Shown here: positions 1 to 64,000 of the stretch, in pieces | Layout: every line of letters starts with the position of its first letter | Position numbering within the stretch: position 1 is the stretch's first letter | DNA from: an uncultured virus (IMG/VR IMGVR_UViG_3300034072_002247) | Lineage: Duplodnaviria > Heunggongvirae > Uroviricota > Caudoviricetes | Virus record (IMG/VR): IMGVR_UViG_3300034072_002247 | DNA length: 64,000 nucleotides | Strand: one strand, 5' to 3' | Made by a program: the position numbers and the translations under genes | The notes under the pieces: model-generated | Database searches by the model: none | Told to the model about the DNA's origin: nothing | Seen by the model: the letters and a program-made list of their open reading frames with translations, nothing else

Positions 1-471
1 TTATTTTATATAATTTTTAATACTTATATCTATTATTTTATCTAAATTAAAAGATTTAACAGCATCTTGATTTTTAAAAAATTTATTTGCAACTAACATT
101 TCTTCAGTTAATATGTGCTTAGCTACAGTTTTTTTGTATTTAGCTTTTAATAGTCTTTCTCTTTTTAAGTTTATTTGCAATATCCAATCAACTAACTTGC
201 AATAACATTTCAAAAAATCTGGCATTGTTTTTAATTTGTTAGCATATTTTTTAAAAAAGTCACCTTCAACTTCCATAAGTTGATCTTTTATTATTTTTTT
301 TGCATAATTTATATTTTTTACATTTATATCATTTTTGAAAATAGTTGACATCCCAAATATTAAACTTTCCCACTCTGATTCATTTAATTTTAAATCATGT
401 ATTATTTTTGCAGTCATTAATATCATTACATCATATGGTTTTTCAATTATTTTAGACATATATTTTTCCAT
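1..471 (-). CDS. hypothetical protein
   Basis: 156-aa ORF, no recognisable motif. Confidence 0.6.
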   Translation of the reverse strand: MEKYMSKIIEKPYDVMILMTAKIIHDLKLNESEWESLIFGMSTIFKNDINVKNINYAKKIIKDQLMEVEGDFFKKYANKLKTMPDFLKCYCKLVDWILQINLKRERLLKAKYKKTVAKHILTEEMLVANKFFKNQDAVKSFNLDKIIDISIKNYIK

Positions 472-492
472 TTAATAAATTCATTTTAAAAT

Positions 493-777
493 CTAAATTG
501 TTAAATTATCATTAACAGCAATTATAAACTCTTCAATATTTTTTATTATATCTCTAACATACTCTTTATTTTCAGCAATAAATGATTTATTTTCTTCCAT
601 TACTAATTCTAAAATTGTAGCAATATAAAAATCTATTAAATTCATTATTCTATAATATTCTATTTTTTCGTCATCTTTTAAAAAATCAACTGCAACATTA
701 TCAAGTTTTTCTTTTAAATTTAATAAATTTTCTGAAATTTCATTTATCTTTTCATAAAATCCTATCTTTTTTGACAT
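493..777 (-). CDS. hypothetical protein
   Basis: 94-aa ORF with AAGGA SD upstream. Confidence 0.6.
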   Translation of the reverse strand: MSKKIGFYEKINEISENLLNLKEKLDNVAVDFLKDDEKIEYYRIMNLIDFYIATILELVMEENKSFIAENKEYVRDIIKNIEEFIIAVNDNLTI

Positions 778-891
778 TTAATAAATCCTTTTTTTATTTG
801 TTTATTTATAATTTAGCATTAAATATCATTAAGTAAAATACTTATTAAAAAATATTAAGTCAAAAAAAACACGTCATTTTTAGAACACCAC

Positions 892-919
892 TTGACAACT
901 AAAAAAAAGTTGCTAATAT
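892..919 (+). promoter_or_regulatory. sigma70-type promoter for the GGA-repeat RNA
   Basis: TTGACA 892-897, 16-nt spacer, TGn-TAATAT 911-919. Confidence 0.65.
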
Positions 920-924
920 GAGAT

Positions 925-1176
925 TGTCAGCAACAATAATAACAAAATTTATTTTATAGGAATTTAAAATAAAATGCTGTCTTAAGGTAAGGATGCTTTA
1001 ATATAGAAAAAGGATAATCTAGGATTTTTTATCAGGAAGATAAAAAGATTGAATGGATGTCTGAAATTAAAGGACTTTATAGGAACCGAAATTAGATTAA
1101 GCAGGATGTTACTCTAGTTTTTCTACAAGGATAGTTAAAAAATTTAAAAGAGTCTTAGCAATAAGGCTCTTTTTTT
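925..1176 (+). ncRNA. CsrB/RsmY/RsmZ-like CsrA-sequestering sRNA
   Basis: ORF-free; ten GGA motifs (959, 991, 1012, 1022, 1035, 1055, 1072, 1082, 1104, 1129), several in hairpin loops (e.g. TTTTTATC-AGGAA-GATAAAAA); own promoter and terminator; 5' end approximate. Confidence 0.75.
1146..1176 (+). terminator. intrinsic terminator
   Basis: AAAAGAGTCTTA-GCAA-TAAGGCTCTTTT followed by T-tract. Confidence 0.85.
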
Positions 1177-1219
1177 ATTCTTTAAAAATGTTAAAATATA
1201 AAAAACAATAAAAATCAAA

Positions 1220-1855
1220 ATGTATATTCAAAAAATAATAGAAAAATATAATCCAGAAGCAGCATTTAATTATGGTTCGTTTCTTTATAAAAATAAAAAA
1301 CCTAGTGATTATGATTTTATTATTGTTACTGATAAAGATTATTTTCAAGAATCATTTGAGTTAGAAGGTGTTAAATTTGAAGTTACTAATTATAAAAAAG
1401 AACAATTTTTAGATCTTTTGAAAAAACATGAAATAGCAATTCTTGAGTGTATATTTATAGAGTCTGATAAACATATGTCAGCAGAAATTAAAAATTACTT
1501 TGATAATTTTAAAATAGAAAAAGAACAACTAAGAGAAAGCTTATCTTCAAAAAGCTCTAATAGTTATGTAAAAGCTAAAAAAAAGTTGATAATTGAAGAA
1601 GATTTTGACTTAAATGTTTCATTAAAATCATTATGGCATTCTTTTAGAATTTTAAAATTTGGAATAGATATCGCCAAAAATGGCAATATAAATCCTGAAT
1701 CTTGTAATAATCTTTATGAACAAATTAAAATGGATTATATTGTTTTTGGTAATGATTGGGATAAAATACATAAAAAATATAAACCAATATATAATGATCT
1801 AGCATCAGAATTTAAATTAATATGTCCAAAGAAAAATAAAATTATTCTTCAATAA
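1220..1855 (+). CDS. Pol-beta-superfamily nucleotidyltransferase
   Basis: N-terminal GS...SDYD motif (YGSFLY...SDYDFIIV). Confidence 0.75.
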   Translation: MYIQKIIEKYNPEAAFNYGSFLYKNKKPSDYDFIIVTDKDYFQESFELEGVKFEVTNYKKEQFLDLLKKHEIAILECIFIESDKHMSAEIKNYFDNFKIEKEQLRESLSSKSSNSYVKAKKKLIIEEDFDLNVSLKSLWHSFRILKFGIDIAKNGNINPESCNNLYEQIKMDYIVFGNDWDKIHKKYKPIYNDLASEFKLICPKKNKIILQ

Positions 1856-2555
1856 ATTTAAATATATATTCTGATCTTATTGCTAATATTGCAATCAAAA
1901 TTAAATAAACTTCAAAATCATAATGTGAATATTTTTCTATAAAATAGTCTACAAAATTATAAAAATTATTTAAAATTAATTCTTTTTGCTTTTCTGATTC
2001 ATTTCCATATAATACTAATGATTCTATATATTCCATTTTTTCGAAGTTATTCATATGAGCTAAACAGCCAAGTAAAAAAGTTATTCTATATTTATCTTGA
2101 GGTGCAAAATCTCCAATTTCATATAATACACTGTCACAATGTTCATTATTATATTCTTTTACTTGAATATTTCTTTTATTTAGAAGATAAATATGAGATC
2201 TAATTAATGCGGTGCAAAATTCTCCTAAATAAGAAAATTCAATATCACTTTTCTTTACAGGAACTTTAATATGATCTAAAAGTTCATCAATTTCAAATAA
2301 TACTAAATTTCTGTAATTGTTTTCTTTATTTTTTAAAATTGAATTAATATAATCATAAAAATATTTTGTTGGATTTCCATTAATTTGTTTTCTTAAAATT
2401 TTTTCATTAAAGTATAAAAACATACGAGTATTAATTATACCACCAGCGATAGGAGCCATAAATTCTATTGGAGTAATTCCAGCAACATTTTTAATTACTT
2501 GTTCTTGTATTCCAATTTGTTTAACTATCTCATTTATATTAATAGAATTTTCCAT
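1842..2555 (-). CDS. hypothetical protein
   Basis: 237-aa ORF with AAGGAG SD. Confidence 0.65.
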   Translation of the reverse strand: MENSININEIVKQIGIQEQVIKNVAGITPIEFMAPIAGGIINTRMFLYFNEKILRKQINGNPTKYFYDYINSILKNKENNYRNLVLFEIDELLDHIKVPVKKSDIEFSYLGEFCTALIRSHIYLLNKRNIQVKEYNNEHCDSVLYEIGDFAPQDKYRITFLLGCLAHMNNFEKMEYIESLVLYGNESEKQKELILNNFYNFVDYFIEKYSHYDFEVYLILIAILAIRSEYIFKFIEE

Positions 2556-2677
2556 ACATACTCCTTTTTAGTGGAATTATATTTCATAAAAAAAAAACTG
2601 TCAATTTATATTTAATCTACCATAAAATTTTTTTTATGTTATAATTATATTATATATAAATTAGAGGATATTAAAAG

Positions 2678-5035
2678 ATGAGAGTTGTTTATTTTTTATC
2701 AGGAATGCCAGGAACTGGAAAAAGTACATTTATTAACAAGAATGAATTAGAAGCATTAACTATTTCATTAGACACACTTAGAAATATTTATTCAGGTTTA
2801 CAAACTGATTATATAGGAAATATTGTTTTATCCCAAGATAAAAATGATTATGTATATGCTAAATTTTTAGAAGCACTTAAATTTAGATTACAATTAGGTG
2901 GTAAAATTATTATAGATAATTTAAACCCAAAAAATAAAGACATTAAAGAAGTTGTTGAAATCTTAAATCAATATGACTATGATTATAAAGTTGTTCAATT
3001 TAAATTGGAAGATTTAAATTTTTATTTAGAAAGAAATAAGCAAAGAAGTAAATATAAAAGTATTCCAGAAGAAACTATAAAAAATATTTATAAACTATTT
3101 CAAGAAAGAGATTTTCCAAAAGATAAAATAATAACTCCTGAAGAAGCTATTAAAGAAATAAATGCCTCTCCTGAAGATTTACTTGAAGATGTTAGTCATT
3201 ATAAGAAAATTCACTTTATAGGTGATTTACAGGGTTGTTTTTATCCAATCTATAATTACTTAAAAACAAATGGAATAAAAGATGATGAACTTTATGTATT
3301 CTTAGGCGATTATATTGATAGAGGTATTGAAAATGATAAATGTTTAGAATTTGTTTTAAGCAATATACATAAGAAAAATTTTATATTTATAATGGGTAAC
3401 CATGAAAAACATTTATATAATTATAGCAATAATTTATTAAAGCCGCCAACTGAATTTATGTTGCAAACTTTGCCACAGTTGAAGCAGGCTAACTTCTCAA
3501 ATGATAAAATGAAAGAAGTTTATAGAAATCTTCATTTATTCAAATTTTTAAAACATAATGATAAAAAAATATTTGTATCACATGCGGGATTAATTACTAT
3601 TCCAGATAGACCTAATATATTAAATTTTGATGAATATATGAAAGGGCATGGTAGTTATGCATTTAATGTTGATGCTGCATTCCAAGAAAAAAATCAAACT
3701 AATGAATGGTATCAAGTTCACGGACATAGAAATAAATATAAATTAGATTTTAATAGTTATACAAAAAGCTTTGCGTTAGAAGCTGATGTAGAAAATGGTG
3801 GTAACTTACCTATTTTAAGACTTGATTCTAATGGTTTTGATGGGGTTTATATACATAATAAAATATTTAATAGAGAGTTAATAATGAAAAGAGAAAAAGA
3901 ACAAAATATGTTTTTAACAAAAGTTATAAATAGTAGTGTAGGTGAATTTTTAACAAGTAGAATTAATTATGATAAAAATGGATTAGAAATTATTAATGAA
4001 CTAAGAAAAAATGATCTTATTAGAGAAAAAACATTTGAAGATCTTCCTCATATATCTTCATTCAATTTCAAAAAACAAGCATTTTTTGATAAGAGATTTG
4101 ATGATGAATTAGTTATCCATGCAAGAGGATTATTCTTTAATAATTTAACAGGTGAAATTGTTGCTCGTGGTTTTGAAAAATTCTTTAATATTAATGAAAG
4201 AGGAATAGAGTCAGCTAAAATTGAGAATATTGAAAGAACATTCAAAATGCCAGTAACACTTTATGAGAAAGAAAATGGATTTTTAGGTTTAATTGGTTAT
4301 GATTCAAGTAATCATTCATTATTATATGCATCTAAAAGTGATATTGGTGGCGAATTTTCTCAATATCTTGAAAATATTGCTAAAACACAATTTAGTTCTG
4401 GAGAATTAGAATATTTAAAAATATTTGCTAACAAACATAATGTCAACTTTATATTTGAGGTTAATGATCCTATAAATGATCCACATATTATAAAATATGA
4501 AAAACCACATTTAGTTTTATTAAGTGTAGTAAAAAGAGAATTAAGATATTCTGAAATGTCTTATGACCACTTATTAGAATTTGCGAAAGAGTTCAAAGAC
4601 TTACCAGTTAAGAAAAAATTAGTACAAATTAACAATTTTAAATCTTTTATGGGCTTCTATAATTCAGTAAGTAAAGAAAGTGCATTAACTACAAAGAGAC
4701 AATTAGAAGGTTATGTTGTTCAAGATAATGATCTAAATATGGTTAAAATAAAACTACCTTTCTATAACTTCTGGAAATGTATGCGTGGTTTTATAGATCA
4801 GATGAATAATGCTGAAGATAAAAACAAAACATTTGAAATTACAAATACGGTTAACAACCATTTCTTAATTAATGATTCAGATAAAGAATCTGCTATTAAG
4901 TTTTTAGAATATGTTAAATCAATTCCAAGAGAAAACAGAGAAAGAGATATCATATCTTTAAGAGATGATTTCTTAAATAAAAATGATAATCAAAATAAGG
5001 TTGTTTTAGAAAAGAAAAATAAATTAAAAATATAA
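2678..5035 (+). CDS. Pnkp-like RNA repair fusion: P-loop kinase + calcineurin-like phosphoesterase + Rnl1-like RNA ligase
   Basis: GMPGTGKS Walker A; GDLQG, GDYIDRG, GNHE, HGH phosphoesterase motifs; ARGFEKFFN, EKENG, FIFE, EGYV, KIK ligase motifs. Confidence 0.85.
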   Translation: MRVVYFLSGMPGTGKSTFINKNELEALTISLDTLRNIYSGLQTDYIGNIVLSQDKNDYVYAKFLEALKFRLQLGGKIIIDNLNPKNKDIKEVVEILNQYDYDYKVVQFKLEDLNFYLERNKQRSKYKSIPEETIKNIYKLFQERDFPKDKIITPEEAIKEINASPEDLLEDVSHYKKIHFIGDLQGCFYPIYNYLKTNGIKDDELYVFLGDYIDRGIENDKCLEFVLSNIHKKNFIFIMGNHEKHLYNYSNNLLKPPTEFMLQTLPQLKQANFSNDKMKEVYRNLHLFKFLKHNDKKIFVSHAGLITIPDRPNILNFDEYMKGHGSYAFNVDAAFQEKNQTNEWYQVHGHRNKYKLDFNSYTKSFALEADVENGGNLPILRLDSNGFDGVYIHNKIFNRELIMKREKEQNMFLTKVINSSVGEFLTSRINYDKNGLEIINELRKNDLIREKTFEDLPHISSFNFKKQAFFDKRFDDELVIHARGLFFNNLTGEIVARGFEKFFNINERGIESAKIENIERTFKMPVTLYEKENGFLGLIGYDSSNHSLLYASKSDIGGEFSQYLENIAKTQFSSGELEYLKIFANKHNVNFIFEVNDPINDPHIIKYEKPHLVLLSVVKRELRYSEMSYDHLLEFAKEFKDLPVKKKLVQINNFKSFMGFYNSVSKESALTTKRQLEGYVVQDNDLNMVKIKLPFYNFWKCMRGFIDQMNNAEDKNKTFEITNTVNNHFLINDSDKESAIKFLEYVKSIPRENRERDIISLRDDFLNKNDNQNKVVLEKKNKLKI

Positions 5036-5114
5036 AAAAAAACTCATAAGCCTTTGGGGGGATAACTTATGAGTCTAGTGTATGGGGTATATCTTATTAT
5101 AGTTATTTGGGGGA
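5033..5114 (-). ncRNA. candidate ~80-nt sRNA with C-rich motifs
   Basis: minus-strand TTGATT-17-TATAAT promoter (5148-5120); terminator ACTCATAAG/CTTATGAGT plus U-tract; UCCCCCAAA at the 5' end and in the terminator loop. Confidence 0.5.
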
Positions 5115-5253
5115 CTTAGATTATATTCCATACATAAAAAAAAATCAATAGAATTTTTAAACTTTTATTTTATTTATATTTTTAATAATATTTTATTGAC
5201 TTAATAAACCTGTCTAGATATAATGAAACAGAGTATAGTATAAGGAGATTTTT

Positions 5254-5835
5254 ATGCAACAAATGATTAGTGATAATCAAGATATTTATGTTCAAAATTT
5301 AAAGATTCAACTTTCAAATGCAATTATAAAATTAATAAAAAATAAAAAAATGAAACAAAAAGAAATCCAATCTATTTTAGATATTAAACAACCTAGAGTT
5401 AGTAATTTAATGAATCGTAAAATTGATAAATTTTCTATTGACTCATTATTAGAGTATTTAAATAAAATTGGTTATGTAATTGTTGAATATCATGAGAAAT
5501 CACAGGAAGAATATTTGAATAACATAAAAAGAAAACTTATTTCTTCAATTGTTAATATAATAAAAGATAATAAACTTAAACAAAAAGAAATTCAATCTAT
5601 CTTAGATATTAAACAACCTAGAGTTAGTGATTTAGTTAATTATAAAATTGACAAATTTTCTATTGATTCTCTTTTAGATTATTTAAATAAAATTGGCTAT
5701 AAAGTTAATCTTGGAGTACATGAATCAAGTAAATCTCCAATATCTATTCAATTTATCAATGTTAATAAAAATCTTAAAAAACCAACATTTGGTAAAAAGT
5801 ATATTAGAGAACAATCAACTAAAGAAGCAGCTTAA
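5254..5835 (+). CDS. tandem XRE-family HTH transcriptional regulator
   Basis: two near-identical KQKEIQSILDIKQPRVS.L...KIDKFSIDSLL.YLNKIGY units. Confidence 0.85.
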   Translation: MQQMISDNQDIYVQNLKIQLSNAIIKLIKNKKMKQKEIQSILDIKQPRVSNLMNRKIDKFSIDSLLEYLNKIGYVIVEYHEKSQEEYLNNIKRKLISSIVNIIKDNKLKQKEIQSILDIKQPRVSDLVNYKIDKFSIDSLLDYLNKIGYKVNLGVHESSKSPISIQFINVNKNLKKPTFGKKYIREQSTKEAA

Positions 5836-5847
5836 ATAAAAAGGCTC

Positions 5848-6483
5848 TTATGAGCCTTTTTTATTTTCTAACATCTCTAATCTTTTTTCTAAATAATTTA
5901 TCTTTTCAGTTAACATTCTATACACATAATCTGATTCAACTCCAAGTGACACTTTATAATGACCATATATTTTTTCTATGTTATAGTTTTTATCTAACTT
6001 AATAACTTGAACACCAGATTTAAAATCAGTTAATAACTCTAAGCCTTCTGTTAATCTATAATCATCTAAATAAAAAACTCTTTTAATTCCACTTTGAATT
6101 ATTCTTTTTGCACATTCTATACAAGGTATATTAGTAACAAATAATGTTCCATTTTTTATACTAAGAGTGCTTTGTTCAGCCTTTGACATTCCATTAGCTT
6201 CTCCATGAAGAGTTTTTGGATCAGTCACATCTTGTCCCGGTAATTCACAAACATTATCAAATCCAGATGGTGTTCCATTGTAGCCCATTAACATTTCATT
6301 ATTTGCGGTTAATATTATAGATCCAACTTTTAATCTTAAGCAATAAGACATTTCACTTACAACTTCTTTTGCCATTTTCATATACATTTTTATAAACTTT
6401 TGATCTAAATGTTTTTCAAATTGATTTATTTCTTTTTCTATATCATCTTTTTCTAGTAACTGGTTAAATTTACCATATCTCAT
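5848..6483 (-). CDS. dCMP deaminase
   Basis: C.RLKVG, GYNGTPSG, HGE and PCIEC zinc motifs. Confidence 0.9.
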   Translation of the reverse strand: MRYGKFNQLLEKDDIEKEINQFEKHLDQKFIKMYMKMAKEVVSEMSYCLRLKVGSIILTANNEMLMGYNGTPSGFDNVCELPGQDVTDPKTLHGEANGMSKAEQSTLSIKNGTLFVTNIPCIECAKRIIQSGIKRVFYLDDYRLTEGLELLTDFKSGVQVIKLDKNYNIEKIYGHYKVSLGVESDYVYRMLTEKINYLEKRLEMLENKKGS

Positions 6484-6597
6484 ACTAATTCTCCTATATC
6501 GAAAAAAATAATAACATTAAATAAATAATGATCAATAGATTTTGACATTTTTATTTTAAATGTTAATTTATTTAGATATGATTAAAAAGGAGATTTT

Positions 6598-7353
6598 ATG
6601 CAAAAACCATATAAAAATATAAGTGATACCAATACTGCATTTGGAAATTTACATTCAAGTTGCATGGAAAAAGGGGTTATAAAAAACTATACTAAATTAT
6701 ACAATCAGGCTATGAATTTATACGATGAACTTGAAGAACTTTATGATGATGGATTTTCTATTTTAAAAAAAGAGCCATTGAGTAAAGAGGGAAGAAAAGG
6801 AATGGTTGACGCAATTGCTGATTTAATTGTATTTCTTTATGGTATTCCACATTTCTTAGGTTATGTTTATACAGAAAAAAAATCAAATCCTGTATTAAAA
6901 GATATTTTAATAGATTATAAAGATAAAGATGACAACTCTTTCTATTCTCATGTAATGGAAGATATAAAACAATTAATTGATGATATAATTAATTCTATTC
7001 ATAATAAAAATAATCATACAGTAATAATGAAATATGTAGAAGAATTAGATTCATATTTAATGACTGTTTCTGATTTATATAATGTGAACATAGATAAATT
7101 AATACAAAAAGTTACAGAAAGTAATTTCAGTAAACTTTGTAAAAATCAAACTGAATTAGAATCTACTTTAAAATCTTATAGAGATCAAGGTGTTGAAGTT
7201 TATTCTGGAGAGTCACCTTTATCTCAACCAGATGGAACTCCTTATTATGTAGTTTACTCTGCAAAAGATCAAACTGTTAATGGTAAAGTATATAGAGAAG
7301 ATAAATTCTTAAAAAATGTTAATTGGTTTGAACCTGACATTAGTGATATTTAA
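6598..7353 (+). CDS. MazG-like/all-alpha NTP pyrophosphohydrolase
   Basis: DELEEL, DAIADLIV, ESNFSK motifs. Confidence 0.7.
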   Translation: MQKPYKNISDTNTAFGNLHSSCMEKGVIKNYTKLYNQAMNLYDELEELYDDGFSILKKEPLSKEGRKGMVDAIADLIVFLYGIPHFLGYVYTEKKSNPVLKDILIDYKDKDDNSFYSHVMEDIKQLIDDIINSIHNKNNHTVIMKYVEELDSYLMTVSDLYNVNIDKLIQKVTESNFSKLCKNQTELESTLKSYRDQGVEVYSGESPLSQPDGTPYYVVYSAKDQTVNGKVYREDKFLKNVNWFEPDISDI

Positions 7354-7360
7354 AATAATA

Positions 7361-7386
7361 AAAAAGTCCTTTATGGGACTTTTTTT
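7361..7386. terminator. bidirectional intrinsic terminator
   Basis: AAAAGTCC-TTTAT-GGGACTTTT between convergent genes. Confidence 0.75.
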
Positions 7387-7546
7387 ATATATCTTGTTTT
7401 CTAAGTTTCGCTGGATTAAATGAATCTTTTCCTTCTCCACGTTTCATCTTAGCTTTTTTATCTTCTACTACTTTTGTTGTGCAGCCTACTTCATTCATAT
7501 ATTTAGCAACAAAATTTCTAATGCTATTGTCTGTTTTATTTTTCAT
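7385..7546 (-). CDS. small basic protein, possibly ArfA-like
   Basis: AGAGGA SD before ATG at 7546 (53 aa); DNSIRNFVAK...KVVEDKK...KRGEGK pattern. Confidence 0.5.
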   Translation of the reverse strand: MKNKTDNSIRNFVAKYMNEVGCTTKVVEDKKAKMKRGEGKDSFNPAKLRKQDI

Positions 7547-7646
7547 GATTAATTCCTCTATTTTTATAAATTTTATCATAAAAATAGTATCTTTACAAAT
7601 ATTTTAATAAATGTTATAATCATTCTTTAACAAAAAGGAGAGTATC

Positions 7647-8084
7647 ATGACATTGAAACAAACAATTCAAGCAGAAAAAATTAAAGCAATGAAAGATAAA
7701 AACAAAGAACGTAATGAGGTTCTTTCTTTAATTATGGCTGAAATTAAACAAATTGAAGTTGACACAAGAAATACGGAATTATCTCAGGAGCAAGTTGAAT
7801 CTATTCTTAAAAAAATGGTAAAGACTAGAGAAGAGTCTTCAAAGATTTTTAAAGTAAACGGTAGAGAAGATCTTGCAGCAAAAGAAGAATTCCAATTATC
7901 AATTATTTTTGAATTCTTACCAAAACAACTTACTTCTGAGGAAGTTGATGCCATTATTAATAAAGTAATGTCTCAAGTAGAAGAAAAAACTATTAAAACT
8001 CTTATGCCTTTACTAAAGAAAGAGTTAGATGGTAAAGCTAATATGAGAGAAGTTCAAGAAAAAATTAAAAAGCTATTAAATTAA
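7647..8084 (+). CDS. yqeY: GatB/YqeY domain protein
   Basis: KAMKDK...IKQIEVD...R.ES...GREDLA.KE...FLPKQL signature. Confidence 0.9.
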   Translation: MTLKQTIQAEKIKAMKDKNKERNEVLSLIMAEIKQIEVDTRNTELSQEQVESILKKMVKTREESSKIFKVNGREDLAAKEEFQLSIIFEFLPKQLTSEEVDAIINKVMSQVEEKTIKTLMPLLKKELDGKANMREVQEKIKKLLN

Positions 8085-8114
8085 TAGCTTTTTTAATTAA
8101 ACAAATTAAGTAAT

Positions 8115-8145
8115 AAAAAAGCACGCTTAGCGTGCTTTCTTTTTT
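8115..8145. terminator. bidirectional intrinsic terminator
   Basis: AAAGCACG-CTTAG-CGTGCTTT with flanking A/T tracts. Confidence 0.8.
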
Positions 8146-10438
8146 ATGCTACTAAATTTTTAGGCTTTCTAGTTCTTTTATTACCTTCCTTTTCAACATT
8201 ACAAGATATTTTGAATTCTATCTTGTCTGATATAAGTTCAGCAATAATTAAACTTTTTTCAGGCAAATCGTTGAAAGTAATTAATTTTGATAATGGCATA
8301 GCAATCATATCTTTAACTACTTTAGCAACTGGACGAGCACCCATTTCTGGTACATATCCTTTTTTCGCCAACATGTCTAATACTGGTTGTTCAATTTCAA
8401 GTTTAAATCCACGTTTTTCAACTTCTTTATAGATAGGATTCAAATTCTTGTTGACAATATTAGAAATCATAACTTTACTAATTGCCTTAAATTCAACTAT
8501 ACCATCTAGTCTATTTCTAAATTCAGGTTTAAAAATGTTATTTACAATATCCCAATTGATAAGTGATTTTTCTTCAACTTTTTCAACTACAAGACCAATA
8601 CCATTTTTTTCCTGATTACTTAGTTTAATACCAGCATTTGAAGTCATAATAATAATTGTATTTCTAAAATCAACTTTACGACCTTCTGAATCTGTTAAGA
8701 AACCATAATCCAATACTTGTAAGAAAGCATTATAAACATCAGGATGCGCCTTCTCAAATTCATCAAGTAATACTATTGAATAAGGATTTTTGTTAACTTG
8801 TTCAGTTAATAAACCACCTTTACCATATCCAACATATCCAGCAGGAGCACCAAATAATTTAGATACAGAATGAGATTCTTTATATTCAGACATATCAAAT
8901 CTCAACATTTCCATACTCATTTCTTTTGCAAGTTGTTTAACTAGCTCAGTTTTACCAACACCAGTAGGCCCAATGAACAAATAAGAACCAATTGGTTTAT
9001 TTGGATTAGCAAAACCACTCTTAGAAAGAACAATTGCATCAACTATTTTTTGAACAGCTTCATCTTGTCCAAAGATTTCTTTTTTAAGATTATCTTCAAG
9101 ATTTTTAAGAATTTCTTTTTCAACACCAGTTGATTCTTTTACTGGTTGTTTAGCCATTCTTGAAACTACATCTTCTATAGTAGATACTGTTACTACTTTT
9201 TCTTCATTACGAAGTTTAACAAAAGCACCAGCTTCATCAAGAATGTCAATTGCTTTATCTGGAAACTTTTTATTGTGCAAGAATCTAGAACCTAAGTTTA
9301 CAATAGATTTAATTGCTGAATCTTCATATTTTACTTTGTGAGTATCTTCATAGAGTCCTTTGATTCTACCAAGAACCATTAATGTAGCTTCTGGAGATAA
9401 TTCATCAACGTCTACTTTGTTAAATCTTCTTGATAATGCTGAATTTTTTTCAAAGACTTGACGATATTCTTCTACTGTAGTTGCACCAATGCAACGGATC
9501 TTACCAGAACTTAGGTATGGTTTAAGAGTATTTCCAATGTCTGAACCATTTTCAGATTTTCCTGAGTTAACAATTGTATGAATTTCATCAATAAATAGAA
9601 TTACATCATTGTTAGAAACATGATCAATAATTTTCTTTAATCTATCTTCTAGATCACCACGGAACTTAGTTCCTGCAATCATACCATTAACGTCTAAAGA
9701 TAGAAGTTTGTAATTCTTTAGAGAAGGATGAATAGTTCCATTTGCAATTTTTTGAGCAAGACCTTCTACAATAGCAGTCTTACCAACACCAGCATCACCT
9801 ACAATAATAGGGTTATTCTTTTTTCTTCTTCCTAAGATTTCTTCAACTCTTTCAACTTCTTCAACACGACCAATCATAGCGTCTAGTTTTCCTTGACGAG
9901 CTTGTTCTGTTAAGTCTGAAACAAAGTTCTTTAATAGGCTGTTTAAATTACTGGTAGAACCATTATTTTCTGTTTCTTCCATAACTTGTTCTCTTCCAGT
10001 TGAAGCTAATTCGTGAGACATAACAGCTTCAATTTCAAGTTTGTTATCAGTTAAAATTTCTGTTACTTTTAAATGTGCTTGCTCTAGAATTGTAATTAAA
10101 AGATCAATTTCGTTAAATTCAACATTTTTACTGTCTTTAACTTCAATTGCTTTCATAATTGTTCTACTAATAATTTTTTCTAGAGTAACAGTTTTTGAAA
10201 TATTCTCTTGGTTTGATTGTTTTGATTTGTTTTTTTCGATATAATCAATAAGATCATTTTTTAACTTTTTAGCATTAACTTTTAAATCAGTTAAAATAAC
10301 TTTGAATGAATCGCTATGATCAATCATACCCAATACTAAACATTCTGGAGAAAGTACACCATTATTTAATTCTTTAATTGAGTCTTTAATATTATGAATT
10401 ATGTTATCCAAACTTTTAGACATTTTAGCTGCGCTCAT
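8144..10438 (-). CDS. clpA: ATP-dependent Clp protease ATP-binding subunit ClpA-like
   Basis: two AAA+ modules (GDAGVGKT/FIDEIH; GPTGVGKT/LLDEFEKAH), RRKKNNP, PDKAIDILDEA, GYVGY; no ClpB middle domain. Confidence 0.9.
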   Translation of the reverse strand: MSAAKMSKSLDNIIHNIKDSIKELNNGVLSPECLVLGMIDHSDSFKVILTDLKVNAKKLKNDLIDYIEKNKSKQSNQENISKTVTLEKIISRTIMKAIEVKDSKNVEFNEIDLLITILEQAHLKVTEILTDNKLEIEAVMSHELASTGREQVMEETENNGSTSNLNSLLKNFVSDLTEQARQGKLDAMIGRVEEVERVEEILGRRKKNNPIIVGDAGVGKTAIVEGLAQKIANGTIHPSLKNYKLLSLDVNGMIAGTKFRGDLEDRLKKIIDHVSNNDVILFIDEIHTIVNSGKSENGSDIGNTLKPYLSSGKIRCIGATTVEEYRQVFEKNSALSRRFNKVDVDELSPEATLMVLGRIKGLYEDTHKVKYEDSAIKSIVNLGSRFLHNKKFPDKAIDILDEAGAFVKLRNEEKVVTVSTIEDVVSRMAKQPVKESTGVEKEILKNLEDNLKKEIFGQDEAVQKIVDAIVLSKSGFANPNKPIGSYLFIGPTGVGKTELVKQLAKEMSMEMLRFDMSEYKESHSVSKLFGAPAGYVGYGKGGLLTEQVNKNPYSIVLLDEFEKAHPDVYNAFLQVLDYGFLTDSEGRKVDFRNTIIIMTSNAGIKLSNQEKNGIGLVVEKVEEKSLINWDIVNNIFKPEFRNRLDGIVEFKAISKVMISNIVNKNLNPIYKEVEKRGFKLEIEQPVLDMLAKKGYVPEMGARPVAKVVKDMIAMPLSKLITFNDLPEKSLIIAELISDKIEFKISCNVEKEGNKRTRKPKNLVA

Positions 10439-10662
10439 AATTTCTCCTTATTTTTAAAATCTTTGCTCATTATAATTCATTTAAATATTAAAAGTCAATT
10501 AAATTTTTAAATAAACTATTCCATTACACTTATTATAACATTTTTTATATAAATGCAAGTTTAAAAAAAATTTATTATTTATTTATTTTTTTATTAAAAA
10601 GCTGTTGCAAGCATTAAAATATTTTGATATAATGCAGACATTAAATCGAAGGAGATAAAAAA

Positions 10663-10992
10663 ATGACTAAAGAATTAGAACTAGAACTAGAAACTGAAGT
10701 TTCATTAGAAGTAGAAGAAAAAGGCCCAACTAAAAAAGATTTGGCTGTTATGGAAAAAGTATACGCTGACATTCTTAAGCCTGAGTCTGTTGACTTTTCT
10801 GGTTTAGAAGGTCTTTCAAAAGAAGATAAAATTGGTGTTGTTAGAATCTCTAAGTACATTGATGAATGTAGAGAAGCTAATAGAATCAACTCAAAAGAGT
10901 ATGTAAGAGTTGAAGAAGATGAAGAAGTTAAAGAAATCAGCGAAATGGATTTAGAAGATTTCAGTAATGTTAGAGAAGGTATGTTTGACTAA
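10663..10992 (+). CDS. small acidic hypothetical protein
   Basis: TTGCAA..TATAAT promoter, AAGGAG SD, own terminator; Glu/Asp-rich. Confidence 0.75.
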   Translation: MTKELELELETEVSLEVEEKGPTKKDLAVMEKVYADILKPESVDFSGLEGLSKEDKIGVVRISKYIDECREANRINSKEYVRVEEDEEVKEISEMDLEDFSNVREGMFD

Positions 10993-11076
10993 TCTAACAG
11001 AAACTAAATAAAGAGAGCATTGCTCTCTTTTTTTTTATTTAAAAAATGTTACAATAATATAAACAAGGACTTTTTT

Positions 11077-11292
11077 ATGATTGTAATAAATGTTTATAAA
11101 GATTTTTTAGTAGATTCAAAATTTTCAAATTATTTAGAAGAAATAAAAACAAAAATTCCACACATTCAACTACAATATACTAAAGCTTTCACTACTGACT
11201 TGGCAGTTCATTTTCAAATAACAATGTCTGATAATACTAAAAATTCTATAGATTTTGATTATCTAATAAGAAAAATGTACTCTTTTAATTGA
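11077..11292 (+). CDS. hypothetical protein
   Basis: ATG at 11077 after AAGGA; the longer TTG start overlaps a terminator. Confidence 0.5.
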   Translation: MIVINVYKDFLVDSKFSNYLEEIKTKIPHIQLQYTKAFTTDLAVHFQITMSDNTKNSIDFDYLIRKMYSFN

Positions 11293-11348
11293 CTTTTATA
11301 AGCCTATATTTTAAACTGAAAATAATGTTTTTATATTCGGAGAACTTG

Positions 11349-12350
11349 ATGAAAAAGAAAATTTTAGCAATATCTATATTAACCGCAATTATGTCTGGTA
11401 ATGTTTTTGCTATTTCAAATGAAGATCTTTTAGACATAGATAATCTATTCAATAAAGATAAAAAAGAAAAAGAAGTAAAAGAAAATAATGTTAAGGATAC
11501 TAAAGTAGAATCTAAAGAAAAAAATAAAGTAGAAAAAAAATCTTTAGTAAAAGAAGAACCTAAAACAAAAGAAGAAACAGTTAGTGAAGAAATTAAAGAA
11601 GAAAATACATTAATTTCACAACCTTTAAAACCTTTAATTCCAGTGCCTATTACTGGTGATAATATAAACTTTAAAATATCATTACTTAAATCAAAATTAA
11701 TTAAAGAAAAGATTGCTAATACAGAAGTTATTTTGTCTAATTTGAATCCTATAGAAGAAAAATTTAAAAATGAACCTGAAATTTTAGATATTTTAAAAAA
11801 TAAGAAATCTAGCGATTCATTTTCTAACTATACTGTTGATACTGATGTTTTAGTAGGTATTAAAAGAGAGGTAGTAAAAGGAAAATTAGTTGAAACTCCT
11901 ACTTTTAATAATATAAAAACAGGCCAAACTTTGTTTATTGAATTAGTTCAATTTGATAAAGAAAGAAATAGAGCTAAAGTTAAATTATCAATAAATATAT
12001 CAGATGTTACTTATTATAATGAATTTCAATATAAAATGGCAGATGGAACAACTCAAAAAATTAGGCTTCCAAACATTGTTCAAAGCAATAATTCAAAAGA
12101 ATTTTGGATCAATTTAGATTCTGGTTCTATTTTTGAATATAAAGTAGACGATTTCAATTTAGTTAAAGTTGAAGTTCAAAGAGTTATACCTTTTGTTCAA
12201 CAAGTTTTTGTAGTAGACCATGAAAAAATTAAAAAAATGGAAGAAGAAAAAAAACAACAAGAAATTCAAAAAATTGAAGATGAAAAATTAAAGAAAATAA
12301 ATGAAGAAAATGATTTATTTGATTCTTTAGAAGAAAATCTAAAAAAATAA
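11349..12350 (+). CDS. secreted protein with Sec signal peptide
   Basis: GGAG SD; MKKKILAISILTAIMSGNVFA signal; charged linker; beta-rich middle region. Confidence 0.7.
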   Translation: MKKKILAISILTAIMSGNVFAISNEDLLDIDNLFNKDKKEKEVKENNVKDTKVESKEKNKVEKKSLVKEEPKTKEETVSEEIKEENTLISQPLKPLIPVPITGDNINFKISLLKSKLIKEKIANTEVILSNLNPIEEKFKNEPEILDILKNKKSSDSFSNYTVDTDVLVGIKREVVKGKLVETPTFNNIKTGQTLFIELVQFDKERNRAKVKLSINISDVTYYNEFQYKMADGTTQKIRLPNIVQSNNSKEFWINLDSGSIFEYKVDDFNLVKVEVQRVIPFVQQVFVVDHEKIKKMEEEKKQQEIQKIEDEKLKKINEENDLFDSLEENLKK

Positions 12351-12393
12351 AAACCACTTAAAGTGGTTTTTTTTATAGTTTTTTATTTTAAAA

Positions 12394-13113
12394 TTAGTAA
12401 ACATATTTTAATTGTAAATTTAATCCTTCAGAATCTATTGCTTTTCCACTATAATCATTAGAAAAAAATGAAACACTTGAAGTTGAATAAGATATTACGC
12501 TTGATAAATTATCAACATATCCTATATTACTTTTTAAATAAACTCCATAATCTTTTATATTTTCATTAGCAAATTCTGACTCTTTTATGAATGTTCCTAC
12601 ATATGACTTCTTTTCTTTTAATTCATAAAATAAATCCATATAAGTTAATGGAATTGTAGAAGTAATATCTTGCTCTATATCAACTTCATTTTGATTATAT
12701 TCAATATTGCCTACATATTGTCTTAATCCAAAACCAAAATTAACGCCTAAATTATTTTCATCTTTTATTGTATAATAACTTACTATATCACCATATTGTA
12801 AATTCATATCTATAAATGAAATATTATCATTTATATAACTATCACTATTTAAAGATCTCTTACTATTATAATAACCATCATTATATTCAAGTTTTAAATT
12901 AGGTAAAAATTTATTAACAGTAATATCAAAATAAAATGATTTATTTTCAAGATAAGATTGACTAAATAAATCAGAGTTTACATCAGAAACTTTTGATAAA
13001 CTTCCAGAATCAATTTTCTCTATAAAATTTTCTTTTTCTTCAAGATTTTCTTCGGCCATTACACTCAATGGTAATAGCAATAATATTAAATTTAGTTTAT
13101 TTTTTAAGTGCAT
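12394..13113 (-). CDS. putative outer-membrane beta-barrel protein
   Basis: signal peptide (LLLLPLSVMA), amphipathic strands, aromatic C-terminus LQLKYVY. Confidence 0.55.
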   Translation of the reverse strand: MHLKNKLNLILLLLPLSVMAEENLEEKENFIEKIDSGSLSKVSDVNSDLFSQSYLENKSFYFDITVNKFLPNLKLEYNDGYYNSKRSLNSDSYINDNISFIDMNLQYGDIVSYYTIKDENNLGVNFGFGLRQYVGNIEYNQNEVDIEQDITSTIPLTYMDLFYELKEKKSYVGTFIKESEFANENIKDYGVYLKSNIGYVDNLSSVISYSTSSVSFFSNDYSGKAIDSEGLNLQLKYVY

Positions 13114-13162
13114 ATCTGTCTCAATATCTTATTTTTACAGAATATACCATTATATTATTAAA

Positions 13163-13771
13163 TCAATATTTTAATCTTACTTTATTTGAACTTTTAGGTT
13201 TTAATTCACTTTCTTTCATTTCATTTATCCAGTTTACTATTCTTAATTTATGTTCTTCTAATGCTAAATTAAATATAGGAACATTAAAATGACATGCCAA
13301 TCTTAAAGCAGTTCTTGTTCCACCTGTATCTTGCGTCATTTCTTCTAATTTTGTTGCTCCATCTCTAGTATAACAGACTAAAAATTTAGAAGGATTATTT
13401 AGATTTTCTCCCAATACTTGGAATACATTTCTAGTGTGCATTTGTAATGAAGTTAAACCACCTTTGGAATTTATTAGTTCATCCCATCTTTCATGAAGAT
13501 TGAATTTACTTACTATATACATTGCTTCTCTTATTTTTTCGGTATCACTTATATGAACACCTTTAATACCTTCATTTTTTCTAAAATAATTATTTGGTAA
13601 AAATATATTAGAATAATTTTGAGTACCTTTTTGAAAGGCTTCATCTGCTCCCCAAGAGCCACCACTTCTTAATATCCAACCTTGCCTATCTAATTGAATG
13701 GCTAGTTCAGTCATTATTTTTAGATATTCTTCTGGTGTTTCTCTGGAGCCTACTCCTGTATAAAATTTCAT
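13163..13771 (-). CDS. DprA/SLOG-family protein
   Basis: YTGVGSRETP, LRSGG..GADEAF, GGTRTA, PIFNL. Confidence 0.8.
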   Translation of the reverse strand: MKFYTGVGSRETPEEYLKIMTELAIQLDRQGWILRSGGSWGADEAFQKGTQNYSNIFLPNNYFRKNEGIKGVHISDTEKIREAMYIVSKFNLHERWDELINSKGGLTSLQMHTRNVFQVLGENLNNPSKFLVCYTRDGATKLEEMTQDTGGTRTALRLACHFNVPIFNLALEEHKLRIVNWINEMKESELKPKSSNKVRLKY

Positions 13772-13823
13772 TTTTTGACTCTTTTTTATTTATTATAGCA
13801 TAAAAAAAAAGTCTTTCGACTTT

Positions 13824-14321
13824 TTATTTTAATTTCACATAATAATCTGGTACTAACAGATACATTATTTCTTTGGGATTTAAAATTTCTACAGGATACT
13901 TTTCTGAATTAACTTCAACATATAATTTATTTTTTTCTTTATTTATTTCTGTCACTCTTCCTATTTTTAAATCACCATTATAGTTTAAAATAACTTTATC
14001 ACCCGGCAATACCTTGTCACCAGCAATATCAACAATATCAGATAACTCTCTTTCAAAAGCTCTTTTATTTACAACAATATCTTCATTATCTACTTTTTTA
14101 AATCCTAATTCTTCTGATAGATCTATAAATTCAGGATATGCATAAACATTTTTTAAGTTTGATATAATTTCACTTTTTTTAGTTAATTCATCTTCAACTT
14201 TTATTTGTTTTTCTTTGTTAATTCCAGCGACATAACCACGAACTAAAGAAGAGTTTTTTATATAAACTACTCTTGTACCTTTTTTAAACTCTTTTCCTAA
14301 AAAATCTTTAATTTCGATCAT
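13824..14321 (-). CDS. tandem SH3/KOW-like domain protein
   Basis: two D..G......G..V.......L..G.V..I units. Confidence 0.6.
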   Translation of the reverse strand: MIEIKDFLGKEFKKGTRVVYIKNSSLVRGYVAGINKEKQIKVEDELTKKSEIISNLKNVYAYPEFIDLSEELGFKKVDNEDIVVNKRAFERELSDIVDIAGDKVLPGDKVILNYNGDLKIGRVTEINKEKNKLYVEVNSEKYPVEILNPKEIMYLLVPDYYVKLK

Positions 14322-14403
14322 TTTTTTCTCCGTTTTTATACTTTAATATTATTTCAATTTTAAATAAAGTCAAATAAGAAAAACCGGCAGTGCCGGTTTA
14401 ATT

Positions 14404-14652
14404 TTAAGCTTTTCTAAGCTTTCTAGTTATATAATAACCTTTTGCTTTTAAAGCTACTTGATTTTGTGGATTTGCAATTTTTAGCTCTCTTTTATTACCT
14501 TTACCGATAACTTTTATAGAGCCATCTTCCATAACTTCAATAACTCTTCCTATTTGAAGATTTCCATGTGTAGTTGCATAAAAAATTTGGTCATCAACTC
14601 CAACTTCTTTTTGTGAAATATCTAGTACTACTCTATTCATAATGTTATTCAT
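14404..14652 (-). CDS. SH3/KOW-like small protein, paralog of neighbour
   Basis: DISQKEVGVDDQIFYA....LQIGRVIEV; start after GAGG SD. Confidence 0.6.
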   Translation of the reverse strand: MNNIMNRVVLDISQKEVGVDDQIFYATTHGNLQIGRVIEVMEDGSIKVIGKGNKRELKIANPQNQVALKAKGYYITRKLRKA

Positions 14653-14789
14653 AATAATTACCTCTAATTCTATTATTTGATACAATATTAACATCTAACT
14701 ATAATTTTGTCAATATATAAAAATATATATATTAAAATAAGAAAAGTCTTTTATTTTATATAAAAGACTCTTATTTTATTTACTGATTT

Positions 14790-15665
14790 TTATCTTTTTT
14801 CAATAAACATTCCGCAAGAAGCTTTAACGTCAAAACCGACTTTAGGAACAATTCTAATATTTTCTGGTTTCAATAATTCAGTTAAAATTTCAGTATTTCT
14901 ATTAATAGTTATTTCATCAGATTCTTCACCATATTTTAAAGAGTATGGATTATATCTTACAATATTTATATTAACTTTTAAGCCTATTTCATTAATTGCA
15001 TTTGCAATATTTACCATATCTTCTTCTTTATCGTTTTCACCTTTTATAAAAGCAAAATGAATTTTAGGAATCTTTCCATTGTAATCTTGCCATTCTTTTA
15101 ATAGTTCTAAACTTCTTTGATACGGCAATGCTTTAGCAAGCCATTTCTTTCTAAACTTTTCGTCGGTACTGTAAATTGAATAATAAATTTCAGGATATGT
15201 TCTTGGGAATATATTAATTAAACTTTTATTTCCCAAACTATTTGGCATAATTGTTGAAATTAAATATTTAGCATTTAAATTTCTTTCATAAGCTAATTTT
15301 TTTAAATTAGAAAATAACTCTTCATTATTGTTTAATACAATAGGATTATTTAATGGTTCTCCACGAGCCATAAAATTATAGTGTACTAATTTTGCTGGAT
15401 TATTTAATTGATCGTAATAATCATACACTGATTTTGCTTGATTTATAAAATCTTCTAAAGTAGCATTTTCAAGATTGTTTTGACCTGTCGCTGTTAAATG
15501 ACACATTCTACAAGCTTGATCACAACCAGATTGAGAAGAAACATAAATAATAAAATAATCATCTTCTCTTCTTACAAATCTAGATTCAAAATAACCTATT
15601 TTATTTGCATCGTATACAAAATTAACTGATTGATCTATCTTGCTTTTCATAATTAAATTGTTCAT
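14790..15665 (-). CDS. short RlmN/Cfr-like radical SAM RNA methyltransferase
   Basis: SSQSGCDQACRMC (CxxxCxxC), FMARGEP, C-terminal ASCG; lacks the RlmN N-terminal helical domain. Confidence 0.8.
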   Translation of the reverse strand: MNNLIMKSKIDQSVNFVYDANKIGYFESRFVRREDDYFIIYVSSQSGCDQACRMCHLTATGQNNLENATLEDFINQAKSVYDYYDQLNNPAKLVHYNFMARGEPLNNPIVLNNNEELFSNLKKLAYERNLNAKYLISTIMPNSLGNKSLINIFPRTYPEIYYSIYSTDEKFRKKWLAKALPYQRSLELLKEWQDYNGKIPKIHFAFIKGENDKEEDMVNIANAINEIGLKVNINIVRYNPYSLKYGEESDEITINRNTEILTELLKPENIRIVPKVGFDVKASCGMFIEKR

Positions 15666-16234
15666 TTTAAATTCCTCTTTTTATTATTTTCATATTTTTC
15701 TCCAAAGTAAGAATATTTAACTAATTTTAAAATGTTTTTTACATCATCTATTCCACGATGTGGAGTTCCTGTAAAAACTTGATTAGTTATATTTAATGCC
15801 TTACCTACTCCAGCTTCTTTGCTTAATCCTTGTGTTATTGCAAATAATTTTTTAAGATTGCAAGTTTTATCAAATTTAAAATCAATTTTATTAATGTTAC
15901 AATGCCTTGTAAGTTCATTTTTATCATAGTCTCCCCAAGAGCAAAACTCTGGAGCACTATATTGAAATGCCCAATCTTTAAAATTTGTATAAACTGTTTT
16001 GAAATCTAGAGCATTATCTACATCAGATTGCTTTATTGTTGTTAAATTTTTACAAAAATCACTTAATATTGGAAATCTTTTAGGTTTTATAAAAGCATTA
16101 AACTCTGAAATTATCTCTAATTTATCATTTACTGCAATTGCACCAATTTCTATTGGTTCCATATAATCTCTTCGCCAATTTACGTTACTTCTTTCATCAC
16201 AAGTTGCTTCTATATCTACTATAACCAATGTCAT
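15662..16234 (-). CDS. DEDDh 3'-5' exonuclease (ERI-1/KapD-like)
   Basis: DIEATC, IEIGA, SWGDYD, HRGIDD. Confidence 0.9.
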   Translation of the reverse strand: MTLVIVDIEATCDERSNVNWRRDYMEPIEIGAIAVNDKLEIISEFNAFIKPKRFPILSDFCKNLTTIKQSDVDNALDFKTVYTNFKDWAFQYSAPEFCSWGDYDKNELTRHCNINKIDFKFDKTCNLKKLFAITQGLSKEAGVGKALNITNQVFTGTPHRGIDDVKNILKLVKYSYFGEKYENNKKRNLK

Positions 16235-16366
16235 ATTATATTATCCTTTTAATTTATTTAAATTTATTTTTTATTATTTATCATTATACTATTATTAGTA
16301 TTTTTTTTCAATTTGTTTTTGTAAAATTTATGCTATAATATAAATATACAATAAAAATGGATTAAT

Positions 16367-17038
16367 ATGGAACTTAAACTAACAGATAATCAAATTATAT
16401 CTTTAAAAAATGCCATAGAAAACATATTACTTTTTGAAGACTTAAAAATAAAAGAAGCCTTTGATTATCATTTAAAACATATCAAAACTACACCTGAAAA
16501 TTTACAAGAAATAGAATCTTTAATAATAGAAGGACAAAAAGAAGCAGAAGACTTATTTGACTGGAGTGATACTCCTGAATATTTTTTAGGTTTAAAAAAC
16601 TTATTGAATAAACTAAATAATAATGATTTCACTTTTGATGAAAACCAAATGTATAATTTAAGAAATGTAACTGATATATATTCAAGATTAGGTCAAGGAC
16701 ATATAAAAGCATTTAGAGATGTTTATTCAAATATTAAGAATGTTCATATTGGTGGATTTGTTTCTGTAACAAATATATTTGATAAAGCAAGTAAAATTAC
16801 ACCAAAAATAGCAATTCAAAATCTAGAAGAAGAATATAAAGTTAATTATGATATTTATCAAGTTATAAGAAACCATCTTGCTTGGAAAAGAAAGCCTGAA
16901 GGTGGTGTACATGTTGATTTTGATAAACCTTTAAAATATTCTAAAGAACCATTACCTTATATTAATGTTGAAATTCCAGAAGAAATACAATATAAATCTA
17001 AAAGAAGTAATAAAAATAAAGGTAAAATAAAGATATAA
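16367..17038 (+). CDS. hypothetical protein
   Basis: 223-aa ORF, basic C-terminal tail. Confidence 0.7.
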   Translation: MELKLTDNQIISLKNAIENILLFEDLKIKEAFDYHLKHIKTTPENLQEIESLIIEGQKEAEDLFDWSDTPEYFLGLKNLLNKLNNNDFTFDENQMYNLRNVTDIYSRLGQGHIKAFRDVYSNIKNVHIGGFVSVTNIFDKASKITPKIAIQNLEEEYKVNYDIYQVIRNHLAWKRKPEGGVHVDFDKPLKYSKEPLPYINVEIPEEIQYKSKRSNKNKGKIKI

Positions 17039-17055
17039 AAGAGCTAAAAGCTCTT

Positions 17056-18183
17056 TTATATTTTATATTCTTCTACTAATTTAAAATATAATTCTTTAAT
17101 ATCTTCTTCAGTTGATTCAGTATTATCAAACTTTTGAATTCTACCAAAATGAGATTCAGATATTGCATTCTTAATAGAACTAATTTTTGAAGAATTAGAT
17201 TTCATATGTTTTATTCTATTGTCAGCATCATTTGTTTCTATATTTCTAAATGATTTTAATCTTAAATTTCTAACAGCAGAATCAGCATCTACAACAATTA
17301 CATGATTATTACAAATATTTAATAGATTTGCTTCAACTAACAATGCAGCATTAATTAAAATTATTCCTTTTTTATCTCTAAGTTCCTGTCTTAACAATAC
17401 CATTACAGGATCTTTAAAAATGTTATTCAAAAATTCTACATGCTCTTTAGAGTTTTCACTACCAAAAGCAATCTCAGCAATCTTTTTCTTATCAAGAGTA
17501 CCAAAATGTGAATTAATTTTTTCTCTAATAGATGCGTATGCTGGCTTTTCTTCTGTATATACTCTTTGTGCTAGTTTATCAAGTTCTATATTATGTACTA
17601 ATGGCATACTATCATTTTTTAGATTTTCTTCTTTGCTTATTCTAACTAGTTGTTCAGCAACATATGACTTACCAGAACCCATAATTCCAGTTATTCCATA
17701 AATTAATTGACTAGAAATTTTTCTTTCAAGTAATTTTTTAACTGGTAGAGGTACATATTCATGAATAAGTCCATTTTCTAATTGAATAGCTTTAACACTA
17801 CTTGAGCTTACATGAGAAAATTGAGACTTTGAGAATAAGAAAAATGTATCAATATTCATTTGAGAACTATTTATTTGATCTAAACTTTTTTCGAATTCAA
17901 AATCTGAAGCATTTCTTATGCCTCTAATGATAACATTTGCATTTTGCTCAAAAGCAAAATCAACAAGAAGTCCATCAAAAAACATTACTTCAACATTATG
18001 AAGAAATGCTAATGATTCTTTTGCAACTTTATATTTTTCTTCAGTTGTTAGTAAGTATTTTTTACTAGAATTAATACCTAATGCAACAATTAATTTATCA
18101 AATGATTGTGCAGCCCTTTTAATAATGTCGATATGACCGTAAGTGATTGGGTCACCAGATAATGCGTAAACTGCTATGCTCAT
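17056..18183 (-). CDS. coaD: fused phosphopantetheine adenylyltransferase (CoaD) and dephospho-CoA kinase (CoaE)
   Basis: DPITYGHIDII, IIRGIR...DFEFE, VSSSSVK; then YGITGIMGSGKS Walker A and ALLVE. Confidence 0.85.
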   Translation of the reverse strand: MSIAVYALSGDPITYGHIDIIKRAAQSFDKLIVALGINSSKKYLLTTEEKYKVAKESLAFLHNVEVMFFDGLLVDFAFEQNANVIIRGIRNASDFEFEKSLDQINSSQMNIDTFFLFSKSQFSHVSSSSVKAIQLENGLIHEYVPLPVKKLLERKISSQLIYGITGIMGSGKSYVAEQLVRISKEENLKNDSMPLVHNIELDKLAQRVYTEEKPAYASIREKINSHFGTLDKKKIAEIAFGSENSKEHVEFLNNIFKDPVMVLLRQELRDKKGIILINAALLVEANLLNICNNHVIVVDADSAVRNLRLKSFRNIETNDADNRIKHMKSNSSKISSIKNAISESHFGRIQKFDNTESTEEDIKELYFKLVEEYKI

Positions 18184-18255
18184 TTTGAACTCCTATGTGT
18201 TTTAGAAATTAAAAAATGCTCTTTAAAAGAGCATAATAAAAATAAAAGTTATAAA

Positions 18256-18429
18256 TTAGTGTGGTTTTTGAATTCTTTTAGTTGCTTTTTTATGACCATG
18301 ATTATCTTTTGATTCTTCTGGACTTTTCAAAGCTTTTGTTATTTTTTCTTTATTTTCAAAAAACTCATCATCCTCAAGTTCATCTAGATGGTCTAGATCA
18401 ATATCTTTTGGACTAATCTTATTACTCAT
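18256..18429 (-). CDS. small hypothetical protein (57 aa), not in ORF track
   Basis: AGAGGA SD; MSNKISPKDIDLDHLDELEDDEFF...KKATKRIQKPH. Confidence 0.6.
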   Translation of the reverse strand: MSNKISPKDIDLDHLDELEDDEFFENKEKITKALKSPEESKDNHGHKKATKRIQKPH

Positions 18430-18518
18430 ATAATTTTCCTCTTTTAATTTCTTATATAAACAAATATTTTGTTTATGTAATTATATTAACATGATTAAAA
18501 AAAATTTTCAATATAATA

Positions 18519-19604
18519 TTAAAATAGTTTTTTCATAAAACTTTTTATTATAGACACTTCTTTAGGTGTTTCTTTAGATGATAAATTCATATTTTTATTT
18601 AGTTTTTCATCTATTAATATTTTTATTTTTTCTCGTTCTTTTAAATTATCTTCATTTATAAGCTTTATTATTTCAAAAGCTTTATTCCAGTCTTCTACTT
18701 TGTTAATAACTGTATTTATAATATTTCTATTTTCAAATTTTGATCCTTTCATAAGGAGGGTATCTGCAAAAATATCATTATTTAAATCTATATTTGGAAT
18801 TCTTCTTACACTATCAATTTCTATTATATTATTATTTAATTTGGCTTTATTTTTGATTTCTTTAAATATTCTTGTTGCTACATTTTGTTTTCTAAAATCT
18901 TCTCTAACTTTAATATAATTGATTGATTTTATTTTTGAAGAGTTTATATAGTTGCTATTTTGAATAGTAGCAAAACCTATTATTTCTTTTTCACTATGAG
19001 CAACTGTTATATAGTCAGATTCTTTTGCTAATGGTAATAATAAATCTAAATCTATCTCTGCCAAATGATTTTCAAGGTCTTTTTCATTTTTTAACCCTAT
19101 TAAACTTATTATTTTATCTGGATTTTTTTTATAATTTATAGTTTCTATATTTATTATATTTTTTTCTTTTAAATTTAAAGATCTTTTTATTATATCTTTT
19201 TCAAATATTATTTTATATTCTTTTATTTCTTTTAATTTTGAAATTATTAAATTATATTCATCTGAAACTTTATATCCGTTTATAGTTTGAAATTTATTGT
19301 TTTCATCTAAATTTTCTTTAAATATACCATCTAACTTATTTCTTCCATTTATATTTATTTGAATTAAATTTAAAAAACCATTTTCGTTTTTTGTCCTTAT
19401 TAATTCTACTTTATATTTATTTTCAAAATAATATGAATTTAAAATATCTTTTATTAATCCATTTAATATATAACTATACTTACTTACTTCTTCTTTTTTT
19501 ATTTCATAAACAGACTTAATTTCAGAATCAAAAACTTCTAAAACATCTTTTTTTATTTTTTCTAAATTCATTATTTTTTTTATTGTTATAATATTATTAT
19601 ACAT
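18519..19604 (-). CDS. GNAT-fold protein
   Basis: IIGFA...YIKVREDFRKQNVATRIF (motif A); start probably at the second Met. Confidence 0.65.
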   Translation of the reverse strand: MYNNIITIKKIMNLEKIKKDVLEVFDSEIKSVYEIKKEEVSKYSYILNGLIKDILNSYYFENKYKVELIRTKNENGFLNLIQININGRNKLDGIFKENLDENNKFQTINGYKVSDEYNLIISKLKEIKEYKIIFEKDIIKRSLNLKEKNIINIETINYKKNPDKIISLIGLKNEKDLENHLAEIDLDLLLPLAKESDYITVAHSEKEIIGFATIQNSNYINSSKIKSINYIKVREDFRKQNVATRIFKEIKNKAKLNNNIIEIDSVRRIPNIDLNNDIFADTLLMKGSKFENRNIINTVINKVEDWNKAFEIIKLINEDNLKEREKIKILIDEKLNKNMNLSSKETPKEVSIIKSFMKKLF

Positions 19605-19939
19605 TAAATTAAAATAAATAAAATATTATTATGCTATTTTTTATCATTAAAAAAACTTAACTTATTGATTTATATATATTTTTATATTTAAATACATAAA
19701 AAAAAGACCATTATATGGTCTTTTATTAAAGTTTTCTAAAATTTTAATATTTTTCTTCTTTCTTTGTTTCGTATTCCGTATAATTAAATGGAATCATTGA
19801 ATTAATAATCATTATTAAAAAATCCAACAAAACGTTATTTTCTATTACTTTTTTCATAAAAACTCCTAATGCTAAGTATTTAAATATTATCATTGTATAA
19901 TAATATTGTCAAGTATTTTAAACATAATAATAATTTTTA

Positions 19940-20521
19940 CTATTTATATGCAAAAGAATAAAAGAAACTGTTAAAAATACTATACACTTCTACATCGCAT
20001 TCACTAACAACAATTTCTTTTTCTACTTTAGACGGAGTTACTATTTCATAAACTAAATTTCCAGTTTTCTCTTCAAAAACCTGTTCATATTCATATCCTG
20101 AATCAGTAAAAACATTCCATATATATTCGCTTTTGAAATTTTTAGTTATTTTCTTATTATTGTAAGCTTTTAGAAAGTTTTTATTATAAATTTTTTTATC
20201 AACCATCTTAAAATTTATATATCTATTTTTTTCATTATCATAAATATATATTTTTTTAAAATCATGTTGTTTACAAAGAAATTGATTACATATTTTACAA
20301 GGATAAGTGTCGCATTTTTCAAATAATTCTTTATTATTTTTTATAAAATAAGCAGTTTTGTTTTCATTTCTTTTAAAATTTTCTATTTTTTCTTTGTCAT
20401 ATTTTAAATATTTTACATATCCACTTTCACAAGAATATGTATCTATAGATCCATTATTATTAATGAAAGTAGTACAGCCTGAAATTATTGTTAAACTTAT
20501 TATTAATATTAAATTTTTCAT
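19940..20521 (-). CDS. lipoprotein
   Basis: MKNLILIISLTIISGC lipobox. Confidence 0.7.
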   Translation of the reverse strand: MKNLILIISLTIISGCTTFINNNGSIDTYSCESGYVKYLKYDKEKIENFKRNENKTAYFIKNNKELFEKCDTYPCKICNQFLCKQHDFKKIYIYDNEKNRYINFKMVDKKIYNKNFLKAYNNKKITKNFKSEYIWNVFTDSGYEYEQVFEEKTGNLVYEIVTPSKVEKEIVVSECDVEVYSIFNSFFYSFAYK

Positions 20522-20584
20522 TTTTGTTTATTATTATTATAGTTATTATTTTATATTAAAAAACAAAAAACTCAATTTAAAAAA

Positions 20585-21046
20585 TTAATAAATTATATCA
20601 ATTATTGAAATTTCACTTTTTTTAATTTCTTTTTCATGTTCTATTTTTTTCAAAGACTTAACAACTTTTAAATTTTCTTCTTGAATTTTTAAATATACAT
20701 ATTCATTTCCATTATTAGCATCTAATTCATATGGAAAATAGGTTTCTTTTTCTATTTTAAAATTATTTTCAATTAATTTATCTTTATATTTTTTTATTAT
20801 TTCATTTGAAAATTTTTCTTTATATTCGCTAGTTCCTTTAATTGAATAATCAATTGATACTTTTGAAATTATAGTTTTATCTAATTCTAAAGATACTTTA
20901 AATGATTCATTGTCAATTAACTTTTCTGTTACTAATCCAAATCCTATATCTATAAACTCAGAACCTAACTTATACTCTTCGAATATACTTTTAGCATGAG
21001 CATTATTAATTAAAAAAAACAATATAAATACAATAAATTTTTTCAT
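20585..21046 (-). CDS. secreted hypothetical protein
   Basis: MKKFIVFILFFLINNAHA signal peptide. Confidence 0.7.
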   Translation of the reverse strand: MKKFIVFILFFLINNAHAKSIFEEYKLGSEFIDIGFGLVTEKLIDNESFKVSLELDKTIISKVSIDYSIKGTSEYKEKFSNEIIKKYKDKLIENNFKIEKETYFPYELDANNGNEYVYLKIQEENLKVVKSLKKIEHEKEIKKSEISIIDIIY

Positions 21047-21149
21047 TTTTCACCTTTAAATTAAAATCATAATATTAAACTTTAAATTAAAAAAAGTCAA
21101 TTTGTGTTTTAATATTTTTTAATATATAATAACCTTCAAGGAGATATAT

Positions 21150-21917
21150 ATGATAAAAAAAATTTACAAAAGAAAGGCTGACAAAGTTCAAGAAGATTAT
21201 TTAAATAAAAACAATATTGAAAAAATAACTTTTTTTACTGGTGCTGGAATATCTAAAGAAAGTGGTTTATCAACTTTTAGAGATGAAGATGGTTTATGGA
21301 ATAATTATTCAATTAATGAAATAGCAACAGCAGATGCTTTAAAACATAATTTCGAAGTTGTTAATAAGTTTTATAATGAAAGAAGACAAGAAATTATAAA
21401 AGCTAATCCAAATAATGCTCATTTAGCTATAAAAGATTTTTCAAATAAATATAATGTATCAATTATAACTCAAAATGTTGATGATTTACACGAACGTGCT
21501 GGTTCTGAAAACATTATTCATCTTCATGGCGAAATAATGAAGTCAAGACCGATAGCAAATTCAAAAATATTTTATCCACAAAAAAATGATATTAAAATTG
21601 GAGATAGATGTATAGTAACTAACTCTCAATTAAGACCACATATAGTATTATTTGGAGAAAATCTTGATGAAGAACTTTATAATAAAGCAAAAAAAGAAAT
21701 TAGACAATCTTCTATTGTTGTAGTTATAGGTACATCATTACAAGTTAATCCAGCAAACTATCTTGTTACTGAAGCAAGCTTTAAATCTAAATTATTTATT
21801 ATAGATCCTAATCATATTGAATTAAGCTATATTCAAAAGTTTTACTCTGAAGTAGTTCATATAAAAGAAGTTGCTAGTAAAGGTATTGAGCAATTAAAAT
21901 CAATTATATTATTTTAA
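21150..21917 (+). CDS. cobB: Sir2/CobB-family NAD-dependent deacylase
   Basis: GAGISKESG.STFR, TQNVDDLHERAG, HGE, RPHIVLFGE, GTSLQV. Confidence 0.9.
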   Translation: MIKKIYKRKADKVQEDYLNKNNIEKITFFTGAGISKESGLSTFRDEDGLWNNYSINEIATADALKHNFEVVNKFYNERRQEIIKANPNNAHLAIKDFSNKYNVSIITQNVDDLHERAGSENIIHLHGEIMKSRPIANSKIFYPQKNDIKIGDRCIVTNSQLRPHIVLFGENLDEELYNKAKKEIRQSSIVVVIGTSLQVNPANYLVTEASFKSKLFIIDPNHIELSYIQKFYSEVVHIKEVASKGIEQLKSIILF

Positions 21918-21984
21918 TATTTTGACAAATTTGCTTTATTTAATATATTGTTTAATATTAATTAATAAAGAGTAATATACAACT

Positions 21985-22707
21985 ATGAAATATAAATTGT
22001 TTTTAGCAGCTTTAATTTTATATTCAAATTTTTCATTTGCTGAAGGTAGACATTATGACATATATAATAATCAAGAGTTATCAAAAGAAATTATATATCT
22101 TATTACAAAAGCTAATTTAAATGACGAATCTGAGTTTAATAGACTTATTAAATATGTTCAAAAAAATTCAGAAAGAAAAAACAATATTTTAAATAGTCTT
22201 ATTTTATTTAAAACGGATGATAAAGAAGAAAAAAGAAAAATTCAAATTTTAATTTCTAAAATTGATTCTTCAGTTATAGATCTAAAAACTGATAAAGTTC
22301 CTAAAAATGGTGAATGGAGTGGTCAATCTGGACATTCAATTTTCTTTATTAATGATCATACAAGAGAATATAGTAGAGATGAAATAAAAGAAGTAGCACC
22401 AAATGGTATTCCATTTGAATATGGTTATCCTAATTTTTCTAGTTTTAGAATAGGAGAAGTTTTTAAATTAGAAAATCCAAGTGGAAGCATTGAACTTGAT
22501 TATGAAAAAATGGTTGATATTTTAATTACTAGAAAAATACTTTTTAATAACACTTTATTTACAAGTAGAGAACAAATGAGTGAATATTTATTTTTTTATA
22601 ATGCAAGATTTCATTATTCATTAAATGAAGATGGTTTAGAACTTATCCCAAATACAGTTTATTCAATTATAGATTATGAAATACCACATATATCAAAAAG
22701 AAAATAA
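21985..22707 (+). CDS. secreted protein with degenerate WHH-type HNH nuclease-like domain
   Basis: signal peptide; PKNGEWSG..G.S, GIPFEYGYPNFS, FHY....GLELIP resemble the WHH scaffold with catalytic His altered. Confidence 0.5.
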   Translation: MKYKLFLAALILYSNFSFAEGRHYDIYNNQELSKEIIYLITKANLNDESEFNRLIKYVQKNSERKNNILNSLILFKTDDKEEKRKIQILISKIDSSVIDLKTDKVPKNGEWSGQSGHSIFFINDHTREYSRDEIKEVAPNGIPFEYGYPNFSSFRIGEVFKLENPSGSIELDYEKMVDILITRKILFNNTLFTSREQMSEYLFFYNARFHYSLNEDGLELIPNTVYSIIDYEIPHISKRK

Positions 22708-22710
22708 GCG

Positions 22711-23115
22711 TTAAACGCTTATTTTTCTTAAATAGTTTTCAATAACTAATTTTATTTCTTCTTCATCTAAATCAAATAAGTATTTTATTCTATTATTTAA
22801 ATTTGTTTTTAACATTGTTACATATCTTTCAGAACCAAAATAACCATTAAAGATATTATATTCTTTTAATAAATAATCTTTCATTTCTTCAGATAAAAGA
22901 TATAATTCAAAGTAACTACTTCTATATTTTAAATTGTATTTTATAGGATTTTTACCTTCTTCATAATTACTATCAATAACTGTTGATATTGGATCTTTTC
23001 CACGAATTATTGCGTATATTATAAAATCTCTAAGATTTAAATCATTTAATGTTTTATATTTTTTTCTAAAATTAGTTGCTGCTTTTAGACCGATATTTGA
23101 TATTTTATTTTCCAT
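22711..23115 (-). CDS. hypothetical protein
   Basis: 134-aa ORF directly downstream of the HD gene. Confidence 0.6.
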   Translation of the reverse strand: MENKISNIGLKAATNFRKKYKTLNDLNLRDFIIYAIIRGKDPISTVIDSNYEEGKNPIKYNLKYRSSYFELYLLSEEMKDYLLKEYNIFNGYFGSERYVTMLKTNLNNRIKYLFDLDEEEIKLVIENYLRKISV

Positions 23116-23116
23116 T

Positions 23117-23701
23117 TTATTCTCCTTTATTTTCGTTTATTTTTTTACCAATTTTATTTATTTTCTTCCATTTAATTTTAAAACTATCGGAAGATATTCC
23201 ACCAAACATACTAGCATTACTATGTATTTCACACAGTCCAGTGATTAGTAATGTAATGTGATATGGTAATTTTTGAAATTCTTCAAGTTGATCTAATTTT
23301 AACAAATGAATATCCATATCATGAGCAATTAAATCACTCTGAAGTTTATTATTTGTAAGATTAAACCAAATTTTTGAAGAAATTTCTGCATGATTAGGAA
23401 AGTGTCTTTTACCTTCAGAATCAATTTCTAGACAGAATGGTTTTCCACAATCATGAAATATTTGATATATATTTATATCTTTTATATTTTCAAGATTTTC
23501 CCAAAGATTTTTATTATAAATCCAATCAGGAAGTTTCCATTCAAATTTTAGTGGTTGATTATTTAAGATGTGATTTCTTAAATCATGAAAATATTTATTT
23601 ACAGATATGCCATGATTTAAAATGCTTAAACCTTTAGTTTGTTCGCATTCTTTCATAGAATTTATTAAGTTTTTAAATTTTTCTTTATCAATTTACAACA
23701 T
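23117..23701 (-). CDS. HD-domain phosphohydrolase with in-frame TAA at codon 3
   Basis: HG, FHDCGKP, HFPNHA, HDM motifs; strong-SD ATG at 23701 is in frame with the track ORF (23656) but followed by TTG-TAA (23695-23693). Confidence 0.75.
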
Positions 23702-23714
23702 ATTATAATCTCCT
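23685..23714 (-). promoter_or_regulatory. start cassette AGGAGATTATAAtATG-TTG-TAA-ATT-GAT-AA, copy 1
   Basis: 29/30 nt identical to 25693-25722. Confidence 0.8.
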
Positions 23715-23744
23715 CTATTGGTTATTTATTATATCAAAGAATCA

Positions 23745-24491
23745 TTAATTTTTCAAAACTTTTTTTATTGAATTTATCAATTTATTTTTTTCTATAAAAT
23801 CATTTAAAGATATTTTATCAGAGCGCATATATTCTTCATAATTAAATTTTGCAAATTTTATTTCTAAAGTTTTAACACCATCTATTTCAACCATTTCTGA
23901 ATTATTAATTGAAATTTCATCTCCTTTAAAATGAATTTCAGATTCGTCGCAATTAAAAAAAGAATAAAGTTGAATTCTTCCTATAATTGAACCATAATCT
24001 TCAAATAATTTAATTTTTAAATCTTGGTCATTTACATATTTTAAAAATTTAACAACTTTTTCAATATCTTCAAAATTAATTTCATAGGTAGGATAAAAAT
24101 ATTTAGCTGATTCACTTTCAGTGTCCGTTTCAACGATAGATATATAAAATAAATCTTCCAATATTTCTGAATTTAAATTTACTCTTTCATTGTATATATG
24201 GTTAAGTTTTTTTATTTCTCTATTATTAAAATTAACCTTGCTATTAATTATATCTTTTATAACACTTTCGTTTATTATTATATATTTGTTTATTTCTCTA
24301 TTTTTATAACCTATACAATATTTATCTATAATAAATGAATGATCATTTATTTTTAATTCTAAATTATTTTTATGATAACTATAAGAATTAATTGTATTAG
24401 AATCAACATTTCTAAAAAAAACTACTGTTTTTGTTAATAATTCTAAATTTAAATTTTTAATAATTTCATTTTTCATAATTAATCTCTTCAA
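23745..24491 (-). CDS. hypothetical protein, partial paralog of 24466-25251
   Basis: YPTYEINF..IEKVVKFL vs YASTYEVNF..LENLVKFL. Confidence 0.65.
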   Translation of the reverse strand: MKRLIMKNEIIKNLNLELLTKTVVFFRNVDSNTINSYSYHKNNLELKINDHSFIIDKYCIGYKNREINKYIIINESVIKDIINSKVNFNNREIKKLNHIYNERVNLNSEILEDLFYISIVETDTESESAKYFYPTYEINFEDIEKVVKFLKYVNDQDLKIKLFEDYGSIIGRIQLYSFFNCDESEIHFKGDEISINNSEMVEIDGVKTLEIKFAKFNYEEYMRSDKISLNDFIEKNKLINSIKKVLKN

Positions 24492-25251
24492 TTATTTCAT
24501 TTATATTTTTAAATTTATAAATGTTTGATATTTCAATTACAATAGTGTTTTCATCAGAAAATGGAGTTTTATAAATAGCTATTTTTTCTAAATCAATGTC
24601 CAATTCAATATCTATATCTTCTTTTTTATAATAGCCTTCTATATTTCCATCTGGAACAACCGTGAAATATACATCTTCCAAATATATTTGGTTTAAAAAC
24701 TTAACTAAATTTTCTAAAACTTTAAAATTAACTTCATATGTTGAAGCATAAATGTCATAATCATTTTCAGATAATGCAACTTCTATTAAACTATCTATTG
24801 TTCTTTTTGAACAATATTTTAAATCATATAATAAACTTAATTTATGAAGTTCTTTATCATTATAAAATTCAAATTTATTATTAAATCTTATTTTAGATAA
24901 AACATAATCAGATATTACTATATCATAAGAAATAAAATCATTATAATAAGTAGTCATATTTTTTTCAAAAATTAATATATTAGTTATATTTATATCTTTC
25001 CATTCTAATATTAATTCACCTTCATATCCAAAAAATATATACAAATTTCTTTCAATATTTTTATTTTGCTTTATGAAAATTAAAGCTTTTTCTAATGATT
25101 TATAATTCATAGGATCTGCATTTTTACCATCCCAATTTTTTTCTATTTCTGATAATTCCACTAATCTATTATATTCTCTTTCATTTAAGTATTCATTGTA
25201 ATTACTAATTAAATCTAAAATTTCTTTATTCATTTTTTCACCTATATACAT
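24466..25251 (-). CDS. hypothetical protein
   Basis: 261-aa ORF with NWDGKNADP motif. Confidence 0.65.
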   Translation of the reverse strand: MYIGEKMNKEILDLISNYNEYLNEREYNRLVELSEIEKNWDGKNADPMNYKSLEKALIFIKQNKNIERNLYIFFGYEGELILEWKDINITNILIFEKNMTTYYNDFISYDIVISDYVLSKIRFNNKFEFYNDKELHKLSLLYDLKYCSKRTIDSLIEVALSENDYDIYASTYEVNFKVLENLVKFLNQIYLEDVYFTVVPDGNIEGYYKKEDIDIELDIDLEKIAIYKTPFSDENTIVIEISNIYKFKNINEIIEEINYEK

Positions 25252-25709
25252 TGAAATTTTTTGGTTATATGTTTTATATCTTCTTTTTTACAAGGACCGA
25301 TTCCTAAAGCAGTAATGATAGGTTTTCCATCAAAGTGTGGTGGTAATATATGACCTTGATCAACAATTAAAGCACAAGGAATGCCTTCAGATTTAGCCTG
25401 AATATATGCTTTTATTAAATGATCTTCATTTTTTGCTTTTAATGTAACTTTAGAACCACCAGATTGAGAATTTCTATAATTAGCAACATTTTCTGGATGT
25501 GTGTTTAAAGCATTCATTAATGAATCAGTGTATGCATGACCAGCCTGAGCAGATAGTTTTCCAGAAGGCATTTCTAGATCTGAACGAATGATTGCATATA
25601 TGTAATAGTGAGAGTCTTTAGAGTAATCTAAAGGTATTTTTTGAGTGTGAAGACGTATTAATTCTTCTTTTGATATTTTGCTTAAATCTATATTATCAAT
25701 TTACAACAT
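25242..25709 (-). CDS. pth2: peptidyl-tRNA hydrolase Pth2 with in-frame TAA at codon 3
   Basis: YIYAIIRSDLEMPSGKLSAQAGHA, KVTL, IVD, TALGIGP; the conserved first strand lies upstream of the track's Met (25571); the only upstream SD-ATG is 25709, followed by TTG-TAA. Confidence 0.85.
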
Positions 25710-25722
25710 TTTATAATCTCCT
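25693..25722 (-). promoter_or_regulatory. start cassette AGGAGATTATAAaATG-TTG-TAA-ATT-GAT-AA, copy 2
   Basis: 29/30 nt identical to 23685-23714. Confidence 0.8.
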
Positions 25723-25783
25723 TTTAGTTTTATGATTATTTACACTTCTATAATATAACAATACAAAATTATTTTGTCAACAA

Positions 25784-26446
25784 TTATTTAAATTCTTTAA
25801 AATCTTTACTATTAAATAACAATGAATATTTACATATATTCTTATATTTACTACAAAATTCATAACTTCTATTTCTACCTTGTCTATCAACAAGAATCCA
25901 GTCATAATCTAATAATGAATCATCACCATCATTGAAATCAATAAAGAAATAATATGTAGAATATTTTGAATAAGTATTACTAAATATTTCTGTATTATTT
26001 TCTTTAGGAACATACAATGTTATGTTTTTAGCCATATCATCATTTTTTATAAAATCTATAAACTCACAACTGATAAAATCTAAATTATTTTCTTCAGGTT
26101 TCAAAATTAATTGTGATTCTTTTCCACATTCTTTATTATTTGGATTTATAATATAATTTTTTGCATAATCTACTATATTTATATCTATTTTTTGTTCTGG
26201 ATGTTTATAACCATATGCTGTCTTTAACTCTAAAGATTCTATATATTTATTTATAAATATTCTGTTTATATTTTGACTATAATTTATATATCTCACTGTT
26301 AAATAAACTGAAATCAATGATACAGTTAAAATAAATAGACATATTATTATTATCCAAACTATTTTTGGTATTCTTTGATAAAAAGGTTCTTTTTGAACTT
26401 CTTCTTCATCATCTTCTCTTTCATCTACTCTAGCATTCCTTGCCAT
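25784..26446 (-). CDS. single-pass membrane protein
   Basis: hydrophobic IVWIIIICLFILTVSLISVYL. Confidence 0.7.
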   Translation of the reverse strand: MARNARVDEREDDEEEVQKEPFYQRIPKIVWIIIICLFILTVSLISVYLTVRYINYSQNINRIFINKYIESLELKTAYGYKHPEQKIDINIVDYAKNYIINPNNKECGKESQLILKPEENNLDFISCEFIDFIKNDDMAKNITLYVPKENNTEIFSNTYSKYSTYYFFIDFNDGDDSLLDYDWILVDRQGRNRSYEFCSKYKNICKYSLLFNSKDFKEFK

Positions 26447-26511
26447 ATTATAATAAATTTGTTGTTACTTAAAAATTACATTAAATAAAAGATATTTCAA
26501 CTCCATCTATC

Positions 26512-27288
26512 TTAAAATAAATATATTTTTAATAATTCCCTTGCTGAATCTGATTTTATTACTGATTCTAAATCAAAATGATTTTCTTTAAATAATTTAT
26601 AATCTTTTGCAAAAAAATAAAATATTTTATCTTCATTTGTTGCACAATAATCAGGAAAAACTATATTTTCAAATTTTGATATATATTTTTCTAATCTACT
26701 ATAGTTATATAATTTTAAATTATTTTTATGTTTAAATATCTCTATTTCAATATAACTCTTACTGTTTTTTAAATAATTTTTATTATATATTGATTGTAAA
26801 ATGTTTAATTCTTCTACTTTAAATATATTGTAAACTTTAAAACTTATTGAATTTATTTCATTAAAAAGAACATCTTTAAATTTTATGTTTAAAGATAATT
26901 TAAAATTAAATTTATTTTCATTTATAAATTCTGTAATATAATCTTTTATTACCCCATCTTTTAAATTACTTTTTTCAATATCAATAATTATTTTATTGTC
27001 AGTAAATAAAACCTTTTGTTCTAAACTACTTAAAAAATTATCATTAAATATTTTTTTTAATTCTTTATTGCTTAAAAAATTAGATCTAACATTTTTTAAG
27101 TAATCATCATATTCTTCATATTCTTCATCGCTTAAATCATTTTCAAATGAATAATCATAACATTTATAGCAACTATAGTCACAACAAGAATTATACTCTT
27201 CATCAAAATCATTTATTAAATTTTTTGTTGTATTTAAATTTCTTTTTTGAAATTTTTTATTTTTTATTTGACTTGATAACATTTTCAT
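26512..27288 (-). CDS. hypothetical protein, paralog of 27292-28032
   Basis: acidic Tyr/Asp N-terminus; FPDYCATNEDKIF vs YPEYCESNEEIF. Confidence 0.7.
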   Translation of the reverse strand: MKMLSSQIKNKKFQKRNLNTTKNLINDFDEEYNSCCDYSCYKCYDYSFENDLSDEEYEEYDDYLKNVRSNFLSNKELKKIFNDNFLSSLEQKVLFTDNKIIIDIEKSNLKDGVIKDYITEFINENKFNFKLSLNIKFKDVLFNEINSISFKVYNIFKVEELNILQSIYNKNYLKNSKSYIEIEIFKHKNNLKLYNYSRLEKYISKFENIVFPDYCATNEDKIFYFFAKDYKLFKENHFDLESVIKSDSARELLKIYLF

Positions 27289-27291
27289 ATT

Positions 27292-28032
27292 TTATCCAAA
27301 ATTATATAATTTAAATAAGCTATATATTTCACTATTTTTTATAATATCTTTAACGTAAAAATTATCTAATATTATTTCTTCATTGTTTATTTTTTTTATA
27401 TCAAAGGAAGTTTGTAAAAAATCATACATAAATATTTCTTCGTTACTTTCACAATATTCTGGATACTTATTAAATTTTCCAAATCTTCTTGTTAAAAAAT
27501 CTGTTGTACAATAATCTAAATTTCTATTTTTATTATATCTTTTATTAAAACTATAAAAATCTCTTATGTTCATTTTTTCTAAATGTAAAAATGGATTAAC
27601 CAATATTAAAGAAATTTTGCTTATTTTATTAAAATAAGAATTAGCATATACAAGTTTTAAACCTACATCTAAATTATATTTATTATTTTCTTCAAATGTG
27701 TTTAATATAAAATCTTCTTTATTGTTTATAAAGTCTTCTAATTTTATATCTAAATAGACATCTAATGTATCAATAGACACATCTCTATTATTTCTAATTC
27801 TTTCAATTGCTGAAGGTTTTAATATATTACTTAATATATTTAATGAATTGTAGAACTTTTCTACTATTTCTTTTTGATTGCAATATTCAAATAAATATTG
27901 ATAGGCATAATCACTATAATAATCATCATCATCGTAAAAATCATTATAATAATCATTATTTATATAATCATTATACTCTTTTAATATTTCATTTTTTAAC
28001 TTTCTTTTATTTACTTTATTTTTTTCAAACAT
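27292..28032 (-). CDS. hypothetical protein
   Basis: AGAGGA SD before MFEKNK (28032). Confidence 0.7.
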   Translation of the reverse strand: MFEKNKVNKRKLKNEILKEYNDYINNDYYNDFYDDDDYYSDYAYQYLFEYCNQKEIVEKFYNSLNILSNILKPSAIERIRNNRDVSIDTLDVYLDIKLEDFINNKEDFILNTFEENNKYNLDVGLKLVYANSYFNKISKISLILVNPFLHLEKMNIRDFYSFNKRYNKNRNLDYCTTDFLTRRFGKFNKYPEYCESNEEIFMYDFLQTSFDIKKINNEEIILDNFYVKDIIKNSEIYSLFKLYNFG

Positions 28033-28188
28033 AAAAAATCCTCTATTATATCCAAATAGATTATTATACATAATTAAAAATAAATTTTATTAAAATATGT
28101 ATTTTTTATTGGACTATTGGCTGAAAATTTTTTACATTTTTTTATTTCCTCTTTATTCGTAGTATAATATTTTAATTTTTTCTTTTTG

Positions 28189-29220
28189 TCAAATCTTTAA
28201 CATTGAAATCAAGCTAAAAAATCCACTTGGGTTTTCTTCTAACTCTTCATGATTTAATTCTAAACCATATTTATCAAAATATCTTTTAAATAAATAATGA
28301 TAAGATATTTTTTTAATGAAATTAATTGAATATTCTTTTTTTAATCTTAAATATCCATGTGGAGTCATACATATTACATAGTAATTTGGATTTTTTAAAA
28401 AATCCAAATATCTGAATTCTATTTGAAAATAAAACTTTGGTTTAACTTTCCATATTGATTCATAATCTTTTTCTTTATTTCTTTTTTCTTTAAACTCTGG
28501 CTCTCCTTCATGTAGTGAAACATGGTATTTAACATTTTTTATTAACTCATATTTTCCGTCTATCTTTTTCACTTTAAAATCATCAATTGTTTCAATTAAT
28601 ACATAAAAATTTATAACATTTTTTATTATTAATAAATGACCACAGTTTTTTAATTTTATATATTCCACTTCACCATACAATGAAAAAACTTCTTTTATTT
28701 CTTCTAATATATAAGACATCATACTTTCTAAATTTTCATTCTTATATTTTTCAGATATAGCATTCTTATATAAATAAGGATTTGAACTTTTCATTTTTAT
28801 ATACATATCTGTTGCTGTAAAATTTAATGAATACATATAATCTGGAATCATTGTAGACTTGTAAGTCTTTTTAAATTCTTCTTTTGATAATAAAATATTT
28901 GGACATTCATCTAGTTTTTCTTTTAATCCATAAATCCTAGATGTTTCATAACTGTTTCTAAGTGGTCTAACTTCAAGATTATAATTTATAAATTTTCTAT
29001 CATTTATGCCAGACTTATTTTTTATAGTTCTATAAAATCCAGATTTAATTATTGCAGTTGCATCGGGGTCATCTTTAAGACCTTTCTTTCCAGAAAAAGC
29101 TAAAGTTACATTTTTTTTCAAATGTTCTTTATCATTAGGATTAAACTCACTAAAAGTTCTATAAAATAAATCGTTTAATAAATTATCCTGTGATATAGTA
29201 TCAAAATTAAATTTATACAT
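28189..29220 (-). CDS. hypothetical protein
   Basis: 343-aa ORF. Confidence 0.7.
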   Translation of the reverse strand: MYKFNFDTISQDNLLNDLFYRTFSEFNPNDKEHLKKNVTLAFSGKKGLKDDPDATAIIKSGFYRTIKNKSGINDRKFINYNLEVRPLRNSYETSRIYGLKEKLDECPNILLSKEEFKKTYKSTMIPDYMYSLNFTATDMYIKMKSSNPYLYKNAISEKYKNENLESMMSYILEEIKEVFSLYGEVEYIKLKNCGHLLIIKNVINFYVLIETIDDFKVKKIDGKYELIKNVKYHVSLHEGEPEFKEKRNKEKDYESIWKVKPKFYFQIEFRYLDFLKNPNYYVICMTPHGYLRLKKEYSINFIKKISYHYLFKRYFDKYGLELNHEELEENPSGFFSLISMLKI

Positions 29221-29373
29221 ATTAAAATACCTTAAGTTATTTGATTTTTTTTTTTAAAATCAATTTATAAATATTTTTTTATTATACCGAACTTTATATT
29301 AAATTTCAACATATTATTGACAATTAAAAAGATAAGTATAGAATAAAAAACATTGAATAAATGGTGAAAAATA

Positions 29374-29970
29374 ATGAAAAACATTGAAGAGTATATAATT
29401 CAGTCTTATCAAAATTCAGTTTCTAAGGGATGGTACGAAGAAAAAAGAAGTTTTTTAGAAAGAGCAGCACTAATGAATACTGAAATTGCAGAAGCCACAG
29501 AAGAGGTAAGAAATTCTACAGAAGATTACTATTTAATAGGTGATAAACCAGAAGGTCAAGCAGTAGAATTAGCAGATTTATTAATAAGAATTTTTGATTA
29601 TTTAGGATATAGTCAAATAGATATTCAGCCTTATATAAAAGCACAGTTTAAATTTTTAGATAAAGACTTAATTACAATATCAGATATAATTAATGAAATA
29701 AAAACAAATTATAATTTAAAAATTTTATCTAATCTTAAATCTATAAATACAGACTTAGAGTTTCATGCTTTTATTTCAATATCTATTTCAGATGCTGTAA
29801 GAACATTCCTTAAACAAGATTTTGATACTCATTATTATTTTTTAGTTGAAGCAATTATTAAAGTTTTATATTTTTCTAACTTGAAATGTTGGAATATAGA
29901 AAGTATTATTGAAAAGAAACACTTATATAACATTAATAGACCACATAAACATGGTGGAAAAAAGTGTTAA
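29374..29970 (+). CDS. MazG-like NTP pyrophosphohydrolase with internal duplication
   Basis: KGW, EIAEATEE, ELADLLIRIFD, K..YN..R.HKHGGK. Confidence 0.8.
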   Translation: MKNIEEYIIQSYQNSVSKGWYEEKRSFLERAALMNTEIAEATEEVRNSTEDYYLIGDKPEGQAVELADLLIRIFDYLGYSQIDIQPYIKAQFKFLDKDLITISDIINEIKTNYNLKILSNLKSINTDLEFHAFISISISDAVRTFLKQDFDTHYYFLVEAIIKVLYFSNLKCWNIESIIEKKHLYNINRPHKHGGKKC

Positions 29971-30129
29971 AGACTTTTTATTAAAAGGTTTCATTATGAA
30001 AAATAAAGAAAACAATAAAAAAAATTCTTTTAATTTAATAAATAATCTTTTAAATCTAAAAGAAACAAAAGAACACTTAAAAAAAATAAAATATTAAACT
30101 ACACTAACAAACTAAAAATAGGAGATAAA

Positions 30130-30777
30130 ATGAAAAAATTAACAATTACAACTTTAATGTCAGCCATCATTTTGGCAGGTTGCACAACAAATCCACATAC
30201 AGGTGAATCACAAGTATCTAAAGGTGCAATGTATGGTGGTATTGGGGCTGTAGGTGGTGCCGTTGTAGGAGCTTTAGCTGGTGGTAAAAAAGGGGCTATT
30301 ATTGGTGCAGGTGTTGGCGCTGTTGCTGGTGGTGGTTATGGTGTCTATGTTGATGTTCAAGAAAAAAAATTAAGAGAGCAATTAAAAAATACAGGTGTTG
30401 AAGTTCAACGTAATGGAAATAGCATTCTTTTAACTATGCCGGGCAATATTACTTTTGATACTGGCAGTGCAAATATGTCTTCTTCTTTTTATTCTACTTT
30501 AAACTCCATTGCTGCATCTTTAAAAGAGTATAAAGATACTCAGATAACAGTAACTGGTCACACTGATAATTCTGGAAGTTTTGAAAAAAATCAAATTTTA
30601 TCAGAACAAAGAGCAAAAACAGTAGCAGATTATTTATCAGCACAAGGTGTTGAGCAACATAGAATTCAAGCTTATGGATTAGGATCTAGACAACCAATTG
30701 CAGATAATGATACTGATTCTGGTAGACAAAAAAATCGTAGAGTGGAAATAAAAATTAATGAAATTCAACAACAATAA
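30130..30777 (+). CDS. OmpA-family lipoprotein (YiaD-like)
   Basis: LAGC lipobox, glycine zipper, GHTD..G....N..LS..RA, NRRVEI. Confidence 0.9.
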   Translation: MKKLTITTLMSAIILAGCTTNPHTGESQVSKGAMYGGIGAVGGAVVGALAGGKKGAIIGAGVGAVAGGGYGVYVDVQEKKLREQLKNTGVEVQRNGNSILLTMPGNITFDTGSANMSSSFYSTLNSIAASLKEYKDTQITVTGHTDNSGSFEKNQILSEQRAKTVADYLSAQGVEQHRIQAYGLGSRQPIADNDTDSGRQKNRRVEIKINEIQQQ

Positions 30778-30851
30778 GCCTTTTAGGCTTATTGCTTATT
30801 GACTTAAATATTTTTAAATATAAAATTTTATTTATAACTTGGAGTTTTTAT

Positions 30852-31364
30852 ATGAAAAAAATTGCTACTTTAACTTTTATTGGAATTACTAGCATAATTG
30901 CTGGTTGTTCAACTGTTCATGTAGAAAAAGAACCTACTTTAAATAGTATTAAATGGTCTTTAGAAGATAAAAAAGTTTATTTAAGAACTATGTATGTTCA
31001 AGCAGACTTTAAAGAAAATGGTGATAGAAGAACTTTTAATGATTATGATTTTAGAAAAGAAACTGCACCTTGTACAGTAATTAAACAATATAGTCCAAGA
31101 ACATATGTTTATACAATTGAAAAAGATAAACAAACTTTAAACTTTGAATGTCGTCCTTATTTTGGTTATGAAAAACCAGACTTAAGAAGACTTTATTTAA
31201 TAGGTTCTATCAAAGATTGTGAAGATAGAACATGGGATTATAAAGCACCAGTTGTAAACTTTGACAAAAATGGATTTGTTGATGTTAAATCTATGTGCAA
31301 ACTACCAAAGAGAACACATTATAACGATTCTATAGAAAAACGTTATGTTGAATGGTTTAAATAA
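30852..31364 (+). CDS. lipoprotein
   Basis: GGAG SD; MKKIATL...IIAGC lipobox. Confidence 0.7.
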   Translation: MKKIATLTFIGITSIIAGCSTVHVEKEPTLNSIKWSLEDKKVYLRTMYVQADFKENGDRRTFNDYDFRKETAPCTVIKQYSPRTYVYTIEKDKQTLNFECRPYFGYEKPDLRRLYLIGSIKDCEDRTWDYKAPVVNFDKNGFVDVKSMCKLPKRTHYNDSIEKRYVEWFK

Positions 31365-31385
31365 AAGCTCCTTCGGGAGTTTTTT
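31365..31385 (+). terminator. intrinsic terminator
   Basis: GCTCC-TTCG-GGAGT followed by T-tract. Confidence 0.85.
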
Positions 31386-31386
31386 A

Positions 31387-31415
31387 TTTACATTTAAAAA
31401 AAAATAGTTTATAAT
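31387..31415 (+). promoter_or_regulatory. sigma70 promoter of the argS leader
   Basis: TTTACA-17-TATAAT. Confidence 0.75.
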
Positions 31416-31437
31416 CGCATTTTTAAAAGAGGAAAAA

Positions 31438-31509
31438 TCATGAAGCTCAGACGATTCTAAAATATTTATAAAATTTAAACATATAAACTATTTTAGGAGA
31501 GCATCATGA
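31438..31509 (+). promoter_or_regulatory. translational attenuator hairpin sequestering the argS SD and AUG
   Basis: TCATGA-a-GCTC-[AGACGA bulge]-TTCTAAAATA-TTTATA pairs with TATAAA-c-TATTTTAGGA-GAGC-a-TCATGA. Confidence 0.8.
31440..31460 (+). CDS. argS leader peptide MKLRRF
   Basis: AGAGGA SD; ATG AAG CTC AGA CGA TTC TAA; tandem Arg codons in front of ArgRS. Confidence 0.8.
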   Translation: MKLRRF

Positions 31510-33134
31510 AAAACAACATTATTAAAGATATTAATACTTATCTTTTATCTAAAAATATTAATCAAAATTTTAAACTTATTTATTCAAGTTATGAAGACTT
31601 TCATTATCAAACATCTTTATTATTTAGTTTAAAAAATAATAAAAATTTTGATACTACAGATTTTTTAAATTACTTAAAAAATACAAAAAACTATGATAAA
31701 GTTGAAATTACTGGAAATGGATTTCTTTCATTTAAACTATCAAATTTTTCTTATGAAAATGAAAGCATTAAAAAACAAGAAAAAATAATTGTAGACTATT
31801 GTGGCATAAATATAGCAAAAAAAATGCACATAGGCCATATTCGGTCTATGTTTACTGGTGATTTCTTAGTTCGGTTACACCAATATTTAGGAAATGAAGT
31901 TTTTATTTTTAATCATATTGGTGATTGTGGCAATCAATTTGGTTATCTAATAAATTATATTATTTCCAATGATATTAAAGAATTTAATAGTCAAGAACTA
32001 ACTGAACTTTATAAAAAAGCTTTTGTTAAATATAGTGAAGATGAAAATTTCAAGGAAAATTCTGATTTAATTGCCACTTCTTTACAAAAAAAATCCAATC
32101 TTAAAGTTTTGGAAATTTGGAATAAATGTGTAGAGACTAGTTTAAAAGATCTAGAAAAATTTATTAATCTTTTCTCCTTAAAAATGAATTTAAAAAATGT
32201 TCAAGGTGAAAGTTTTTACTATGACATGTGCAATGATATTGTTGAAGATTTAATATTTAAAAAAATTGTTAAGGTTGATATTGATAATTCAGTTTATTTT
32301 GAATACAAAAATTCTAAAATTGTTTTAAAGAAATCAAATGGTAATTTTTTATATTCAACTTATGATTTAGCAGCAATAAAATGGCGGAAAGACAATATTA
32401 ATCCAGATAAAATATTCTATGTTGTTGATAAACGGCAATCTAAACATTTTGACTTAATTTTTGAAATATCAAAACAAGCTGGGTACTCAAAAAACGTTGA
32501 ATTAATACATGTTCCTTTTGGAACTATAATTGATAAATCAGGAAAGCCACTTAAAACGAAATCAGGAGAGTCTTTATATCTTGAAGATATGTTAAATGAT
32601 GGATATGATGAAATATCTAAATTTGAGTATATACAAAAAATTCCAGAACAGATAAAAAATAAAATGATAAATACCGCATTAATATCAGCATTGAAATTTT
32701 ATGATTTAAAATTTTCTAAGGATAGTGATTATTTTTTTGATTGGAATAATATATTTGATATAAAAGGTGGAACTTCTGGATATATTCAGCAAACTTATGT
32801 TCGGATTGAATCATTAATCTTAAAATCAAACATTGAGTTAGATAATATTGAATTCAATTCTTTAAATTTAAATGACGAAGAAAATTATATTTTATTTAAT
32901 TCTTACAAATTAAAAGAAATAATTGATAATTTTGAAGGATTTCAGAGCAATTTAATAATTAATCAACTTATATATTTATGTGCCATTTTTAATAAATATT
33001 ATGAAAACAACAATATTAATTCAGCAAGTGATAAAATTAATAAATTAAAATTAATTATGAATATTAAAAATAATATAAAATTATCTGGTGATATATTAGG
33101 TCTGACTTTTTATAAACCTTTTAAAACACAATAA
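31506..33134 (+). CDS. argS: arginine--tRNA ligase
   Basis: VDY...NIAKKMHIGHIRS (HIGH), NHIGD.G.QFG, GESFY, Y.TYDLAA, YVVD.RQ..HF, FG......KPLKTKSG. Confidence 0.95.
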   Translation: MKNNIIKDINTYLLSKNINQNFKLIYSSYEDFHYQTSLLFSLKNNKNFDTTDFLNYLKNTKNYDKVEITGNGFLSFKLSNFSYENESIKKQEKIIVDYCGINIAKKMHIGHIRSMFTGDFLVRLHQYLGNEVFIFNHIGDCGNQFGYLINYIISNDIKEFNSQELTELYKKAFVKYSEDENFKENSDLIATSLQKKSNLKVLEIWNKCVETSLKDLEKFINLFSLKMNLKNVQGESFYYDMCNDIVEDLIFKKIVKVDIDNSVYFEYKNSKIVLKKSNGNFLYSTYDLAAIKWRKDNINPDKIFYVVDKRQSKHFDLIFEISKQAGYSKNVELIHVPFGTIIDKSGKPLKTKSGESLYLEDMLNDGYDEISKFEYIQKIPEQIKNKMINTALISALKFYDLKFSKDSDYFFDWNNIFDIKGGTSGYIQQTYVRIESLILKSNIELDNIEFNSLNLNDEENYILFNSYKLKEIIDNFEGFQSNLIINQLIYLCAIFNKYYENNNINSASDKINKLKLIMNIKNNIKLSGDILGLTFYKPFKTQ

Positions 33135-33195
33135 AATTCTATTTTGACTTATTAATATGTAAATGTATTATAATATAAAAACAACACTAAATTTT

Positions 33196-33852
33196 ATGAA
33201 AAATAAATACAGTGGTTTAAGTCTTATAGAGTCAATGTTATCTTTAACAATATTGACTATTATTTCATTATCTTTGATTCAATGGTATTCAACTATTAAA
33301 GAAAAAGAATTAAATAAAAAATTTTCTGACGAAATAAGTCTTATTTTGTATGCCACTGATAGGAGACTTTTTATTGATCAATTTAAAGATAACGATTTTT
33401 CTTACCAAATTTATAATGGTGAAAAAATAAATTTAAATAAAACATTCATTTCTTTTGATAATAATTGTGGTGAAAGTGATGGGTGGAAACCTAAAGGATA
33501 TTCTGATATTTCTTTGATTTCTTGTGGAATGTGGAAAAATAAGATCCCTTATAATCTAAATATTGAGGTAAAAATAAAAAAGAAAAAAGATTATATAACT
33601 AAAGTTTATTATGATTACTCTTTTAAAGAAGAACAACAATATGAAAAATTTAAAGGATTGCTAATAGAACTTAATAAAAACATTAAAAATAATATGGTTC
33701 CATTACATGCTGGTAGCATTAGTTCTTATTTTATAGATGATGAAAACAATAAGATAAACTTAATTGAATGTTCAAAATTAAAAGTTAATTGTAAATTAAG
33801 AACTGAATTTAAATCTTCTCCAGCATTATTATTAGAAGATGAGCTTTTGTAA
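33196..33852 (+). CDS. type IV prepilin-like protein
   Basis: MKNKYSG|LSLIESMLSLTIL class III signal (G at -1, E at +5). Confidence 0.7.
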   Translation: MKNKYSGLSLIESMLSLTILTIISLSLIQWYSTIKEKELNKKFSDEISLILYATDRRLFIDQFKDNDFSYQIYNGEKINLNKTFISFDNNCGESDGWKPKGYSDISLISCGMWKNKIPYNLNIEVKIKKKKDYITKVYYDYSFKEEQQYEKFKGLLIELNKNIKNNMVPLHAGSISSYFIDDENNKINLIECSKLKVNCKLRTEFKSSPALLLEDELL

Positions 33853-33881
33853 TTGACATTTAAAATTAATTAGTTTAAAAT
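33853..33881 (+). promoter_or_regulatory. sigma70 promoter of the tRNA-array leader
   Basis: TTGACA-17-TAAAAT. Confidence 0.8.
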
Positions 33882-33908
33882 ATTCATATATTAAAAAGGA
33901 AAACAGTT

Positions 33909-33956
33909 ATGAAAGACGTAAAACCATTTATAATAGCGAGAGCAAGAATATCTTAA
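33909..33956 (+). CDS. tRNA-array leader peptide MKDVKPFIIARARIS
   Basis: AAGGA SD; codon run ATA ATA GCG AGA GCA AGA ATA before TCT TAA. Confidence 0.8.
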   Translation: MKDVKPFIIARARIS

Positions 33957-34041
33957 TGAGCTAACTCATTGAGAGGGGTTAGCGTGTCTAATCCCTAACT
34001 GCTAGTACAAAGCCTTTGGGGAAATCTCAAAGGCTTTTTTT
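33954..34041 (+). promoter_or_regulatory. transcription attenuator with alternative hairpins
   Basis: 1:2 = 33954-60/33965-71; 3:4 = 33974-82/33988-96; terminator 34009-21/34025-37 + U-tract; alternatives 33960-67/33976-83 and antiterminator 33992-98/34016-22. Confidence 0.75.
34009..34041 (+). terminator. attenuator terminator
   Basis: AAAGCCTTTGGGG-AAA-TCTCAAAGGCTTT followed by TTTT. Confidence 0.9.
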
Positions 34042-34133
34042 ATGCACTAAATGTGCAGGGTATTGTTCAACCCTAAACAATGTAAGTTATTGATTTTAAA
34101 AGAAAAAAAGTTAAAAAATATTTAAAAAAAGTA

Positions 34134-34162
34134 TTGACAAGTGAAAAAAGTTTAGGTAGAAT
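34134..34162 (+). promoter_or_regulatory. second, array-proximal sigma70 promoter with upstream IHF-consensus site
   Basis: TTGACA-17-TAGAAT; reverse-strand AATCAA-TAAC-TTA (WATCAANNNNTTR) at 34083-34095. Confidence 0.7.
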
Positions 34163-34221
34163 ATGTAGTATGAAGAGTTGAGAAAGAAATTAAAAAAATC
34201 AACTTTGAATATTTAATAAAT

Positions 34222-34300
34222 GGGGGCACATGTACCAATGGGCCGGCGAGGAAGGTTTGCACCTTTCCTGTGAAGAGTTCGATTCTCTTTGTCTCCACCA
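34222..34300 (+). tRNA. tRNA-Ala(TGC), atypical D-arm
   Basis: GGGGGCA/TGTCTCC with G3:U70, loop TT-TGC-AC, TTCGATT T-loop, ACCA. Confidence 0.8.
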
Positions 34301-34303
34301 AAT

Positions 34304-34449
34304 TTGTGCTATAGTTATATGTTGGTAAAATAGTTTTTATAGGTTAAAGTTTACAGTTCAATTCTGTATCACTTTATTATAAAGGATAGTTTAATTAGGT
34401 AAAACATTAACCATAGAAAAAGTATGTAGTTCGATTCTACATAGCACAA
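34304..34449 (+). ncRNA. anticodon-less double tRNA-like RNA (two tRNA bodies fused through the anticodon stems)
   Basis: acceptor TTGTGCTA/TAGCACAA; two D-arms with GG loops; two T-arms (TTCAATT, TTCGATT); internal closed acceptor hairpin; 13-bp connector 34334-47/34407-19; no CCA. Confidence 0.75.
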
Positions 34450-34455
34450 TAAAAC

Positions 34456-34531
34456 GGGGTGATAGCTCAGTTGGGAGAGCGTCTGAATGGCATTCAGAAG
34501 GTCGTGGGTTCGAACCCCATTCATTCCACCA
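34456..34531 (+). tRNA. tRNA-Ala(GGC)
   Basis: canonical cloverleaf, G3:U70, TCTGA-AT-GGC-AT-TCAGA, ACCA. Confidence 0.95.
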
Positions 34532-34543
34532 GATTTAAGATAT

Positions 34544-34618
34544 GGGCTTATAGTTTAATTGGGAAAATATCTGCCTTGCACGCAGAAGTTCAGAGTTCGA
34601 TTCTCTGTAGGTCCACCA
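34544..34618 (+). tRNA. tRNA-Ala(TGC)
   Basis: G3:U70, TCTGC-CT-TGC-AC-GCAGA, ACCA. Confidence 0.95.
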
Positions 34619-34623
34619 AATAT

Positions 34624-34700
34624 GTTCGCGTAGCTCAGTTGGATAGAGCAGCCGCCTTCTAAGCGGCTGGTCGTGGGTTCGAATCCCTCCGTGAACGCCA
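34624..34700 (+). tRNA. tRNA-Arg(TCT)
   Basis: GCCGC-CT-TCT-AA-GCGGC, GCCA end. Confidence 0.95.
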
Positions 34701-34702
34701 AG

Positions 34703-34787
34703 TTAAGTTAAAAATATAGGGTCAGAACCTATCTGCTGAATTTTATTAAATTTGGTGGTAATGTAACGGTAAACATATTTAACTTAA
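34703..34787 (+). ncRNA. circularly permuted tRNA-like RNA (T-arm, closed acceptor stem, D-arm order; YrlA-like module)
   Basis: closing stem TTAAGTTAAA/TTTAACTTAA; ATAGG-GTCAGAA-CCTAT; CTGCTGAATTT-TATT-AAATTTGGTGG; TA; ATGT-AACGGTAA-ACAT. Confidence 0.7.
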
Positions 34788-34792
34788 ATTAT

Positions 34793-34869
34793 GGGTCTGT
34801 AGTTCAGTTGGGAGAACGCTTCGCTTGCACCGAAGATGTCATGGGTTCGAATCCCATCAGTATCCACCA
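34793..34869 (+). tRNA. tRNA-Ala(TGC) with a bulged base in the acceptor stem
   Basis: GGGTCTG/CAG-T-ATCC, CTTCG-CT-TGC-AC-CGAAG, ACCA. Confidence 0.9.
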
Positions 34870-34874
34870 GTTAT

Positions 34875-34950
34875 GGGGTTTTAGTTTAATATTGATAAAA
34901 CGCCGGGGTTAAACTCGGAAATGCAAGGTAAACACTTGTAGACTCCACCA
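34875..34950 (+). tRNA. Ala-identity tRNA-like RNA with 6-nt anticodon loop
   Basis: GGGGTTT/AGACTCC with G3:U70 and ACCA; CCGGG-GTTAAA-CTCGG; non-canonical T-loop GTAAACA. Confidence 0.7.
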
Positions 34951-34960
34951 ATTTATATAT

Positions 34961-35035
34961 GGGCTGATAGTTTAATTGGGAAAATCCCTGCCTTGCACGC
35001 AGGAGTTCAGGGTTCGATTCCCTGTTGGTCCACCA
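34961..35035 (+). tRNA. tRNA-Ala(TGC)
   Basis: G3:U70, CCTGC-CT-TGC-AC-GCAGG, ACCA. Confidence 0.95.
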
Positions 35036-35047
35036 GATTTTTTATAT

Positions 35048-35123
35048 GTCCTCTTAGCTCAACTGGAAGAGCAATGACCTTCTAAGTCATAGGTTGTAGG
35101 TTCGAATCCTACAGGGGATGCCA
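35048..35123 (+). tRNA. tRNA-Arg(TCT)
   Basis: ATGAC-CT-TCT-AA-GTCAT, GCCA end. Confidence 0.95.
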
Positions 35124-35128
35124 AATAT

Positions 35129-35203
35129 GGGGATTTTAGTTTAACCGGGAAAACGGCTTGCAAGAGTGAGCAGTCTGTAGTTCAAGTCTACATATCTCCA
35201 CCA
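35129..35203 (+). tRNA. Ala-identity tRNA-like RNA with collapsed anticodon loop
   Basis: GGGGAT/ATCTCC with G3:U70 and ACCA; GCTTGC-AAGA-GTGAGC in place of the anticodon arm; intact D and T arms. Confidence 0.7.
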
Positions 35204-35209
35204 TATAAA

Positions 35210-35284
35210 GGTTCTCTAGCATAATGGTTAATGCACTCCGCTCATAACGGAATGATTCAGGTTCGATTCCTGGGAGAACCACCA
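35210..35284 (+). tRNA. tRNA with CAT anticodon (probably Ile2, possibly Met)
   Basis: GGTTCTC/GAGAACC, TCCG-CT-CAT-AA-CGGA, ACCA; no initiator features. Confidence 0.85.
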
Positions 35285-35290
35285 AATTAC

Positions 35291-35367
35291 GGGACTTTAG
35301 CTCAGTTGGTTAGAGCATCCGACTCATAATCGGCAGGTCGTAGGTTCAAGTCCTACAAGTCCCACCA
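35291..35367 (+). tRNA. tRNA-Ile2(CAT), reads ATA after lysidine modification
   Basis: CCGA-CT-CAT-AA-TCGG anticodon arm as in enterobacterial tRNA-Ile2, GGGACTT/AAGTCCC, ACCA. Confidence 0.9.
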
Positions 35368-35385
35368 TATTTTTTGGAGATATTT

Positions 35386-35919
35386 ATGAAATTTCCTTAT
35401 ATTCCACCACTTTCAATAGATGAATTCTTAAAGTTAGATTCTGATAATATAACTATTCTTGAAAATAAAGAATTAATTTTAAAAATAGAAAAAAGATCTT
35501 TATATATTTTTGAAAGAATATCTCAAATTTTAAATTTAAATTTTAGTTGGGTAACTTTTGATACTATTGATTTAGAAAGACATAAAAATGAAAATAATGG
35601 AACTTTTTCTTATAATAAATATAAAGATTATATTTCTTTCTATAGTGATCTTGAAGAATTAGAGCACTTAAACAAAATTATTGATGTTTATTACAATAAA
35701 TTTCCTACTAAATTTATATATGAAAATTTTGAGAATGAAGTTTTAGAAACTATATCTAAAATTAAAAAATCAATTGAAGAAAAAAAAGAAAGAAACAAAA
35801 AAAAGAGAATAAAAGAAAAACAAAATAAAATTGAAAGAGATAAAATTAGACCAGAAGTTATTGCTTCTATAAAATCCAAATTAACAGAACTTGAACTTTC
35901 TTTTATTGATTTTAAATAA
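35386..35919 (+). CDS. hypothetical protein inside the tRNA array
   Basis: GGAG SD before ATG at 35386; C-terminal coiled coil. Confidence 0.7.
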   Translation: MKFPYIPPLSIDEFLKLDSDNITILENKELILKIEKRSLYIFERISQILNLNFSWVTFDTIDLERHKNENNGTFSYNKYKDYISFYSDLEELEHLNKIIDVYYNKFPTKFIYENFENEVLETISKIKKSIEEKKERNKKKRIKEKQNKIERDKIRPEVIASIKSKLTELELSFIDFK

Positions 35920-35928
35920 ATACGTTAT

Positions 35929-36004
35929 GTCCATATAGCTCAACAGGAAAGAGCAACTGCCTCCTAAGCGGAAGATATAGGTTCGAGTCCTATTATGGAT
36001 GCCA
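35929..36004 (+). tRNA. tRNA-Arg(CCT)
   Basis: CTGC-CT-CCT-AA-GCGG, GTCCATA/TATGGAT, GCCA end. Confidence 0.9.
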
Positions 36005-36068
36005 TTTAAATTAATTGACTAAATTATTCTTTTACCATATAATACTTTTTATAAAAATGGAGAATTAT

Positions 36069-36515
36069 ATGGCAGAAAGAAATTATGTAAATCCAAAAAG
36101 AGTATATTTTGATATGGATGGTGTTTTAGCTGATTTTGAATTAGAAGCTGAACAACGTAATGTCACCTTTAAAGAACTTAAAAATATGATAGATGCTTAT
36201 AGACATCTACCCATTATGGATGGGGCTAAAGATGCTGTTAAGCGATTTATTGATTCAGGTTATGAAGTATTTATTCTAACTAAAATTCCTAGCAAAAACC
36301 CTTATGCAGCAACTGAAAAAATATTTTGGCTACAGGATAATTTTCCAGAAGTAGGAGATCATATAATTATTTCTCCAGATAAAGGTGCTTTAGGTCAACC
36401 CGGTCATATTTTAATTGATGATCACCCTGAATGGGCTAATGCTCATAATTTTAAGGGGCAAGTTATAAAGTTTGAAAGAAACTGGAATAAAGTTTTTGAA
36501 TTAGCTGGAATTTAA
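36069..36515 (+). CDS. HAD-family 5'(3')-deoxyribonucleotidase (NT5C-like)
   Basis: YFDMDGVLADF, EK..WL, ILIDD; GGAG SD before ATG 36069. Confidence 0.85.
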   Translation: MAERNYVNPKRVYFDMDGVLADFELEAEQRNVTFKELKNMIDAYRHLPIMDGAKDAVKRFIDSGYEVFILTKIPSKNPYAATEKIFWLQDNFPEVGDHIIISPDKGALGQPGHILIDDHPEWANAHNFKGQVIKFERNWNKVFELAGI

Positions 36516-36520
36516 TTACA

Positions 36521-36545
36521 TAAACCACATTAAAATGTGGTTTTT
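36521..36545 (+). terminator. intrinsic terminator
   Basis: AAACCACAT-TAAA-ATGTGGTTT followed by T-tract. Confidence 0.75.
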
Positions 36546-36558
36546 ATTTGGAGAAAAA

Positions 36559-37386
36559 ATGAAAAGATTAGAACATGATAGTAATACTTTAGAAGAAGTA
36601 ATACAATATTTTCAAACACGAGCTAGGCAACTCATTTCTGAAGGATTTGTTTGGCAAAAGGTTGTTTTACCATTTGAAAATTCTTATTATACTTATTTTA
36701 AAAAAAATAATATAAAATATCTTTCAATATATATTACAGTTCAAGATAGAGGTAAAGGACTCTATAAAAAAATATTATCACAGTTTAATTATCCTATAAT
36801 TACAGTAAATGATTGTAATATTGTAAATTATTTAGAAAACAACAATATTGAACACATCGTATGTTGTGAATTCTTGGATACTTTAGAATATAAAATGATT
36901 CAGAACTTTTATGCAGACCAAAAAGCAGAACGTAGTAAATGTTTCTTAATGAATCATATTGATGAAGGTTTGTTTATTTTAAATGCTATTAATGCAAGTA
37001 TTGAAGCAAAAAAAGCATTCTGTATTCATCCTTTAGTACAAGATGATACAGCTTTAAAATTAAATTGGGATATTGTTAAAAATAAAATTGACCCTGAAGT
37101 CCTTTCTCTTGCTATGGAATATAGAAATATAGCTAATGCTTATCTATCTCACAGAGAAATAAAATCTATTTCAGATATTAAACTAAGTCCTATAGAAGAT
37201 GTAAATGATATGTTAATTGCAGATAAAGTTCAAAATTATAAAGATTTCTTAATTTATCATGCTAATACACATCCTAGAAAAGAAATATTAGATCAATATT
37301 TTAAAAATTGGCTACAAGTATTAAATATATCTAATGATTTTTTCTATTCTCTATCTAAAGAATTAGAATCAATAGAAATATTATAA
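36559..37386 (+). CDS. GNAT-like remnant fused to divergent HD-like (RelA/Mesh1-type) domain
   Basis: RGKGLY; AERS....NHI, CIHP..QDD, IADKVQN. Confidence 0.5.
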   Translation: MKRLEHDSNTLEEVIQYFQTRARQLISEGFVWQKVVLPFENSYYTYFKKNNIKYLSIYITVQDRGKGLYKKILSQFNYPIITVNDCNIVNYLENNNIEHIVCCEFLDTLEYKMIQNFYADQKAERSKCFLMNHIDEGLFILNAINASIEAKKAFCIHPLVQDDTALKLNWDIVKNKIDPEVLSLAMEYRNIANAYLSHREIKSISDIKLSPIEDVNDMLIADKVQNYKDFLIYHANTHPRKEILDQYFKNWLQVLNISNDFFYSLSKELESIEIL

Positions 37387-37444
37387 ATTATATTTAAATT
37401 TTAATTTGGCATGTTATAATATTATTATCAATTAAGAATTAATA

Positions 37445-38425
37445 ATGAAATTATACAAGCTAAATTTAGTTAAATTAAAAGTCATACAAAATAGTATAGA
37501 TAAAGAAGAACAATCTATTCAAAATTTAAAATTTCAAATTAAAAAATATTATCATATTGATGTATTAGAAAAATTAGGCATTAATAAAATTTATATGTCT
37601 ACTGAAGATTTGGATTTCAACTTTTATTTAACTGAAGACCAAATTAAAAAAATAAATTTATTTGCAAAATTAAATAGTGGATTTAATTTATCATTTGATG
37701 ATTTACCATTTAAAGAAATTAATAACTTCAAAGAATTTGAATATTCAAATAAAAATGATTTACCAAAAATAACTACTTTATATAAAGAATTAGATCAAAT
37801 TAAAGATTTATACTTTGATTCTGAAAGAAATCAACGTAAAACTATAAATAAAGAACGTGTAGAAAAATTTGGTAAACTAAATAATTCAATTGAAGGAAAA
37901 AAAATAATTTCAATAGATTTTGAATTTAATCCTAATAACATTGTAGATAAATATGATTTAAGTTTTATATCAGAAGTAGGTATTACAACTAATTTTAATG
38001 GTAATATAGAATCAAAACATTTTATAATTGATGAAAATAAAAAATCAAAATCAAAAGAATTAGGTTTTTTATATGGAGAAACAGAAAGTATTAATACAAA
38101 TGATATTAAAAAAATTCTTAATAACGAACTTAAAAATGCAGATATATTAATTTTACATAGTTTCCATGCTGAATTAAACTTTCTTATTGATAACTCAATT
38201 GAACATTCACATTTAGATATTTTAGATGTTCAAATATTATATAAAAATTATATTGATAATGGAAATGAAGATCTTAAAAAGCTATCAAAAATACTTCAGG
38301 GATTAAATATTGATTACGGTTTCTTACATAATGCTGGTAATGATGCTTATTACACTCACGAAGCATTTGTAAAAATATTAGATAAAATTAATTTCAAGAA
38401 AAAAAACACATTCAAAATCAAATAA
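37445..38425 (+). CDS. DEDDh exonuclease-domain protein
   Basis: SIDFEF, SEVG, HNAGNDAYYT. Confidence 0.8.
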   Translation: MKLYKLNLVKLKVIQNSIDKEEQSIQNLKFQIKKYYHIDVLEKLGINKIYMSTEDLDFNFYLTEDQIKKINLFAKLNSGFNLSFDDLPFKEINNFKEFEYSNKNDLPKITTLYKELDQIKDLYFDSERNQRKTINKERVEKFGKLNNSIEGKKIISIDFEFNPNNIVDKYDLSFISEVGITTNFNGNIESKHFIIDENKKSKSKELGFLYGETESINTNDIKKILNNELKNADILILHSFHAELNFLIDNSIEHSHLDILDVQILYKNYIDNGNEDLKKLSKILQGLNIDYGFLHNAGNDAYYTHEAFVKILDKINFKKKNTFKIK

Positions 38426-38491
38426 TAACCTTTATTTTATATAAAATTAATGATATAATCATTATTATAATGAAAAAAAATGGAGTTTTAA

Positions 38492-38929
38492 ATGAAAAAG
38501 TTATCTTGTGGAACTTTAATTGTAAGGAACAATAATGGTTCTAAAGAGTTATTTATGGCTCATGTAACAAATAAACCTTTTTGGGATATTCCTAAAGGTG
38601 GAAAAACTAAAGAAGAATCATATATTGATGGCGCTATAAGAGAGTTATTAGAAGAAGCAGGTTTTAAATGTTCAAAAGATGAACTATTAGATTTAGGCTT
38701 GTTTGATTATACAGAGAGAAAAGATTTATATTTATTTAAATATGTAGGCAATAAAGAATTTAAAGTAGAAGATGCTCAATGTACAAGTACATTTTTTAGC
38801 CAAATGTATCAAAAAAGACTTCCAGAAGTAGATGCTTTTAAATATATACCATTTGAAGAAGTTTTAAGTTATTGTAGTGAAGGTTTTAAAAATGTATTTC
38901 CACGATTAATTAAAGAAGGTATTATATGA
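38492..38929 (+). CDS. NUDIX hydrolase
   Basis: WDIPKGG....ES....AIRELLEEAG Nudix box. Confidence 0.9.
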   Translation: MKKLSCGTLIVRNNNGSKELFMAHVTNKPFWDIPKGGKTKEESYIDGAIRELLEEAGFKCSKDELLDLGLFDYTERKDLYLFKYVGNKEFKVEDAQCTSTFFSQMYQKRLPEVDAFKYIPFEEVLSYCSEGFKNVFPRLIKEGII

Positions 38930-39510
38930 TTTATATAGGATTAGATATTGATGAAACTATTATTAAAGCCGTGGAATATCACGGCTTATCTGATCGTCCT
39001 GATGATGCTGAATTTTACTTTGAACTTTTTCAACCTAACTATACCGAAAAATTTGCTGTTTATAAAAGAAATCATTTAAATGAATTTATTGAAAATATAA
39101 ATAAAAATTTTAAAATTTTCTTTTATACTAGAGCGGATAGAACTTATGCTGAAATTATACTTAATAACTTAAATCTAGCTCACTATCCACTTTTTGCAAG
39201 AGAAAACACTATTAAAAAAGAAGAGTTAATAGATCCTATTAAGGGAACTATTATTACTTATTATCAAAAAGACTTACAAATTGTAGCAGATAATCTTAAA
39301 ATTGATAAAGAAGACATTATTTTCATTGACGATGTTGTTAATGAAAATGAGTTAAAACAAACAAATTTAGCTATTGAAATTCCAGAATTTGATATTGAAA
39401 TTGAAGATTTTGATTTAAAAATTATAATAAATCATATTGAAAGTGCTTTTTTAAAATATGAAAATGATAGTTATTTTAAAGATTATATAAGAAGTCTTAA
39501 TTTTTATTAA
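38926..39510 (+). CDS. HAD-superfamily NIF/FCP1-like phosphatase
   Basis: LDIDETII, YKR, KDL, FIDD. Confidence 0.8.
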   Translation: MIYIGLDIDETIIKAVEYHGLSDRPDDAEFYFELFQPNYTEKFAVYKRNHLNEFIENINKNFKIFFYTRADRTYAEIILNNLNLAHYPLFARENTIKKEELIDPIKGTIITYYQKDLQIVADNLKIDKEDIIFIDDVVNENELKQTNLAIEIPEFDIEIEDFDLKIIINHIESAFLKYENDSYFKDYIRSLNFY

Positions 39511-39570
39511 TAATTATTTATTTATTTTTTTATTTTGCTATAATATAATTAAATAACTAAATAATAAAAA

Positions 39571-41499
39571 ATGAAAGATAACAATATTGTTTCTAAATTA
39601 CAAAAAGAACAAGCAGTAGAAAATTTTAAAAAATGGTTTGGAAATAGTCAAATAATAAATAGTTCTGGAGAACCAGAAATTGTTTATACAGGTACTTTAT
39701 CCGATTTCACTGTTTTTGATTACTCAAAATCTAACAATCAAAATTTTTTCGGTAAAGGTTTTTATTTTAGTAGTTCTATTGAAGATGTTAACTCAAATTA
39801 CGCAACGGTAAAAGGGCCAGATTTTGAAATAAAATATGATAAAATTAAAGAAAACTTTTTCAGAATCATGGAAGGATATGATGAATTCAATAAAGAAGAT
39901 ATAGATTATTTTATATCTTTATCTAACAACAAATCTATTGAACAACCAATTTTGTCTGCTGTTCAAAAACTTTTAAGTTGTATAGATGAAGTTGAAGATT
40001 ACAGTGAGATGACAGAAGAAGAAATGGACTTAATAAGTACTAAATACATAAATGATAAACTATCAGTTGATAACCAAGGATTTATTATACCAGCATATAT
40101 AAAGATGGAAAACCCTTTAAGAGTTGATCATGACTTTTTAGAGAAAGAAGAAAAAATATCTGGTCAAGAATTTGAAAGAATTCTTTCTAAGTTTGAATCT
40201 TTATTTAATTTTGATAAATCAGCTTTATATAACGAGTTCTATCACCTTTTTTCAGATATAAATGAAGAATATTCTATTGAGTTTGATGAATTTGAAGAAA
40301 TAGCAGAAAATTTCAGACATTATATATTTGAAGAAGATGAAGATACATATGAAGAAAAATATTTAGAATTTATAAATTTTGCGAGAGATGTATTTGACTC
40401 AGATTACATTAATATAACATATGAACTAAATGGCTCTCTTATTGAATTTAAAGACAGATTTAAAAGAAAACTACAAGATTTGGGATTCTTTAATGAAGCA
40501 GACAATTTCGAATCTTTATTTTCTGAGAAATATTTAATTGAAGAAACTGTTTATGTTAGAGATATATTAAAAAATGAAGATATAGATATGTTAATAATGG
40601 ATCTATTTCCTATGGATAATCAATTTGATAATGATTGTTTCATATATAAAGGATTATGTGCAGCTATATTTCAAGAAATGGGTTATGATGGAATTATTCA
40701 AGAAGCATTTAAAGAGTTTAAAACAATGAAAAACATTTCAGAGGCTTATCATTATATTGTTTTTAACAGTAATAACATAAAAAGTGCTATAGGAAATAAT
40801 GGTGAATATTCTTTAACTGATAATGATATTAGATATAGAATTAATTATAGAATGCAAGAAGATTATCGTAAGAAAATTTCCGTCAATACTAAAGATTGCG
40901 AAAAAATAATTAAAGATATAAAAGAACAATATTCAAGTTCTCCAAATATTATTTTAATAAAAAATAAATTAGAAATTGATAAAGAACTTTTAAACCAGCA
41001 TAAAGATATTTTAAATAGCTCTGGATATTATTTAAAAGAAAAAAATTCTGTCTATATAATGCTAGAGAATATAACTGGAAGAAAAGACTTTATTAAGACT
41101 ATAGCTCATGAAATTTTTGGGCATATGAGTTTACAAGAAATTTTAAAAAATAACTATACACCATTTTTAAATAAAGTTTATGATTTTTATGATAAAAAAG
41201 GATTACTAGAAGAAGAGAAAAAACATTACTCTTCTATATATGGAAATAATTTTAACGACATAAATATTAAATCTAAAATTGCTGAAGAAAAAATGGCTAA
41301 TGTAATTGAAGAACAAGGTTTTAAAAATTTTCCACTTAAAAATGTAATTATAGGAGCAATAAAAAACTCTTTAAGAAAATTATTACCTAATATTCCATTT
41401 GGTAATAGTGATATAATTTATATTGCTCAACAAACTCATAATAATTTAAAGAAGAAAAATAAAAAGGAAAATAAAATAAAAAATAAAAACCGCTTTTAA
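39571..41499 (+). CDS. polyvalent protein: ART-PolyVal-like domain with acidic insert + zincin-like metallopeptidase
   Basis: NFKKWFG.S....GEP.IVY.GT, GKGFYFS, GYDGII, YIVF....IKSA.GNNG; AHEIFGH...EE. Confidence 0.7.
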   Translation: MKDNNIVSKLQKEQAVENFKKWFGNSQIINSSGEPEIVYTGTLSDFTVFDYSKSNNQNFFGKGFYFSSSIEDVNSNYATVKGPDFEIKYDKIKENFFRIMEGYDEFNKEDIDYFISLSNNKSIEQPILSAVQKLLSCIDEVEDYSEMTEEEMDLISTKYINDKLSVDNQGFIIPAYIKMENPLRVDHDFLEKEEKISGQEFERILSKFESLFNFDKSALYNEFYHLFSDINEEYSIEFDEFEEIAENFRHYIFEEDEDTYEEKYLEFINFARDVFDSDYINITYELNGSLIEFKDRFKRKLQDLGFFNEADNFESLFSEKYLIEETVYVRDILKNEDIDMLIMDLFPMDNQFDNDCFIYKGLCAAIFQEMGYDGIIQEAFKEFKTMKNISEAYHYIVFNSNNIKSAIGNNGEYSLTDNDIRYRINYRMQEDYRKKISVNTKDCEKIIKDIKEQYSSSPNIILIKNKLEIDKELLNQHKDILNSSGYYLKEKNSVYIMLENITGRKDFIKTIAHEIFGHMSLQEILKNNYTPFLNKVYDFYDKKGLLEEEKKHYSSIYGNNFNDINIKSKIAEEKMANVIEEQGFKNFPLKNVIIGAIKNSLRKLLPNIPFGNSDIIYIAQQTHNNLKKKNKKENKIKNKNRF

Positions 41500-41504
41500 A
41501 GCGG

Positions 41505-41999
41505 TTATTTTTTAAATTCAAATTTTATAAACAATCTTTCAATTGGTACTTTAATTTCTCCATTTTCATCAAAATTGCTATTTTTTTCATTTGATAAGTA
41601 GTTTATATCTATATCTTTTTTATTAATATCATTAGAAGTATTAATATCTTTTAAATCTATTACAGATTTTTCTACTGCAATTTTAAAGTTTAATTCAGCT
41701 TCTAATCTAGCTCTTATAATAGGATTTTCTATTTCAGTTGCTTTTAATTCTTTTCCTGAAAAATACTCTTTTGCTTCTCTCATAAATACGAGAAATCTTT
41801 GGTCTTTTACATTATCTATAAACTTTTCTGTTCTATTACTTGCTGTTCTTGTGTCTACTGGTATTGAAGGTTCTTCTTCAAAAGGACTTCTTACACTTAA
41901 ATCTAGTATAATATTATTGTCTTTTTCTTTGTAATGATAATTAACTCCTTTATGGAAAGGAGTAGCAAAATCTTTACTAGTTTGCTCAACTATATTCAT
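41505..41999 (-). CDS. hypothetical protein
   Basis: 164-aa ORF with AAGGTG SD. Confidence 0.65.
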   Translation of the reverse strand: MNIVEQTSKDFATPFHKGVNYHYKEKDNNIILDLSVRSPFEEEPSIPVDTRTASNRTEKFIDNVKDQRFLVFMREAKEYFSGKELKATEIENPIIRARLEAELNFKIAVEKSVIDLKDINTSNDINKKDIDINYLSNEKNSNFDENGEIKVPIERLFIKFEFKK

Positions 42000-42180
42000 A
42001 TAGTCACCTTTATCTATTACTACTTAAAAATATACCATATTTTGGTTAAAAATCAACCATTAAATATAAATATTTATATATTATTTACGATTAGTTAACA
42101 CTTTTTTTAAAATTTATTGACATTAAAGAAATGCAAATGTTATAATGGATTAAGCAAATTCTATTTTAAAGGATAAATTA

Positions 42181-42789
42181 ATGAATATAAAACCATTATC
42201 ATATGACGTTGAATTAACACTAAAAGATGGTGCTTTAAGTCATATTACACATGAATCTAAAAATTTTGGAGTATATATCGATGAAAATCGAAAAGTAAAT
42301 ATTCTTTTATTATCTGACATTTCAATGTTAGGCACTAATAATAAAGTTTTAAACTTTTTTGAAGAAAATGGTTTTGGAGTAAGATTTTTAGATAATAATT
42401 TAGATCTTAAAAAAATAATAGAAGAGTACAACTCTCAATCATTAACTGATATTTTAGAAGAAAAGGAAGTATCTATTCAGGTTTACGATTACAAACTTGA
42501 TAAAGACAACTTTCAATTATTAGATAGCTTAATCAATGATAATGAAGAAATACAAGTTTATTTTTATTTAGTTGAAGATCTTGAAAAGTTTAATAATTCA
42601 TTTTCAATTGCTTTTACATCTTTGTTAGAAAATAATTCTGACATAGAACTTGATGTTTTATTTGATATTAGCAATCTTACATATTTTGATGTTTACCCTT
42701 TCATGGATAAGTTTAAAAACAAATCTCAAGATATGAATATTATTGACGGTTGTTCACTTAAAAAGTTTAAAATAACTGTTAAAAAATAA
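42181..42789 (+). CDS. hypothetical protein
   Basis: TTGACA..TATAAT promoter, AAGGA SD, terminator at 42791-42814. Confidence 0.7.
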   Translation: MNIKPLSYDVELTLKDGALSHITHESKNFGVYIDENRKVNILLLSDISMLGTNNKVLNFFEENGFGVRFLDNNLDLKKIIEEYNSQSLTDILEEKEVSIQVYDYKLDKDNFQLLDSLINDNEEIQVYFYLVEDLEKFNNSFSIAFTSLLENNSDIELDVLFDISNLTYFDVYPFMDKFKNKSQDMNIIDGCSLKKFKITVKK

Positions 42790-42982
42790 AAAAGCGTCAA
42801 TATTAAGACGCTTTTATCCACTTTTTATTTAAAATATGCTACTTAAGTCTAAAAAATAATCATTTTTTATATATTTTCTTGACGCTTAATATTTTTTATG
42901 TATACTGGTATTAATAAAATAATTATCATTTATATATTTTTTTTGTTATAAATGAATTTTTATTAACACATATGGAGTTAAC

Positions 42983-43909
42983 ATGGAAAGGTTAGTGCAG
43001 TCATATTCTATAAGAGACATTAGAACAAAAATTTTCAATAAACTTTCTTTAAAAAATAGAAATGATATTGCTAATTATATTTCCATTAAAAACTTATACA
43101 GTGAACTTCAGATAGATGAATATTTAATAGAACCTGAGTTAAATGATTGTTTTATCAATGTCATTGATTTTGTAAAGTTAATTACTTTTATTAATTTAAA
43201 ACATAATTCAAATATTAGATTAACAGATTTTAAAAGTCATGAAAATAATCACAATTCTTTTACTAAAATAAAAAATATAGATGAAGCTTTATATCTTGAT
43301 GTGACTTTTAACTATATATTTTCAAGACCTAACTTAAACTCAACAATTAATAACATATTTAAAGAAGATATAAAAATAGGTAAAACTGTAGTTTCTTTCG
43401 ATTTTTCTTTTAATCAGTGTTATGATATAGTAGATTTGGGTATATCATATTACAATGGCAAAATAAGAAAAGACTATCATTACTTAGTAAAAGAGAACTT
43501 ACCAAATAAATTTTCAGATAACAGTAATTATTTATCATTTCATTTTGGAAAAACTGAAATAAAATCCTATGATAAATTAATAAATATACTTTCAGCTTTT
43601 ATTCAACAAGCTGACATTATACTTTTACATGACACTTCCAATGATTTAAAAGCTTTACATAAAGTTAATCTAGATACTTTATTAGAAAACAAAAAAGTAA
43701 TAGACACTTCTCTTATTTTTAAAATTGAAGACAATCATTTAATAGTAAAAGACACCTCTAAAAGAACGAGTTTAAAAGATCTATTAAAGTTTAGTAATAT
43801 TCCTTATAGCAAACTTCATAATAGTGGAAATGATGCTACTTATACTTTAAAATTATTTATTAAAAACTTTAATAAAATAAAAAAATACTCAAAAGTCTTT
43901 TCTAATTGA
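42983..43909 (+). CDS. DEDDh exonuclease-like paralog, motif I Glu replaced
   Basis: SFDFSF, DLG, HNSGNDATYT; paralog of 37445-38425. Confidence 0.75.
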   Translation: MERLVQSYSIRDIRTKIFNKLSLKNRNDIANYISIKNLYSELQIDEYLIEPELNDCFINVIDFVKLITFINLKHNSNIRLTDFKSHENNHNSFTKIKNIDEALYLDVTFNYIFSRPNLNSTINNIFKEDIKIGKTVVSFDFSFNQCYDIVDLGISYYNGKIRKDYHYLVKENLPNKFSDNSNYLSFHFGKTEIKSYDKLINILSAFIQQADIILLHDTSNDLKALHKVNLDTLLENKKVIDTSLIFKIEDNHLIVKDTSKRTSLKDLLKFSNIPYSKLHNSGNDATYTLKLFIKNFNKIKKYSKVFSN

Positions 43910-43956
43910 CATATTAATTATTTTAATTTATAATTTGCGTTAAAAAGGTATAATCT

Positions 43957-44709
43957 ATGGCGCAAATTTCAACTAATGTAAGCAAAGAAACTCTTTCTAA
44001 AATTATTGATTCATTAAAAAGCTCAAAAATAAGTTTTTATAATCTAACTGAAAAAGATTCACATAAATGTTCTTATTTTGATTTTGAAGAAGATGTTTAT
44101 TTTATTCACTCATATAATGGTGAAATAGATGTTATAAACAAAGTAAAAAAACAAATATTAAATAATAAAGAAGAGTTCAAAAAAGACAGCACAGATACTT
44201 TTAATAATCTTATTATATATTCTGATGGTGGATGTGTTCCTAATCCCGGTGAATCAGGCTCAGGAATTGCTGTTTTTTACAATGATGAAATTATCTCTGC
44301 TTTTTATGGCTTATATGAAAGAGAGTCTACTAATAATATTGCAGAATTAAAAGCATTACATAATGCTTTAATTATTTCTAAAAAATATATTGAAAATGGG
44401 ACTTCTAGCATAACAATAAAAACTGATTCTCAGTATTCAATGAATTGTTTAACATTATGGATTGATGGCTGGATTAAAAATAATTGGCGTAATGCAAAGA
44501 AAGAACCTATTAAAAATAAAGAATTGATTAAAGAATCATATCAAATCTATTTAACTATTAAAGATAAAGTTAAAATAGACTATGTAAAAGGTCATGCTGG
44601 AATTCTTGGTAATGAAATTTGTGATTATCTTGCTACTTTTTCAATTGAAAACAAAGAAAAAGATTTAAAAGAATTTAAAGAACTTGATAAATTAAAGGAT
44701 TTAGTATGA
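43957..44709 (+). CDS. rnhA: ribonuclease HI with N-terminal extension
   Basis: YSDGG..PNPG, TNNIAEL, TDSQY, W...W, VKGHAG..GNE..D. Confidence 0.9.
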   Translation: MAQISTNVSKETLSKIIDSLKSSKISFYNLTEKDSHKCSYFDFEEDVYFIHSYNGEIDVINKVKKQILNNKEEFKKDSTDTFNNLIIYSDGGCVPNPGESGSGIAVFYNDEIISAFYGLYERESTNNIAELKALHNALIISKKYIENGTSSITIKTDSQYSMNCLTLWIDGWIKNNWRNAKKEPIKNKELIKESYQIYLTIKDKVKIDYVKGHAGILGNEICDYLATFSIENKEKDLKEFKELDKLKDLV

Positions 44710-45278
44710 AAAATAAAATATTAATTTTTTTATCACTATTAATTTTTGCATCTACATTACAAGCAAAAGAAATAGAAGGGGCTTTTGGTTTGAAGTTTAA
44801 TTCACATAAAGAAAGTGAAGATAAAAAAACAAAAAAAGTAAAATTTATTCCAGAAGAAGGATTTGAATTCTTAATGTTTCAAAATTATTACTATTCAACA
44901 ACTCCTAAAACTAATAAAATCTATTCAATATCAGCAGAAGGTAGTATTATAAATGGTTGCAATAAAGATCTAGCATTTATTAATAAAATAATTAAAGATA
45001 AGTATGATATTGAATCAAATAGAAAAGAAATACCTGTAAAATTTGAGAAAGATGGTGATATTATAAAAGATTCTATAGTTACTTATTTATTTAAAGACAA
45101 TTCAAAACAAATAATGTTAAGTTGTGATCCTGAAGAAGAAATTATAATAATAACATATATCGAATTAGAAACAGCAGCTAAAGCATTTAAAGAAGCTGAA
45201 AAATTAACTAATAAAGAATTAACAAAAGAAATTAAAAAATTAAAAGAAGAAGATAAATTAAACACTAAAGGTCTTTGA
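44706..45278 (+). CDS. secreted hypothetical protein
   Basis: signal peptide ending TLQA; EGAFGLKF. Confidence 0.7.
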   Translation: MKNKILIFLSLLIFASTLQAKEIEGAFGLKFNSHKESEDKKTKKVKFIPEEGFEFLMFQNYYYSTTPKTNKIYSISAEGSIINGCNKDLAFINKIIKDKYDIESNRKEIPVKFEKDGDIIKDSIVTYLFKDNSKQIMLSCDPEEEIIIITYIELETAAKAFKEAEKLTNKELTKEIKKLKEEDKLNTKGL

Positions 45279-45728
45279 GCTTTTTATTGAAAAATTTAGA
45301 GTATTAATATTCAAAATATTACTATTTATTAAATTTTTTAAAGATAAATCATTATAACTTGATTCAAAATTATAAATTAAAATATTAGTTGAATGTTTAC
45401 TGAAAGGTTGGCTCCAGTAATACATTAACTCACCTTCTCCACCATATTTTACAAAAAGTTCTTTTTCTTTATATTTCATTTTTTTTATTTTTGGATCTTC
45501 TTCATTACTTATATAAAAATACAAAGTAGTTACATCTAAAAGATTTATATAATCTTTAACATGAAGATCTTCTATTACTTTTTTTAATACAGATATACAT
45601 ATTTTCTCTTGAATAAAATCAAAATCATCTTTTAAATTGTTCTTAACATCAAATTCTATTTTACAAGAATTATCTAAATCTATATATTTTGTTTTAATTT
45701 CTATATAATTTTCACTCATTATATTCAT
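45258..45728 (-). CDS. hypothetical protein
   Basis: ORF coupled to the phosphatase gene. Confidence 0.6.
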   Translation of the reverse strand: MNIMSENYIEIKTKYIDLDNSCKIEFDVKNNLKDDFDFIQEKICISVLKKVIEDLHVKDYINLLDVTTLYFYISNEEDPKIKKMKYKEKELFVKYGGEGELMYYWSQPFSKHSTNILIYNFESSYNDLSLKNLINSNILNINTLNFSIKSSKTFSV

Positions 45729-46410
45729 ATCTCTTTATTGTCATAGTATTAAGATTTATTAAAGATAAAGCATTTCCAGAATAATAGCCAGTATCTAAAA
45801 ATACAATATTTTCGACTATTTTAGCTTCTTTTTGAATCTGGTGGCCAACAATTACATAATCTATATTCTTAATTTTTCTTACAAGCGAATTATTTCCTTT
45901 GCTTACAAGTTTTGAAATTGATCTATTCCACATATAACTTGAAATTTTTAATTGATCGTTATATTTAATTGAATCTAATGTCTTTTTCCAACAGTTATCT
46001 GGATATGCATGTATAATACCTACATTTCCTACTTGAATTGCGAAAGGTAGCTCTTTAAACTTATTAATAATTTCAAGTCTTGTTTCTATACTCTCTTTAA
46101 AAAACCAATCATTTCCATTTCTATTTTCTTTATTTCTATAGAATTCTTCATAACTTTTAAGTTTAATATCAATTATTATATCTTCATGATTTCCTCTTAT
46201 TGCAAAAAACCAATCTTCGTCAAGTAATTTAATTACTTTTTTATTTTCTAAACCTCTATCTGTTAAGTCTCCAACACAAAAAAGTCTATCTTTTTTAAAG
46301 TCAAAGTTAACTGATTTAAGTAAATTCATTAATGCTGTGTAGTGACCATGTATGTCTCCTACTACATAATCATTTCCTTTATTATTTTTATTGAAAATTT
46401 TATATAACAC
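45712..46410 (-). CDS. Ser/Thr metallophosphoesterase (PphA/lambda NinI-like)
   Basis: GDIHG, GDLTDRG, RGNHE, GH, LDTG. Confidence 0.9.
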   Translation of the reverse strand: MLYKIFNKNNKGNDYVVGDIHGHYTALMNLLKSVNFDFKKDRLFCVGDLTDRGLENKKVIKLLDEDWFFAIRGNHEDIIIDIKLKSYEEFYRNKENRNGNDWFFKESIETRLEIINKFKELPFAIQVGNVGIIHAYPDNCWKKTLDSIKYNDQLKISSYMWNRSISKLVSKGNNSLVRKIKNIDYVIVGHQIQKEAKIVENIVFLDTGYYSGNALSLINLNTMTIKRYEYNE

Positions 46411-46515
46411 TTTTATTTTACCTATTTTATAAAAGAGTATTATAGCAGCCTTTTAAATCTATTTCAATATTTTATTTATATGATATAATAATTTCATAAA
46501 CAAAAAAAATAAAAT

Positions 46516-47781
46516 ATGATATTCACTGGTTATTTAAAAGATATAGAAGAAGCATTTGAAAATAAATTTCATAAAAAACCATCAACTAAAGATGATTTTA
46601 ATGTTATAAATATATCACTTTATTCAATTTTAAAATCTTATTATTTTCAAGACAATTATAAGTATTTGCAAATTGGATTTAACAATAACGGAGAAACTGC
46701 ACTTTCATATGCAGATAATAATAAATTTGAGACAATTAAAATTGATGGGATGGAACCATTAAAATATGCTAAAAATATAGGTAAAAAAACTTTAAAAGAA
46801 TTAAAATCAGAAGATATTAATATCAATCATTTTCCTAAAAGATTTAGCTCACAAAAAGATTTTGATAATAAATCAAATTTAACAACTTTAAAGATAGATC
46901 ATCTTCCTTTAGAATGCCAAGAATTACTTAGCGAATTAAAAAATAAAAAATTTTATAAAGCATTATTGGAAGATTCCGATATAAAAAAAGAATTAGTAAT
47001 TAAATTAAAAGAAGATTATGTAATATCTGTTGTACCACAACTTGAAATAGAAAAATTTTTAGAATCTAAGTTTAAAGAACAAAATTTAAAAATTAATGAA
47101 ATATATGACTTTTTGAAATTAAATTATGATTTTAGATTTTTTGCTCAAGAATTAATTTCAAAAAATGAAAGAGCATTATTAAATTCAGTAGATATAGATA
47201 AATATAGTTTCAGCAAAATCAATAAAAATTTAAATAATAACTTTTTTATAATAGCTCATACAGCATATGAAATTGCAGGGATAGCTCCTGTAAATAAAAA
47301 TATTAACTTTTCTACAATTGTAAGATCACAAGATTTTTTTAATGTGACTAGTGTAATGGTTGCTTCTAATGCTAGAGGTAAAGGAATTGGAGTTAAAATG
47401 TTTGAAAAAGCTATTGAAGAAGCAATTAATAGAAACATATTTTTAGTAAGGACACAATCTACAGAACAAGGACAAAACTATTTGAAAACAAATATTGATA
47501 AATTAATTAAAGAAAAGAAAGCTCCTGTAATTGATGCTGAAGACGTTAATTATCTATATTCTCCTATTTTAAATATAATAAATGAACATAAAGATAAAAA
47601 TAAAATACATAAATCTATTTGTAATTTATTATCTGAAATTTCTGATTTTAAAACAGAAATTCAAGAAAGTAAAAAACACACAAAATCAATTGATGAGATT
47701 TATGTTTTGGAAGACAACTTAAAAAAATACATGGAAAATTTAGGCTCTAAAAAATCTAATAAATTTAAATTATTTAGTTGA
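46516..47781 (+). CDS. GNAT acetyltransferase-domain protein
   Basis: VMVASNARGKGIGVKMF motif A; STEQG. Confidence 0.75.
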   Translation: MIFTGYLKDIEEAFENKFHKKPSTKDDFNVINISLYSILKSYYFQDNYKYLQIGFNNNGETALSYADNNKFETIKIDGMEPLKYAKNIGKKTLKELKSEDININHFPKRFSSQKDFDNKSNLTTLKIDHLPLECQELLSELKNKKFYKALLEDSDIKKELVIKLKEDYVISVVPQLEIEKFLESKFKEQNLKINEIYDFLKLNYDFRFFAQELISKNERALLNSVDIDKYSFSKINKNLNNNFFIIAHTAYEIAGIAPVNKNINFSTIVRSQDFFNVTSVMVASNARGKGIGVKMFEKAIEEAINRNIFLVRTQSTEQGQNYLKTNIDKLIKEKKAPVIDAEDVNYLYSPILNIINEHKDKNKIHKSICNLLSEISDFKTEIQESKKHTKSIDEIYVLEDNLKKYMENLGSKKSNKFKLFS

Positions 47782-47891
47782 CAAAAAAAATAAAAAAATA
47801 GTTAGATGATCATATTTGATCATTAATTTAAAAGCGGTTATCCTTTATTAAAGAAAAAGTAATAAAAAAAGACCAATAATGGTCTTTTTTA

Positions 47892-48497
47892 TTAACTTAA
47901 AAGTTCAAACATTTTTAGATCATCTCCACATTTATTTTTTAGTCTATCTATCCAGGCTTGATTTTTAACTTTGCAGCGAATAATTTTATTTTTTAAAAAT
48001 GCTTTACCAATTACACCTTCAAATGTCATTCCAGAAAAATTACCTTCTTTTATTTCTTTCATAACAATTTGATTTAATCTAAATATGCCTAAAAATTCTG
48101 CCATATCTATATTATCAAAAGCCTTAATGTAATCTTTGGGTGGTAAATATCCTATTTTACCTATATGTGCATCTATTAATTTTACTTTAAAATTATCATT
48201 TTCTTCATGAAATCCTGCAAATGATTTATCTCCATAAAATTCAAAAAATAATGTACCATCCTGCCATTTATTTTTTTTAAAAATATCATATACTGCTTTT
48301 TCATTTTGCATTATTAAGTCTTTTGATAAATTTAAAATACCTGAATCATCAGACATCAACTTTTTTCTGGTTCCAAATTTATCAAATCCTTTTTTTAATG
48401 AGAATTCAACTCTTATATTGGAGCCATCTAATTTATCAAATAGATAATAATCTAAATCTTTTATAACTTCTTTATTAATACTTGGATACTGTTGCAT
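47892..48497 (-). CDS. small RNA-ligase-family nucleotidyltransferase (Rnl2-like)
   Basis: YPSI, DKLDGSN (motif I), FGTR, FFEFYG, FEGVI, KVKN. Confidence 0.75.
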   Translation of the reverse strand: MQQYPSINKEVIKDLDYYLFDKLDGSNIRVEFSLKKGFDKFGTRKKLMSDDSGILNLSKDLIMQNEKAVYDIFKKNKWQDGTLFFEFYGDKSFAGFHEENDNFKVKLIDAHIGKIGYLPPKDYIKAFDNIDMAEFLGIFRLNQIVMKEIKEGNFSGMTFEGVIGKAFLKNKIIRCKVKNQAWIDRLKNKCGDDLKMFELLS

Positions 48498-48539
48498 ATA
48501 AACCTCTCTAATTTATTAAGGCTTAATGCTTATTAAACC

Positions 48540-48623
48540 TTAAATTGATATTTTAACTTTTTGTTTATTAAATTTTTTAAGTTCTTTTTTAAAACATTTT
48601 TCAACAATTTTTTGGACTTTCAT
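48540..48623 (-). CDS. 27-aa Lys-rich uORF upstream of the RNA ligase
   Basis: AGGAGA SD; MKVQKIVEKCFKKELKKFNKQKVKISI. Confidence 0.55.
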   Translation of the reverse strand: MKVQKIVEKCFKKELKKFNKQKVKISI

Positions 48624-48648
48624 TTTTTAGTTCTCCTGTAATAAATTA

Positions 48649-49335
48649 TTATACATTTAAAATATCTAAGATAGATATATATTTTGTCATTTCTTCAATT
48701 TTTGGTACGTTCTCATTAAATTTTTTCTTTATTTCATTTTTAAAGATAGCAAAAACACCAGTTTTTATCATAAACTTTAAATTATCAATATTTTTAACAT
48801 TGTATTCAAATTTTTTACCTTTAAATATATAGTAATTATTAAAAATATCAACTTTAAAATTATAATTTTTTTCAAAAGTGTAAACTTGAAGAATAAATGA
48901 AGATCCTACATTTAAATTTAATTCTTCTTCTAGAAAAAGAAAATCTTTTTCTTTTAAATTAATCTTTAAAAAATTACTATTTTTATTCTCATATCCATTA
49001 AAAATTTCATTTAAATAACATTTCATTTCTTCTTTGAATTTATTTGATTCTTTTGAATTTAAATTATTAAAATTTACATCATTTTTTAAAAAAAATTTTT
49101 CTAAATCATCTAAACAATTTTCTGGATCAATTTTTATAGGCCCATAACCATTGGTTGCAATAGAGACTTCTTTCTTTTTTTCTTTGATTTTCAATTTTAC
49201 AATATCATTTAAATCTATATTTTCTTTTAAATATTTTGTTGATTTTAATACAATCTCAACTCCATCTTTATTAGATAATTTTTGAGATAGTTTATGAATT
49301 AAAATTTTACTTTCATTTATTTGATTATTAGACAT
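48649..49335 (-). CDS. hypothetical protein
   Basis: 228-aa ORF. Confidence 0.65.
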   Translation of the reverse strand: MSNNQINESKILIHKLSQKLSNKDGVEIVLKSTKYLKENIDLNDIVKLKIKEKKKEVSIATNGYGPIKIDPENCLDDLEKFFLKNDVNFNNLNSKESNKFKEEMKCYLNEIFNGYENKNSNFLKINLKEKDFLFLEEELNLNVGSSFILQVYTFEKNYNFKVDIFNNYYIFKGKKFEYNVKNIDNLKFMIKTGVFAIFKNEIKKKFNENVPKIEEMTKYISILDILNV

Positions 49336-49386
49336 TTTAAATACTGCCCTCTATATAAATAAAAATACAGTCTTAAACTGTATTCT

Positions 49387-49518
49387 TTACTTTTTTATAT
49401 TTCCATCTTGATCGCAATCAAGACATTCTTTTGAACAAATTTCTTTATAAACAGCTTTACAAACAATTCCAAATAGCAAAATTAAAATTCCGGTTCCAAT
49501 ATAAACTTCTATACCCAT
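49387..49518 (-). CDS. small membrane protein (43 aa), not in ORF track
   Basis: AAGGAGA SD; MGIEVYIGTGILILLFGIVCKAVYKEICSKECLDCDQDGNIKK. Confidence 0.6.
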   Translation of the reverse strand: MGIEVYIGTGILILLFGIVCKAVYKEICSKECLDCDQDGNIKK

Positions 49519-49628
49519 ATATTTCTCCTTCTTTTTCTTATTATATAGCATTGAAGTTTAAAAATCAATAAGTTTGACATTTTTTTAAGATTTGATAGTA
49601 TATTCATAATTACAATAGGAGCAATAAA

Positions 49629-50342
49629 ATGCAAAAAAACTTTAGTATAAAATATCCAGTGATAACATTTTTATCTTTATGTTTGCTATTTGTAAACTCA
49701 TATTTCTTTTTTGCAGTTTTCAAATATAATCAAAACATAAAATCTATTATCGAACCACTAAGTTCAGATACACAATTTTTTACTTTTTTGTCAAATTTTG
49801 GAAATTCCACAATATTATATAGCTCATTAACTTTATATGCAATTGTAATATTTCTTTCAGTATTTTCTTTTTTAGTTTTTCAAGAATTTAGAAATAAAAT
49901 TGCTTTAAATATTTTAATGATATTATTAGCTATTCCAACAGTGTTTTTTTCATATGACATTTATAAAAACCAAAACCTTCCAGAAGTAAGTTATACTATT
50001 TTACAAGAGGCTTTAAAAGATAAAGAGCTAATGAATAGTGATCCAATGACTAAAGCATTCTTAAATAACACTGATAAATATTATAAAGAATATACTGAAT
50101 CAAAAAACTTAGAAAATAGAATTAAATATTTAACATCATTTGAAGTATTTATGTATGACTTAAAAGGTGTTAAATCTATAAATAAAGATAATGCTGAAGA
50201 TTTTGTTATTGTTGTTCAAAATCATATTAAATATTTGTTAAATTATGAATATCTAAATAGAACTTTTATTTTATCTTTAATTTTTATGATATTATTTGAC
50301 CTATTTGTAATCTACACCGTAAGAAAAGAATTAAAACAGTAG
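49629..50342 (+). CDS. multi-pass membrane protein
   Basis: about four hydrophobic segments; AGGAG SD. Confidence 0.75.
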   Translation: MQKNFSIKYPVITFLSLCLLFVNSYFFFAVFKYNQNIKSIIEPLSSDTQFFTFLSNFGNSTILYSSLTLYAIVIFLSVFSFLVFQEFRNKIALNILMILLAIPTVFFSYDIYKNQNLPEVSYTILQEALKDKELMNSDPMTKAFLNNTDKYYKEYTESKNLENRIKYLTSFEVFMYDLKGVKSINKDNAEDFVIVVQNHIKYLLNYEYLNRTFILSLIFMILFDLFVIYTVRKELKQ

Positions 50343-50347
50343 TTAAT

Positions 50348-50695
50348 CTACTGTTTTTTATTTTTTAGCTTATTCTCATAATTTATTTTAAAACTAACCA
50401 AATCTTTTCTCTTTTCCTGATTAATTAATATTGATAATAAATTTGAATTATAAAAATCTATTATTTCATTTAATGTATTTTCATTAAAATTTTTATTATT
50501 TATAAAAACTTCATCTGAACCATTTATTATTGCTAATGTGCAAACTTTGACTTGATTTACAAAAGATAAATCATTTCCAGCTATTAATATATATTTTTCT
50601 TTTATGTTTAAAACACTATTGTTAATTTTTATTTTTAATAATTCATTTTTAAAATTTTCTAAATCAAAATTTTTACTATTACTAATTTTTATCAT
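50348..50695 (-). CDS. hypothetical protein
   Basis: ORF overlapping the upstream stop (ATGA coupling). Confidence 0.6.
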   Translation of the reverse strand: MIKISNSKNFDLENFKNELLKIKINNSVLNIKEKYILIAGNDLSFVNQVKVCTLAIINGSDEVFINNKNFNENTLNEIIDFYNSNLLSILINQEKRKDLVSFKINYENKLKNKKQ

Positions 50696-51750
50696 TTTAA
50701 TTCCATTTTATTTTTATTTTTTTTAACTAATAAACTTTGTGGCTCTTTTTTATTGAAAAAGTCTTCTGCTGTTTCATAGTATCTTACACCTTTAAATCCA
50801 TTGTCTTTTAAAGTTTTCAATAAGCTTTCCAAGCTTTCTTTAAGGTTTATTTTATCTACTTCTGTATGAAATTTATATTGTTCTTCATTTATTATATTGT
50901 TGTCTTTTAAATATTTAAATAATTTACATTTTTCTTTTTCATCTTTATATATAATTCCTAAATTTACTATATCTGTATTTTTATATTCTCTATTTAAAAA
51001 TTCTATTGGCTGATATAGTTCTAACTCTTCTTTAGCATATTCTATTAAAATATCTTTTAATCCTTTAGTTTCTACTCTTAACTCATCATTTCTTTTTCTA
51101 ACTTCCTCTAACATATCAGAAAAATCAGAAGCTTGATTGAAAAAGCTTATTTCAGCATATCTAAAATCATTTTTCATATCTTCTATTAAAGATTTTAATT
51201 TATCAATATCTTTCTTTTTATCCTTAATTTCTTCTAAAATGTTTTCATATTTTTCTTCTTCATCTTCAGGATCAGTTGAGTCTAATAATCTTTCAAGTTC
51301 ATCTAATTCTTTTTCTTCATCTTCTAAATGTTCATTTTTTTCTATATAATTATTTATTATTGATTCTACTTCTGAAGCTGCTCTATTTACATTTTTTACT
51401 TCATGAGTTAATTTATATTCAGCATTATTTTCAATGCCATTATTTATTTCAGTAATTATATTATTTATATCATTTCCATAATCTTCAAAAATCAATTCCA
51501 AAGTTTTTTCTGATAAATTTTCATATGTTGATACAATATCACTAGCCCAGCTTTCTAATTTGTCCATAGTTTTTATTAAATCACTTAATTCAGAAGCATT
51601 TATATAAGCATTATCATCAAATTCATCTATACGAAATCTGATTATTCTAGATCTTTGACTACCATCAAATAATAATGCATTAATTAAAGGACAGGTTATT
51701 CCGGGTTGACTAGTTATATTTAAAAGTTTATCATAAGATACTTGTTTCAT
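50692..51750 (-). CDS. acidic coiled-coil protein
   Basis: QPGITCPLI N-terminal motif; long E/K heptad region. Confidence 0.7.
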   Translation of the reverse strand: MKQVSYDKLLNITSQPGITCPLINALLFDGSQRSRIIRFRIDEFDDNAYINASELSDLIKTMDKLESWASDIVSTYENLSEKTLELIFEDYGNDINNIITEINNGIENNAEYKLTHEVKNVNRAASEVESIINNYIEKNEHLEDEEKELDELERLLDSTDPEDEEEKYENILEEIKDKKKDIDKLKSLIEDMKNDFRYAEISFFNQASDFSDMLEEVRKRNDELRVETKGLKDILIEYAKEELELYQPIEFLNREYKNTDIVNLGIIYKDEKEKCKLFKYLKDNNIINEEQYKFHTEVDKINLKESLESLLKTLKDNGFKGVRYYETAEDFFNKKEPQSLLVKKNKNKMELK

Positions 51751-51812
51751 TTTATAAATTTTATGTTTTTATTCATTATATCATATTTAAAAAAAATATT
51801 AAGGAGTATTTT

Positions 51813-52178
51813 TTGAATTTATTTAACAACTTAGACTCACATTTTTTTCCAACAATAATAAATGAAATCTTTGATTTTAAAATAGGCATAATTGCAAGAG
51901 ATAATTATGAAATTATACCTGATTTTATAATGTTTTTTTGCTTCTTAGATGAGTTCAATGAATTTGTTATTGATTTAAATGGAGTTCATGAATTTAAAAA
52001 ATACAAAGATGAAATATTAAATAATAACAAAGATTATTATATTATTAGTTGTAATGGAGAAATGATTAGAAACTTGCAAAAAAATAACATTCTTTCTAAC
52101 ATACCAAAAAATATTAAAAAAGATCTTATAGAAGAAGCAAAAAAAATTTTATTATCTTATGAAAACATTTTAAAATAA
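51813..52178 (+). CDS. hypothetical protein
   Basis: AAGGAG SD, TTG start. Confidence 0.6.
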   Translation: MNLFNNLDSHFFPTIINEIFDFKIGIIARDNYEIIPDFIMFFCFLDEFNEFVIDLNGVHEFKKYKDEILNNNKDYYIISCNGEMIRNLQKNNILSNIPKNIKKDLIEEAKKILLSYENILK

Positions 52179-52248
52179 CTATTGACATTTTATTTTTTTT
52201 ATTATATTATTTAATGTTAAATTTTAAAAATATCTAGGAGATAAAAAA

Positions 52249-54468
52249 ATGAATTATCAAGAAAATGTAATCTTATTGAATCGCAAGCAATCTATAGTAG
52301 TAAGCAATAATGGTAATGAAAATAACCATAATGCTGTTATGGCTATTATAGCAGAAATTGCTCAATTTGGTTATACACTTGATAAAAGTTTAATAGAAGC
52401 ATTGTCAAAACTTTCTTTGGAAGACTTAAAAGTTTATAAAGAATTCTTAGTTAAAGAACTTTCTTTTATTGTAGGTTCACATGTAAAATATGTGCCTTTA
52501 TTTATAAACTTTCCTAATAATCTTTTGGATACTGAATTTTTATATCAGAAAAAAATATTAGGTATAATTCAAAATCTTTTTAATTTAAATGATTCTGGTT
52601 CTGTATTAGCTTGTGGTCATTTTATTGATACTAGATTATTTAATTTAGATAATTACTCTTGCTGTCCTATATGTGAACAACAAGATGAAGAACTTTATTC
52701 AAAAGCTCTAGAATCTTTAGAACCTAAAGCTAAAACTTCTTTTGATGCTATTAGATTAAAAGTTATAAAATTAACTTCAGAAGATAGTTTATTTTCTATA
52801 TTTAAAAATCTATTGTCAGCTAATACTTCTATATCTGAAAATGATAAAGAAGTTATTTCTTATGTTGTTAAAAATTATAAAAATAGAATAGAAGAACTAT
52901 TACCAGAAAAAATTTCACAAAAAGAAATTATTGCATATTTATCTGGTTTATTAATGGTTCATGTTGATAATTATTTAGAGTTAATAAATAAATACAATAA
53001 AACAGCAGTTGATATCCTTAGATTAGCAGTTTCATTTTCTAATGGTGATATTTCATTAGCTGAAAAAACTAAATTTAAGCTATCAAACAAACAAAGAAAA
53101 CTAATTATGTCATTATTAAACAATGTTAATAATGCTGAAGTTGACATGTTAAGATATCGTGAAGAATTTTTAAGATTAGGTGAAGTTTTACATATAGGTT
53201 CATTTAAAAACAAATATAAAAACACTTATAAATCATTTCAGTTAATTAGAAATAATTCTAAAGATATAGAGACATTTTCTAAAAAAGTAGAATCTTTAAT
53301 AAAATCTTTAAAAGATTCTAAAAATAAAGATTTTATTGTACAACAACTTGTTAATATTTTATCTACAAGAGAAGGTGAATTTGCTCGTAAATTAGATTTA
53401 TTATTAAGAAATTCAAATAATAAATTTGATGTTGTTTCATCTTTTATTACTGTTATATCAAAAGTTAAGACTCCTATGTTATTAACTCTATTAAAGCATT
53501 TCCAGCATAGAAGTTTTAAAAAAGAATATCGTTCTTTCTTACCAAAAGGTAGCTTTGCTAAAATAAAATATTTAGAAGGAGATGATAGAGAAACTATTGA
53601 TATATTAGTTTGTAATGAAATAGTATCTAAAATAAGAGAAGAATTAATCACAAGATTTTCTAAGAAAGAATCTTTAGGTAATGTTTTATTATCAAAAGAA
53701 TTAATGGATATCATTATACCTAGCAGCCAAAGAAGTGCTACTAAGTCCTTATTGAATATACCTAGAGGTTCAAGAATTAAACTTGATAACAAACCATTTA
53801 TAAGACTTTATACTTATTGGAAACATCCTTCTGATGTCGATCTAACAGCTTGCTGCTATGATAAAGATCTTAAAAAAATAATGGATATATCTTATTATAA
53901 CTTAAGTGGTTTTGGTAAGAGTATTCATTCTGGAGATATCAGAAATGGTCGCCTTGGTGCTACTGAATTTATTGATCTAGATATAGAAGAGTTTAAGAGA
54001 AGAAAAATTAAATATGTTGGAGTATTAGTTTATTCTTATAGTGGAGAGAAATTCTCTGATATGGAATGCTTTGCTGGATTTATGGAAAAAGACTCCCCTG
54101 ATAGCAATCAATTTGATGCAACTCAGTTAGTTCATAAATTCAATATTAGTTCTCCTACAACTCAATGTATTCCTATGATGTTTGATATTGAAAACAATGA
54201 GTTTATATGGATGGATATTAGTGTTAAATGTGGTAATATTTACGCTAATGGTGTAAATACTAATAAACATGTTGTAGAAAAAATGAAATCAGTTTTAGAT
54301 TTTAAAAATCAAAAGTCTTCAATGTTTGACCTTTTAGAATTACATTCTTTAGGTAGAGCAACTAGAGTTGATTATGAAAAAGTAAAAGATGTTGAATACG
54401 ATACTGTATTTGATATTGAAATACTAAAAGATATAGATGTTATAATGTCAAAATACTTAGAATCTTGA
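52249..54468 (+). CDS. prokaryotic RING finger + helical (ROT/TROVE-like) repeats + C-terminal TerD-like domain
   Basis: CGH...YSCCPIC finger; TAVDILRLA...S.GD.SL, GEFARKLD.LLR; TerD-like DVDL, HSGDI, ATEFIDLD. Confidence 0.75.
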   Translation: MNYQENVILLNRKQSIVVSNNGNENNHNAVMAIIAEIAQFGYTLDKSLIEALSKLSLEDLKVYKEFLVKELSFIVGSHVKYVPLFINFPNNLLDTEFLYQKKILGIIQNLFNLNDSGSVLACGHFIDTRLFNLDNYSCCPICEQQDEELYSKALESLEPKAKTSFDAIRLKVIKLTSEDSLFSIFKNLLSANTSISENDKEVISYVVKNYKNRIEELLPEKISQKEIIAYLSGLLMVHVDNYLELINKYNKTAVDILRLAVSFSNGDISLAEKTKFKLSNKQRKLIMSLLNNVNNAEVDMLRYREEFLRLGEVLHIGSFKNKYKNTYKSFQLIRNNSKDIETFSKKVESLIKSLKDSKNKDFIVQQLVNILSTREGEFARKLDLLLRNSNNKFDVVSSFITVISKVKTPMLLTLLKHFQHRSFKKEYRSFLPKGSFAKIKYLEGDDRETIDILVCNEIVSKIREELITRFSKKESLGNVLLSKELMDIIIPSSQRSATKSLLNIPRGSRIKLDNKPFIRLYTYWKHPSDVDLTACCYDKDLKKIMDISYYNLSGFGKSIHSGDIRNGRLGATEFIDLDIEEFKRRKIKYVGVLVYSYSGEKFSDMECFAGFMEKDSPDSNQFDATQLVHKFNISSPTTQCIPMMFDIENNEFIWMDISVKCGNIYANGVNTNKHVVEKMKSVLDFKNQKSSMFDLLELHSLGRATRVDYEKVKDVEYDTVFDIEILKDIDVIMSKYLES

Positions 54469-54470
54469 TT

Positions 54471-55211
54471 CTAAGTATTTTTTAATTTATTTTTATTTTT
54501 AATATTATCTTTAAAAAAATCGCTCAATAATTCAGGAGATATTTTTAAATCTTCAAGCATATTTCTTCCTTTATGCTCTACTCTAAGTTCAGTTAACTCG
54601 TATATTTCATCTTCATCAGTTATACCTTCGTATTCTTCAAAATAATCTGGTAGTCCATATCCTGTTTGGCAAGAATAATTATCATAATCAAAAACTCCAT
54701 CATCAAAAAGATTTTCAACTTCTAATGGCGTTAATCCTCCAGAATTTTCAATAAACTCTAATGCATGCTGAATTTCATGAGTTAACGTTACTAGATATCT
54801 ATTTAAACAATCTTCTTTATTTAAAAAATACGCTTTATGATTAGTATAAAATTTATTAAAATCATTTATGCTTGCGTTTACTAGAACTATGAATTCATCT
54901 GCTATATAACTTTCTCCAAGTACACCATCACCATTTGATATATTGAACAAGCCATAAGTCTTTTCAGCAATTTCTTCCTCAAAAAAATGTTTAAAAATTT
55001 CATTACTATCTACTAATAATATTCTTATTTTAATTTCTTCTGGAAAATCTATTTCTTTATAATTTTCTTTATGTTTATTTTCTATAAATATATTTTTTTC
55101 GTTTAATCTATCTGTTATATGTTCAAATAAATTAACTAACTTAGATTCTTCTTTAAAATTATAATCCGTTAATTCAGATTTAAACTTTTCTATTTCAAAT
55201 TTTATTTTCAT
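54471..55211 (-). CDS. zincin-like metallopeptidase-motif protein
   Basis: TLTHEIQHALE plus downstream E; start at MKIKF avoids overlap with the upstream gene. Confidence 0.65.
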   Translation of the reverse strand: MKIKFEIEKFKSELTDYNFKEESKLVNLFEHITDRLNEKNIFIENKHKENYKEIDFPEEIKIRILLVDSNEIFKHFFEEEIAEKTYGLFNISNGDGVLGESYIADEFIVLVNASINDFNKFYTNHKAYFLNKEDCLNRYLVTLTHEIQHALEFIENSGGLTPLEVENLFDDGVFDYDNYSCQTGYGLPDYFEEYEGITDEDEIYELTELRVEHKGRNMLEDLKISPELLSDFFKDNIKNKNKLKNT

Positions 55212-55213
55212 AG

Positions 55214-58200
55214 TTAATCCATATAAACTCTTAATGTTTGACCAGCTCTTGTACTTAAACCTGTAACACAATTATCATACTGATATGAATCACCATATAT
55301 ATCAAAAATACTTCCTGTTTGGTTACATCTTACACCATTAATATATATTTGTTTATTTGAATAAAGACCATCTGGAGTCCCTGTTGGGAATACTAAATTA
55401 GTATTGTAAACTACTTCATATAAGCTTACTATTTCATATCCACTATAAATATAACTAGATAAAGCGCCTGCTAGTTGTGCAGACCAACTACTTCCACCCG
55501 GAGCATCTTTGATATATCCAAAAGCGTAAAGATTATAATAGCTAGTATAGTATTGTCCTATATATAAATTTCTTAAGTTTCCTACACCTACTATCATATT
55601 TTGAGCAGCAGATGTTCTTGTAACTCCATTTAAAGTTTTAGTTGCACTAAAAGAATATGTATATTCACCTATTAATGATGGTGCATTATTTGGAACATTC
55701 TCTACTAGTGTTGCGCCACTTGATAATGTAGCTGATGGATTTAAAACAGCCGATTTAGAAACATTTATAAATGAACTTGTAGAATTTATAGTTGGATTTG
55801 ATATAGTAGGATCAGATTCAACTATTACATTTCTTGTTGTTGTTGAAGTTACACCAACAGAGTTTGTTGCAGTTATTGTATAAGTGTAAGTTCCTGCTGC
55901 TGTCGGTGTAATATTAACGGATGTCGCAGTTCCTAAATCAACGTCAGTAGTTGAAATTCCTGAAGCAGCAGAGTTGGATCTTATTTTATAATTAACTGCA
56001 TCTGAAGCACTATAACTCATTGTAAATGCAGCATTAGCGAATACGTTACTTGGCGCTGTTGTTGCTCCAAATACTGGTGCTGCTATAACATTTACAACAA
56101 CACTTCTTAATGTGCTAAATCTTGAAACAGAGTTTAAAGATTTAGTAGCAGCAGCATAATAAGTGTAAGTACCAGCAGTTGCTGGTGCTGCACTTGGTAA
56201 TGTTGCATTTGTAGTGTTTCCACTGTCTCTGCCTTGTAATGTTGCACCAGTGCTAAAACCTGAACCAGCAAATGTTAATGCAGCACTTGGTGAAACATTA
56301 ATATTAGTTCCAGCATTTACTGTAAATCCAGTAAATGTTGGATTTGCTTCTACTGTTACGTTTCTTGTTGTAGTTGTAGTTACTCCAACGTTGTTAGTTG
56401 CAGTTATAGTATAGGTATAAGTTCCTGCGGCTGTTGGTGTTATATTAGTTGAAGTAGCAGTTCCTAAATCAACATCTGTTGTAGCTACACCAGAAGCTGC
56501 TATATTTCCACGAATCTTATAATTAATAGCATCACTAGCACTATAAGATAAAGTAAATGCCGCATTAGCAAATACATTGCTTGGTGCTGTAATAGTACCA
56601 AATACTGGAGCATCGATTACATTTACAACAACGTTTCTTAATGCACTATATCTTGAAACGGAGTTTAAAGATTTAGTTGCAGCAGCATAATAAGTGTAAG
56701 TACCAGCAGTTGCTGGTGCTGCACTTGGTAATGTAGCATTTGTTGTATTTCCACTGTCTCTACCTTGCAATGTTGAACCAGAACTGAAACCAGTACCGGC
56801 AAATGTTAATGCTGCGCTTGGTGAAACATTAATATTAGTTCCAGCATTTACTGTAAAACCAGTAAATGTTGGATTTGCTTCGACTGTTACGTTTCTTGTT
56901 GTAGTTGTAGTAACTCCAGCAGAATTAGTTGCTGTTATTGTGTAAGTGTAAGTACCTGCTGCTGTTGGAGTGATGTTAGTTGAAGTAGCAGTTCCTAAAT
57001 CAACATCAGTAGTAGCTACACCAGAAGCTGCTAAGTTACCACGAATTTTATAATTTACTGCATTACTTGCACTATAGCTCATTGTAAATGCAGAATTAGC
57101 AAATACATTGCTTGGTGCTGTAATTGTTCCAAATACTGGAGAAGCAATCACATTTACTACAACGTTTCTTAAGGCGCTATATCTTGATATAGAGTTTAAA
57201 GATTTAGTTGCAGCAGCGTAGTAAGTATAAGTACCAGCAGTTGATGGTGCTGTCGCTGGTAGTGTAGCATTTGTAGTATTACCACTGTCTCTACCTTGTA
57301 ATGTAGCACCAGAACTGAAACCACTTCCAGCAAATGTTAATGCTGCGCTTGGTGAAACATTAATATTAGTTCCACTATTTACTGTAAATCCAGTAAATGT
57401 TGGATTTGCTTCTACAATCACTGTTTTAGTTGAATCAACTTTAGCATTTGCAGTGTTATATCCACTTAAAGTGTAAATGTAAGTTCCAGAATTTGTTGGA
57501 GTTGTGTTAGTGTTTAAAGAACTTCCTAAATCAACGGCTGTAGTTGGTATTCCAGAATCTGCATTATTAGATTTTATTTCATACTTTGAAACACCAGTAC
57601 CAATCCAAGATAATGTTAATGGAGAATTCGCAAAAACAATATTAGGGCCTGTAAATGAATCAATAACTGGTAATCCTACAACATTAACAGATAATGACTG
57701 ACTTACAGAATCACCGGCACCATTAAATGCTTCTAAAGTATATTGTGTAGTACCAGTAGTTGAAGATGCAACTAAATTTGTTGTTGTTTCGTTTATAATA
57801 TTTCCATTTAACTTGTAAGATACTGCATCTGAAACATCCCAAACGAAATTTAATGGGTCGTTTGGTGAAGCATCAATAGTAGTAGAACTTCCATTAATAG
57901 TGTATGAGTTAATAACAGCCTGATTATATACATTTATATTAATTGGACTAGAAGAAACAATTGTTCCATTTAAACTTGTTGATTCCAAAGTGAAATCAAA
58001 ACTTCCTGAATTATTAAACGTAATGTTTTGAGAGCCAGTAGGAATACCAGAAACAGAACCATATGGATTTAAATTTAATCCTTCAGAATCAGTCACATCC
58101 CAGCTAAAAGAAATTGAATCACCTTTGGTTATATTTAATTCAGATGCATTAAATGAATTTATAACAGAGTTATTTACAACATCAATAGTTAAATATTCAG

Positions 58201-58762
58201 TTGCATCTGCAATTCCTTCATAACCTTTTGCATTCAATCTAAATGTTGTATCAATTGTAGGATATACATCTAAATTTCCTGATAATGGTAATCCTGTACC
58301 GACTCCATTATCTATGTCAACATATTCAGCATTTTCAACATTCCAAGATAAATTAACTGGCTGACCTATGCCAATTCTTAATTTATCCGCATTAAAGGTA
58401 ATATTTTGGTTTGGTTGTATAACAGTTAAAAATAAATTTTCAATTTTCTTTTGAGAACCTTTTGTTACTTCTATTTCATAGTTTCTTGATGCTAAAGGAG
58501 ATAATGTAATAGAGCCAACTTTTCCATATTTACCTAGACCTTTTATATCAACTTCATTGGCATAATCATAATTCCAAGATAAAGTGGAAGAACCACCACG
58601 ATTTATAGAGTTAGGTGATAGAGAAATATTCCCATTGATGGGAGTTTCTTCCATTATAATTCCTTTTGGATCTAATGGAATAATTATTTGATAATCAGCA
58701 TAAGCAAAGTTAGCAAAAAAAATTGCTATATATAACTTTTTTATTTTTATATTAACTTTCAT
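55214..58762 (-). CDS. large secreted Ig-like repeat adhesin/fibre protein
   Basis: signal peptide ending FAYA; Thr/Ser/Ala/Gly-rich beta repeats (GTYTYT.TA.N); distinct aromatic C-terminal tip with two Cys. Confidence 0.8.
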   Translation of the reverse strand: MKVNIKIKKLYIAIFFANFAYADYQIIIPLDPKGIIMEETPINGNISLSPNSINRGGSSTLSWNYDYANEVDIKGLGKYGKVGSITLSPLASRNYEIEVTKGSQKKIENLFLTVIQPNQNITFNADKLRIGIGQPVNLSWNVENAEYVDIDNGVGTGLPLSGNLDVYPTIDTTFRLNAKGYEGIADATEYLTIDVVNNSVINSFNASELNITKGDSISFSWDVTDSEGLNLNPYGSVSGIPTGSQNITFNNSGSFDFTLESTSLNGTIVSSSPININVYNQAVINSYTINGSSTTIDASPNDPLNFVWDVSDAVSYKLNGNIINETTTNLVASSTTGTTQYTLEAFNGAGDSVSQSLSVNVVGLPVIDSFTGPNIVFANSPLTLSWIGTGVSKYEIKSNNADSGIPTTAVDLGSSLNTNTTPTNSGTYIYTLSGYNTANAKVDSTKTVIVEANPTFTGFTVNSGTNINVSPSAALTFAGSGFSSGATLQGRDSGNTTNATLPATAPSTAGTYTYYAAATKSLNSISRYSALRNVVVNVIASPVFGTITAPSNVFANSAFTMSYSASNAVNYKIRGNLAASGVATTDVDLGTATSTNITPTAAGTYTYTITATNSAGVTTTTTRNVTVEANPTFTGFTVNAGTNINVSPSAALTFAGTGFSSGSTLQGRDSGNTTNATLPSAAPATAGTYTYYAAATKSLNSVSRYSALRNVVVNVIDAPVFGTITAPSNVFANAAFTLSYSASDAINYKIRGNIAASGVATTDVDLGTATSTNITPTAAGTYTYTITATNNVGVTTTTTRNVTVEANPTFTGFTVNAGTNINVSPSAALTFAGSGFSTGATLQGRDSGNTTNATLPSAAPATAGTYTYYAAATKSLNSVSRFSTLRSVVVNVIAAPVFGATTAPSNVFANAAFTMSYSASDAVNYKIRSNSAASGISTTDVDLGTATSVNITPTAAGTYTYTITATNSVGVTSTTTRNVIVESDPTISNPTINSTSSFINVSKSAVLNPSATLSSGATLVENVPNNAPSLIGEYTYSFSATKTLNGVTRTSAAQNMIVGVGNLRNLYIGQYYTSYYNLYAFGYIKDAPGGSSWSAQLAGALSSYIYSGYEIVSLYEVVYNTNLVFPTGTPDGLYSNKQIYINGVRCNQTGSIFDIYGDSYQYDNCVTGLSTRAGQTLRVYMD
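55826..57418 (-). repeat. three tandem 531-bp (177-aa) coding repeats
   Basis: GATTTGCTTC anchor recurs at 56341, 56872 and 57403; boundaries approximate. Confidence 0.9.
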
Positions 58763-58880
58763 AAAAAATCCTTTTTCTTGTATTATAGTGTTTTTATTAA
58801 AATTTTCAATACTATATACTATTTTATATTTTTCATGATATAATAATATTATATAAACAAATTCAAATAAGAGGATAATA

Positions 58881-60068
58881 ATGAATCATTTAAGTTTAAA
58901 TTATAATGAAGTTCAAAAATTATTAATAGATAATGAAAATCAAAATATCTATTATGATAAAATAAAAGTTCAAGTTCAATATTCTGTTCTAGATAATAAA
59001 GGAAATGATTTTAAACAAATAGCAGAAGAAAATGGCTATGGTATAAAAATAAATGGAGTTGAACATATTATATTTTCAAATTCGTATGATGACTCTTCCA
59101 CACCATATATTTTAGTAGAAAAAAATTCAGAAAATATAAAATCTGTTAAAGTAATAGAGCAAGGTTTATTTTCATATGAAAGAGAGTTATCTATAGTAAA
59201 TAAATATATAACAAAAAAAATGGGTATTAATGGTAAGCCTTTTGGTAATAATGATGAATTAAATAATAAGTTATCAGAGCACTTAGAAACTCATAAAAAT
59301 AGATATTTAAAATCATTTAAAGAAGGTTTAATAGAAAATTTAAATTCTGTTATTGCTAGTGATAAAAACATTAAGTTTATAAATTTAAAAGATGATCATA
59401 TTCATGAAATGAATGATTTATTTATACAACATACTGATGAAATATTTTCTTTGTATAGTCAAGAATATAAATTTATAATGGAACAAGAAAGAAAAGACTA
59501 TTTAAGAAAACAAGAGTTAGAAAGAGAACTAAAGAAAAAATTAATGGAAGAAAAAGAAAAAGAAGCTGTTAAAGAACAAAATGAATTTTCTTTGTCTAAA
59601 TTTGGTTATTACACAGAGATTGAAACAGATTTAAAAAATAAATCAGTTGAATTAAATATATTCAATAAAGATAACTTAAAAACTTTTAATTATAAATTTC
59701 CTTTAACATTAAAAGAAGTAGAGTATTTTGATCAATCTACTGGATTAGATGAAGTTTTTTCATTTTATATTGTAGATAAAAAATTTGAAAACAATATAAA
59801 TAAATCAGATTATAAGAAATTTTATCATGCTATATTTGAATTGAAAGATAGTATATTAGTAGAAAAAAATCAATTAGAAGGATTAGATATTGTAGCTAAT
59901 AGAGATCTTTCTGATTTTGAAGGCACTGATAATGTTCTTTCTGTTGAAAAGAAAAATTCTTTATCTAAAACTATATACGAAAATCACTCTACAACTGATA
60001 ATAGACTAGTATATATAAATGAAGAAATGAAAGAAAAATTTAACAACAATAAATTAAAGATTAAATAA
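58881..60068 (+). CDS. hypothetical protein with central coiled coil
   Basis: AGAGGA SD; 395 aa; basic C-terminal tail. Confidence 0.7.
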   Translation: MNHLSLNYNEVQKLLIDNENQNIYYDKIKVQVQYSVLDNKGNDFKQIAEENGYGIKINGVEHIIFSNSYDDSSTPYILVEKNSENIKSVKVIEQGLFSYERELSIVNKYITKKMGINGKPFGNNDELNNKLSEHLETHKNRYLKSFKEGLIENLNSVIASDKNIKFINLKDDHIHEMNDLFIQHTDEIFSLYSQEYKFIMEQERKDYLRKQELERELKKKLMEEKEKEAVKEQNEFSLSKFGYYTEIETDLKNKSVELNIFNKDNLKTFNYKFPLTLKEVEYFDQSTGLDEVFSFYIVDKKFENNINKSDYKKFYHAIFELKDSILVEKNQLEGLDIVANRDLSDFEGTDNVLSVEKKNSLSKTIYENHSTTDNRLVYINEEMKEKFNNNKLKIK

Positions 60069-60106
60069 ATTTAATGATTAAAAAAATCCTCCATTTGGAG
60101 GTTTTT

Positions 60107-60400
60107 TTATTTAGCTAAACTTTTTATCTGATTGACTTCAGATATATATGCAACTATAGAGTTGCGACTTTTATTAATTAATATTTGGAATCTATCTAAT
60201 TCAATTTTTTGTTCTTCAAGTTTTTTAATTCCTTCAATAACAGAAAAATGATCTTTTCCTATATTAATTGCTTTATCTAAATAACTGAATAAACCTTTAT
60301 TATCTTCGTTTATTCTGCAACTTTTAAGAAAGTCGATTGATTGCTTCAATTGCAAACTCAATATATCAAAATCACTAACTAATTTACTCATACATATCAC
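60107..60400 (-). CDS. hypothetical protein
   Basis: 97-aa ORF followed by terminator 60083-60107. Confidence 0.55.
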   Translation of the reverse strand: MICMSKLVSDFDILSLQLKQSIDFLKSCRINEDNKGLFSYLDKAINIGKDHFSVIEGIKKLEEQKIELDRFQILINKSRNSIVAYISEVNQIKSLAK

Positions 60401-60536
60401 CTAATATAATATTCACTAACAATTTTAGTATACCTCATTTTTAAACAAATTCAACCTTTTGACAAAAAAATTAAAACTTTTAAAAATAAAAAAAGCCTTA
60501 TTTATCAAGGCTTTTTTAAATGCTGTTAAAAATAAA

Positions 60537-60776
60537 TTAAACTATTTTTATACCTTTTGTTGTATTAAAACTAGCCTTAATATCAGTGTTATCAACTATG
60601 TTTAATTTTTCAAAAATATTTTTTGGAAATATTTCTTCTAATGAAAAATTTTCTGTCTCTCCTAAAGATTTTAACTCTTTCAATAAATCTGGCATGAATA
60701 AATTTTCTTGTGTCTCTATAATATTTTTAAGAATTTTTGCGCCAGTTTCGGTGATGATTTGTCCTATCTTTTCCAT
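60537..60776 (-). CDS. hypothetical protein
   Basis: AAGGA SD; terminator 60490-60516. Confidence 0.6.
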   Translation of the reverse strand: MEKIGQIITETGAKILKNIIETQENLFMPDLLKELKSLGETENFSLEEIFPKNIFEKLNIVDNTDIKASFNTTKGIKIV

Positions 60777-60875
60777 TTTAAATTCCTTTTATTATTGTGC
60801 TATTTTTTTCATTCTATCATTAAAAATAATAAAAAAAAGATATTATTTTAAAAAAAAGTTAAATATATCAACAAT

Positions 60876-61121
60876 TTATTTATTTTTATGATTTTGAATA
60901 ATTATTTCTCTTAAATTTTTTATATTATTTATTATTAAATTTTCAATATTCTTGTCGTATTTATTATTTTTAAGAATGTTAAAATCATTTTTTATTTTTT
61001 CTATATGGTAGGCATATTTAATTAATCTTTTATGATTTATAGAATCTTTATTTGTTTTATTTATATTATTTTTTATAAAAGTTTCTATTTTATTTATTTC
61101 AGTGTTTATAACTTCTATCAT
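60876..61121 (-). CDS. hypothetical protein
   Basis: AAGGA SD; 81 aa. Confidence 0.5.
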   Translation of the reverse strand: MIEVINTEINKIETFIKNNINKTNKDSINHKRLIKYAYHIEKIKNDFNILKNNKYDKNIENLIINNIKNLREIIIQNHKNK

Positions 61122-61147
61122 TATTTTTTTATTCCTTTTTGATAATT

Positions 61148-61636
61148 TTAACTCATTTTTATAGGATAAACAAATACAATATAATTTTTGCCATCAATAG
61201 AATTTCTATAACAACTTATATTAGCAGTTGTATTTTCCGAATATTCTAAAACTGTTTCAGTCTTTGTAATATTTCCTATATTTAAAGACTTATTATTTAT
61301 TCTATTTTTTTCATAATCTAAACATTCACCATCACTTAAATTTGAATTAAAAAACACTCTTTCTGCTTTATTATTTTTTGTAAAATCATACTCTACATTA
61401 TTCAAACTCGGAATTGCTCCATTAAAATTTTTAATATTATTTATAGAATTAAAATCTTCATTTTGACTATCTGCTGAGTCAAGTATAATTCCAAAATCAA
61501 CATAATTTTGATTTATTTGAACTATTATTGATTTTCTGTTTAGCTCATAAAATGGCGTGTCTAAATAAGATACAGTTGATAATAACATAGCAACTGTCAA
61601 TGACAGTGCTATTATAGAAGTTAATAAAGCGTACAT
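61148..61636 (-). CDS. N-terminally anchored membrane/pilus-accessory-like protein
   Basis: hydrophobic MYALLTSIIALSLTVAMLL; C-terminal Cys pair. Confidence 0.6.
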   Translation of the reverse strand: MYALLTSIIALSLTVAMLLSTVSYLDTPFYELNRKSIIVQINQNYVDFGIILDSADSQNEDFNSINNIKNFNGAIPSLNNVEYDFTKNNKAERVFFNSNLSDGECLDYEKNRINNKSLNIGNITKTETVLEYSENTTANISCYRNSIDGKNYIVFVYPIKMS

Positions 61637-61691
61637 ATTTTTATTTTATTGTTTTTATTATTCTATTTCTTATATATTATTTTGTCAAAGT

Positions 61692-62120
61692 TTAATCTTC
61701 TGTAGAACTTAAAATATCACAAAGATCTATTAGTTCTTCAAAAAACTCTTCTAGTGAAAATCTTACATCTATATTTCTATAAATTACTTCAATTATTGAA
61801 ACTAAAAATGGATCATATTGATAATAAGAATTTAATTCATCAATTCTCTTTACTCTAAATATATGCTCTACTTCATCTTCAGCAACTTCTTCAAAAGGCT
61901 TTAATAACTCAAGAATATCTCCTAAAGTTTCTGGCACATCTGGATTGTCATTTAAAATTGTTTCAATAAAATAAGCATTATCTTCCCAATTTTCAGATGT
62001 ATCTTCTCCTTTTTCTAAAAGTAAATTATGATAATCAAAGAAACCATTCTTTATAATTTCTGAGTCACTGTTGCTTATAGAATCAAACTCAAAATTATTA
62101 ATTTCTTTCTTAATAGACAT
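61692..62120 (-). CDS. acidic hypothetical protein
   Basis: GGAGG SD; Glu/Asp-rich. Confidence 0.7.
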   Translation of the reverse strand: MSIKKEINNFEFDSISNSDSEIIKNGFFDYHNLLLEKGEDTSENWEDNAYFIETILNDNPDVPETLGDILELLKPFEEVAEDEVEHIFRVKRIDELNSYYQYDPFLVSIIEVIYRNIDVRFSLEEFFEELIDLCDILSSTED

Positions 62121-62276
62121 ACTTCCTCCATATATTTAAGACTATTATATTATTTATTTTTTTTATTTGTCAATATTTTTGAATAATTTTGCTTATACTT
62201 GTTTTTTAAAAACTAAATATAATTGTTTTTTTGTTTAAAATTTGATATAATTATCTTACTAAAATTGGAGTAGATT

Positions 62277-62831
62277 ATGAATGATGTCTTAAAACTTGAA
62301 AATTATTTAAAAAATAATGGTTATGATATTATTTCATCTTTTAAAAGTCCTTCTTCAATAATATTTAAATACAATAAAAAACAATTTATTAAATTTAATA
62401 AAAATTTAAAGAATATACCATTAAATAAATTTAAATTAAGAAATGGATATTGTTCAAATATTCAAGAAAAATCAATCGTATCTCATAAAAATTATGAATT
62501 TATAAAAAATGTTTATAATTATATTTCTAATTTTAACTATTTAATATTAGGTGCTGCTTTTTGTAATACATATATTGATATTGAAAGTTTAGATAAGTAT
62601 GCTTATTTAAAATTAGATACTGGTAATGAAATCTATTATTTATCTAATATAAATGAATTTCCAGAAAGGTTTGTGTTTAACAAAAAAGGAATTGTTAACT
62701 TTAATATTATTAGAATCGAAGAAAACAATTATAAAGAAATAATTGAAAACATATTTTTTTCAGAATTCAAAAGATATAATGAAAAAGCAACTCTTGAAGA
62801 TTTTAAATTAGAATTGATTAAAAACTATTAA
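62277..62831 (+). CDS. hypothetical protein (paralog-array member)
   Basis: ends LEDFKLELIKNY, like its neighbour. Confidence 0.7.
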   Translation: MNDVLKLENYLKNNGYDIISSFKSPSSIIFKYNKKQFIKFNKNLKNIPLNKFKLRNGYCSNIQEKSIVSHKNYEFIKNVYNYISNFNYLILGAAFCNTYIDIESLDKYAYLKLDTGNEIYYLSNINEFPERFVFNKKGIVNFNIIRIEENNYKEIIENIFFSEFKRYNEKATLEDFKLELIKNY

Positions 62832-62841
62832 GGATTAAAAA

Positions 62842-63477
62842 ATGTATAATGAAACTTTAAAAAAGTATTTAGATTATTTGATTTCAAATTTAAATAAAAA
62901 TAATGACATCTTTTTAGTTGAAAAGAAGTCTTCTGATTCTTTTGTTAAATATGAAGATGAAGAAAATGATATATTAGCAACTTTAACCACCTCAACTTTA
63001 AGATTTAGACATCAAAATAAAACTTTTCTTATTGAAGATAAAAGTTCTATTTTTGGAAAAATAAATAATACTGTATTTACAAGTCAAGAACTTCATTCTG
63101 ATCCTTTTAAAAACTTTCCAAACTTTTTCAATGATTTCTTGAGTTTGTATAACATAACTAAAAAACTATTTAGTTCACAATCTCTTATTACATATAATAT
63201 TATTTCTGGTGAAATCTATCATATTATTAGTTATATGTATCCTGATGAAATTGATAGATACTTAACAATAACTAATCATCCTGAATTATTAAGTTTTCAC
63301 AATACAAATATTAAACATATTATTCAAGATGATATTTTTGACATGCATTTTGTTTTAAATACTAACCATGAAAATTTTAAAAAAGATTTTAATGATTTTA
63401 AATTTAATGTATATAAAGAAGAGTTTCCAGAAAAAAATATCGATGATTTTAATTTAGATTTAATAAAAGAATATTAA
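62842..63477 (+). CDS. hypothetical protein (paralog-array member)
   Basis: ends IDDFNLDLIKEY; NTVFTS, YLTITNHPELL. Confidence 0.7.
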   Translation: MYNETLKKYLDYLISNLNKNNDIFLVEKKSSDSFVKYEDEENDILATLTTSTLRFRHQNKTFLIEDKSSIFGKINNTVFTSQELHSDPFKNFPNFFNDFLSLYNITKKLFSSQSLITYNIISGEIYHIISYMYPDEIDRYLTITNHPELLSFHNTNIKHIIQDDIFDMHFVLNTNHENFKKDFNDFKFNVYKEEFPEKNIDDFNLDLIKEY

Positions 63478-63488
63478 GGATTTTTATA

Positions 63489-64000
63489 TTGAATAGAAAT
63501 TTAAATAAATATTTTTCAGTTATACAAAAAAAATTAGAATACTCTAGTATAATTAAAAAATCTGATCTTTTATTTATAAAAGAAAAAAATTCATTAAAAT
63601 ATAAAGACGAAAGCAGAAATTTTTCTGTTACTATTACTAAAGAATGTTTATTCTTGACAGTTAAATTTAAATCTTTTTTTATAAAAACTAAATGTAGTGT
63701 CTTTGGAGATCTAAAAAATACAGTATTTACTTCTCCTGAATTTCATTTGGACGATTCATACTATTCTTTAGACTTTTCAACTTATTTTTCAAATTTATAT
63801 AATCTAACAGGAGATAAATTTATACCTGTAAAAACAATAACATATAACTTAAAATCATCTAAAATATATAATATAATACATTACCAATATCCAAATAAAC
63901 TTAATAGCTATTTAACGATTACTGATCATCCTGAATTACTTAAATTTCATAGCAAATACTTAATAAATTCAGAATTTAATAATGAACATTATATTTTAAA
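63489..64000 (+). CDS. hypothetical protein, paralog of 62842-63477, runs off the window
   Basis: AAGGA SD + TTG; NTVFTSPEFH and YLTITDHPELLKFH match the upstream paralog. Confidence 0.7.
   Translation, partial: MNRNLNKYFSVIQKKLEYSSIIKKSDLLFIKEKNSLKYKDESRNFSVTITKECLFLTVKFKSFFIKTKCSVFGDLKNTVFTSPEFHLDDSYYSLDFSTYFSNLYNLTGDKFIPVKTITYNLKSSKIYNIIHYQYPNKLNSYLTITDHPELLKFHSKYLINSEFNNEHYIL

Follow-up and report, generated by a model that had tools for sequence, protein, structure and literature searches.

An arginine-poor arginyl-tRNA synthetase with CGG-only arginine codons, a probable rescue enzyme of a megabase mobile element

The argS locus and its arginine codons

The window, meaning the whole 64-kb stretch of DNA analysed here, belongs to an element of 1,042,066 bases with about 22% GC, and its own GC content runs from 0.18 to 0.36 by bin. 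An arginyl-tRNA synthetase gene (argS) with a short leader lies upstream of a group of tRNA genes (Table 1). Besides these tRNA genes the window has genes for repair or counter-defence. Its proteins include PTH2, an RNA-repair ligase of three domains and another protein that matches RNA ligases weakly, and the 50 window proteins scanned revealed no core bacterial operon.

Table 1. Features of the argS unit and the neighbouring tRNA genes (window positions).
Feature	Position	Strand	Remarks
Intrinsic terminator of upstream gene	31363..31390	+	Isolates the argS unit; 1 site, 0.0 expected in shuffles
Sigma-70-type promoter	31387..31415	+	11/12 consensus, 17-nt spacer; consensus only, 1 found vs 1.5 expected in AT-rich shuffles
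Shine-Dalgarno of leader ORF	31428..31432	+	Sequence; unpaired in computed fold
Hairpin, 26 pairs	31438..31509	+	Computed fold; pairs leader ORF with argS Shine-Dalgarno (31495-31499) and start codon
Leader ORF MKLRRF, six codons	31440..31460	+	Tandem AGA (31449) and CGA (31452); putatively translated
argS, arginyl-tRNA synthetase, 542 aa	31506..33134	+	PF00750, PF05746; 5 Arg, all CGG
Arg113, CGG	31842..31844	+	E. coli R134, after HIGH; R in 118/119 family and 100% of control rows
Arg123, CGG	31872..31874	+	E. coli R144; R in 95/119 family and 96% of control rows
Arg294, CGG	32385..32387	+	E. coli R324, arginine pocket; invariant
Arg310, CGG	32433..32435	+	E. coli R340, beside Q341; invariant
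Arg433, CGG	32802..32804	+	E. coli R466, anticodon-binding domain; R in 116/119 family and 136/136 control rows
tRNA array	34224..35367	+	Ala x5, Arg(UCU) at 34624 and 35048, two CAT-anticodon tRNAs, degenerate tRNA-like units
tRNA-Arg(CCU)	35929..36004	+	

No close plasmid or phage record was found for the window; OmpA and ClpA similarity was proteobacterial-like only, and tRNA similarity gave no host assignment. The element resembles the pMEGA megaplasmids of Enterobacteriaceae, which exceed 1 Mb at about 26% GC, carry tRNA blocks, an RNA-repair ligase, PTH2, NT5C and Ala, Ser-like, Trp, Pro and His synthetases, and share Pfam families of the window in Table S9 (bioRxiv 10.1101/2025.09.30.679422), a likeness of size, GC and gene families of 64 kb rather than a sequence comparison. 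Unlike the window, the pMEGA4 translation rows hold no ArgRS, with "arginyl" or "argS" appearing solely in a host row, and the part of that preprint considered here makes no mention of cognate depletion in pMEGA synthetases (bioRxiv 10.1101/2025.09.30.679422). The three tRNA-Arg genes of the 64-kb window read UCU (two) and CCU (one); neither CCG nor ACG is present, which extends to the whole window what had been claimed for CCG in the array. All three retain A20, the D-loops having been read by eye, and the idea that the element tRNAs are orthogonal is therefore unsupported.

The argS product matches PF00750 (catalytic domain, E 3e-66) and PF05746 (DALR domain, E 1e-11), and its best PDB matches are ArgRSs; PF03485, listed for some relatives, was not detected in it. 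HIGH lies at residues 108-111, the KMSKS-equivalent lysine is K350, and the arginine-pocket residues D118, N123, H132, Y313, D317, R324 and Q341 (E. coli numbering) are retained, of which R324 holds D118 in the E. coli pocket (PMC3956977). With its catalytic domain and motifs present, the protein is by sequence a class I ArgRS of predicted activity. In the A20 pocket (an aromatic residue plus Asn) the Phe is kept, and Ser takes the place of the Asn in 117 of 119 family rows; the Asn is present in 135 of 136 cellular rows. E. coli A121 is replaced by Gly. Two observations count against the rescue reading developed below: the window protein scores 244.7 bits with the argS model TIGR00456, below the cut-off of 261.65 that three relatives tested all exceed (300, 286.8 and 270.3 bits), and E. 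coli W162 is replaced by Cys, at a site where a close strain has Trp.

The first-pass annotation had counted five arginines in 542 residues, each encoded by CGG, in a window where Arg is otherwise mostly AGA with some CGT, and had noticed no other in-frame CGG. Our recount agrees for all five residues and their codons. The other 69 ORFs of the window hold 470 Arg codons (AGA 406, or 86%, CGT 37, AGG 16, CGA 6, CGC 5, CGG 0), so that CGG is absent, not common, among the other Arg codons of the window (5/5 in argS versus 0/470, Fisher P 5e-12). The ORF set consisted of 70 of 97 ORFs including argS, after 27 short overlapping ORFs were removed by hand. The CGG triplet is nevertheless present in window DNA, since it occurs out of frame 39 times in the same 69 ORFs. 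Apart from its Arg codons, argS is ameliorated and typical of the element, with a GC3 of 0.13 (window median 0.11) and G at the end of 3 of 119 fourfold codons (100 of 4601 elsewhere). The five Arg residues stand against 14.2 expected from window composition (P 0.004) and 9.8 predicted (z -0.8) when Arg content is regressed on composition in 111 outgroup ArgRSs, and the low count, taken alone, is moderately unusual. The weight of the evidence lies in the clade-wide purge and in the total lack of Arg beyond five conserved sites; the Arg/CGG pattern of the gene is genuine, departs strongly from randomness and belongs to a wider pattern.

CGG codons could also act as a brake or as a second sensor in a positive feedback of the type modelled for argA of E. 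coli, or could reflect a changed genetic code, and we regard these as highly improbable. A whole-cell E. coli model, in which argA has tandem CGG codons, predicts that low ArgRS activity hurts CGG more than any other codon (PMC10325894), a prediction that also counts against the rescue reading developed below. The five CGG codons of argS are scattered rather than tandem, and a brake leaves the removal of all other Arg unexplained. Against a changed code, the CGG codons align with near-invariant Arg columns, which argues that they are decoded as Arg.

Arginine content, leaders and codons of the ArgRS family

The family of the window ArgRS, defined by best matches and a profile search, separates from cellular ArgRS as its own clade (FastTree support 0.99-1.0, 80 chosen rows). 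Of the members that are 500 aa or longer (n=116), 88 contain 4-6 Arg and 100 contain 4-9. In composition-matched sets, the median Arg count was 5 in the family (n=90) versus 17 in the outgroup (n=29), a ratio of 0.32, and the depletion was specific to Arg, every other residue having a ratio of at least 0.77; a second matched comparison gave 13 (n=26) versus 27 (n=66). Members P0110 and P0112 are rich in Ala, Gly and Pro, yet have 5 Arg each. Low counts (6-9 Arg) also occur in 5 of 111 outgroup ArgRSs, and 16 family members have 11-25 Arg, some of them nested among purged ones, which speaks against the rescue reading; kinship among the family rows also makes the P values overstate independence. 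Cellular argS controls, taken from genes returned by metagenome and genome scans, had at least 13 Arg in 134 of 134 distinct genes among the matches listed. Family members were found in none of the phage, plasmid and E. coli collections, and a single-protein scan of viral contigs gave zero family matches.

The five retained Arg residues correspond to columns that are 96-100% Arg in cellular ArgRS. A sixth near-universal column, in the KTR motif, is Arg in 135 of 136 cellular rows, and 107 of 119 family rows have Lys there. The proposal that Lys stands where E. coli-type ArgRSs have Arg is thus correct for this KTK site, but it does not describe a systematic R-to-K change: of 26 E. coli Arg positions lost in the window protein, 8 read Lys, and the purge is therefore more than a simple swap.

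The hairpin of the window leader has a computed energy of -20.0 kcal/mol (z -5.8), matched by none of 200 shuffles. With a ribosome footprint masked in the leader, the argS Shine-Dalgarno has a computed unpaired probability of 0.62, compared with 0.08 in the free RNA. The site opens equally whether the ribosome is placed on the Arg codons or on the leader stop, which suggests control by ribosome dwell time. Of the 72 hairpin bases 20 are unpaired, and both changes that a divergent strain has within the hairpin hit unpaired bases. A terminator scan found no intrinsic terminator between leader and argS, and the modelled folds make the leader a candidate translational attenuator.

Two further family loci with DNA, L001 and L004, came from alignment scans (among the matches listed). 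Their leaders have 35 and 32 codons with the Arg triplets CGC-AGG-CGA and CGC-AGG-AGA, respectively, and a terminator lies ~45 bases upstream of argS. In computed nascent RNA an antiterminator forms with the ribosome on the Arg codons and none with the ribosome at the stop, and in full-length RNA the terminator is the minimum-energy fold for both ribosome positions; the end helix of the antiterminator has a two-sided change between the loci, a comparison of two sequences only. These leaders are candidate transcription attenuators. All three family loci with DNA (among the matches listed) thus have Arg-codon leaders, which come in two architectures and matched no Rfam family. The AGA/CGA sensor leader of the first-pass annotation is supported in the window, where an AGA-CGA ORF with a ribosome-binding site precedes a hairpin predicted to cover the argS site, but this codon set is not shared by L001 and L004.

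The his and pheST leader-peptide attenuators of E. coli and the translational attenuation of the ermC/cat type are well-known systems. Like these, the argS leaders place cognate codons in a small ORF ahead of the gene and have alternative computed pairings in the RNA. The E. coli trp leader is of the same kind (PMC1183508). The modelled leaders differ from known ones in carrying Arg codons before the argS of a mobile element and in taking two forms.

At the five conserved Arg sites, L001 has four CGT and one CGG and L004 has five CGT, and AGA and AGG are avoided in the argS genes of all three loci. The L001 record has 1289 Arg codons, of which 827 are AGA plus AGG and 15 are CGG, giving P 0.006 for zero AGR among the five L001 argS codons. 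Host-like genes in this record use CGT and avoid AGA, yet keep 9-18 Arg, so AGA avoidance alone was rejected as the cause of the purge. The rule that these sequences appear to have in common is the Arg purge with AGR avoidance; pure CGG seems to be a trait of the window lineage only, because L001 and L004 have CGT at 9 of 10 sites. A strict complementarity between leader and enzyme codons, with a CCG-decoding route, was proposed for the window gene and may hold in that lineage; it does not extend to L001 and L004, since their leaders contain CGC, which is decoded by the same tRNA as CGT. Of 22 listed read runs 4 were mapped; three gave identical or partial cover, and in the fourth a single contig supplied a full-length divergent copy. 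It shows 44 differences, and of the 29 coding changes listed 16 are silent; all five CGG are kept and no G change falls on CGG, a weak test with five codons.

A neutral origin, in which Arg was lost by AT mutation pressure and CGG was carried over from a GC-rich donor, fits the 21% GC of argS and an Arg count just 0.8 SD below the composition regression. However, AT-rich cellular argS genes (25-29% GC, among the matches listed) hold 13-16 Arg, mostly AGA, and neither the Arg-codon leaders at all three loci nor the depletion diagonal of the phage record described below, which has no compositional explanation, is expected from it. Donor carry-over, for which homologues with the same codons and no leader would have spoken, is contradicted by the amelioration of the rest of the gene and by L001 and L004, which have CGT at the same sites together with Arg leaders. 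We reject the neutral origin on these grounds and leave it almost no weight.

Cognate residues in other synthetases

A second such enzyme in the L001 record is a single-chain PheRS-like protein (SrmL) of 366 aa. It lacks Phe altogether where 20.3 were expected, and no other depletion in the 217 ORFs x 20 residues of that record is as strong. Before its gene stand a leader containing 6 Phe codons and a hairpin resembling a terminator, and the record has no tRNA genes. Full-length SrmL homologues are Phe-free in 89 of 116 cases; the one on an Azotobacter plasmid has one Phe rather than none once its start is extended upstream.

Following SrmL led to a 508-kb phage record (G002) with 18 synthetases, identified by best Pfam and NCBIfam matches, 15 of which have 0-1 cognate residues. 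None is present in AspRS (425 aa), ProRS (368 aa), ValRS (509 aa), PheRS (366 aa), TyrRS (359 aa), IleRS (742 aa), TrpRS (240 aa) and HisRS (211 aa), the last two being weak cases alone with 3 and 4 expected. AlaRS and ThrRS have 0-1, as a probable earlier start adds at most one, and a single cognate residue is found in GlnRS (539 aa), LysRS (400 aa), GlyRS (266 aa), AsnRS (392 aa) and a minimal ArgRS-like protein of 391 aa, where the codon is CGT. This ArgRS is divergent, was missed by the first search and was found by later family matching; family searches found no CysRS or MetRS. SerRS keeps 12 Ser in 423 aa, with AGY at 12/12 (background 27%), and LeuRS keeps 20 Leu in 421 aa, with TTG at 20/20 (background 14%).

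Three GenBank huge phages, covered over about 41 kb each, encode nine synthetases, of which seven have 0-1 cognate residues. The nine include two ArgRS-like proteins with no Arg, one LeuRS with no Leu in 508 aa, another LeuRS with TTG at 18/18, and one GluRS with 6 Glu versus 37.5 expected. The residual Arg, Leu and Ser residues of purged synthetases fall in one isoacceptor box each, and cognate tRNA genes adjoin many of the purged genes. Judged from these sequences, the cognate-purge design is general, recurring in Leu, Ser and other synthetases of huge phages. Two cultured jumbo-phage TyrRSs (13 and 11 Tyr) and the G002 GluRS (20 Glu in 508 aa) are not purged, which counts against the rescue reading.

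Genomes of huge phages can encode as many as 15 synthetases, for which a role in charging the phages' tRNAs has been proposed (PMC7162821). The main text of that survey lacks the word "cognate" and any discussion of composition or codon choice, and the descriptions of huge-phage synthetases considered here carry no composition comment (PMC7162821, PMC7824862, PMC12619734), although their supplements may bear on it.

Proposed function and alternatives

Taking these results together, we propose that the window gene gives its megabase mobile element an inducible ArgRS for rescue, or bootstrapping, an explanation that in its full form we hold at a probability of roughly 75%. While Arg-tRNA is plentiful, ribosomes would clear the leader fast and the hairpin would mask the argS ribosome-binding site. 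A failure of Arg-tRNA at AGA or CGA would stall a ribosome on the leader, and this ribosome would keep the hairpin open and let argS be translated. Having five near-universal Arg, all CGG, the enzyme could be made independently of the failing tRNA pools, because CGG is a codon that the other genes of the window do not use. The new ArgRS would recharge tRNA-Arg, including the element's UCU and CCU tRNAs, and the AGA-rich element could be translated again. The isoacceptor set and the charging pattern of the host are assumed in this proposal, which counts against it.

The central part of the proposal, an ArgRS designed to remain translatable when Arg-tRNA charging fails, is very probable. The first-pass annotation had likewise seen an enzyme shaped for translation under Arg-tRNA shortage; the purge, the minor-isoacceptor codons, the leader and the LeuRS and SerRS parallels favour it, and what fails to generalize is CGG, since relatives use CGT. 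ICG and CCG tRNAs divide the CGN box in most bacteria (PMC3711424), and the starvation-insensitive codons of E. coli include CGG, TTG and AGY, not CGT (bioRxiv 10.64898/2026.02.22.707322); the CGT codons of L001 and L004, lying outside this list, speak against the rescue reading. Selective-charging theory, which extends to synthetase inhibition (PMC1183508), has sensor leaders use sensitive codons and rescue proteins use isoacceptors that stay charged (PMC1183508; bioRxiv 10.64898/2026.02.22.707322), as appears to be the case here. The present cases differ in using one codon at every residual site, with a refuge codon that varies by lineage (CGG or CGT).

As the most likely trigger we consider loss of host aminoacylation capacity, with host ArgRS inhibited, inactivated or overloaded, because an extra enzyme is useful only where arginine and tRNA remain; we would give this even odds. 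MupA IleRS, TrpRS II and SerRS2 are spare synthetases, often mobile or inducible, that replace an inhibited housekeeping enzyme, and the window ArgRS resembles them in being a spare synthetase. MupA and MupB were present as NCBIfam models in the synthetase searches, and our literature search turned up no bacterial ArgRS inhibitor.

The trigger of rescue could instead come from host defence. A tRNA-modifying toxin or an anticodon nuclease would destroy tRNA-Arg(UCU) or (ICG) but leave CCG intact, and the element would supply resistant tRNAs together with an enzyme to charge them. The confinement of residual Arg, Leu and Ser codons to one isoacceptor box, the cognate tRNA genes beside many of the enzymes, and the two ligase matches and PTH2 of the window are consistent with such a trigger, as is the proposal that pMEGA tRNAs counter tRNA nucleases (bioRxiv 10.1101/2025.09.30.679422); the Ser in the A20 pocket may also mean altered tRNA recognition. 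We nevertheless consider it unlikely: the window tRNA-Arg keep A20, which should let host ArgRS charge them without an extra enzyme, and Val, Thr, Ala, Pro, Gly and Ile are purged totally although other isoacceptors could serve for them.

Plain arginine starvation, or the element's own AGA load, might also have selected a higher-affinity enzyme that scavenges arginine, through cognate bias and selective charging. Amino-acid biosynthetic enzymes are known to avoid their own amino acid, with arginine as a high-bias case (PMC4209129), and AGA makes up most Arg codons of the window, while CGG, TTG and AGY are all on the insensitive list. However, a missing amino acid cannot be replaced by more synthetase, the cellular controls among the matches listed all keep at least 13 Arg, and arginine-pathway enzymes are Arg-rich, not Arg-poor (PMC4209129). 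Zero cognate residues in proteins of 500-740 aa points to near-total loss of supply, and we judge starvation quite unlikely.

Cognate bias and selective charging are thus known principles, and the mobile-element synthetases show them in an extreme form. The likeness to cognate bias is that a protein relieving a shortage avoids the amino acid in question; the difference is that the window and phage cases are synthetases of mobile elements with near-total depletion (PMC4209129). Our literature search, which lay mostly outside subscription journals, found neither cognate-free synthetases nor a mobile-element argS attenuator. With five codons, two sensor codons and one hairpin, the locus would be an extreme natural instance of both principles, and the rescue reading suggests a reason, open to experimental test, for the presence of tRNA synthetases in huge phages and megaplasmids. 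More tentatively, and at somewhat less than even odds, a kit of synthetases that are each independent of their own aminoacyl-tRNA may form a general, as yet undescribed counter-defence module of giant plasmids and huge phages, which restarts translation when a synthetase or tRNA family has been shut down by host defence or by the toxin of a competitor. If so, the purge would be a sign of novel defences that attack the charging of tRNAs for almost all amino acids, and the spared isoacceptor could be read from the refuge codon. Synthetases without their own amino acid may be useful for cell-free self-regeneration and genetic-code reduction. The missing residue may also be a cheap annotation sign for the substrate of a synthetase, which supports Phe for the "mystery ligase" SrmL and Arg for the minimal ArgRS-like phage protein of 391 aa.

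Synthetases poor in their cognate amino acid

As shown in the 508-kb IMG/VR phage record G002 (loci L187, L188, L190, L194, L196 and L205), 15 of 18 synthetases, named from their best Pfam/NCBIfam matches, contained only 0-1 residues of the amino acid that they charge. Compact forms were frequent among the 18 (LeuRS, 421 aa; ValRS, 509 aa; HisRS, 211 aa; ArgRS-like, 391 aa), and cognate tRNA genes adjoined many of the synthetase genes. Gln was also scarce in the GluRS of this phage (2 against 15).

In three GenBank huge phages (L210, LR745206.1; L211, LR756501.1; L212, LR756504.1), for which only about 41 kb per record was examined, ArgRS-like proteins of 392 and 393 aa had no Arg, and a 508-aa LeuRS had no Leu. 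Another LeuRS in this set had 18 Leu, every one encoded by TTG. The TyrRSs (420 aa) of the cultured jumbo phages BF and GAP32 (L208 and L209) were unpurged, their Tyr counts being 13 and 11, respectively.

The PheRS-like SrmL (366 aa) encoded in the record of the ArgRS family locus L001 was devoid of Phe and was preceded by a leader of 29 codons, six of them for Phe. Phe was absent from 89 of 116 full-length SrmL homologues; plasmid-borne copies from Glutamicibacter and Azotobacter had 0 and 1 Phe, respectively.

Arg-poor outgroup ArgRSs and codon 141

The outgroup ArgRSs P0187 and P0207, of moderate composition, had just 7 and 6 Arg and possibly represent independently purged lineages. Codon 141 of the window ArgRS (31926-31928) encodes Cys, while the family residue, also found in a close strain, is Trp; it corresponds to E. 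coli W162, which is reported to matter for activity (PMC3956977).

Genomic setting

Contigs of 1.3-2.3 Mb carry members of the ArgRS family. The L001 record (180 kb, 27% GC, classified as a provirus) holds large multicopy arrays of repeat-protein genes, and it encodes proteins that recur on a contig of 2.23 Mb, suggesting that megabase elements of low GC form a broader class.

The window also carries six genes of counter-defence or repair type. Its tRNA array includes several degenerate tRNA-like units (near 34300-34450, 34875 and 35128), and the CAT tRNA at 35291 resembles an Ile2 type.

Coordinates of the window features and of SrmL
Feature	Position	Strand
Kinase-phosphatase-RNA ligase fusion	window 2678-5035	
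Cytidylyltransferase-like/CoaE fusion	window 17056-18183	
Sir2	window 21150-21917	
PTH2	window 25242-25571	
tRNA array incl. 5 divergent Ala genes	window 34224-35367	
ART-PolyVal	window 39571-41499	
Second RNA ligase (weak match)	window 47892-48497	
SrmL (NF051887), PheRS-like	L174:538-1638 = G001 159137-160237	(-)

Follow-up and report, generated by a model that had tools for sequence, protein, structure and literature searches.

Why does a phage-like genome place a short ORF, composed of codons read by its own tRNA array, together with an intrinsic terminator in front of that array? If it works as a control of tRNA supply, the arrangement bears on the 50-year question of whether phage tRNAs serve codon compensation or the escape from tRNA-cleaving defences. 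As judged from the sequence and from folding models, the unit reaching from promoter P1 to terminator T1 probably acts as a transcription attenuator of the tRNA array, in which a ribosome on a leader-peptide ORF sets the outcome as in the his and thr operons (Table 1). A codon-matched leader ORF before a switchable terminator suggests that extra tRNA is probably supplied when those codons are read slowly.

Genomic setting and the tRNA array

The window, i.e. the whole 64-kb stretch of DNA analysed, belongs to a very AT-rich genome with phage-like gene content that also encodes a Pnkp-RNA ligase repair fusion. According to the codon use of this genome, ATA represents 47% of the Ile codons, AGA 85% of the Arg codons and GCA 45% of the Ala codons, and the tRNA cluster meets the codon needs of the phage, since these three codons are common in the genes of the window.

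Table 1. Positions of the leader elements, the tRNA genes and the neighbouring features in the window.
Feature	Position	Strand	Remarks
ArgRS leader element	31387..31508	+	promoter, mini-ORF, long hairpin
Mini-ORF MKLRRF	31441-61	+	Arg codons AGA CGA
ArgRS (arginyl-tRNA synthetase) gene	31506..33134	+	PF00750 (2.6e-66), PF05746
Pilin-like gene	5' of P1	+	stop codon directly before P1; upstream operon with ArgRS gene
Promoter P1, sigma-70-type	33853..33881	+	TTGACA-17-TAAAAT, 11/12 consensus matches
Shine-Dalgarno (SD) AAGGA	33896..33900	+	8 nt before ATG 33909; spacing like neighbouring genes
Leader ORF MKDVKPFIIARARIS	33909..33956	+	15 codons + stop; SD-led, 3' of P1
Control run ATA ATA GCG AGA GCA AGA ATA	33930..33950	+	7 consecutive cognate codons
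Hairpin A:B	33951-60/33965-74	+	10 bp, loop CUAA, -11.2 kcal/mol; 5' arm holds stop codon
Alternative helix B':C, GCUAACUC/GGGUUAGC	33960-67/33976-83	+	8 bp, -10.8 kcal/mol; excludes A:B and C:D
Hairpin C:D	33975-82/33988-95	+	8-9 bp, -9.6 to -11.3 kcal/mol; unique in window
Antiterminator D:E, UCCCUAA/UUGGGGA	33992-98/34016-22	+	7-bp core, -6.4 kcal/mol; plus inner 3-bp helix
Intrinsic terminator T1 (E:F)	34009..34041	+	stem 34009-20/34026-37, 12 bp, loop GAAAU, U run, -16.1 kcal/mol
Promoter P2	34134..34162	+	TTGACA-17-TAGAAT, 11/12; A-rich upstream stretch; between T1 and array
tRNA array	34224..35367	+	Ala-TGC x4, Ala-GGC, Arg-TCT x2, CAT x2, 2 tRNA-like genes, 2 relics
Array in order, beginning	34224 on	+	Ala-TGC (imperfect), two AT-rich relics, Ala-GGC, Ala-TGC, Arg-TCT, Ala-TGC (imperfect acceptor)
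Array in order, continued	to 35367	+	Ala-acceptor tRNA-like, Ala-TGC, Arg-TCT, second Ala-acceptor tRNA-like, CAT, CAT (Ile2-like)
AT-rich tRNA relics	34310-34449	+	two
tRNA-like genes with Ala-type G3:U70 acceptor	34875-947, 35130-99	+	two
CAT tRNA	35210-84	+	
CAT tRNA, Ile2-like	35291-367	+	best matches E. coli tRNA-Ile genes, 82% identity full length
ORF inside array	35386..35919	+	177 aa, no family found
tRNA-Arg (CCT)	35929..36004	+	last gene before P3
Promoter P3	36015-43		after tRNA-Arg (CCT)

The initial annotation had described the array as a set of Ala, Arg and CAT tRNAs with two Ala-identity mimics. This composition was confirmed, the mimics being the two tRNA-like genes. The Ile2-type assignment given to the CAT tRNAs is supported for the gene at 35291-367, and the CAT tRNA at 35210-84 may be of this or of another identity. 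Two of the Ala-TGC genes are canonical and two are imperfect (34224 and 34793), and a unit of 417 nt with Ala-TGC and Arg-TCT is duplicated in tandem. The 177-aa ORF yielded no match in Pfam or PHROG and nothing usable in the Atlas. A search for a T-box or any other Rfam family, covering 33000-37000 with E up to 1 as well as the whole window, returned tRNA matches only.

P1 and P2, two strong promoters, were both found where the initial annotation had placed them. By their distribution, promoters of this type are evidently real in this genome, as 23 of the 26 matches with at least 11/12 consensus positions in the window are intergenic, although intergenic DNA makes up just 13% of it. In one respect the locus departs from a standard attenuator, which has no promoter after its terminator. 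Because P2 lies behind T1, the array does not depend on read-through, and read-through from P1 can only add to the basal level.

The leader ORF and its codon run

The leader ATG is the first ATG with an SD and lies 27 nt past the -10 box of P1, within the range of 20-34 nt observed for real plus-strand genes in the window; as in known attenuators, the promoter is thus followed by a short SD-led ORF. The 15-codon ORF with its SD and its codon run had been noted before. The run does not, as had been claimed, close the ORF, since one TCT codon precedes the TAA at 33954-56. All seven codons of the run can be decoded by the Ala, Arg and CAT tRNAs encoded 270 nt downstream, so that the previously stated match between leader codons and array decoders stands, and the Ala codons mirror the unusual Ala bias of the array. 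The control codons are therefore tied to the function of the genes that they are thought to regulate.

Besides the leader run, no run of at least six ATA, GCN, AGA or AGG codons occurs in any of the six frames of the window. The next longest has five codons, and the sequence of the leader run is found once. Runs of at least seven codons are expected at a mean of 0.03 per window and appeared in 2 of 60 first-order Markov simulations. It speaks against the attenuator reading that ATA, AGA and GCA are common codons of this genome itself; in its host, the leader codons may or may not be decoded slowly.

Hairpins, alternative helices and ribosome position

The leader RNA folds better than each of 200 shuffled sequences (z = -3.68). 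The hairpin cascade proposed earlier was recovered at all its positions, with a first hairpin of 10 bp instead of 7 bp, and both alternative helices exist as described, B':C and D:E consisting of standard pairs throughout. The energies of A:B, B':C, C:D and E:F (-9.6 kcal/mol for C:D) are similar to those of the trp leader. T1 is an intrinsic terminator located between the leader and the tRNA genes, and the folding predicts D:E as a mutually exclusive antiterminator that uses the T1 5' arm. D:E occupies 34011-13 and 34016-20, i.e. the upper part of this arm and not its base, and its core is weak in comparison to the terminator (-6.4 versus -16.1 kcal/mol).

The effect of ribosome position on the choice of fold was modelled at equilibrium, not kinetically, on truncated transcripts under ribosome masks. 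With a mask to 33956-59 and transcript ends at 33983-87, B':C is the minimum free energy (MFE) structure. Under the stall mask, the chain of B':C and D:E is the MFE structure at transcript ends 34022-30 (-21.7 to -22.2 kcal/mol), but only until the T1 3' arm has been made. When the mask is moved to the stop codon, C:D is the first to form. A ribosome halted at the final codons of the run tips the balance by 5-10 kcal/mol towards a sequestered T1 5' arm, which a ribosome at the stop codon does not. In this equilibrium model of truncated transcripts, the position of the ribosome thus selects the fold.

The resulting switch score of -7.3 kcal/mol was matched by none of 400 dinucleotide shuffles of 33960-34008 (mean 0.23, sd 2.2), with the qualification that the score was devised after the pairings were known, that shuffling destroys the native hairpins and that thrL is the single positive control. 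Codon by codon, the profile was deepest at AGA (-5.4 kcal/mol), GCA (-8.7) and the next AGA (-10.1) and stayed between -1.2 and -3.3 at the other positions. Whichever footprint between +10 and +17 was assumed, the effective codons fell inside the run; the effective window takes in only about three of the seven run codons. The same profile for E. coli thrL gave -13.7 at the control codons and 0 at the stop.

In the full-length leader, no antitermination was obtained at equilibrium under any of eight ribosome masks, and the pair probability of the terminator was 0.999-1.0. As the terminator always wins at equilibrium, antitermination would have to be kinetic. Folding under ribosome coverage, which had been suggested beforehand as a check, is therefore positive on truncated transcripts and negative on the full-length leader, where all eight masks keep T1.

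Proposed mechanism and alternative explanations

From the sequence features, their statistics and the in-silico folding we infer a mechanism comprising leader translation, kinetic antitermination, read-through into the array and a physiological trigger. The polymerase would start at P1 or arrive from the ArgRS operon, and a ribosome would translate the 15-codon leader. With fast decoding of the codons ATA (Ile), GCA/GCG (Ala) and AGA (Arg), the ribosome would reach the stop codon within A:B and cover B', so that C:D and then the terminator E:F form and transcription ends at 34041. If decoding is slow, the ribosome would pause on the last codons of the run, covering A and leaving B' free. B' could then pair with C, the released D with E, and the polymerase would pass P2 into the array, which encodes exactly the decoders of the run codons. 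Such a feedback loop would raise the tRNA supply whenever the run codons are read slowly, while P2 would provide a basal level independent of the switch. The trigger may be a scarcity of the decoders in the host, a lack of charging or their cleavage by host nucleases. That stalling opens read-through into the tRNA genes, as the initial annotation had put forward, is consistent with the anatomy of the leader, the codon run and the fold switch in silico; P2 and the dominance of the terminator at equilibrium argue against it.

These two points, together with two small genes in the window (37 and 57 aa) that each have their own promoter and terminator, also speak for another explanation. P1, the 15-codon ORF and T1 would then be a small gene in its own right, encoding a micropeptide or producing a structured small RNA, with P2 as the sole promoter of the array and with a codon match due to chance. 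We consider this unlikely. A codon run so rarely expected in any frame of a window is found exactly here, and its codons coincide with those effective in the folding profile. The T1 stem begins 52 nt past the leader stop with two extra hairpins in between, in contrast to 0-34 nt for ordinary terminators of the window and to 19-21 nt in the two small genes, and the switch by ribosome position was not reached by the shuffled sequences.

It is still less probable that T1 is mainly the terminator of the operon with ArgRS and the pilin-like gene and an insulator of P2, the mini-ORF and the hairpins being 3'-UTR features without sensing. The stretch from the ArgRS gene through the pilin-like gene up to T1 contains no other terminator, and G002, a distant relative, likewise has a terminator and then promoters ahead of its tRNA array. 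However, T1 lies 157 nt past the stop of the pilin-like gene with a strong promoter in between, whereas ordinary terminators in the window are located 0-34 nt past stop codons, and the SD-led ORF, the codon run and the alternative pairings would be left unexplained. The two roles are also compatible, as an attenuator would gate the read-through of the upstream operon as well. The inverted repeats GCTAAC..GTTAGC and TCTTAATGAG..CTCATTGAGA are near-perfect palindromes at the DNA level, which would suit repressor binding sites on the DNA; they might also serve in the processing or stability of the RNA. Both roles are very improbable, since the repeats lie in a poor operator position (60-110 nt past the P1 start and about 150 nt before P2), neither recurs in the window and the codon run would remain without explanation.

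Comparison with known leaders

Leader-peptide attenuation is a textbook mechanism. The leader described here has the parts of hisL, thrL, trpL, ilvL, leuL and pheL, the leaders of amino-acid operons of E. coli and Salmonella. Behind a promoter comes an SD-led mini-ORF whose control codons stand near its end, the stop codon falls at the first hairpin, and mutually exclusive helices lead up to an intrinsic terminator. Its layout resembles the three hairpins of the his attenuator, and its ribosome-position profile in silico that of thrL. In contrast to these leaders, which control enzyme genes, it precedes tRNA genes in a phage-like genome, its control codons mix three amino acids and represent the specific codons of the downstream tRNAs, and its terminator has a second promoter behind it. 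Leaders through which decoding or charging status acts back on the translation apparatus are likewise known for aminoacyl-tRNA synthetase genes, namely the pheST attenuator (pheM) and the T-box leaders. The pheM leader controls a synthetase and not tRNAs, and T-box RNAs differ from the present leader in that they recognise uncharged tRNA themselves, without the help of a ribosome.

Phage tRNA sets can serve rare codons or counter host tRNA nucleases; Stx phages, for example, carry the ileZ-argN-argO set. Phage tRNAs are reported to evade tRNA-targeting host defenses (PMC10264068). The present array is comparable to such sets in that Ile2-like, Arg-TCT and Arg-CCT tRNAs are encoded by a phage-like genome that also has the Pnkp-RNA ligase repair fusion. 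Its Ala-rich composition is unusual, and the reports on such sets describe tRNAs and are not known to describe a transcription control that senses decoding. Our literature searches retrieved no account of leader-peptide attenuation controlling tRNA genes, in agreement with the earlier statement that no such attenuator had been described.

A second codon-matched mini-ORF in the same genome probably masks the start of the ArgRS gene and is counted in favour of the attenuator reading. In the predicted fold, a long hairpin pairs the MKLRRF mini-ORF with the SD and AUG of ArgRS (z = -5.17), and the probability of the SD..AUG region being unpaired is 0.07 in the free RNA and 0.58-0.70 with a ribosome on the mini-ORF. 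The element thereby resembles the ermC and cat leaders, in whose stall-dependent translational attenuation ribosome occupancy likewise opens a hairpin. For Salmonella speF, an Arg-codon leader ORF is reported (PMC6386406). The ArgRS element differs from ermC, cat and speF in its predicted signal, i.e. the decoding of two Arg codons before an ArgRS gene.

In phages of the phiCbK family infecting Caulobacter, a block of Phe, Val, Ile and Gln tRNA genes is immediately preceded by a leader with a promoter and a terminator. Three genera share this leader, which differs among them by synonymous changes and an in-frame indel and has three compensatory pairs in its terminator. It resembles the present one in that its short ORF is rich in codons read by the tRNAs that follow and a terminator precedes the block, but it is longer (32 versus 15 codons), no strong second promoter was apparent on inspection, and it shows no sequence similarity to the window; judged from sequence, it would support the attenuator reading at the class level only. 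The terms 'attenuat' and 'leader' do not occur in the phiCbK genome paper.

We tentatively propose, as a possibility that is close to balanced, that in large phages the genes for translation supply form a regulon in which every member is gated by a codon-matched sensor of ribosome stalling, and that together with the phiCbK-family leader these sensors form a widespread unpublished class of tRNA-gene control. The his-type ATA/GCR/AGA attenuator would gate the Ile2/Ala/Arg array and the Arg-Arg mini-ORF the translation of the phage ArgRS. Such sensors would measure particular tRNAs in the infected cell, including their loss to nucleases, and not amino-acid pools, and replacement tRNAs would be switched on as needed. 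If true, the virus would sense for individual codons how well its host can decode them and would replenish only the missing tRNAs, and compact, portable sensors of specific tRNA availability would be at hand. Caulobacter and phiCbK offer a tractable system for testing this class.

Relatives and public reads

No close relative with the leader DNA was found in the searches of IMG/VR, metagenomes and genome contigs. Within IMG/VR, the ArgRS protein retrieved no relative, and exact leader and tRNA patterns retrieved nothing or unrelated arrays only. Several candidates were rejected, namely eight metagenome contigs matched by a GC-rich tRNA word (52-65% GC, unrelated), 80 genome-contig loci from an ArgRS alignment search (only 24-32% identity), two IMG/VR relatives obtained via the ORF at 36535-37386 (50% and 41% identity), which carry their tRNA arrays elsewhere and without ArgRS, and a locus (L123) with an ArgRS of 44% identity that has neither the mini-ORF nor a tRNA within 6 kb. 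ArgRS homologues of 97% and 54% identity are present in the protein collection.

Two contigs of the metatranscriptome X18 (206 and 257 nt) extend across tRNA spacers, and no X18 contig covers the leader. This absence carries no weight, since contigs do not reveal transcript ends and the library may include DNA. One contig of run X4 ends at 34168, and one of run X7 matches only from 34030 on. Public contigs over the leader are identical to the window (run X7, 33600-33957), and each of the four public runs compared with 33100-36600 has near-identical contigs for parts of the array.

Leader unit and tRNA array

All features that the initial annotation had listed for 33853-36004, that is, two promoters, an ORF led by a Shine-Dalgarno sequence, a terminator and a tRNA array, were found in place. 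The first promoter (P1) begins one base past the stop codon of a pilin-like gene and is followed by AAGGA and by the ATG at 33909, which lies 27 nt past the -10 box of P1, while real plus-strand genes start 20-34 nt past theirs. The leader ORF (MKDVKPFIIARARIS) contains the control run ATA ATA GCG AGA GCA AGA ATA, after which come TCT and TAA. Between 33889 and 34045 the RNA forms three hairpins in series (A:B, C:D and the terminator stem E:F), with a folding energy of z = -3.68 that was matched by none of 200 shuffles; the third hairpin (T1) is a terminator with a 12-bp stem and a U run. Behind T1 follow the second promoter (P2) and then the array.

The tRNA types in the array are limited to Ala, Arg and CAT. 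Clean genes are those for Ala-TGC (two), Ala-GGC, Arg-TCT (two), Arg-CCT and CAT (two), one CAT tRNA having its best match in E. coli genes annotated as tRNA-Ile (82% identity, full length). Imperfect genes comprise two more for Ala-TGC and two tRNA-like genes that have abnormal anticodon loops and the G3:U70 acceptor of Ala, and two AT-rich remnants are decayed relics. A 417-nt unit consisting of Ala-TGC and Arg-TCT is tandemly duplicated. Public contigs from several habitats match the window exactly or almost exactly but vary in the copy content of the array; some variants are without 34307-34452, and in others 417 different nucleotides stand between 34701 and 34958. The array from 34224 to 35203 evolves by birth and death of tRNA genes. 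The sole listed public contig covering most of the leader, from the sequencing run X7, spans 33600-33957 and is identical to the window; searches of IMG/VR, metagenomes and genome contigs yielded no DNA of close relatives with the leader. In G002, a distant IMG/VR relative, an ORF that is rich in Arg, Glu and Ser and contains an (AGCTCC)n repeat is located between two strong promoters (L038 8996-8796, minus strand) and directly precedes the first tRNA gene (Cys) of a 27-tRNA array.

Features of the window and of the phiCbK stretch
Feature	Position	Strand	Remarks
Kinase-phosphatase-RNA ligase fusion, single 785-aa protein	2678-5035		full-length match to phrog_8238, 1e-157
Small gene, 57 aa	18429-18216	minus	own promoter-like site and terminator
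Small gene, 37 aa	19857-19702	minus	own promoter-like site and terminator
ArgRS promoter	31387-31415
ArgRS gene	31506-33134		two genes upstream of the leader unit
Promoter P1	33853-81
Leader ORF	33909-56		15 codons
Control run	33930-50		seven codons
Terminator T1	34009-41		intrinsic
Promoter P2	34134-62
tRNA array	34224-35367
tRNA-Arg (CCT)	35929-36004		part of the array
ORF, 1182 aa	55214-58762		matches to virion structural protein
ClpB-like ATPase			phrog_4871, 2e-236
phiCbK promoter-leader-terminator unit	L126 4300-4510		also in relatives L127-L130; precedes Phe/Val/Ile/Gln block

Codon run and folding of the leader RNA

Since the window's own genome uses the codons ATA, AGA and GCA frequently, single codon matches count for little. 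A laboratory E. coli strain reads AGA and ATA poorly. When all runs of ATA, GCN, AGA and AGG were counted in the six frames of the whole window, the seven-codon leader run was the sole run of at least six, the runner-up having five. In first-order Markov simulations, runs of at least seven averaged 0.03 per window, with any such run in 2 of 60, a frequency to be read against the very many windows inspected at the first stage, among which some such coincidences are expected somewhere. The run is in frame within an ORF led by a Shine-Dalgarno sequence, between promoter and terminator and directly upstream of its decoding tRNAs. The folding tests of the leader are independent of this count.

Helix energies are -11.2 kcal/mol for A:B, -9.6 for C:D (-11.3 with a ninth pair) and -16.1 for E:F, and -10.8 and -6.4 for the alternative helices B':C and D:E. 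In equilibrium folds of the full leader the terminator was retained under all eight ribosome masks, and antitermination must therefore be kinetic. The trp leader likewise needs kinetic antitermination. In stepwise transcription with the ribosome covering the RNA to 33956 or 33959, the fold of lowest energy is B':C as soon as C is transcribed and then, until the 3' arm of the terminator emerges, B':C combined with D:E and a short inner helix (at -21.7 to -22.2 kcal/mol); a ribosome at the stop codon, covering the RNA to 33968, lets C:D form first. The switch score, defined as the energy advantage of folds pairing the 5' arm of the terminator under the stall mask minus that under the stop mask at transcript end 34025, was -7.3 kcal/mol, and no equally extreme value arose in 400 dinucleotide shuffles of 33960-34008 (mean 0.23, sd 2.2), the score having been devised after the pairings were seen and the shuffling also destroying the native hairpins. 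The advantage amounts to -5.4, -8.7 and -10.1 kcal/mol when the A site holds AGA, GCA and AGA, respectively, and to -1.2 to -3.3 kcal/mol on any other leader codon, stop included. For assumed footprints of +10 to +17 nt, an advantage of -5 or better is reached by codons of the seven-codon run and by no others. The same calculation for E. coli thrL, the single positive control, gave -13.7 at Thr/Ile codons and 0 at the stop.

An independent small gene or an attenuator

P1, the 15-codon ORF and T1 might also form an independent small gene, with the array driven by P2 alone. This explanation stays alive because short independent genes of 37 and 57 aa occur in the window; their terminators are located 19-21 nt past the stop. 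Terminators elsewhere in the window, these two included, begin 0-34 nt past a stop codon, and the T1 stem begins 52 nt past the leader stop and 157 nt past that of the pilin-like gene, with two hairpins intervening. The strong sigma-70-type promoter matches in the window are real signals, 23 of the 26 with at least 11 of 12 consensus bases falling outside ORFs, in a fraction that makes up 13% of the window.

The initial annotation had read the unit as an attenuator and a candidate sensor of tRNA depletion, an interpretation that our results support in part. We consider a his-type leader-peptide attenuator with control codons decoded by the tRNAs behind it to be the best reading, and a reasonably probable one, but P2 restricts what the T1 switch can control, and that the switch would be triggered by tRNA depletion or a nuclease is what we infer. 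Leader-peptide attenuation is a known mechanism and the target class, tRNA genes, would be new; a search of full-text literature for leader peptides or attenuation with tRNA genes or operons yielded no relevant work. That tRNAs of phages can counter defences directed at tRNA has already been published (PMC10264068).

A candidate parallel element at the ArgRS gene

The element covers 31387-31508. At +24 from the ArgRS promoter, a mini-ORF led by a Shine-Dalgarno sequence reads ATG AAG CTC AGA CGA TTC TAA (MKLRRF). The 5' UTR of the gene forms a long hairpin (z = -5.17, equalled by 0 of 200 shuffles), in which the mini-ORF is paired with the Shine-Dalgarno sequence and AUG of ArgRS and an internal loop contains both Arg codons. 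The region from Shine-Dalgarno sequence to AUG is computed to be unpaired at 7% in the free RNA, in contrast to 58-70% with a ribosome on the mini-ORF. The folding model suggests that slow decoding of the Arg codons would increase ArgRS translation, and the mini-ORF is a candidate for translational control, dependent on stalling, of a synthetase encoded by a phage. Homologues of the ArgRS with 97% and 54% identity are on record, and a relative with a 44% identical ArgRS lacks the mini-ORF. A literature search on argS leaders turned up only the Arg-codon leader of Salmonella speF.

Leader units of the phiCbK family

The deposited annotation of phiCbK (NC_019405) has predicted terminators immediately ahead of three tRNA blocks. 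The Phe/Val/Ile/Ile/Val/Gln/Gln block is preceded by a TTGACA-type promoter-like site, an ORF beginning with MSKTYRQFVRQIQVVRNI and a terminator, and nine of the twelve codons at ORF positions 7-18 are decodable by the tRNAs of this block. The unit is kept in BL57, Rogue, CcrBL10 and CcrSC, across three genera of Caulobacter phages, with synonymous substitutions, a 3-nt indel that keeps the frame and, in the CcrSC terminator, three compensatory pairs. The CcrSC leader has extra codons for Val and Asn, and the block that follows contains tRNAs for Asn and Arg(ACG). Ahead of the Pro/Lys/Leu/Ser block of phiCbK, 21 of the 44 codons of gp335 after the start are cognate to the tRNAs of that block. 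These units support the attenuator class in cultured phages without proving the instance in the window. In the passages searched of the phiCbK genome paper, neither 'attenuat' nor 'leader' occurs. Arg and Asn codons are retained in the phiCbK leader; such tRNAs are absent from its own block and present in those of its relatives.

Genome setting

The GC content of the window ranges from 18 to 36% across 2-kb bins and is about 22% in most of them. Judged by family matches, which also include dCMP deaminase, Sir2, RNase H, NUDIX and an ART-PolyVal domain, the gene content looks like that of a very large phage. The 785-aa protein unites kinase, phosphatase and T4-type RNA ligase 1 domains, the components of the T4 tRNA repair pathway, and this fusion fits a genome facing tRNA-damage pressure. 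The ArgRS protein of the window is recorded from a contig of 1,042,066 nt, and the element therefore belongs to, or sits embedded in, a very large genome; possible sources are a phage-like genome roughly 1 Mb in size and an island within an AT-rich chromosome.

Two neighbouring minus-strand ORFs of 258 and 259 aa (26512-28071), both N/Y/D-rich and alike in layout, are probably paralogues, with no family match found for either. Two DEDDh-type exonuclease paralogues (PF21762) are encoded at 37445-38425 and 42983-43909, and between them, at 39571-41499, lies the gene of a 642-aa protein carrying an ADP-ribosyltransferase domain of the ART-PolyVal type.

Follow-up and report, generated by a model that had tools for sequence, protein, structure and literature searches.

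What is a gene that sits in a tRNA array, carries two D-arms and two T-arms and has no anticodon? The question is raised by a 146-base element at positions 34304–34449 (+ strand) of the window, the whole 64,000-nucleotide stretch of viral DNA analysed here. The element is read as a non-coding RNA gene whose product would fold into two tRNA-shaped bodies joined at their anticodon positions, and it is very probably a selected RNA with a double-tRNA fold. This two-bodied tRNA mimic was delimited by an architecture parse, comparison with a close relative (locus L236), a parse of 16 members of a wider family, an alignment, and RNAalifold.

All parts of the element lie on the + strand. The outer acceptor 5' strand (34304–34311, with 34304 as position -1) forms 8 of 8 possible pairs with the outer acceptor 3' strand (34442–34449), giving 7 bp and one U-A pair between positions -1 and 73; the 3' strand ends with A73. 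U8-A9 and the outer D-arm follow (34312–34332), with GG in the loop, U at position 14, and a stem of 3 bp including a G-U pair (34314–34316/34329–34331) before an A·A mismatch. The fused anticodon stems make up a connector, the 5' strand of which (34334–34347) forms 13 bp with the 3' strand (34407–34419), with one G-U pair and a bulged A34341. Enclosed by the connector is the inner body, which begins with its variable loop and T-arm (34348–34368), the latter with a 5-bp stem and a canonical T-loop (34352–34368). A sealed acceptor-like hairpin comes next (34369–34386; 7 bp, bulged A34371, 3-nt loop, pair probabilities of 0.73–0.96), and then the inner U8-A9 and D-arm (34387–34406), with a 4-bp stem (34389–34392/34402–34405), GG in the loop, and an A15:U48 Levitt pair with position 34351. 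The outer variable loop and T-arm (34421–34441), the latter at 34425–34441 and with a 5-bp stem, lead back to the acceptor. Every segment named in the initial annotation was found where it had been placed, including its central proposal that the anticodon loop of one tRNA is replaced by a second, circularly permuted tRNA, as the inner order of variable loop, T-arm, acceptor-like stem, and D-arm spans 34348–34406. Its statement that all stems pair holds in so far as the 43 modelled base pairs are all standard, but overlooks the mismatch that leaves the outer D-stem at 3 bp and the bulge in the sealed hairpin.

Both bodies retain the elbow nucleotides G18, G19, U55, C56, and A58; in the outer one, U replaces A14 and A·A replaces the Levitt 15:48 pair. 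There is no anticodon loop, the anticodon-equivalent strands of both units being paired with each other. As both anticodon positions are fused and no anticodon is left, the element cannot read codons. Read as two separate tRNAs, its acceptors pair at only 3/7 and 2/7 positions, versus 7/7 when the strands are swapped. No CCA is encoded in the window copy, whereas all 12 other tRNA-shaped genes of the array end in CCA. The absence of CCA claimed earlier is therefore true of this copy and does not extend to the family, as L266, L455, L587, and L565 encode CCA after the discriminator.

In composition-preserving shuffles, an acceptor pairing at 7/7 positions and a connector as stable as the observed one each had a probability of 0.002. 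The minimum free energy (MFE) has a z-score of -2.5 and was equalled in 3 of 200 shuffles. The best ViennaRNA fold (-30.0) is not the double cloverleaf (-20.4), a gap of 9.6 kcal/mol; it keeps the acceptor, inner connector, and hairpin and loses the D- and T-arms. Pair probabilities follow the same division, mostly exceeding 0.9 in the acceptor, inner connector, and hairpin (0.42–0.88 for terminal pairs) and reaching at most 0.11 in the D- and T-stems. ViennaRNA also misses the cloverleaf in two of four neighbouring tRNAs. Folded apart, the two halves of the element reach only -19.2.

The plainest alternative is a neutral relic, in which adjacent tRNA genes from a tandem duplication have decayed and their similar strands cross-pair by chance. 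Comparison with L236, which carries the element and is ~90% identical to the window over 6 kb, argues against this. Only two of the 146 positions differ between the copies, and these lie together in the outer D-loop; this conservation equals that of the adjoining working tRNAs, which differ at 0–1 of ~76 positions. By comparison, changes affect 135 of 797 third codon positions, and in a nearby spacer 32 of 92 positions. Even against a 10% background the binomial probability of such conservation is 3e-5, and purifying selection on the element is supported by these counts. The element is also covered in full by contigs from two other studies (runs X2 and X5), which show 0 and 1 differences along their length. 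These contigs, together with the copy in L236, mean that the element is not an assembly artefact. One X2 contig has a 26-nt spacer in the place of the element, a weak hint with 30 letters on the short side that relatives without it may exist. Such a possible deletion allele would suit a relic. An RNA-labelled run (X15) gave no contig over the element, although contigs cannot show expression in any case.

The element is the second gene behind a sigma70-type promoter-like site (34134–34162, +), a consensus match only, at 11 of 12 positions, that heads the tRNA array. Its 5' leader is bounded by an odd tRNA-like gene ending in CCA (34224–34300, +), which was called by ARAGORN and differs from L236 at 2 of 81 bases. 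Downstream lies tRNA-Ala(GGC) (34456–34531, +; ARAGORN), and cleavage at its 5' end would release the 3' trailer of the element. Many genes of the array between 34456 and 35204 carry the G3:U70 alanine identity. These include two odd ones, at 34875–34949, with a degenerate T-loop and, as the alignment suggests, absent from L236, and at 35129–35201, with an irregular anticodon arm. A blastn search with the array returned only ordinary tRNA matches, in phages and plasmids. On the other side of the promoter, an unannotated segment (33911–34037) has 1 difference in 127 bases from L236. It starts with a short ORF, sits behind a promoter-like site (33853–33881), folds into two strong hairpins, and ends in a terminator-like hairpin. 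It has no Rfam match and is a candidate small RNA or leader peptide.

The window has a G+C content of 23% and encodes a Pnk-Rnl1 RNA-repair-type protein, ArgRS, PTH2, a Clp ATPase, a polyvalent ART protein, and many unknown proteins. Its ArgRS is recorded on a contig of 1,042,066 bases, and no relatives of it were found among the viral contigs searched. One window protein matches Variovorax and Vibrio plasmids of 0.8–0.9 Mb at 30–35% identity. We infer that the replicon is an AT-rich megaplasmid- or jumbo-phage-like element. The Pnk-phosphatase-Rnl1 fusion (2678–5035) and a second, weak RNA-ligase match (47892–48497) could provide tRNA-repair capacity on the same replicon.

The window copy does not appear to stand alone. 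On sequence comparison, about a dozen phage or prophage lineages, unrelated to one another, carry the same double-tRNA topology; this count was made by eye and includes the window and L236. Members were collected by gap-pattern scans and parsing, and the counts are lower bounds (at least the number given). Beyond the window and L236 they comprise L095/L104, L096/L115, L119, L131, L137/L245/L253, L252, L266, L455/L491/L587, L402, L476, and L565, of which L565 is two elements in tandem, and L402, L476, L565, and L131 were added by eye. Of 506 matches listed, 23 passed a first filter: 11 of the swapped type, 11 ordinary tandem tRNA pairs, which were dropped, and L082, which was set aside as an intermediate. 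A later filter passed 8 of 190 matches listed, with three new members and five repeats of known ones. The carriers are phages, prophages, or a large mobile element, and the element often lies in tRNA arrays. In Lentzea it was shown in 1 of 51 genomes searched (best 15 loci inspected), beside a recombinase-like ORF.

Other searches mark the borders of the family. An exact T-arm pattern found three loci, none in a tRNA-like context; a first gap pattern found 60 loci, mostly ordinary tandem tRNAs and none swapped; and a tetraloop pattern with a long second gap found 68 loci and no long-connector member. A query with L115 against GenBank phages found no annotated equivalent. Among the matches listed in the genome scan (at least 120), Bacteroidota YrlA-like multi-module elements dominate, and one member, L266, was found. 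The Lentzea loci L378–L391 were rejected as members and regarded as ordinary tRNA pairs, since model R1 also gives ordinary tandem tRNAs 40–77 bits. They are tandem ordinary tRNAs with near-identical bodies and different anticodons, in which an acceptor swap is possible in principle, and a pair of this type is a plausible precursor state. A Flavobacterium genome has 13 matches to the same model.

Several further groups of tRNA-like loci were seen alongside the family. Seven loci (L077, L151, L525, L544, L589, L603, and L605) form a related group of double tRNAs whose connectors are very short, rich in purines, and not complementary, and whose acceptor is extended; some of them end in CCA. This group was excluded from the statistics. 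A second phage architecture is a tandem of two permuted T-hairpin-D modules, each with a sealed acceptor (L114, L120, L159, L087, L075, L078, L132, L133, L164, L405, L410, and L434), and those of these loci that were scanned against Rfam gave sub-threshold YrlA matches. L067, L069, L079, L088, L098, and L101, which lie in tRNA arrays of phages, each consist of a single tRNA body that has lost its anticodon arm. Among the matches listed, L256–L375, mostly from Bacteroidota, are widespread YrlA-like elements in which a permuted module is followed by further T-arms, apparently as multi-module arrays.

Across the family, the swapped acceptor pairs at 7/7 positions in 12 of 16 parsed members. Covariation in the acceptor and hairpin is partly circular, as both pairings served as selection criteria, and the connector and Levitt tests consequently weigh more. 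The connector stems, which were not used for selection, pair at a mean of 4.4 and 4.3 of 5 positions, compared to 3.2 and 2.8 with permuted partners, and none of 20,000 permutations reached the observed value for either stem. Covariation in this helix was, next to a discrete transcript, what the initial annotation had named as separating a structured RNA from two decayed pseudogenes, and it is found here. In the unswapped register the connector pairs at a mean of 2.9. Levitt 15:48 pairs fit in 26 of 32 cases when swapped versus 20 of 32 when unswapped. When 13 members are aligned, pairing is seen in 92.3% of cells and two-sided change in 29 of 35 pairs, which none of 500 shuffles matched; the outer connector reaches only 68.8% in the fixed register of this alignment. 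Unaided, RNAalifold recovered all four D- and T-arms together with the acceptor and the hairpin; it did not recover the connector, which is gapped. The earlier proposal of a double-tRNA architecture under selection is therefore supported by conservation in L236, the connector statistics, the alignment, and RNAalifold.

The connector is typically two stems of ~5 bp around an internal loop, with variants ranging from the closed 13 bp of the window copy to a single stem in L119 and poor pairing in L137. Its length is ~11–15 nt per strand in most members and converges across lineages, which counts against chance cross-pairing between decayed genes. The same reading fails to account for swapped pairings that are kept with compensatory changes while the unswapped ones are lost. 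Many members, for example L096, L115, L252, L455, L491, L587, and L565, have an inner hairpin of 18 nt (7+4+7); across the members its length ranges over 16–21 nt. Acceptor and discriminator bases vary, with no amino-acid identity common to the members, and this lack of shared identity bases fits mimicry of shape.

The halves of individual elements retain a trace of where they came from. The two T-stems within one element share 4.9 of 8 bases, versus 3.1 when stems of different elements are compared (P=5e-5). The corresponding values for 252 ordinary tandem tRNA pairs are 3.11 and 3.07, and the probability of drawing 4.87 is 0.0002. In L266 and L131 the T-stems within the element are identical, and L082 is a near-identical tandem able to fold either way. 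Among 11 array genes, tRNA-Ala(UGC) at 34544–34618 gives the best or joint best alignment with each half of the window copy, although AT bias may inflate these scores; the best alignment of the second half ties with the odd gene at 35129–35201. The likeness of halves within one element suggests repeated origin from tandem tRNA duplications, with a strand swap after which the unswapped pairing was lost. A single old family under concerted evolution is a possible alternative. Similar halves and a tandem that folds either way are also what a neutral relic would leave. Given the conservation, the compensatory changes, and the converging connector, that reading is hardly tenable and is regarded as largely refuted.

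If the element is a selected RNA that does not decode, its function presumably lies in its shape. In the fold read from the sequence, the first 5' acceptor strand pairs with the last 3' strand, and the two inner acceptor strands form the sealed hairpin. The shortened anticodon arms pair with each other and would place two L-shaped bodies tip to tip. The element is probably co-transcribed with the tRNA array. From known tRNA processing, RNase P would be expected to cut at its own acceptor and at the next tRNA. Trimming would follow release; some members encode CCA, and in the rest it would be either added or missing. Host T-loop and D-loop enzymes may modify it, as described for YrlA, which is modified by TruB and DusA according to the accessible parts of PMC4201824. 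The product would be a stable, uncleavable two-elbow ligand that competes for host proteins recognising the elbow or the acceptor/T arm. Possible targets include tRNA-attacking defence or stress enzymes, with the effect of sparing tRNAs that the mobile element needs.

A processed, non-decoding two-elbow mimic of this kind, acting as a competitive decoy for host tRNA-binding enzymes, is the reading tentatively favoured here, at somewhat short of an even chance. It is preferred because the carriers are mobile, no dedicated partner gene accompanies the members, the shape is kept without identity bases, and YrlA has itself been proposed to inhibit an anticodon nuclease competitively without being its substrate (accessible parts of PMC7790460). 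No recurrent partner gene family was found beside the members, and flanking ORFs of different lineages have nothing in common except one weak 30-residue match. The same neighbourhoods reveal no target either, which counts against a decoy. It is also not obvious why a decoy should need two bodies. The predicted MFE fold of the window copy, lying well below the double cloverleaf, and an outer core without A14 and the Levitt pair weigh on the same side. Many anticodon nucleases read the anticodon loop, which the element does not have. Lacking this loop, it could compete only for proteins whose contacts are with the elbow, with the acceptor/T arm, or with the L-shape as a whole.

A more specific proposal is that these RNAs could be repeatedly evolved bivalent tRNA mimics of phages and giant mobile elements, which present two elbows or acceptor arms at a roughly fixed spacing and so gain avidity for dimeric or paired tRNA-sensing or tRNA-cutting proteins. 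Such an RNA anti-defence factor, a domain-swapped dimer in one gene, would be previously undescribed; this version is possible but doubtful.

The sealed hairpin allows for a different outcome. RNase P could open it and CCA be added, so that the element is the precursor of a two-headed, two-piece RNA with two acceptor ends that are charged or sensed as uncharged. Roles might include cross-linking dimeric synthetases or modulating starvation signalling. There is precedent in Mycobacterium smegmatis YrlA, whose 7-bp sealed acceptor is RNase P-cut and CCA-tailed in vivo (accessible parts of PMC4201824). The 18-nt hairpin of many members and the CCA encoded on the outer end of several are consistent with such processing. 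Against it, the window hairpin is bulged, hairpins vary from 16 to 21 nt across members, identity bases are not shared, and a CCA/poly(A)-polymerase family gene occurs in only one of five large carriers tested; Rnl1 likewise occurs in one of these five. A two-headed product is therefore considered unlikely. The position of most members, either within a tRNA array or between the genes of a phage transcription unit, would also suit a cis-acting processing or stability element: a very stable double cloverleaf that marks points for RNase P along long phage transcripts or stops exonucleases, and that has no target of its own. A single tRNA-like body would be enough for this, however, and flanking tRNAs already provide cleavage sites in the window array. 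Selection that keeps both elbows in most members makes a purely cis-acting role quite improbable.

Whichever of these roles applies, the family is a searchable class of non-coding RNA that tRNA finders miss or mis-annotate. ARAGORN did not call the window element, and labels half of L137 as tRNA-Pro and half of L266 as tRNA-Tyr. The family also offers a simple path by which duplication of a tRNA in tandem can give rise to permuted YrlA-like modules, a point of relevance to the origin of bacterial Y RNAs. Should the decoy reading be correct, the element would represent RNA-based counter-defence against tRNA-targeting immunity. With a transcript of 140 nt, two questions become directly testable: for what reason phages retain tRNA-like genes that do not decode, and which partners bind elbows of the YrlA type.

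Comparison with known RNAs places the element near several of them and inside none. It matches no Rfam family at E≤1, including tmRNA, GOLLD, and ROOL, and the comparison with the tRNA and YrlA covariance models suggested earlier agrees that it is neither an ordinary tRNA nor YrlA. With canonical tandem tRNA genes (RF00005) it shares the D- and T-arm motifs, 7-bp acceptor, U8-A9, G18-G19, and T-loop, but differs in having strands swapped between units, no anticodon loop, and no encoded CCA. The tRNA-like domain of tmRNA, mascRNA, and the permuted tRNA genes of algae and archaea are known cases of tRNA mimicry without decoding or of gene permutation. Each has one body only, the permuted genes mature into ordinary decoding tRNAs, and the mRNA domain of tmRNA has no counterpart in the element. 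Irregular and allo-tRNA polycistrons tied to toxin-antitoxin systems are translation-inactive, lie in phage or mobile clusters, and are suspected of a role in conflict (Mukai et al., PMC5389517). In the accessible parts of that paper these are single cloverleaves with anticodon arms, and no fused or permuted form occurs there. The literature searched, including accessible parts of PMC10424219, PMC10690425, PMC5737381, PMC5389517, and PMC7609411, holds no description of the two-bodied form, although subscription papers or supplements may contain one. The 10,006 candidate viral RNAs of PMC10690425, as presented in its accessible parts, could include the motif unnamed. Judged by their sequences, the double-tRNA mimics are an uncatalogued, recurrent class.

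The closest likeness is to YrlA (RF02553). As far as it is described in the accessible parts of PMC4201824 and 10.1101/312249, YrlA contains the same permuted module of variable loop, T-arm, sealed acceptor hairpin, and D-arm, entered via an anticodon-equivalent stem, and likewise keeps the Levitt pair and lacks an anticodon. L095, L096, L119, and L131 score 28.8–33.3 bits on RF02553, for which the gathering score is 69, and YrlA was not found at gathering in 14 further loci. The shared module raises the prospect of an orphan Y RNA, which would have host Ro60 (Rsr) or another YrlA effector as its partner and redirect RNA decay. A TROVE (Ro60/Rsr) gene, which for YrlA would be expected on the same strand at a distance of up to ~4 kb, is, however, absent from all 12 viral carriers, seven of them ≥90% complete, and from the 64 window proteins; the Lentzea carrier has one ~4 Mb from its element. 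The 5' Ro-binding motif GNCGAAN0-1G of the YrlA terminal stem, as given in the accessible parts of PMC4201824, is absent from the window copy, and the word occurs in 2 of 16 members, in a non-equivalent place in the 3' connector. Together with the lack of a YrlA match at E≤1 for the window copy, this makes an orphan Y RNA very unlikely. In contrast to YrlA, T-stem sequences are not conserved across double-tRNA members. In YrlA, as described in those accessible parts, the stem ends in the Ro60-binding stem, while in the element it continues into a second tRNA body, whose parts are in the normal order and whose acceptor is open. By this comparison the element is not YrlA, but it may work like the YrlA effector domain.
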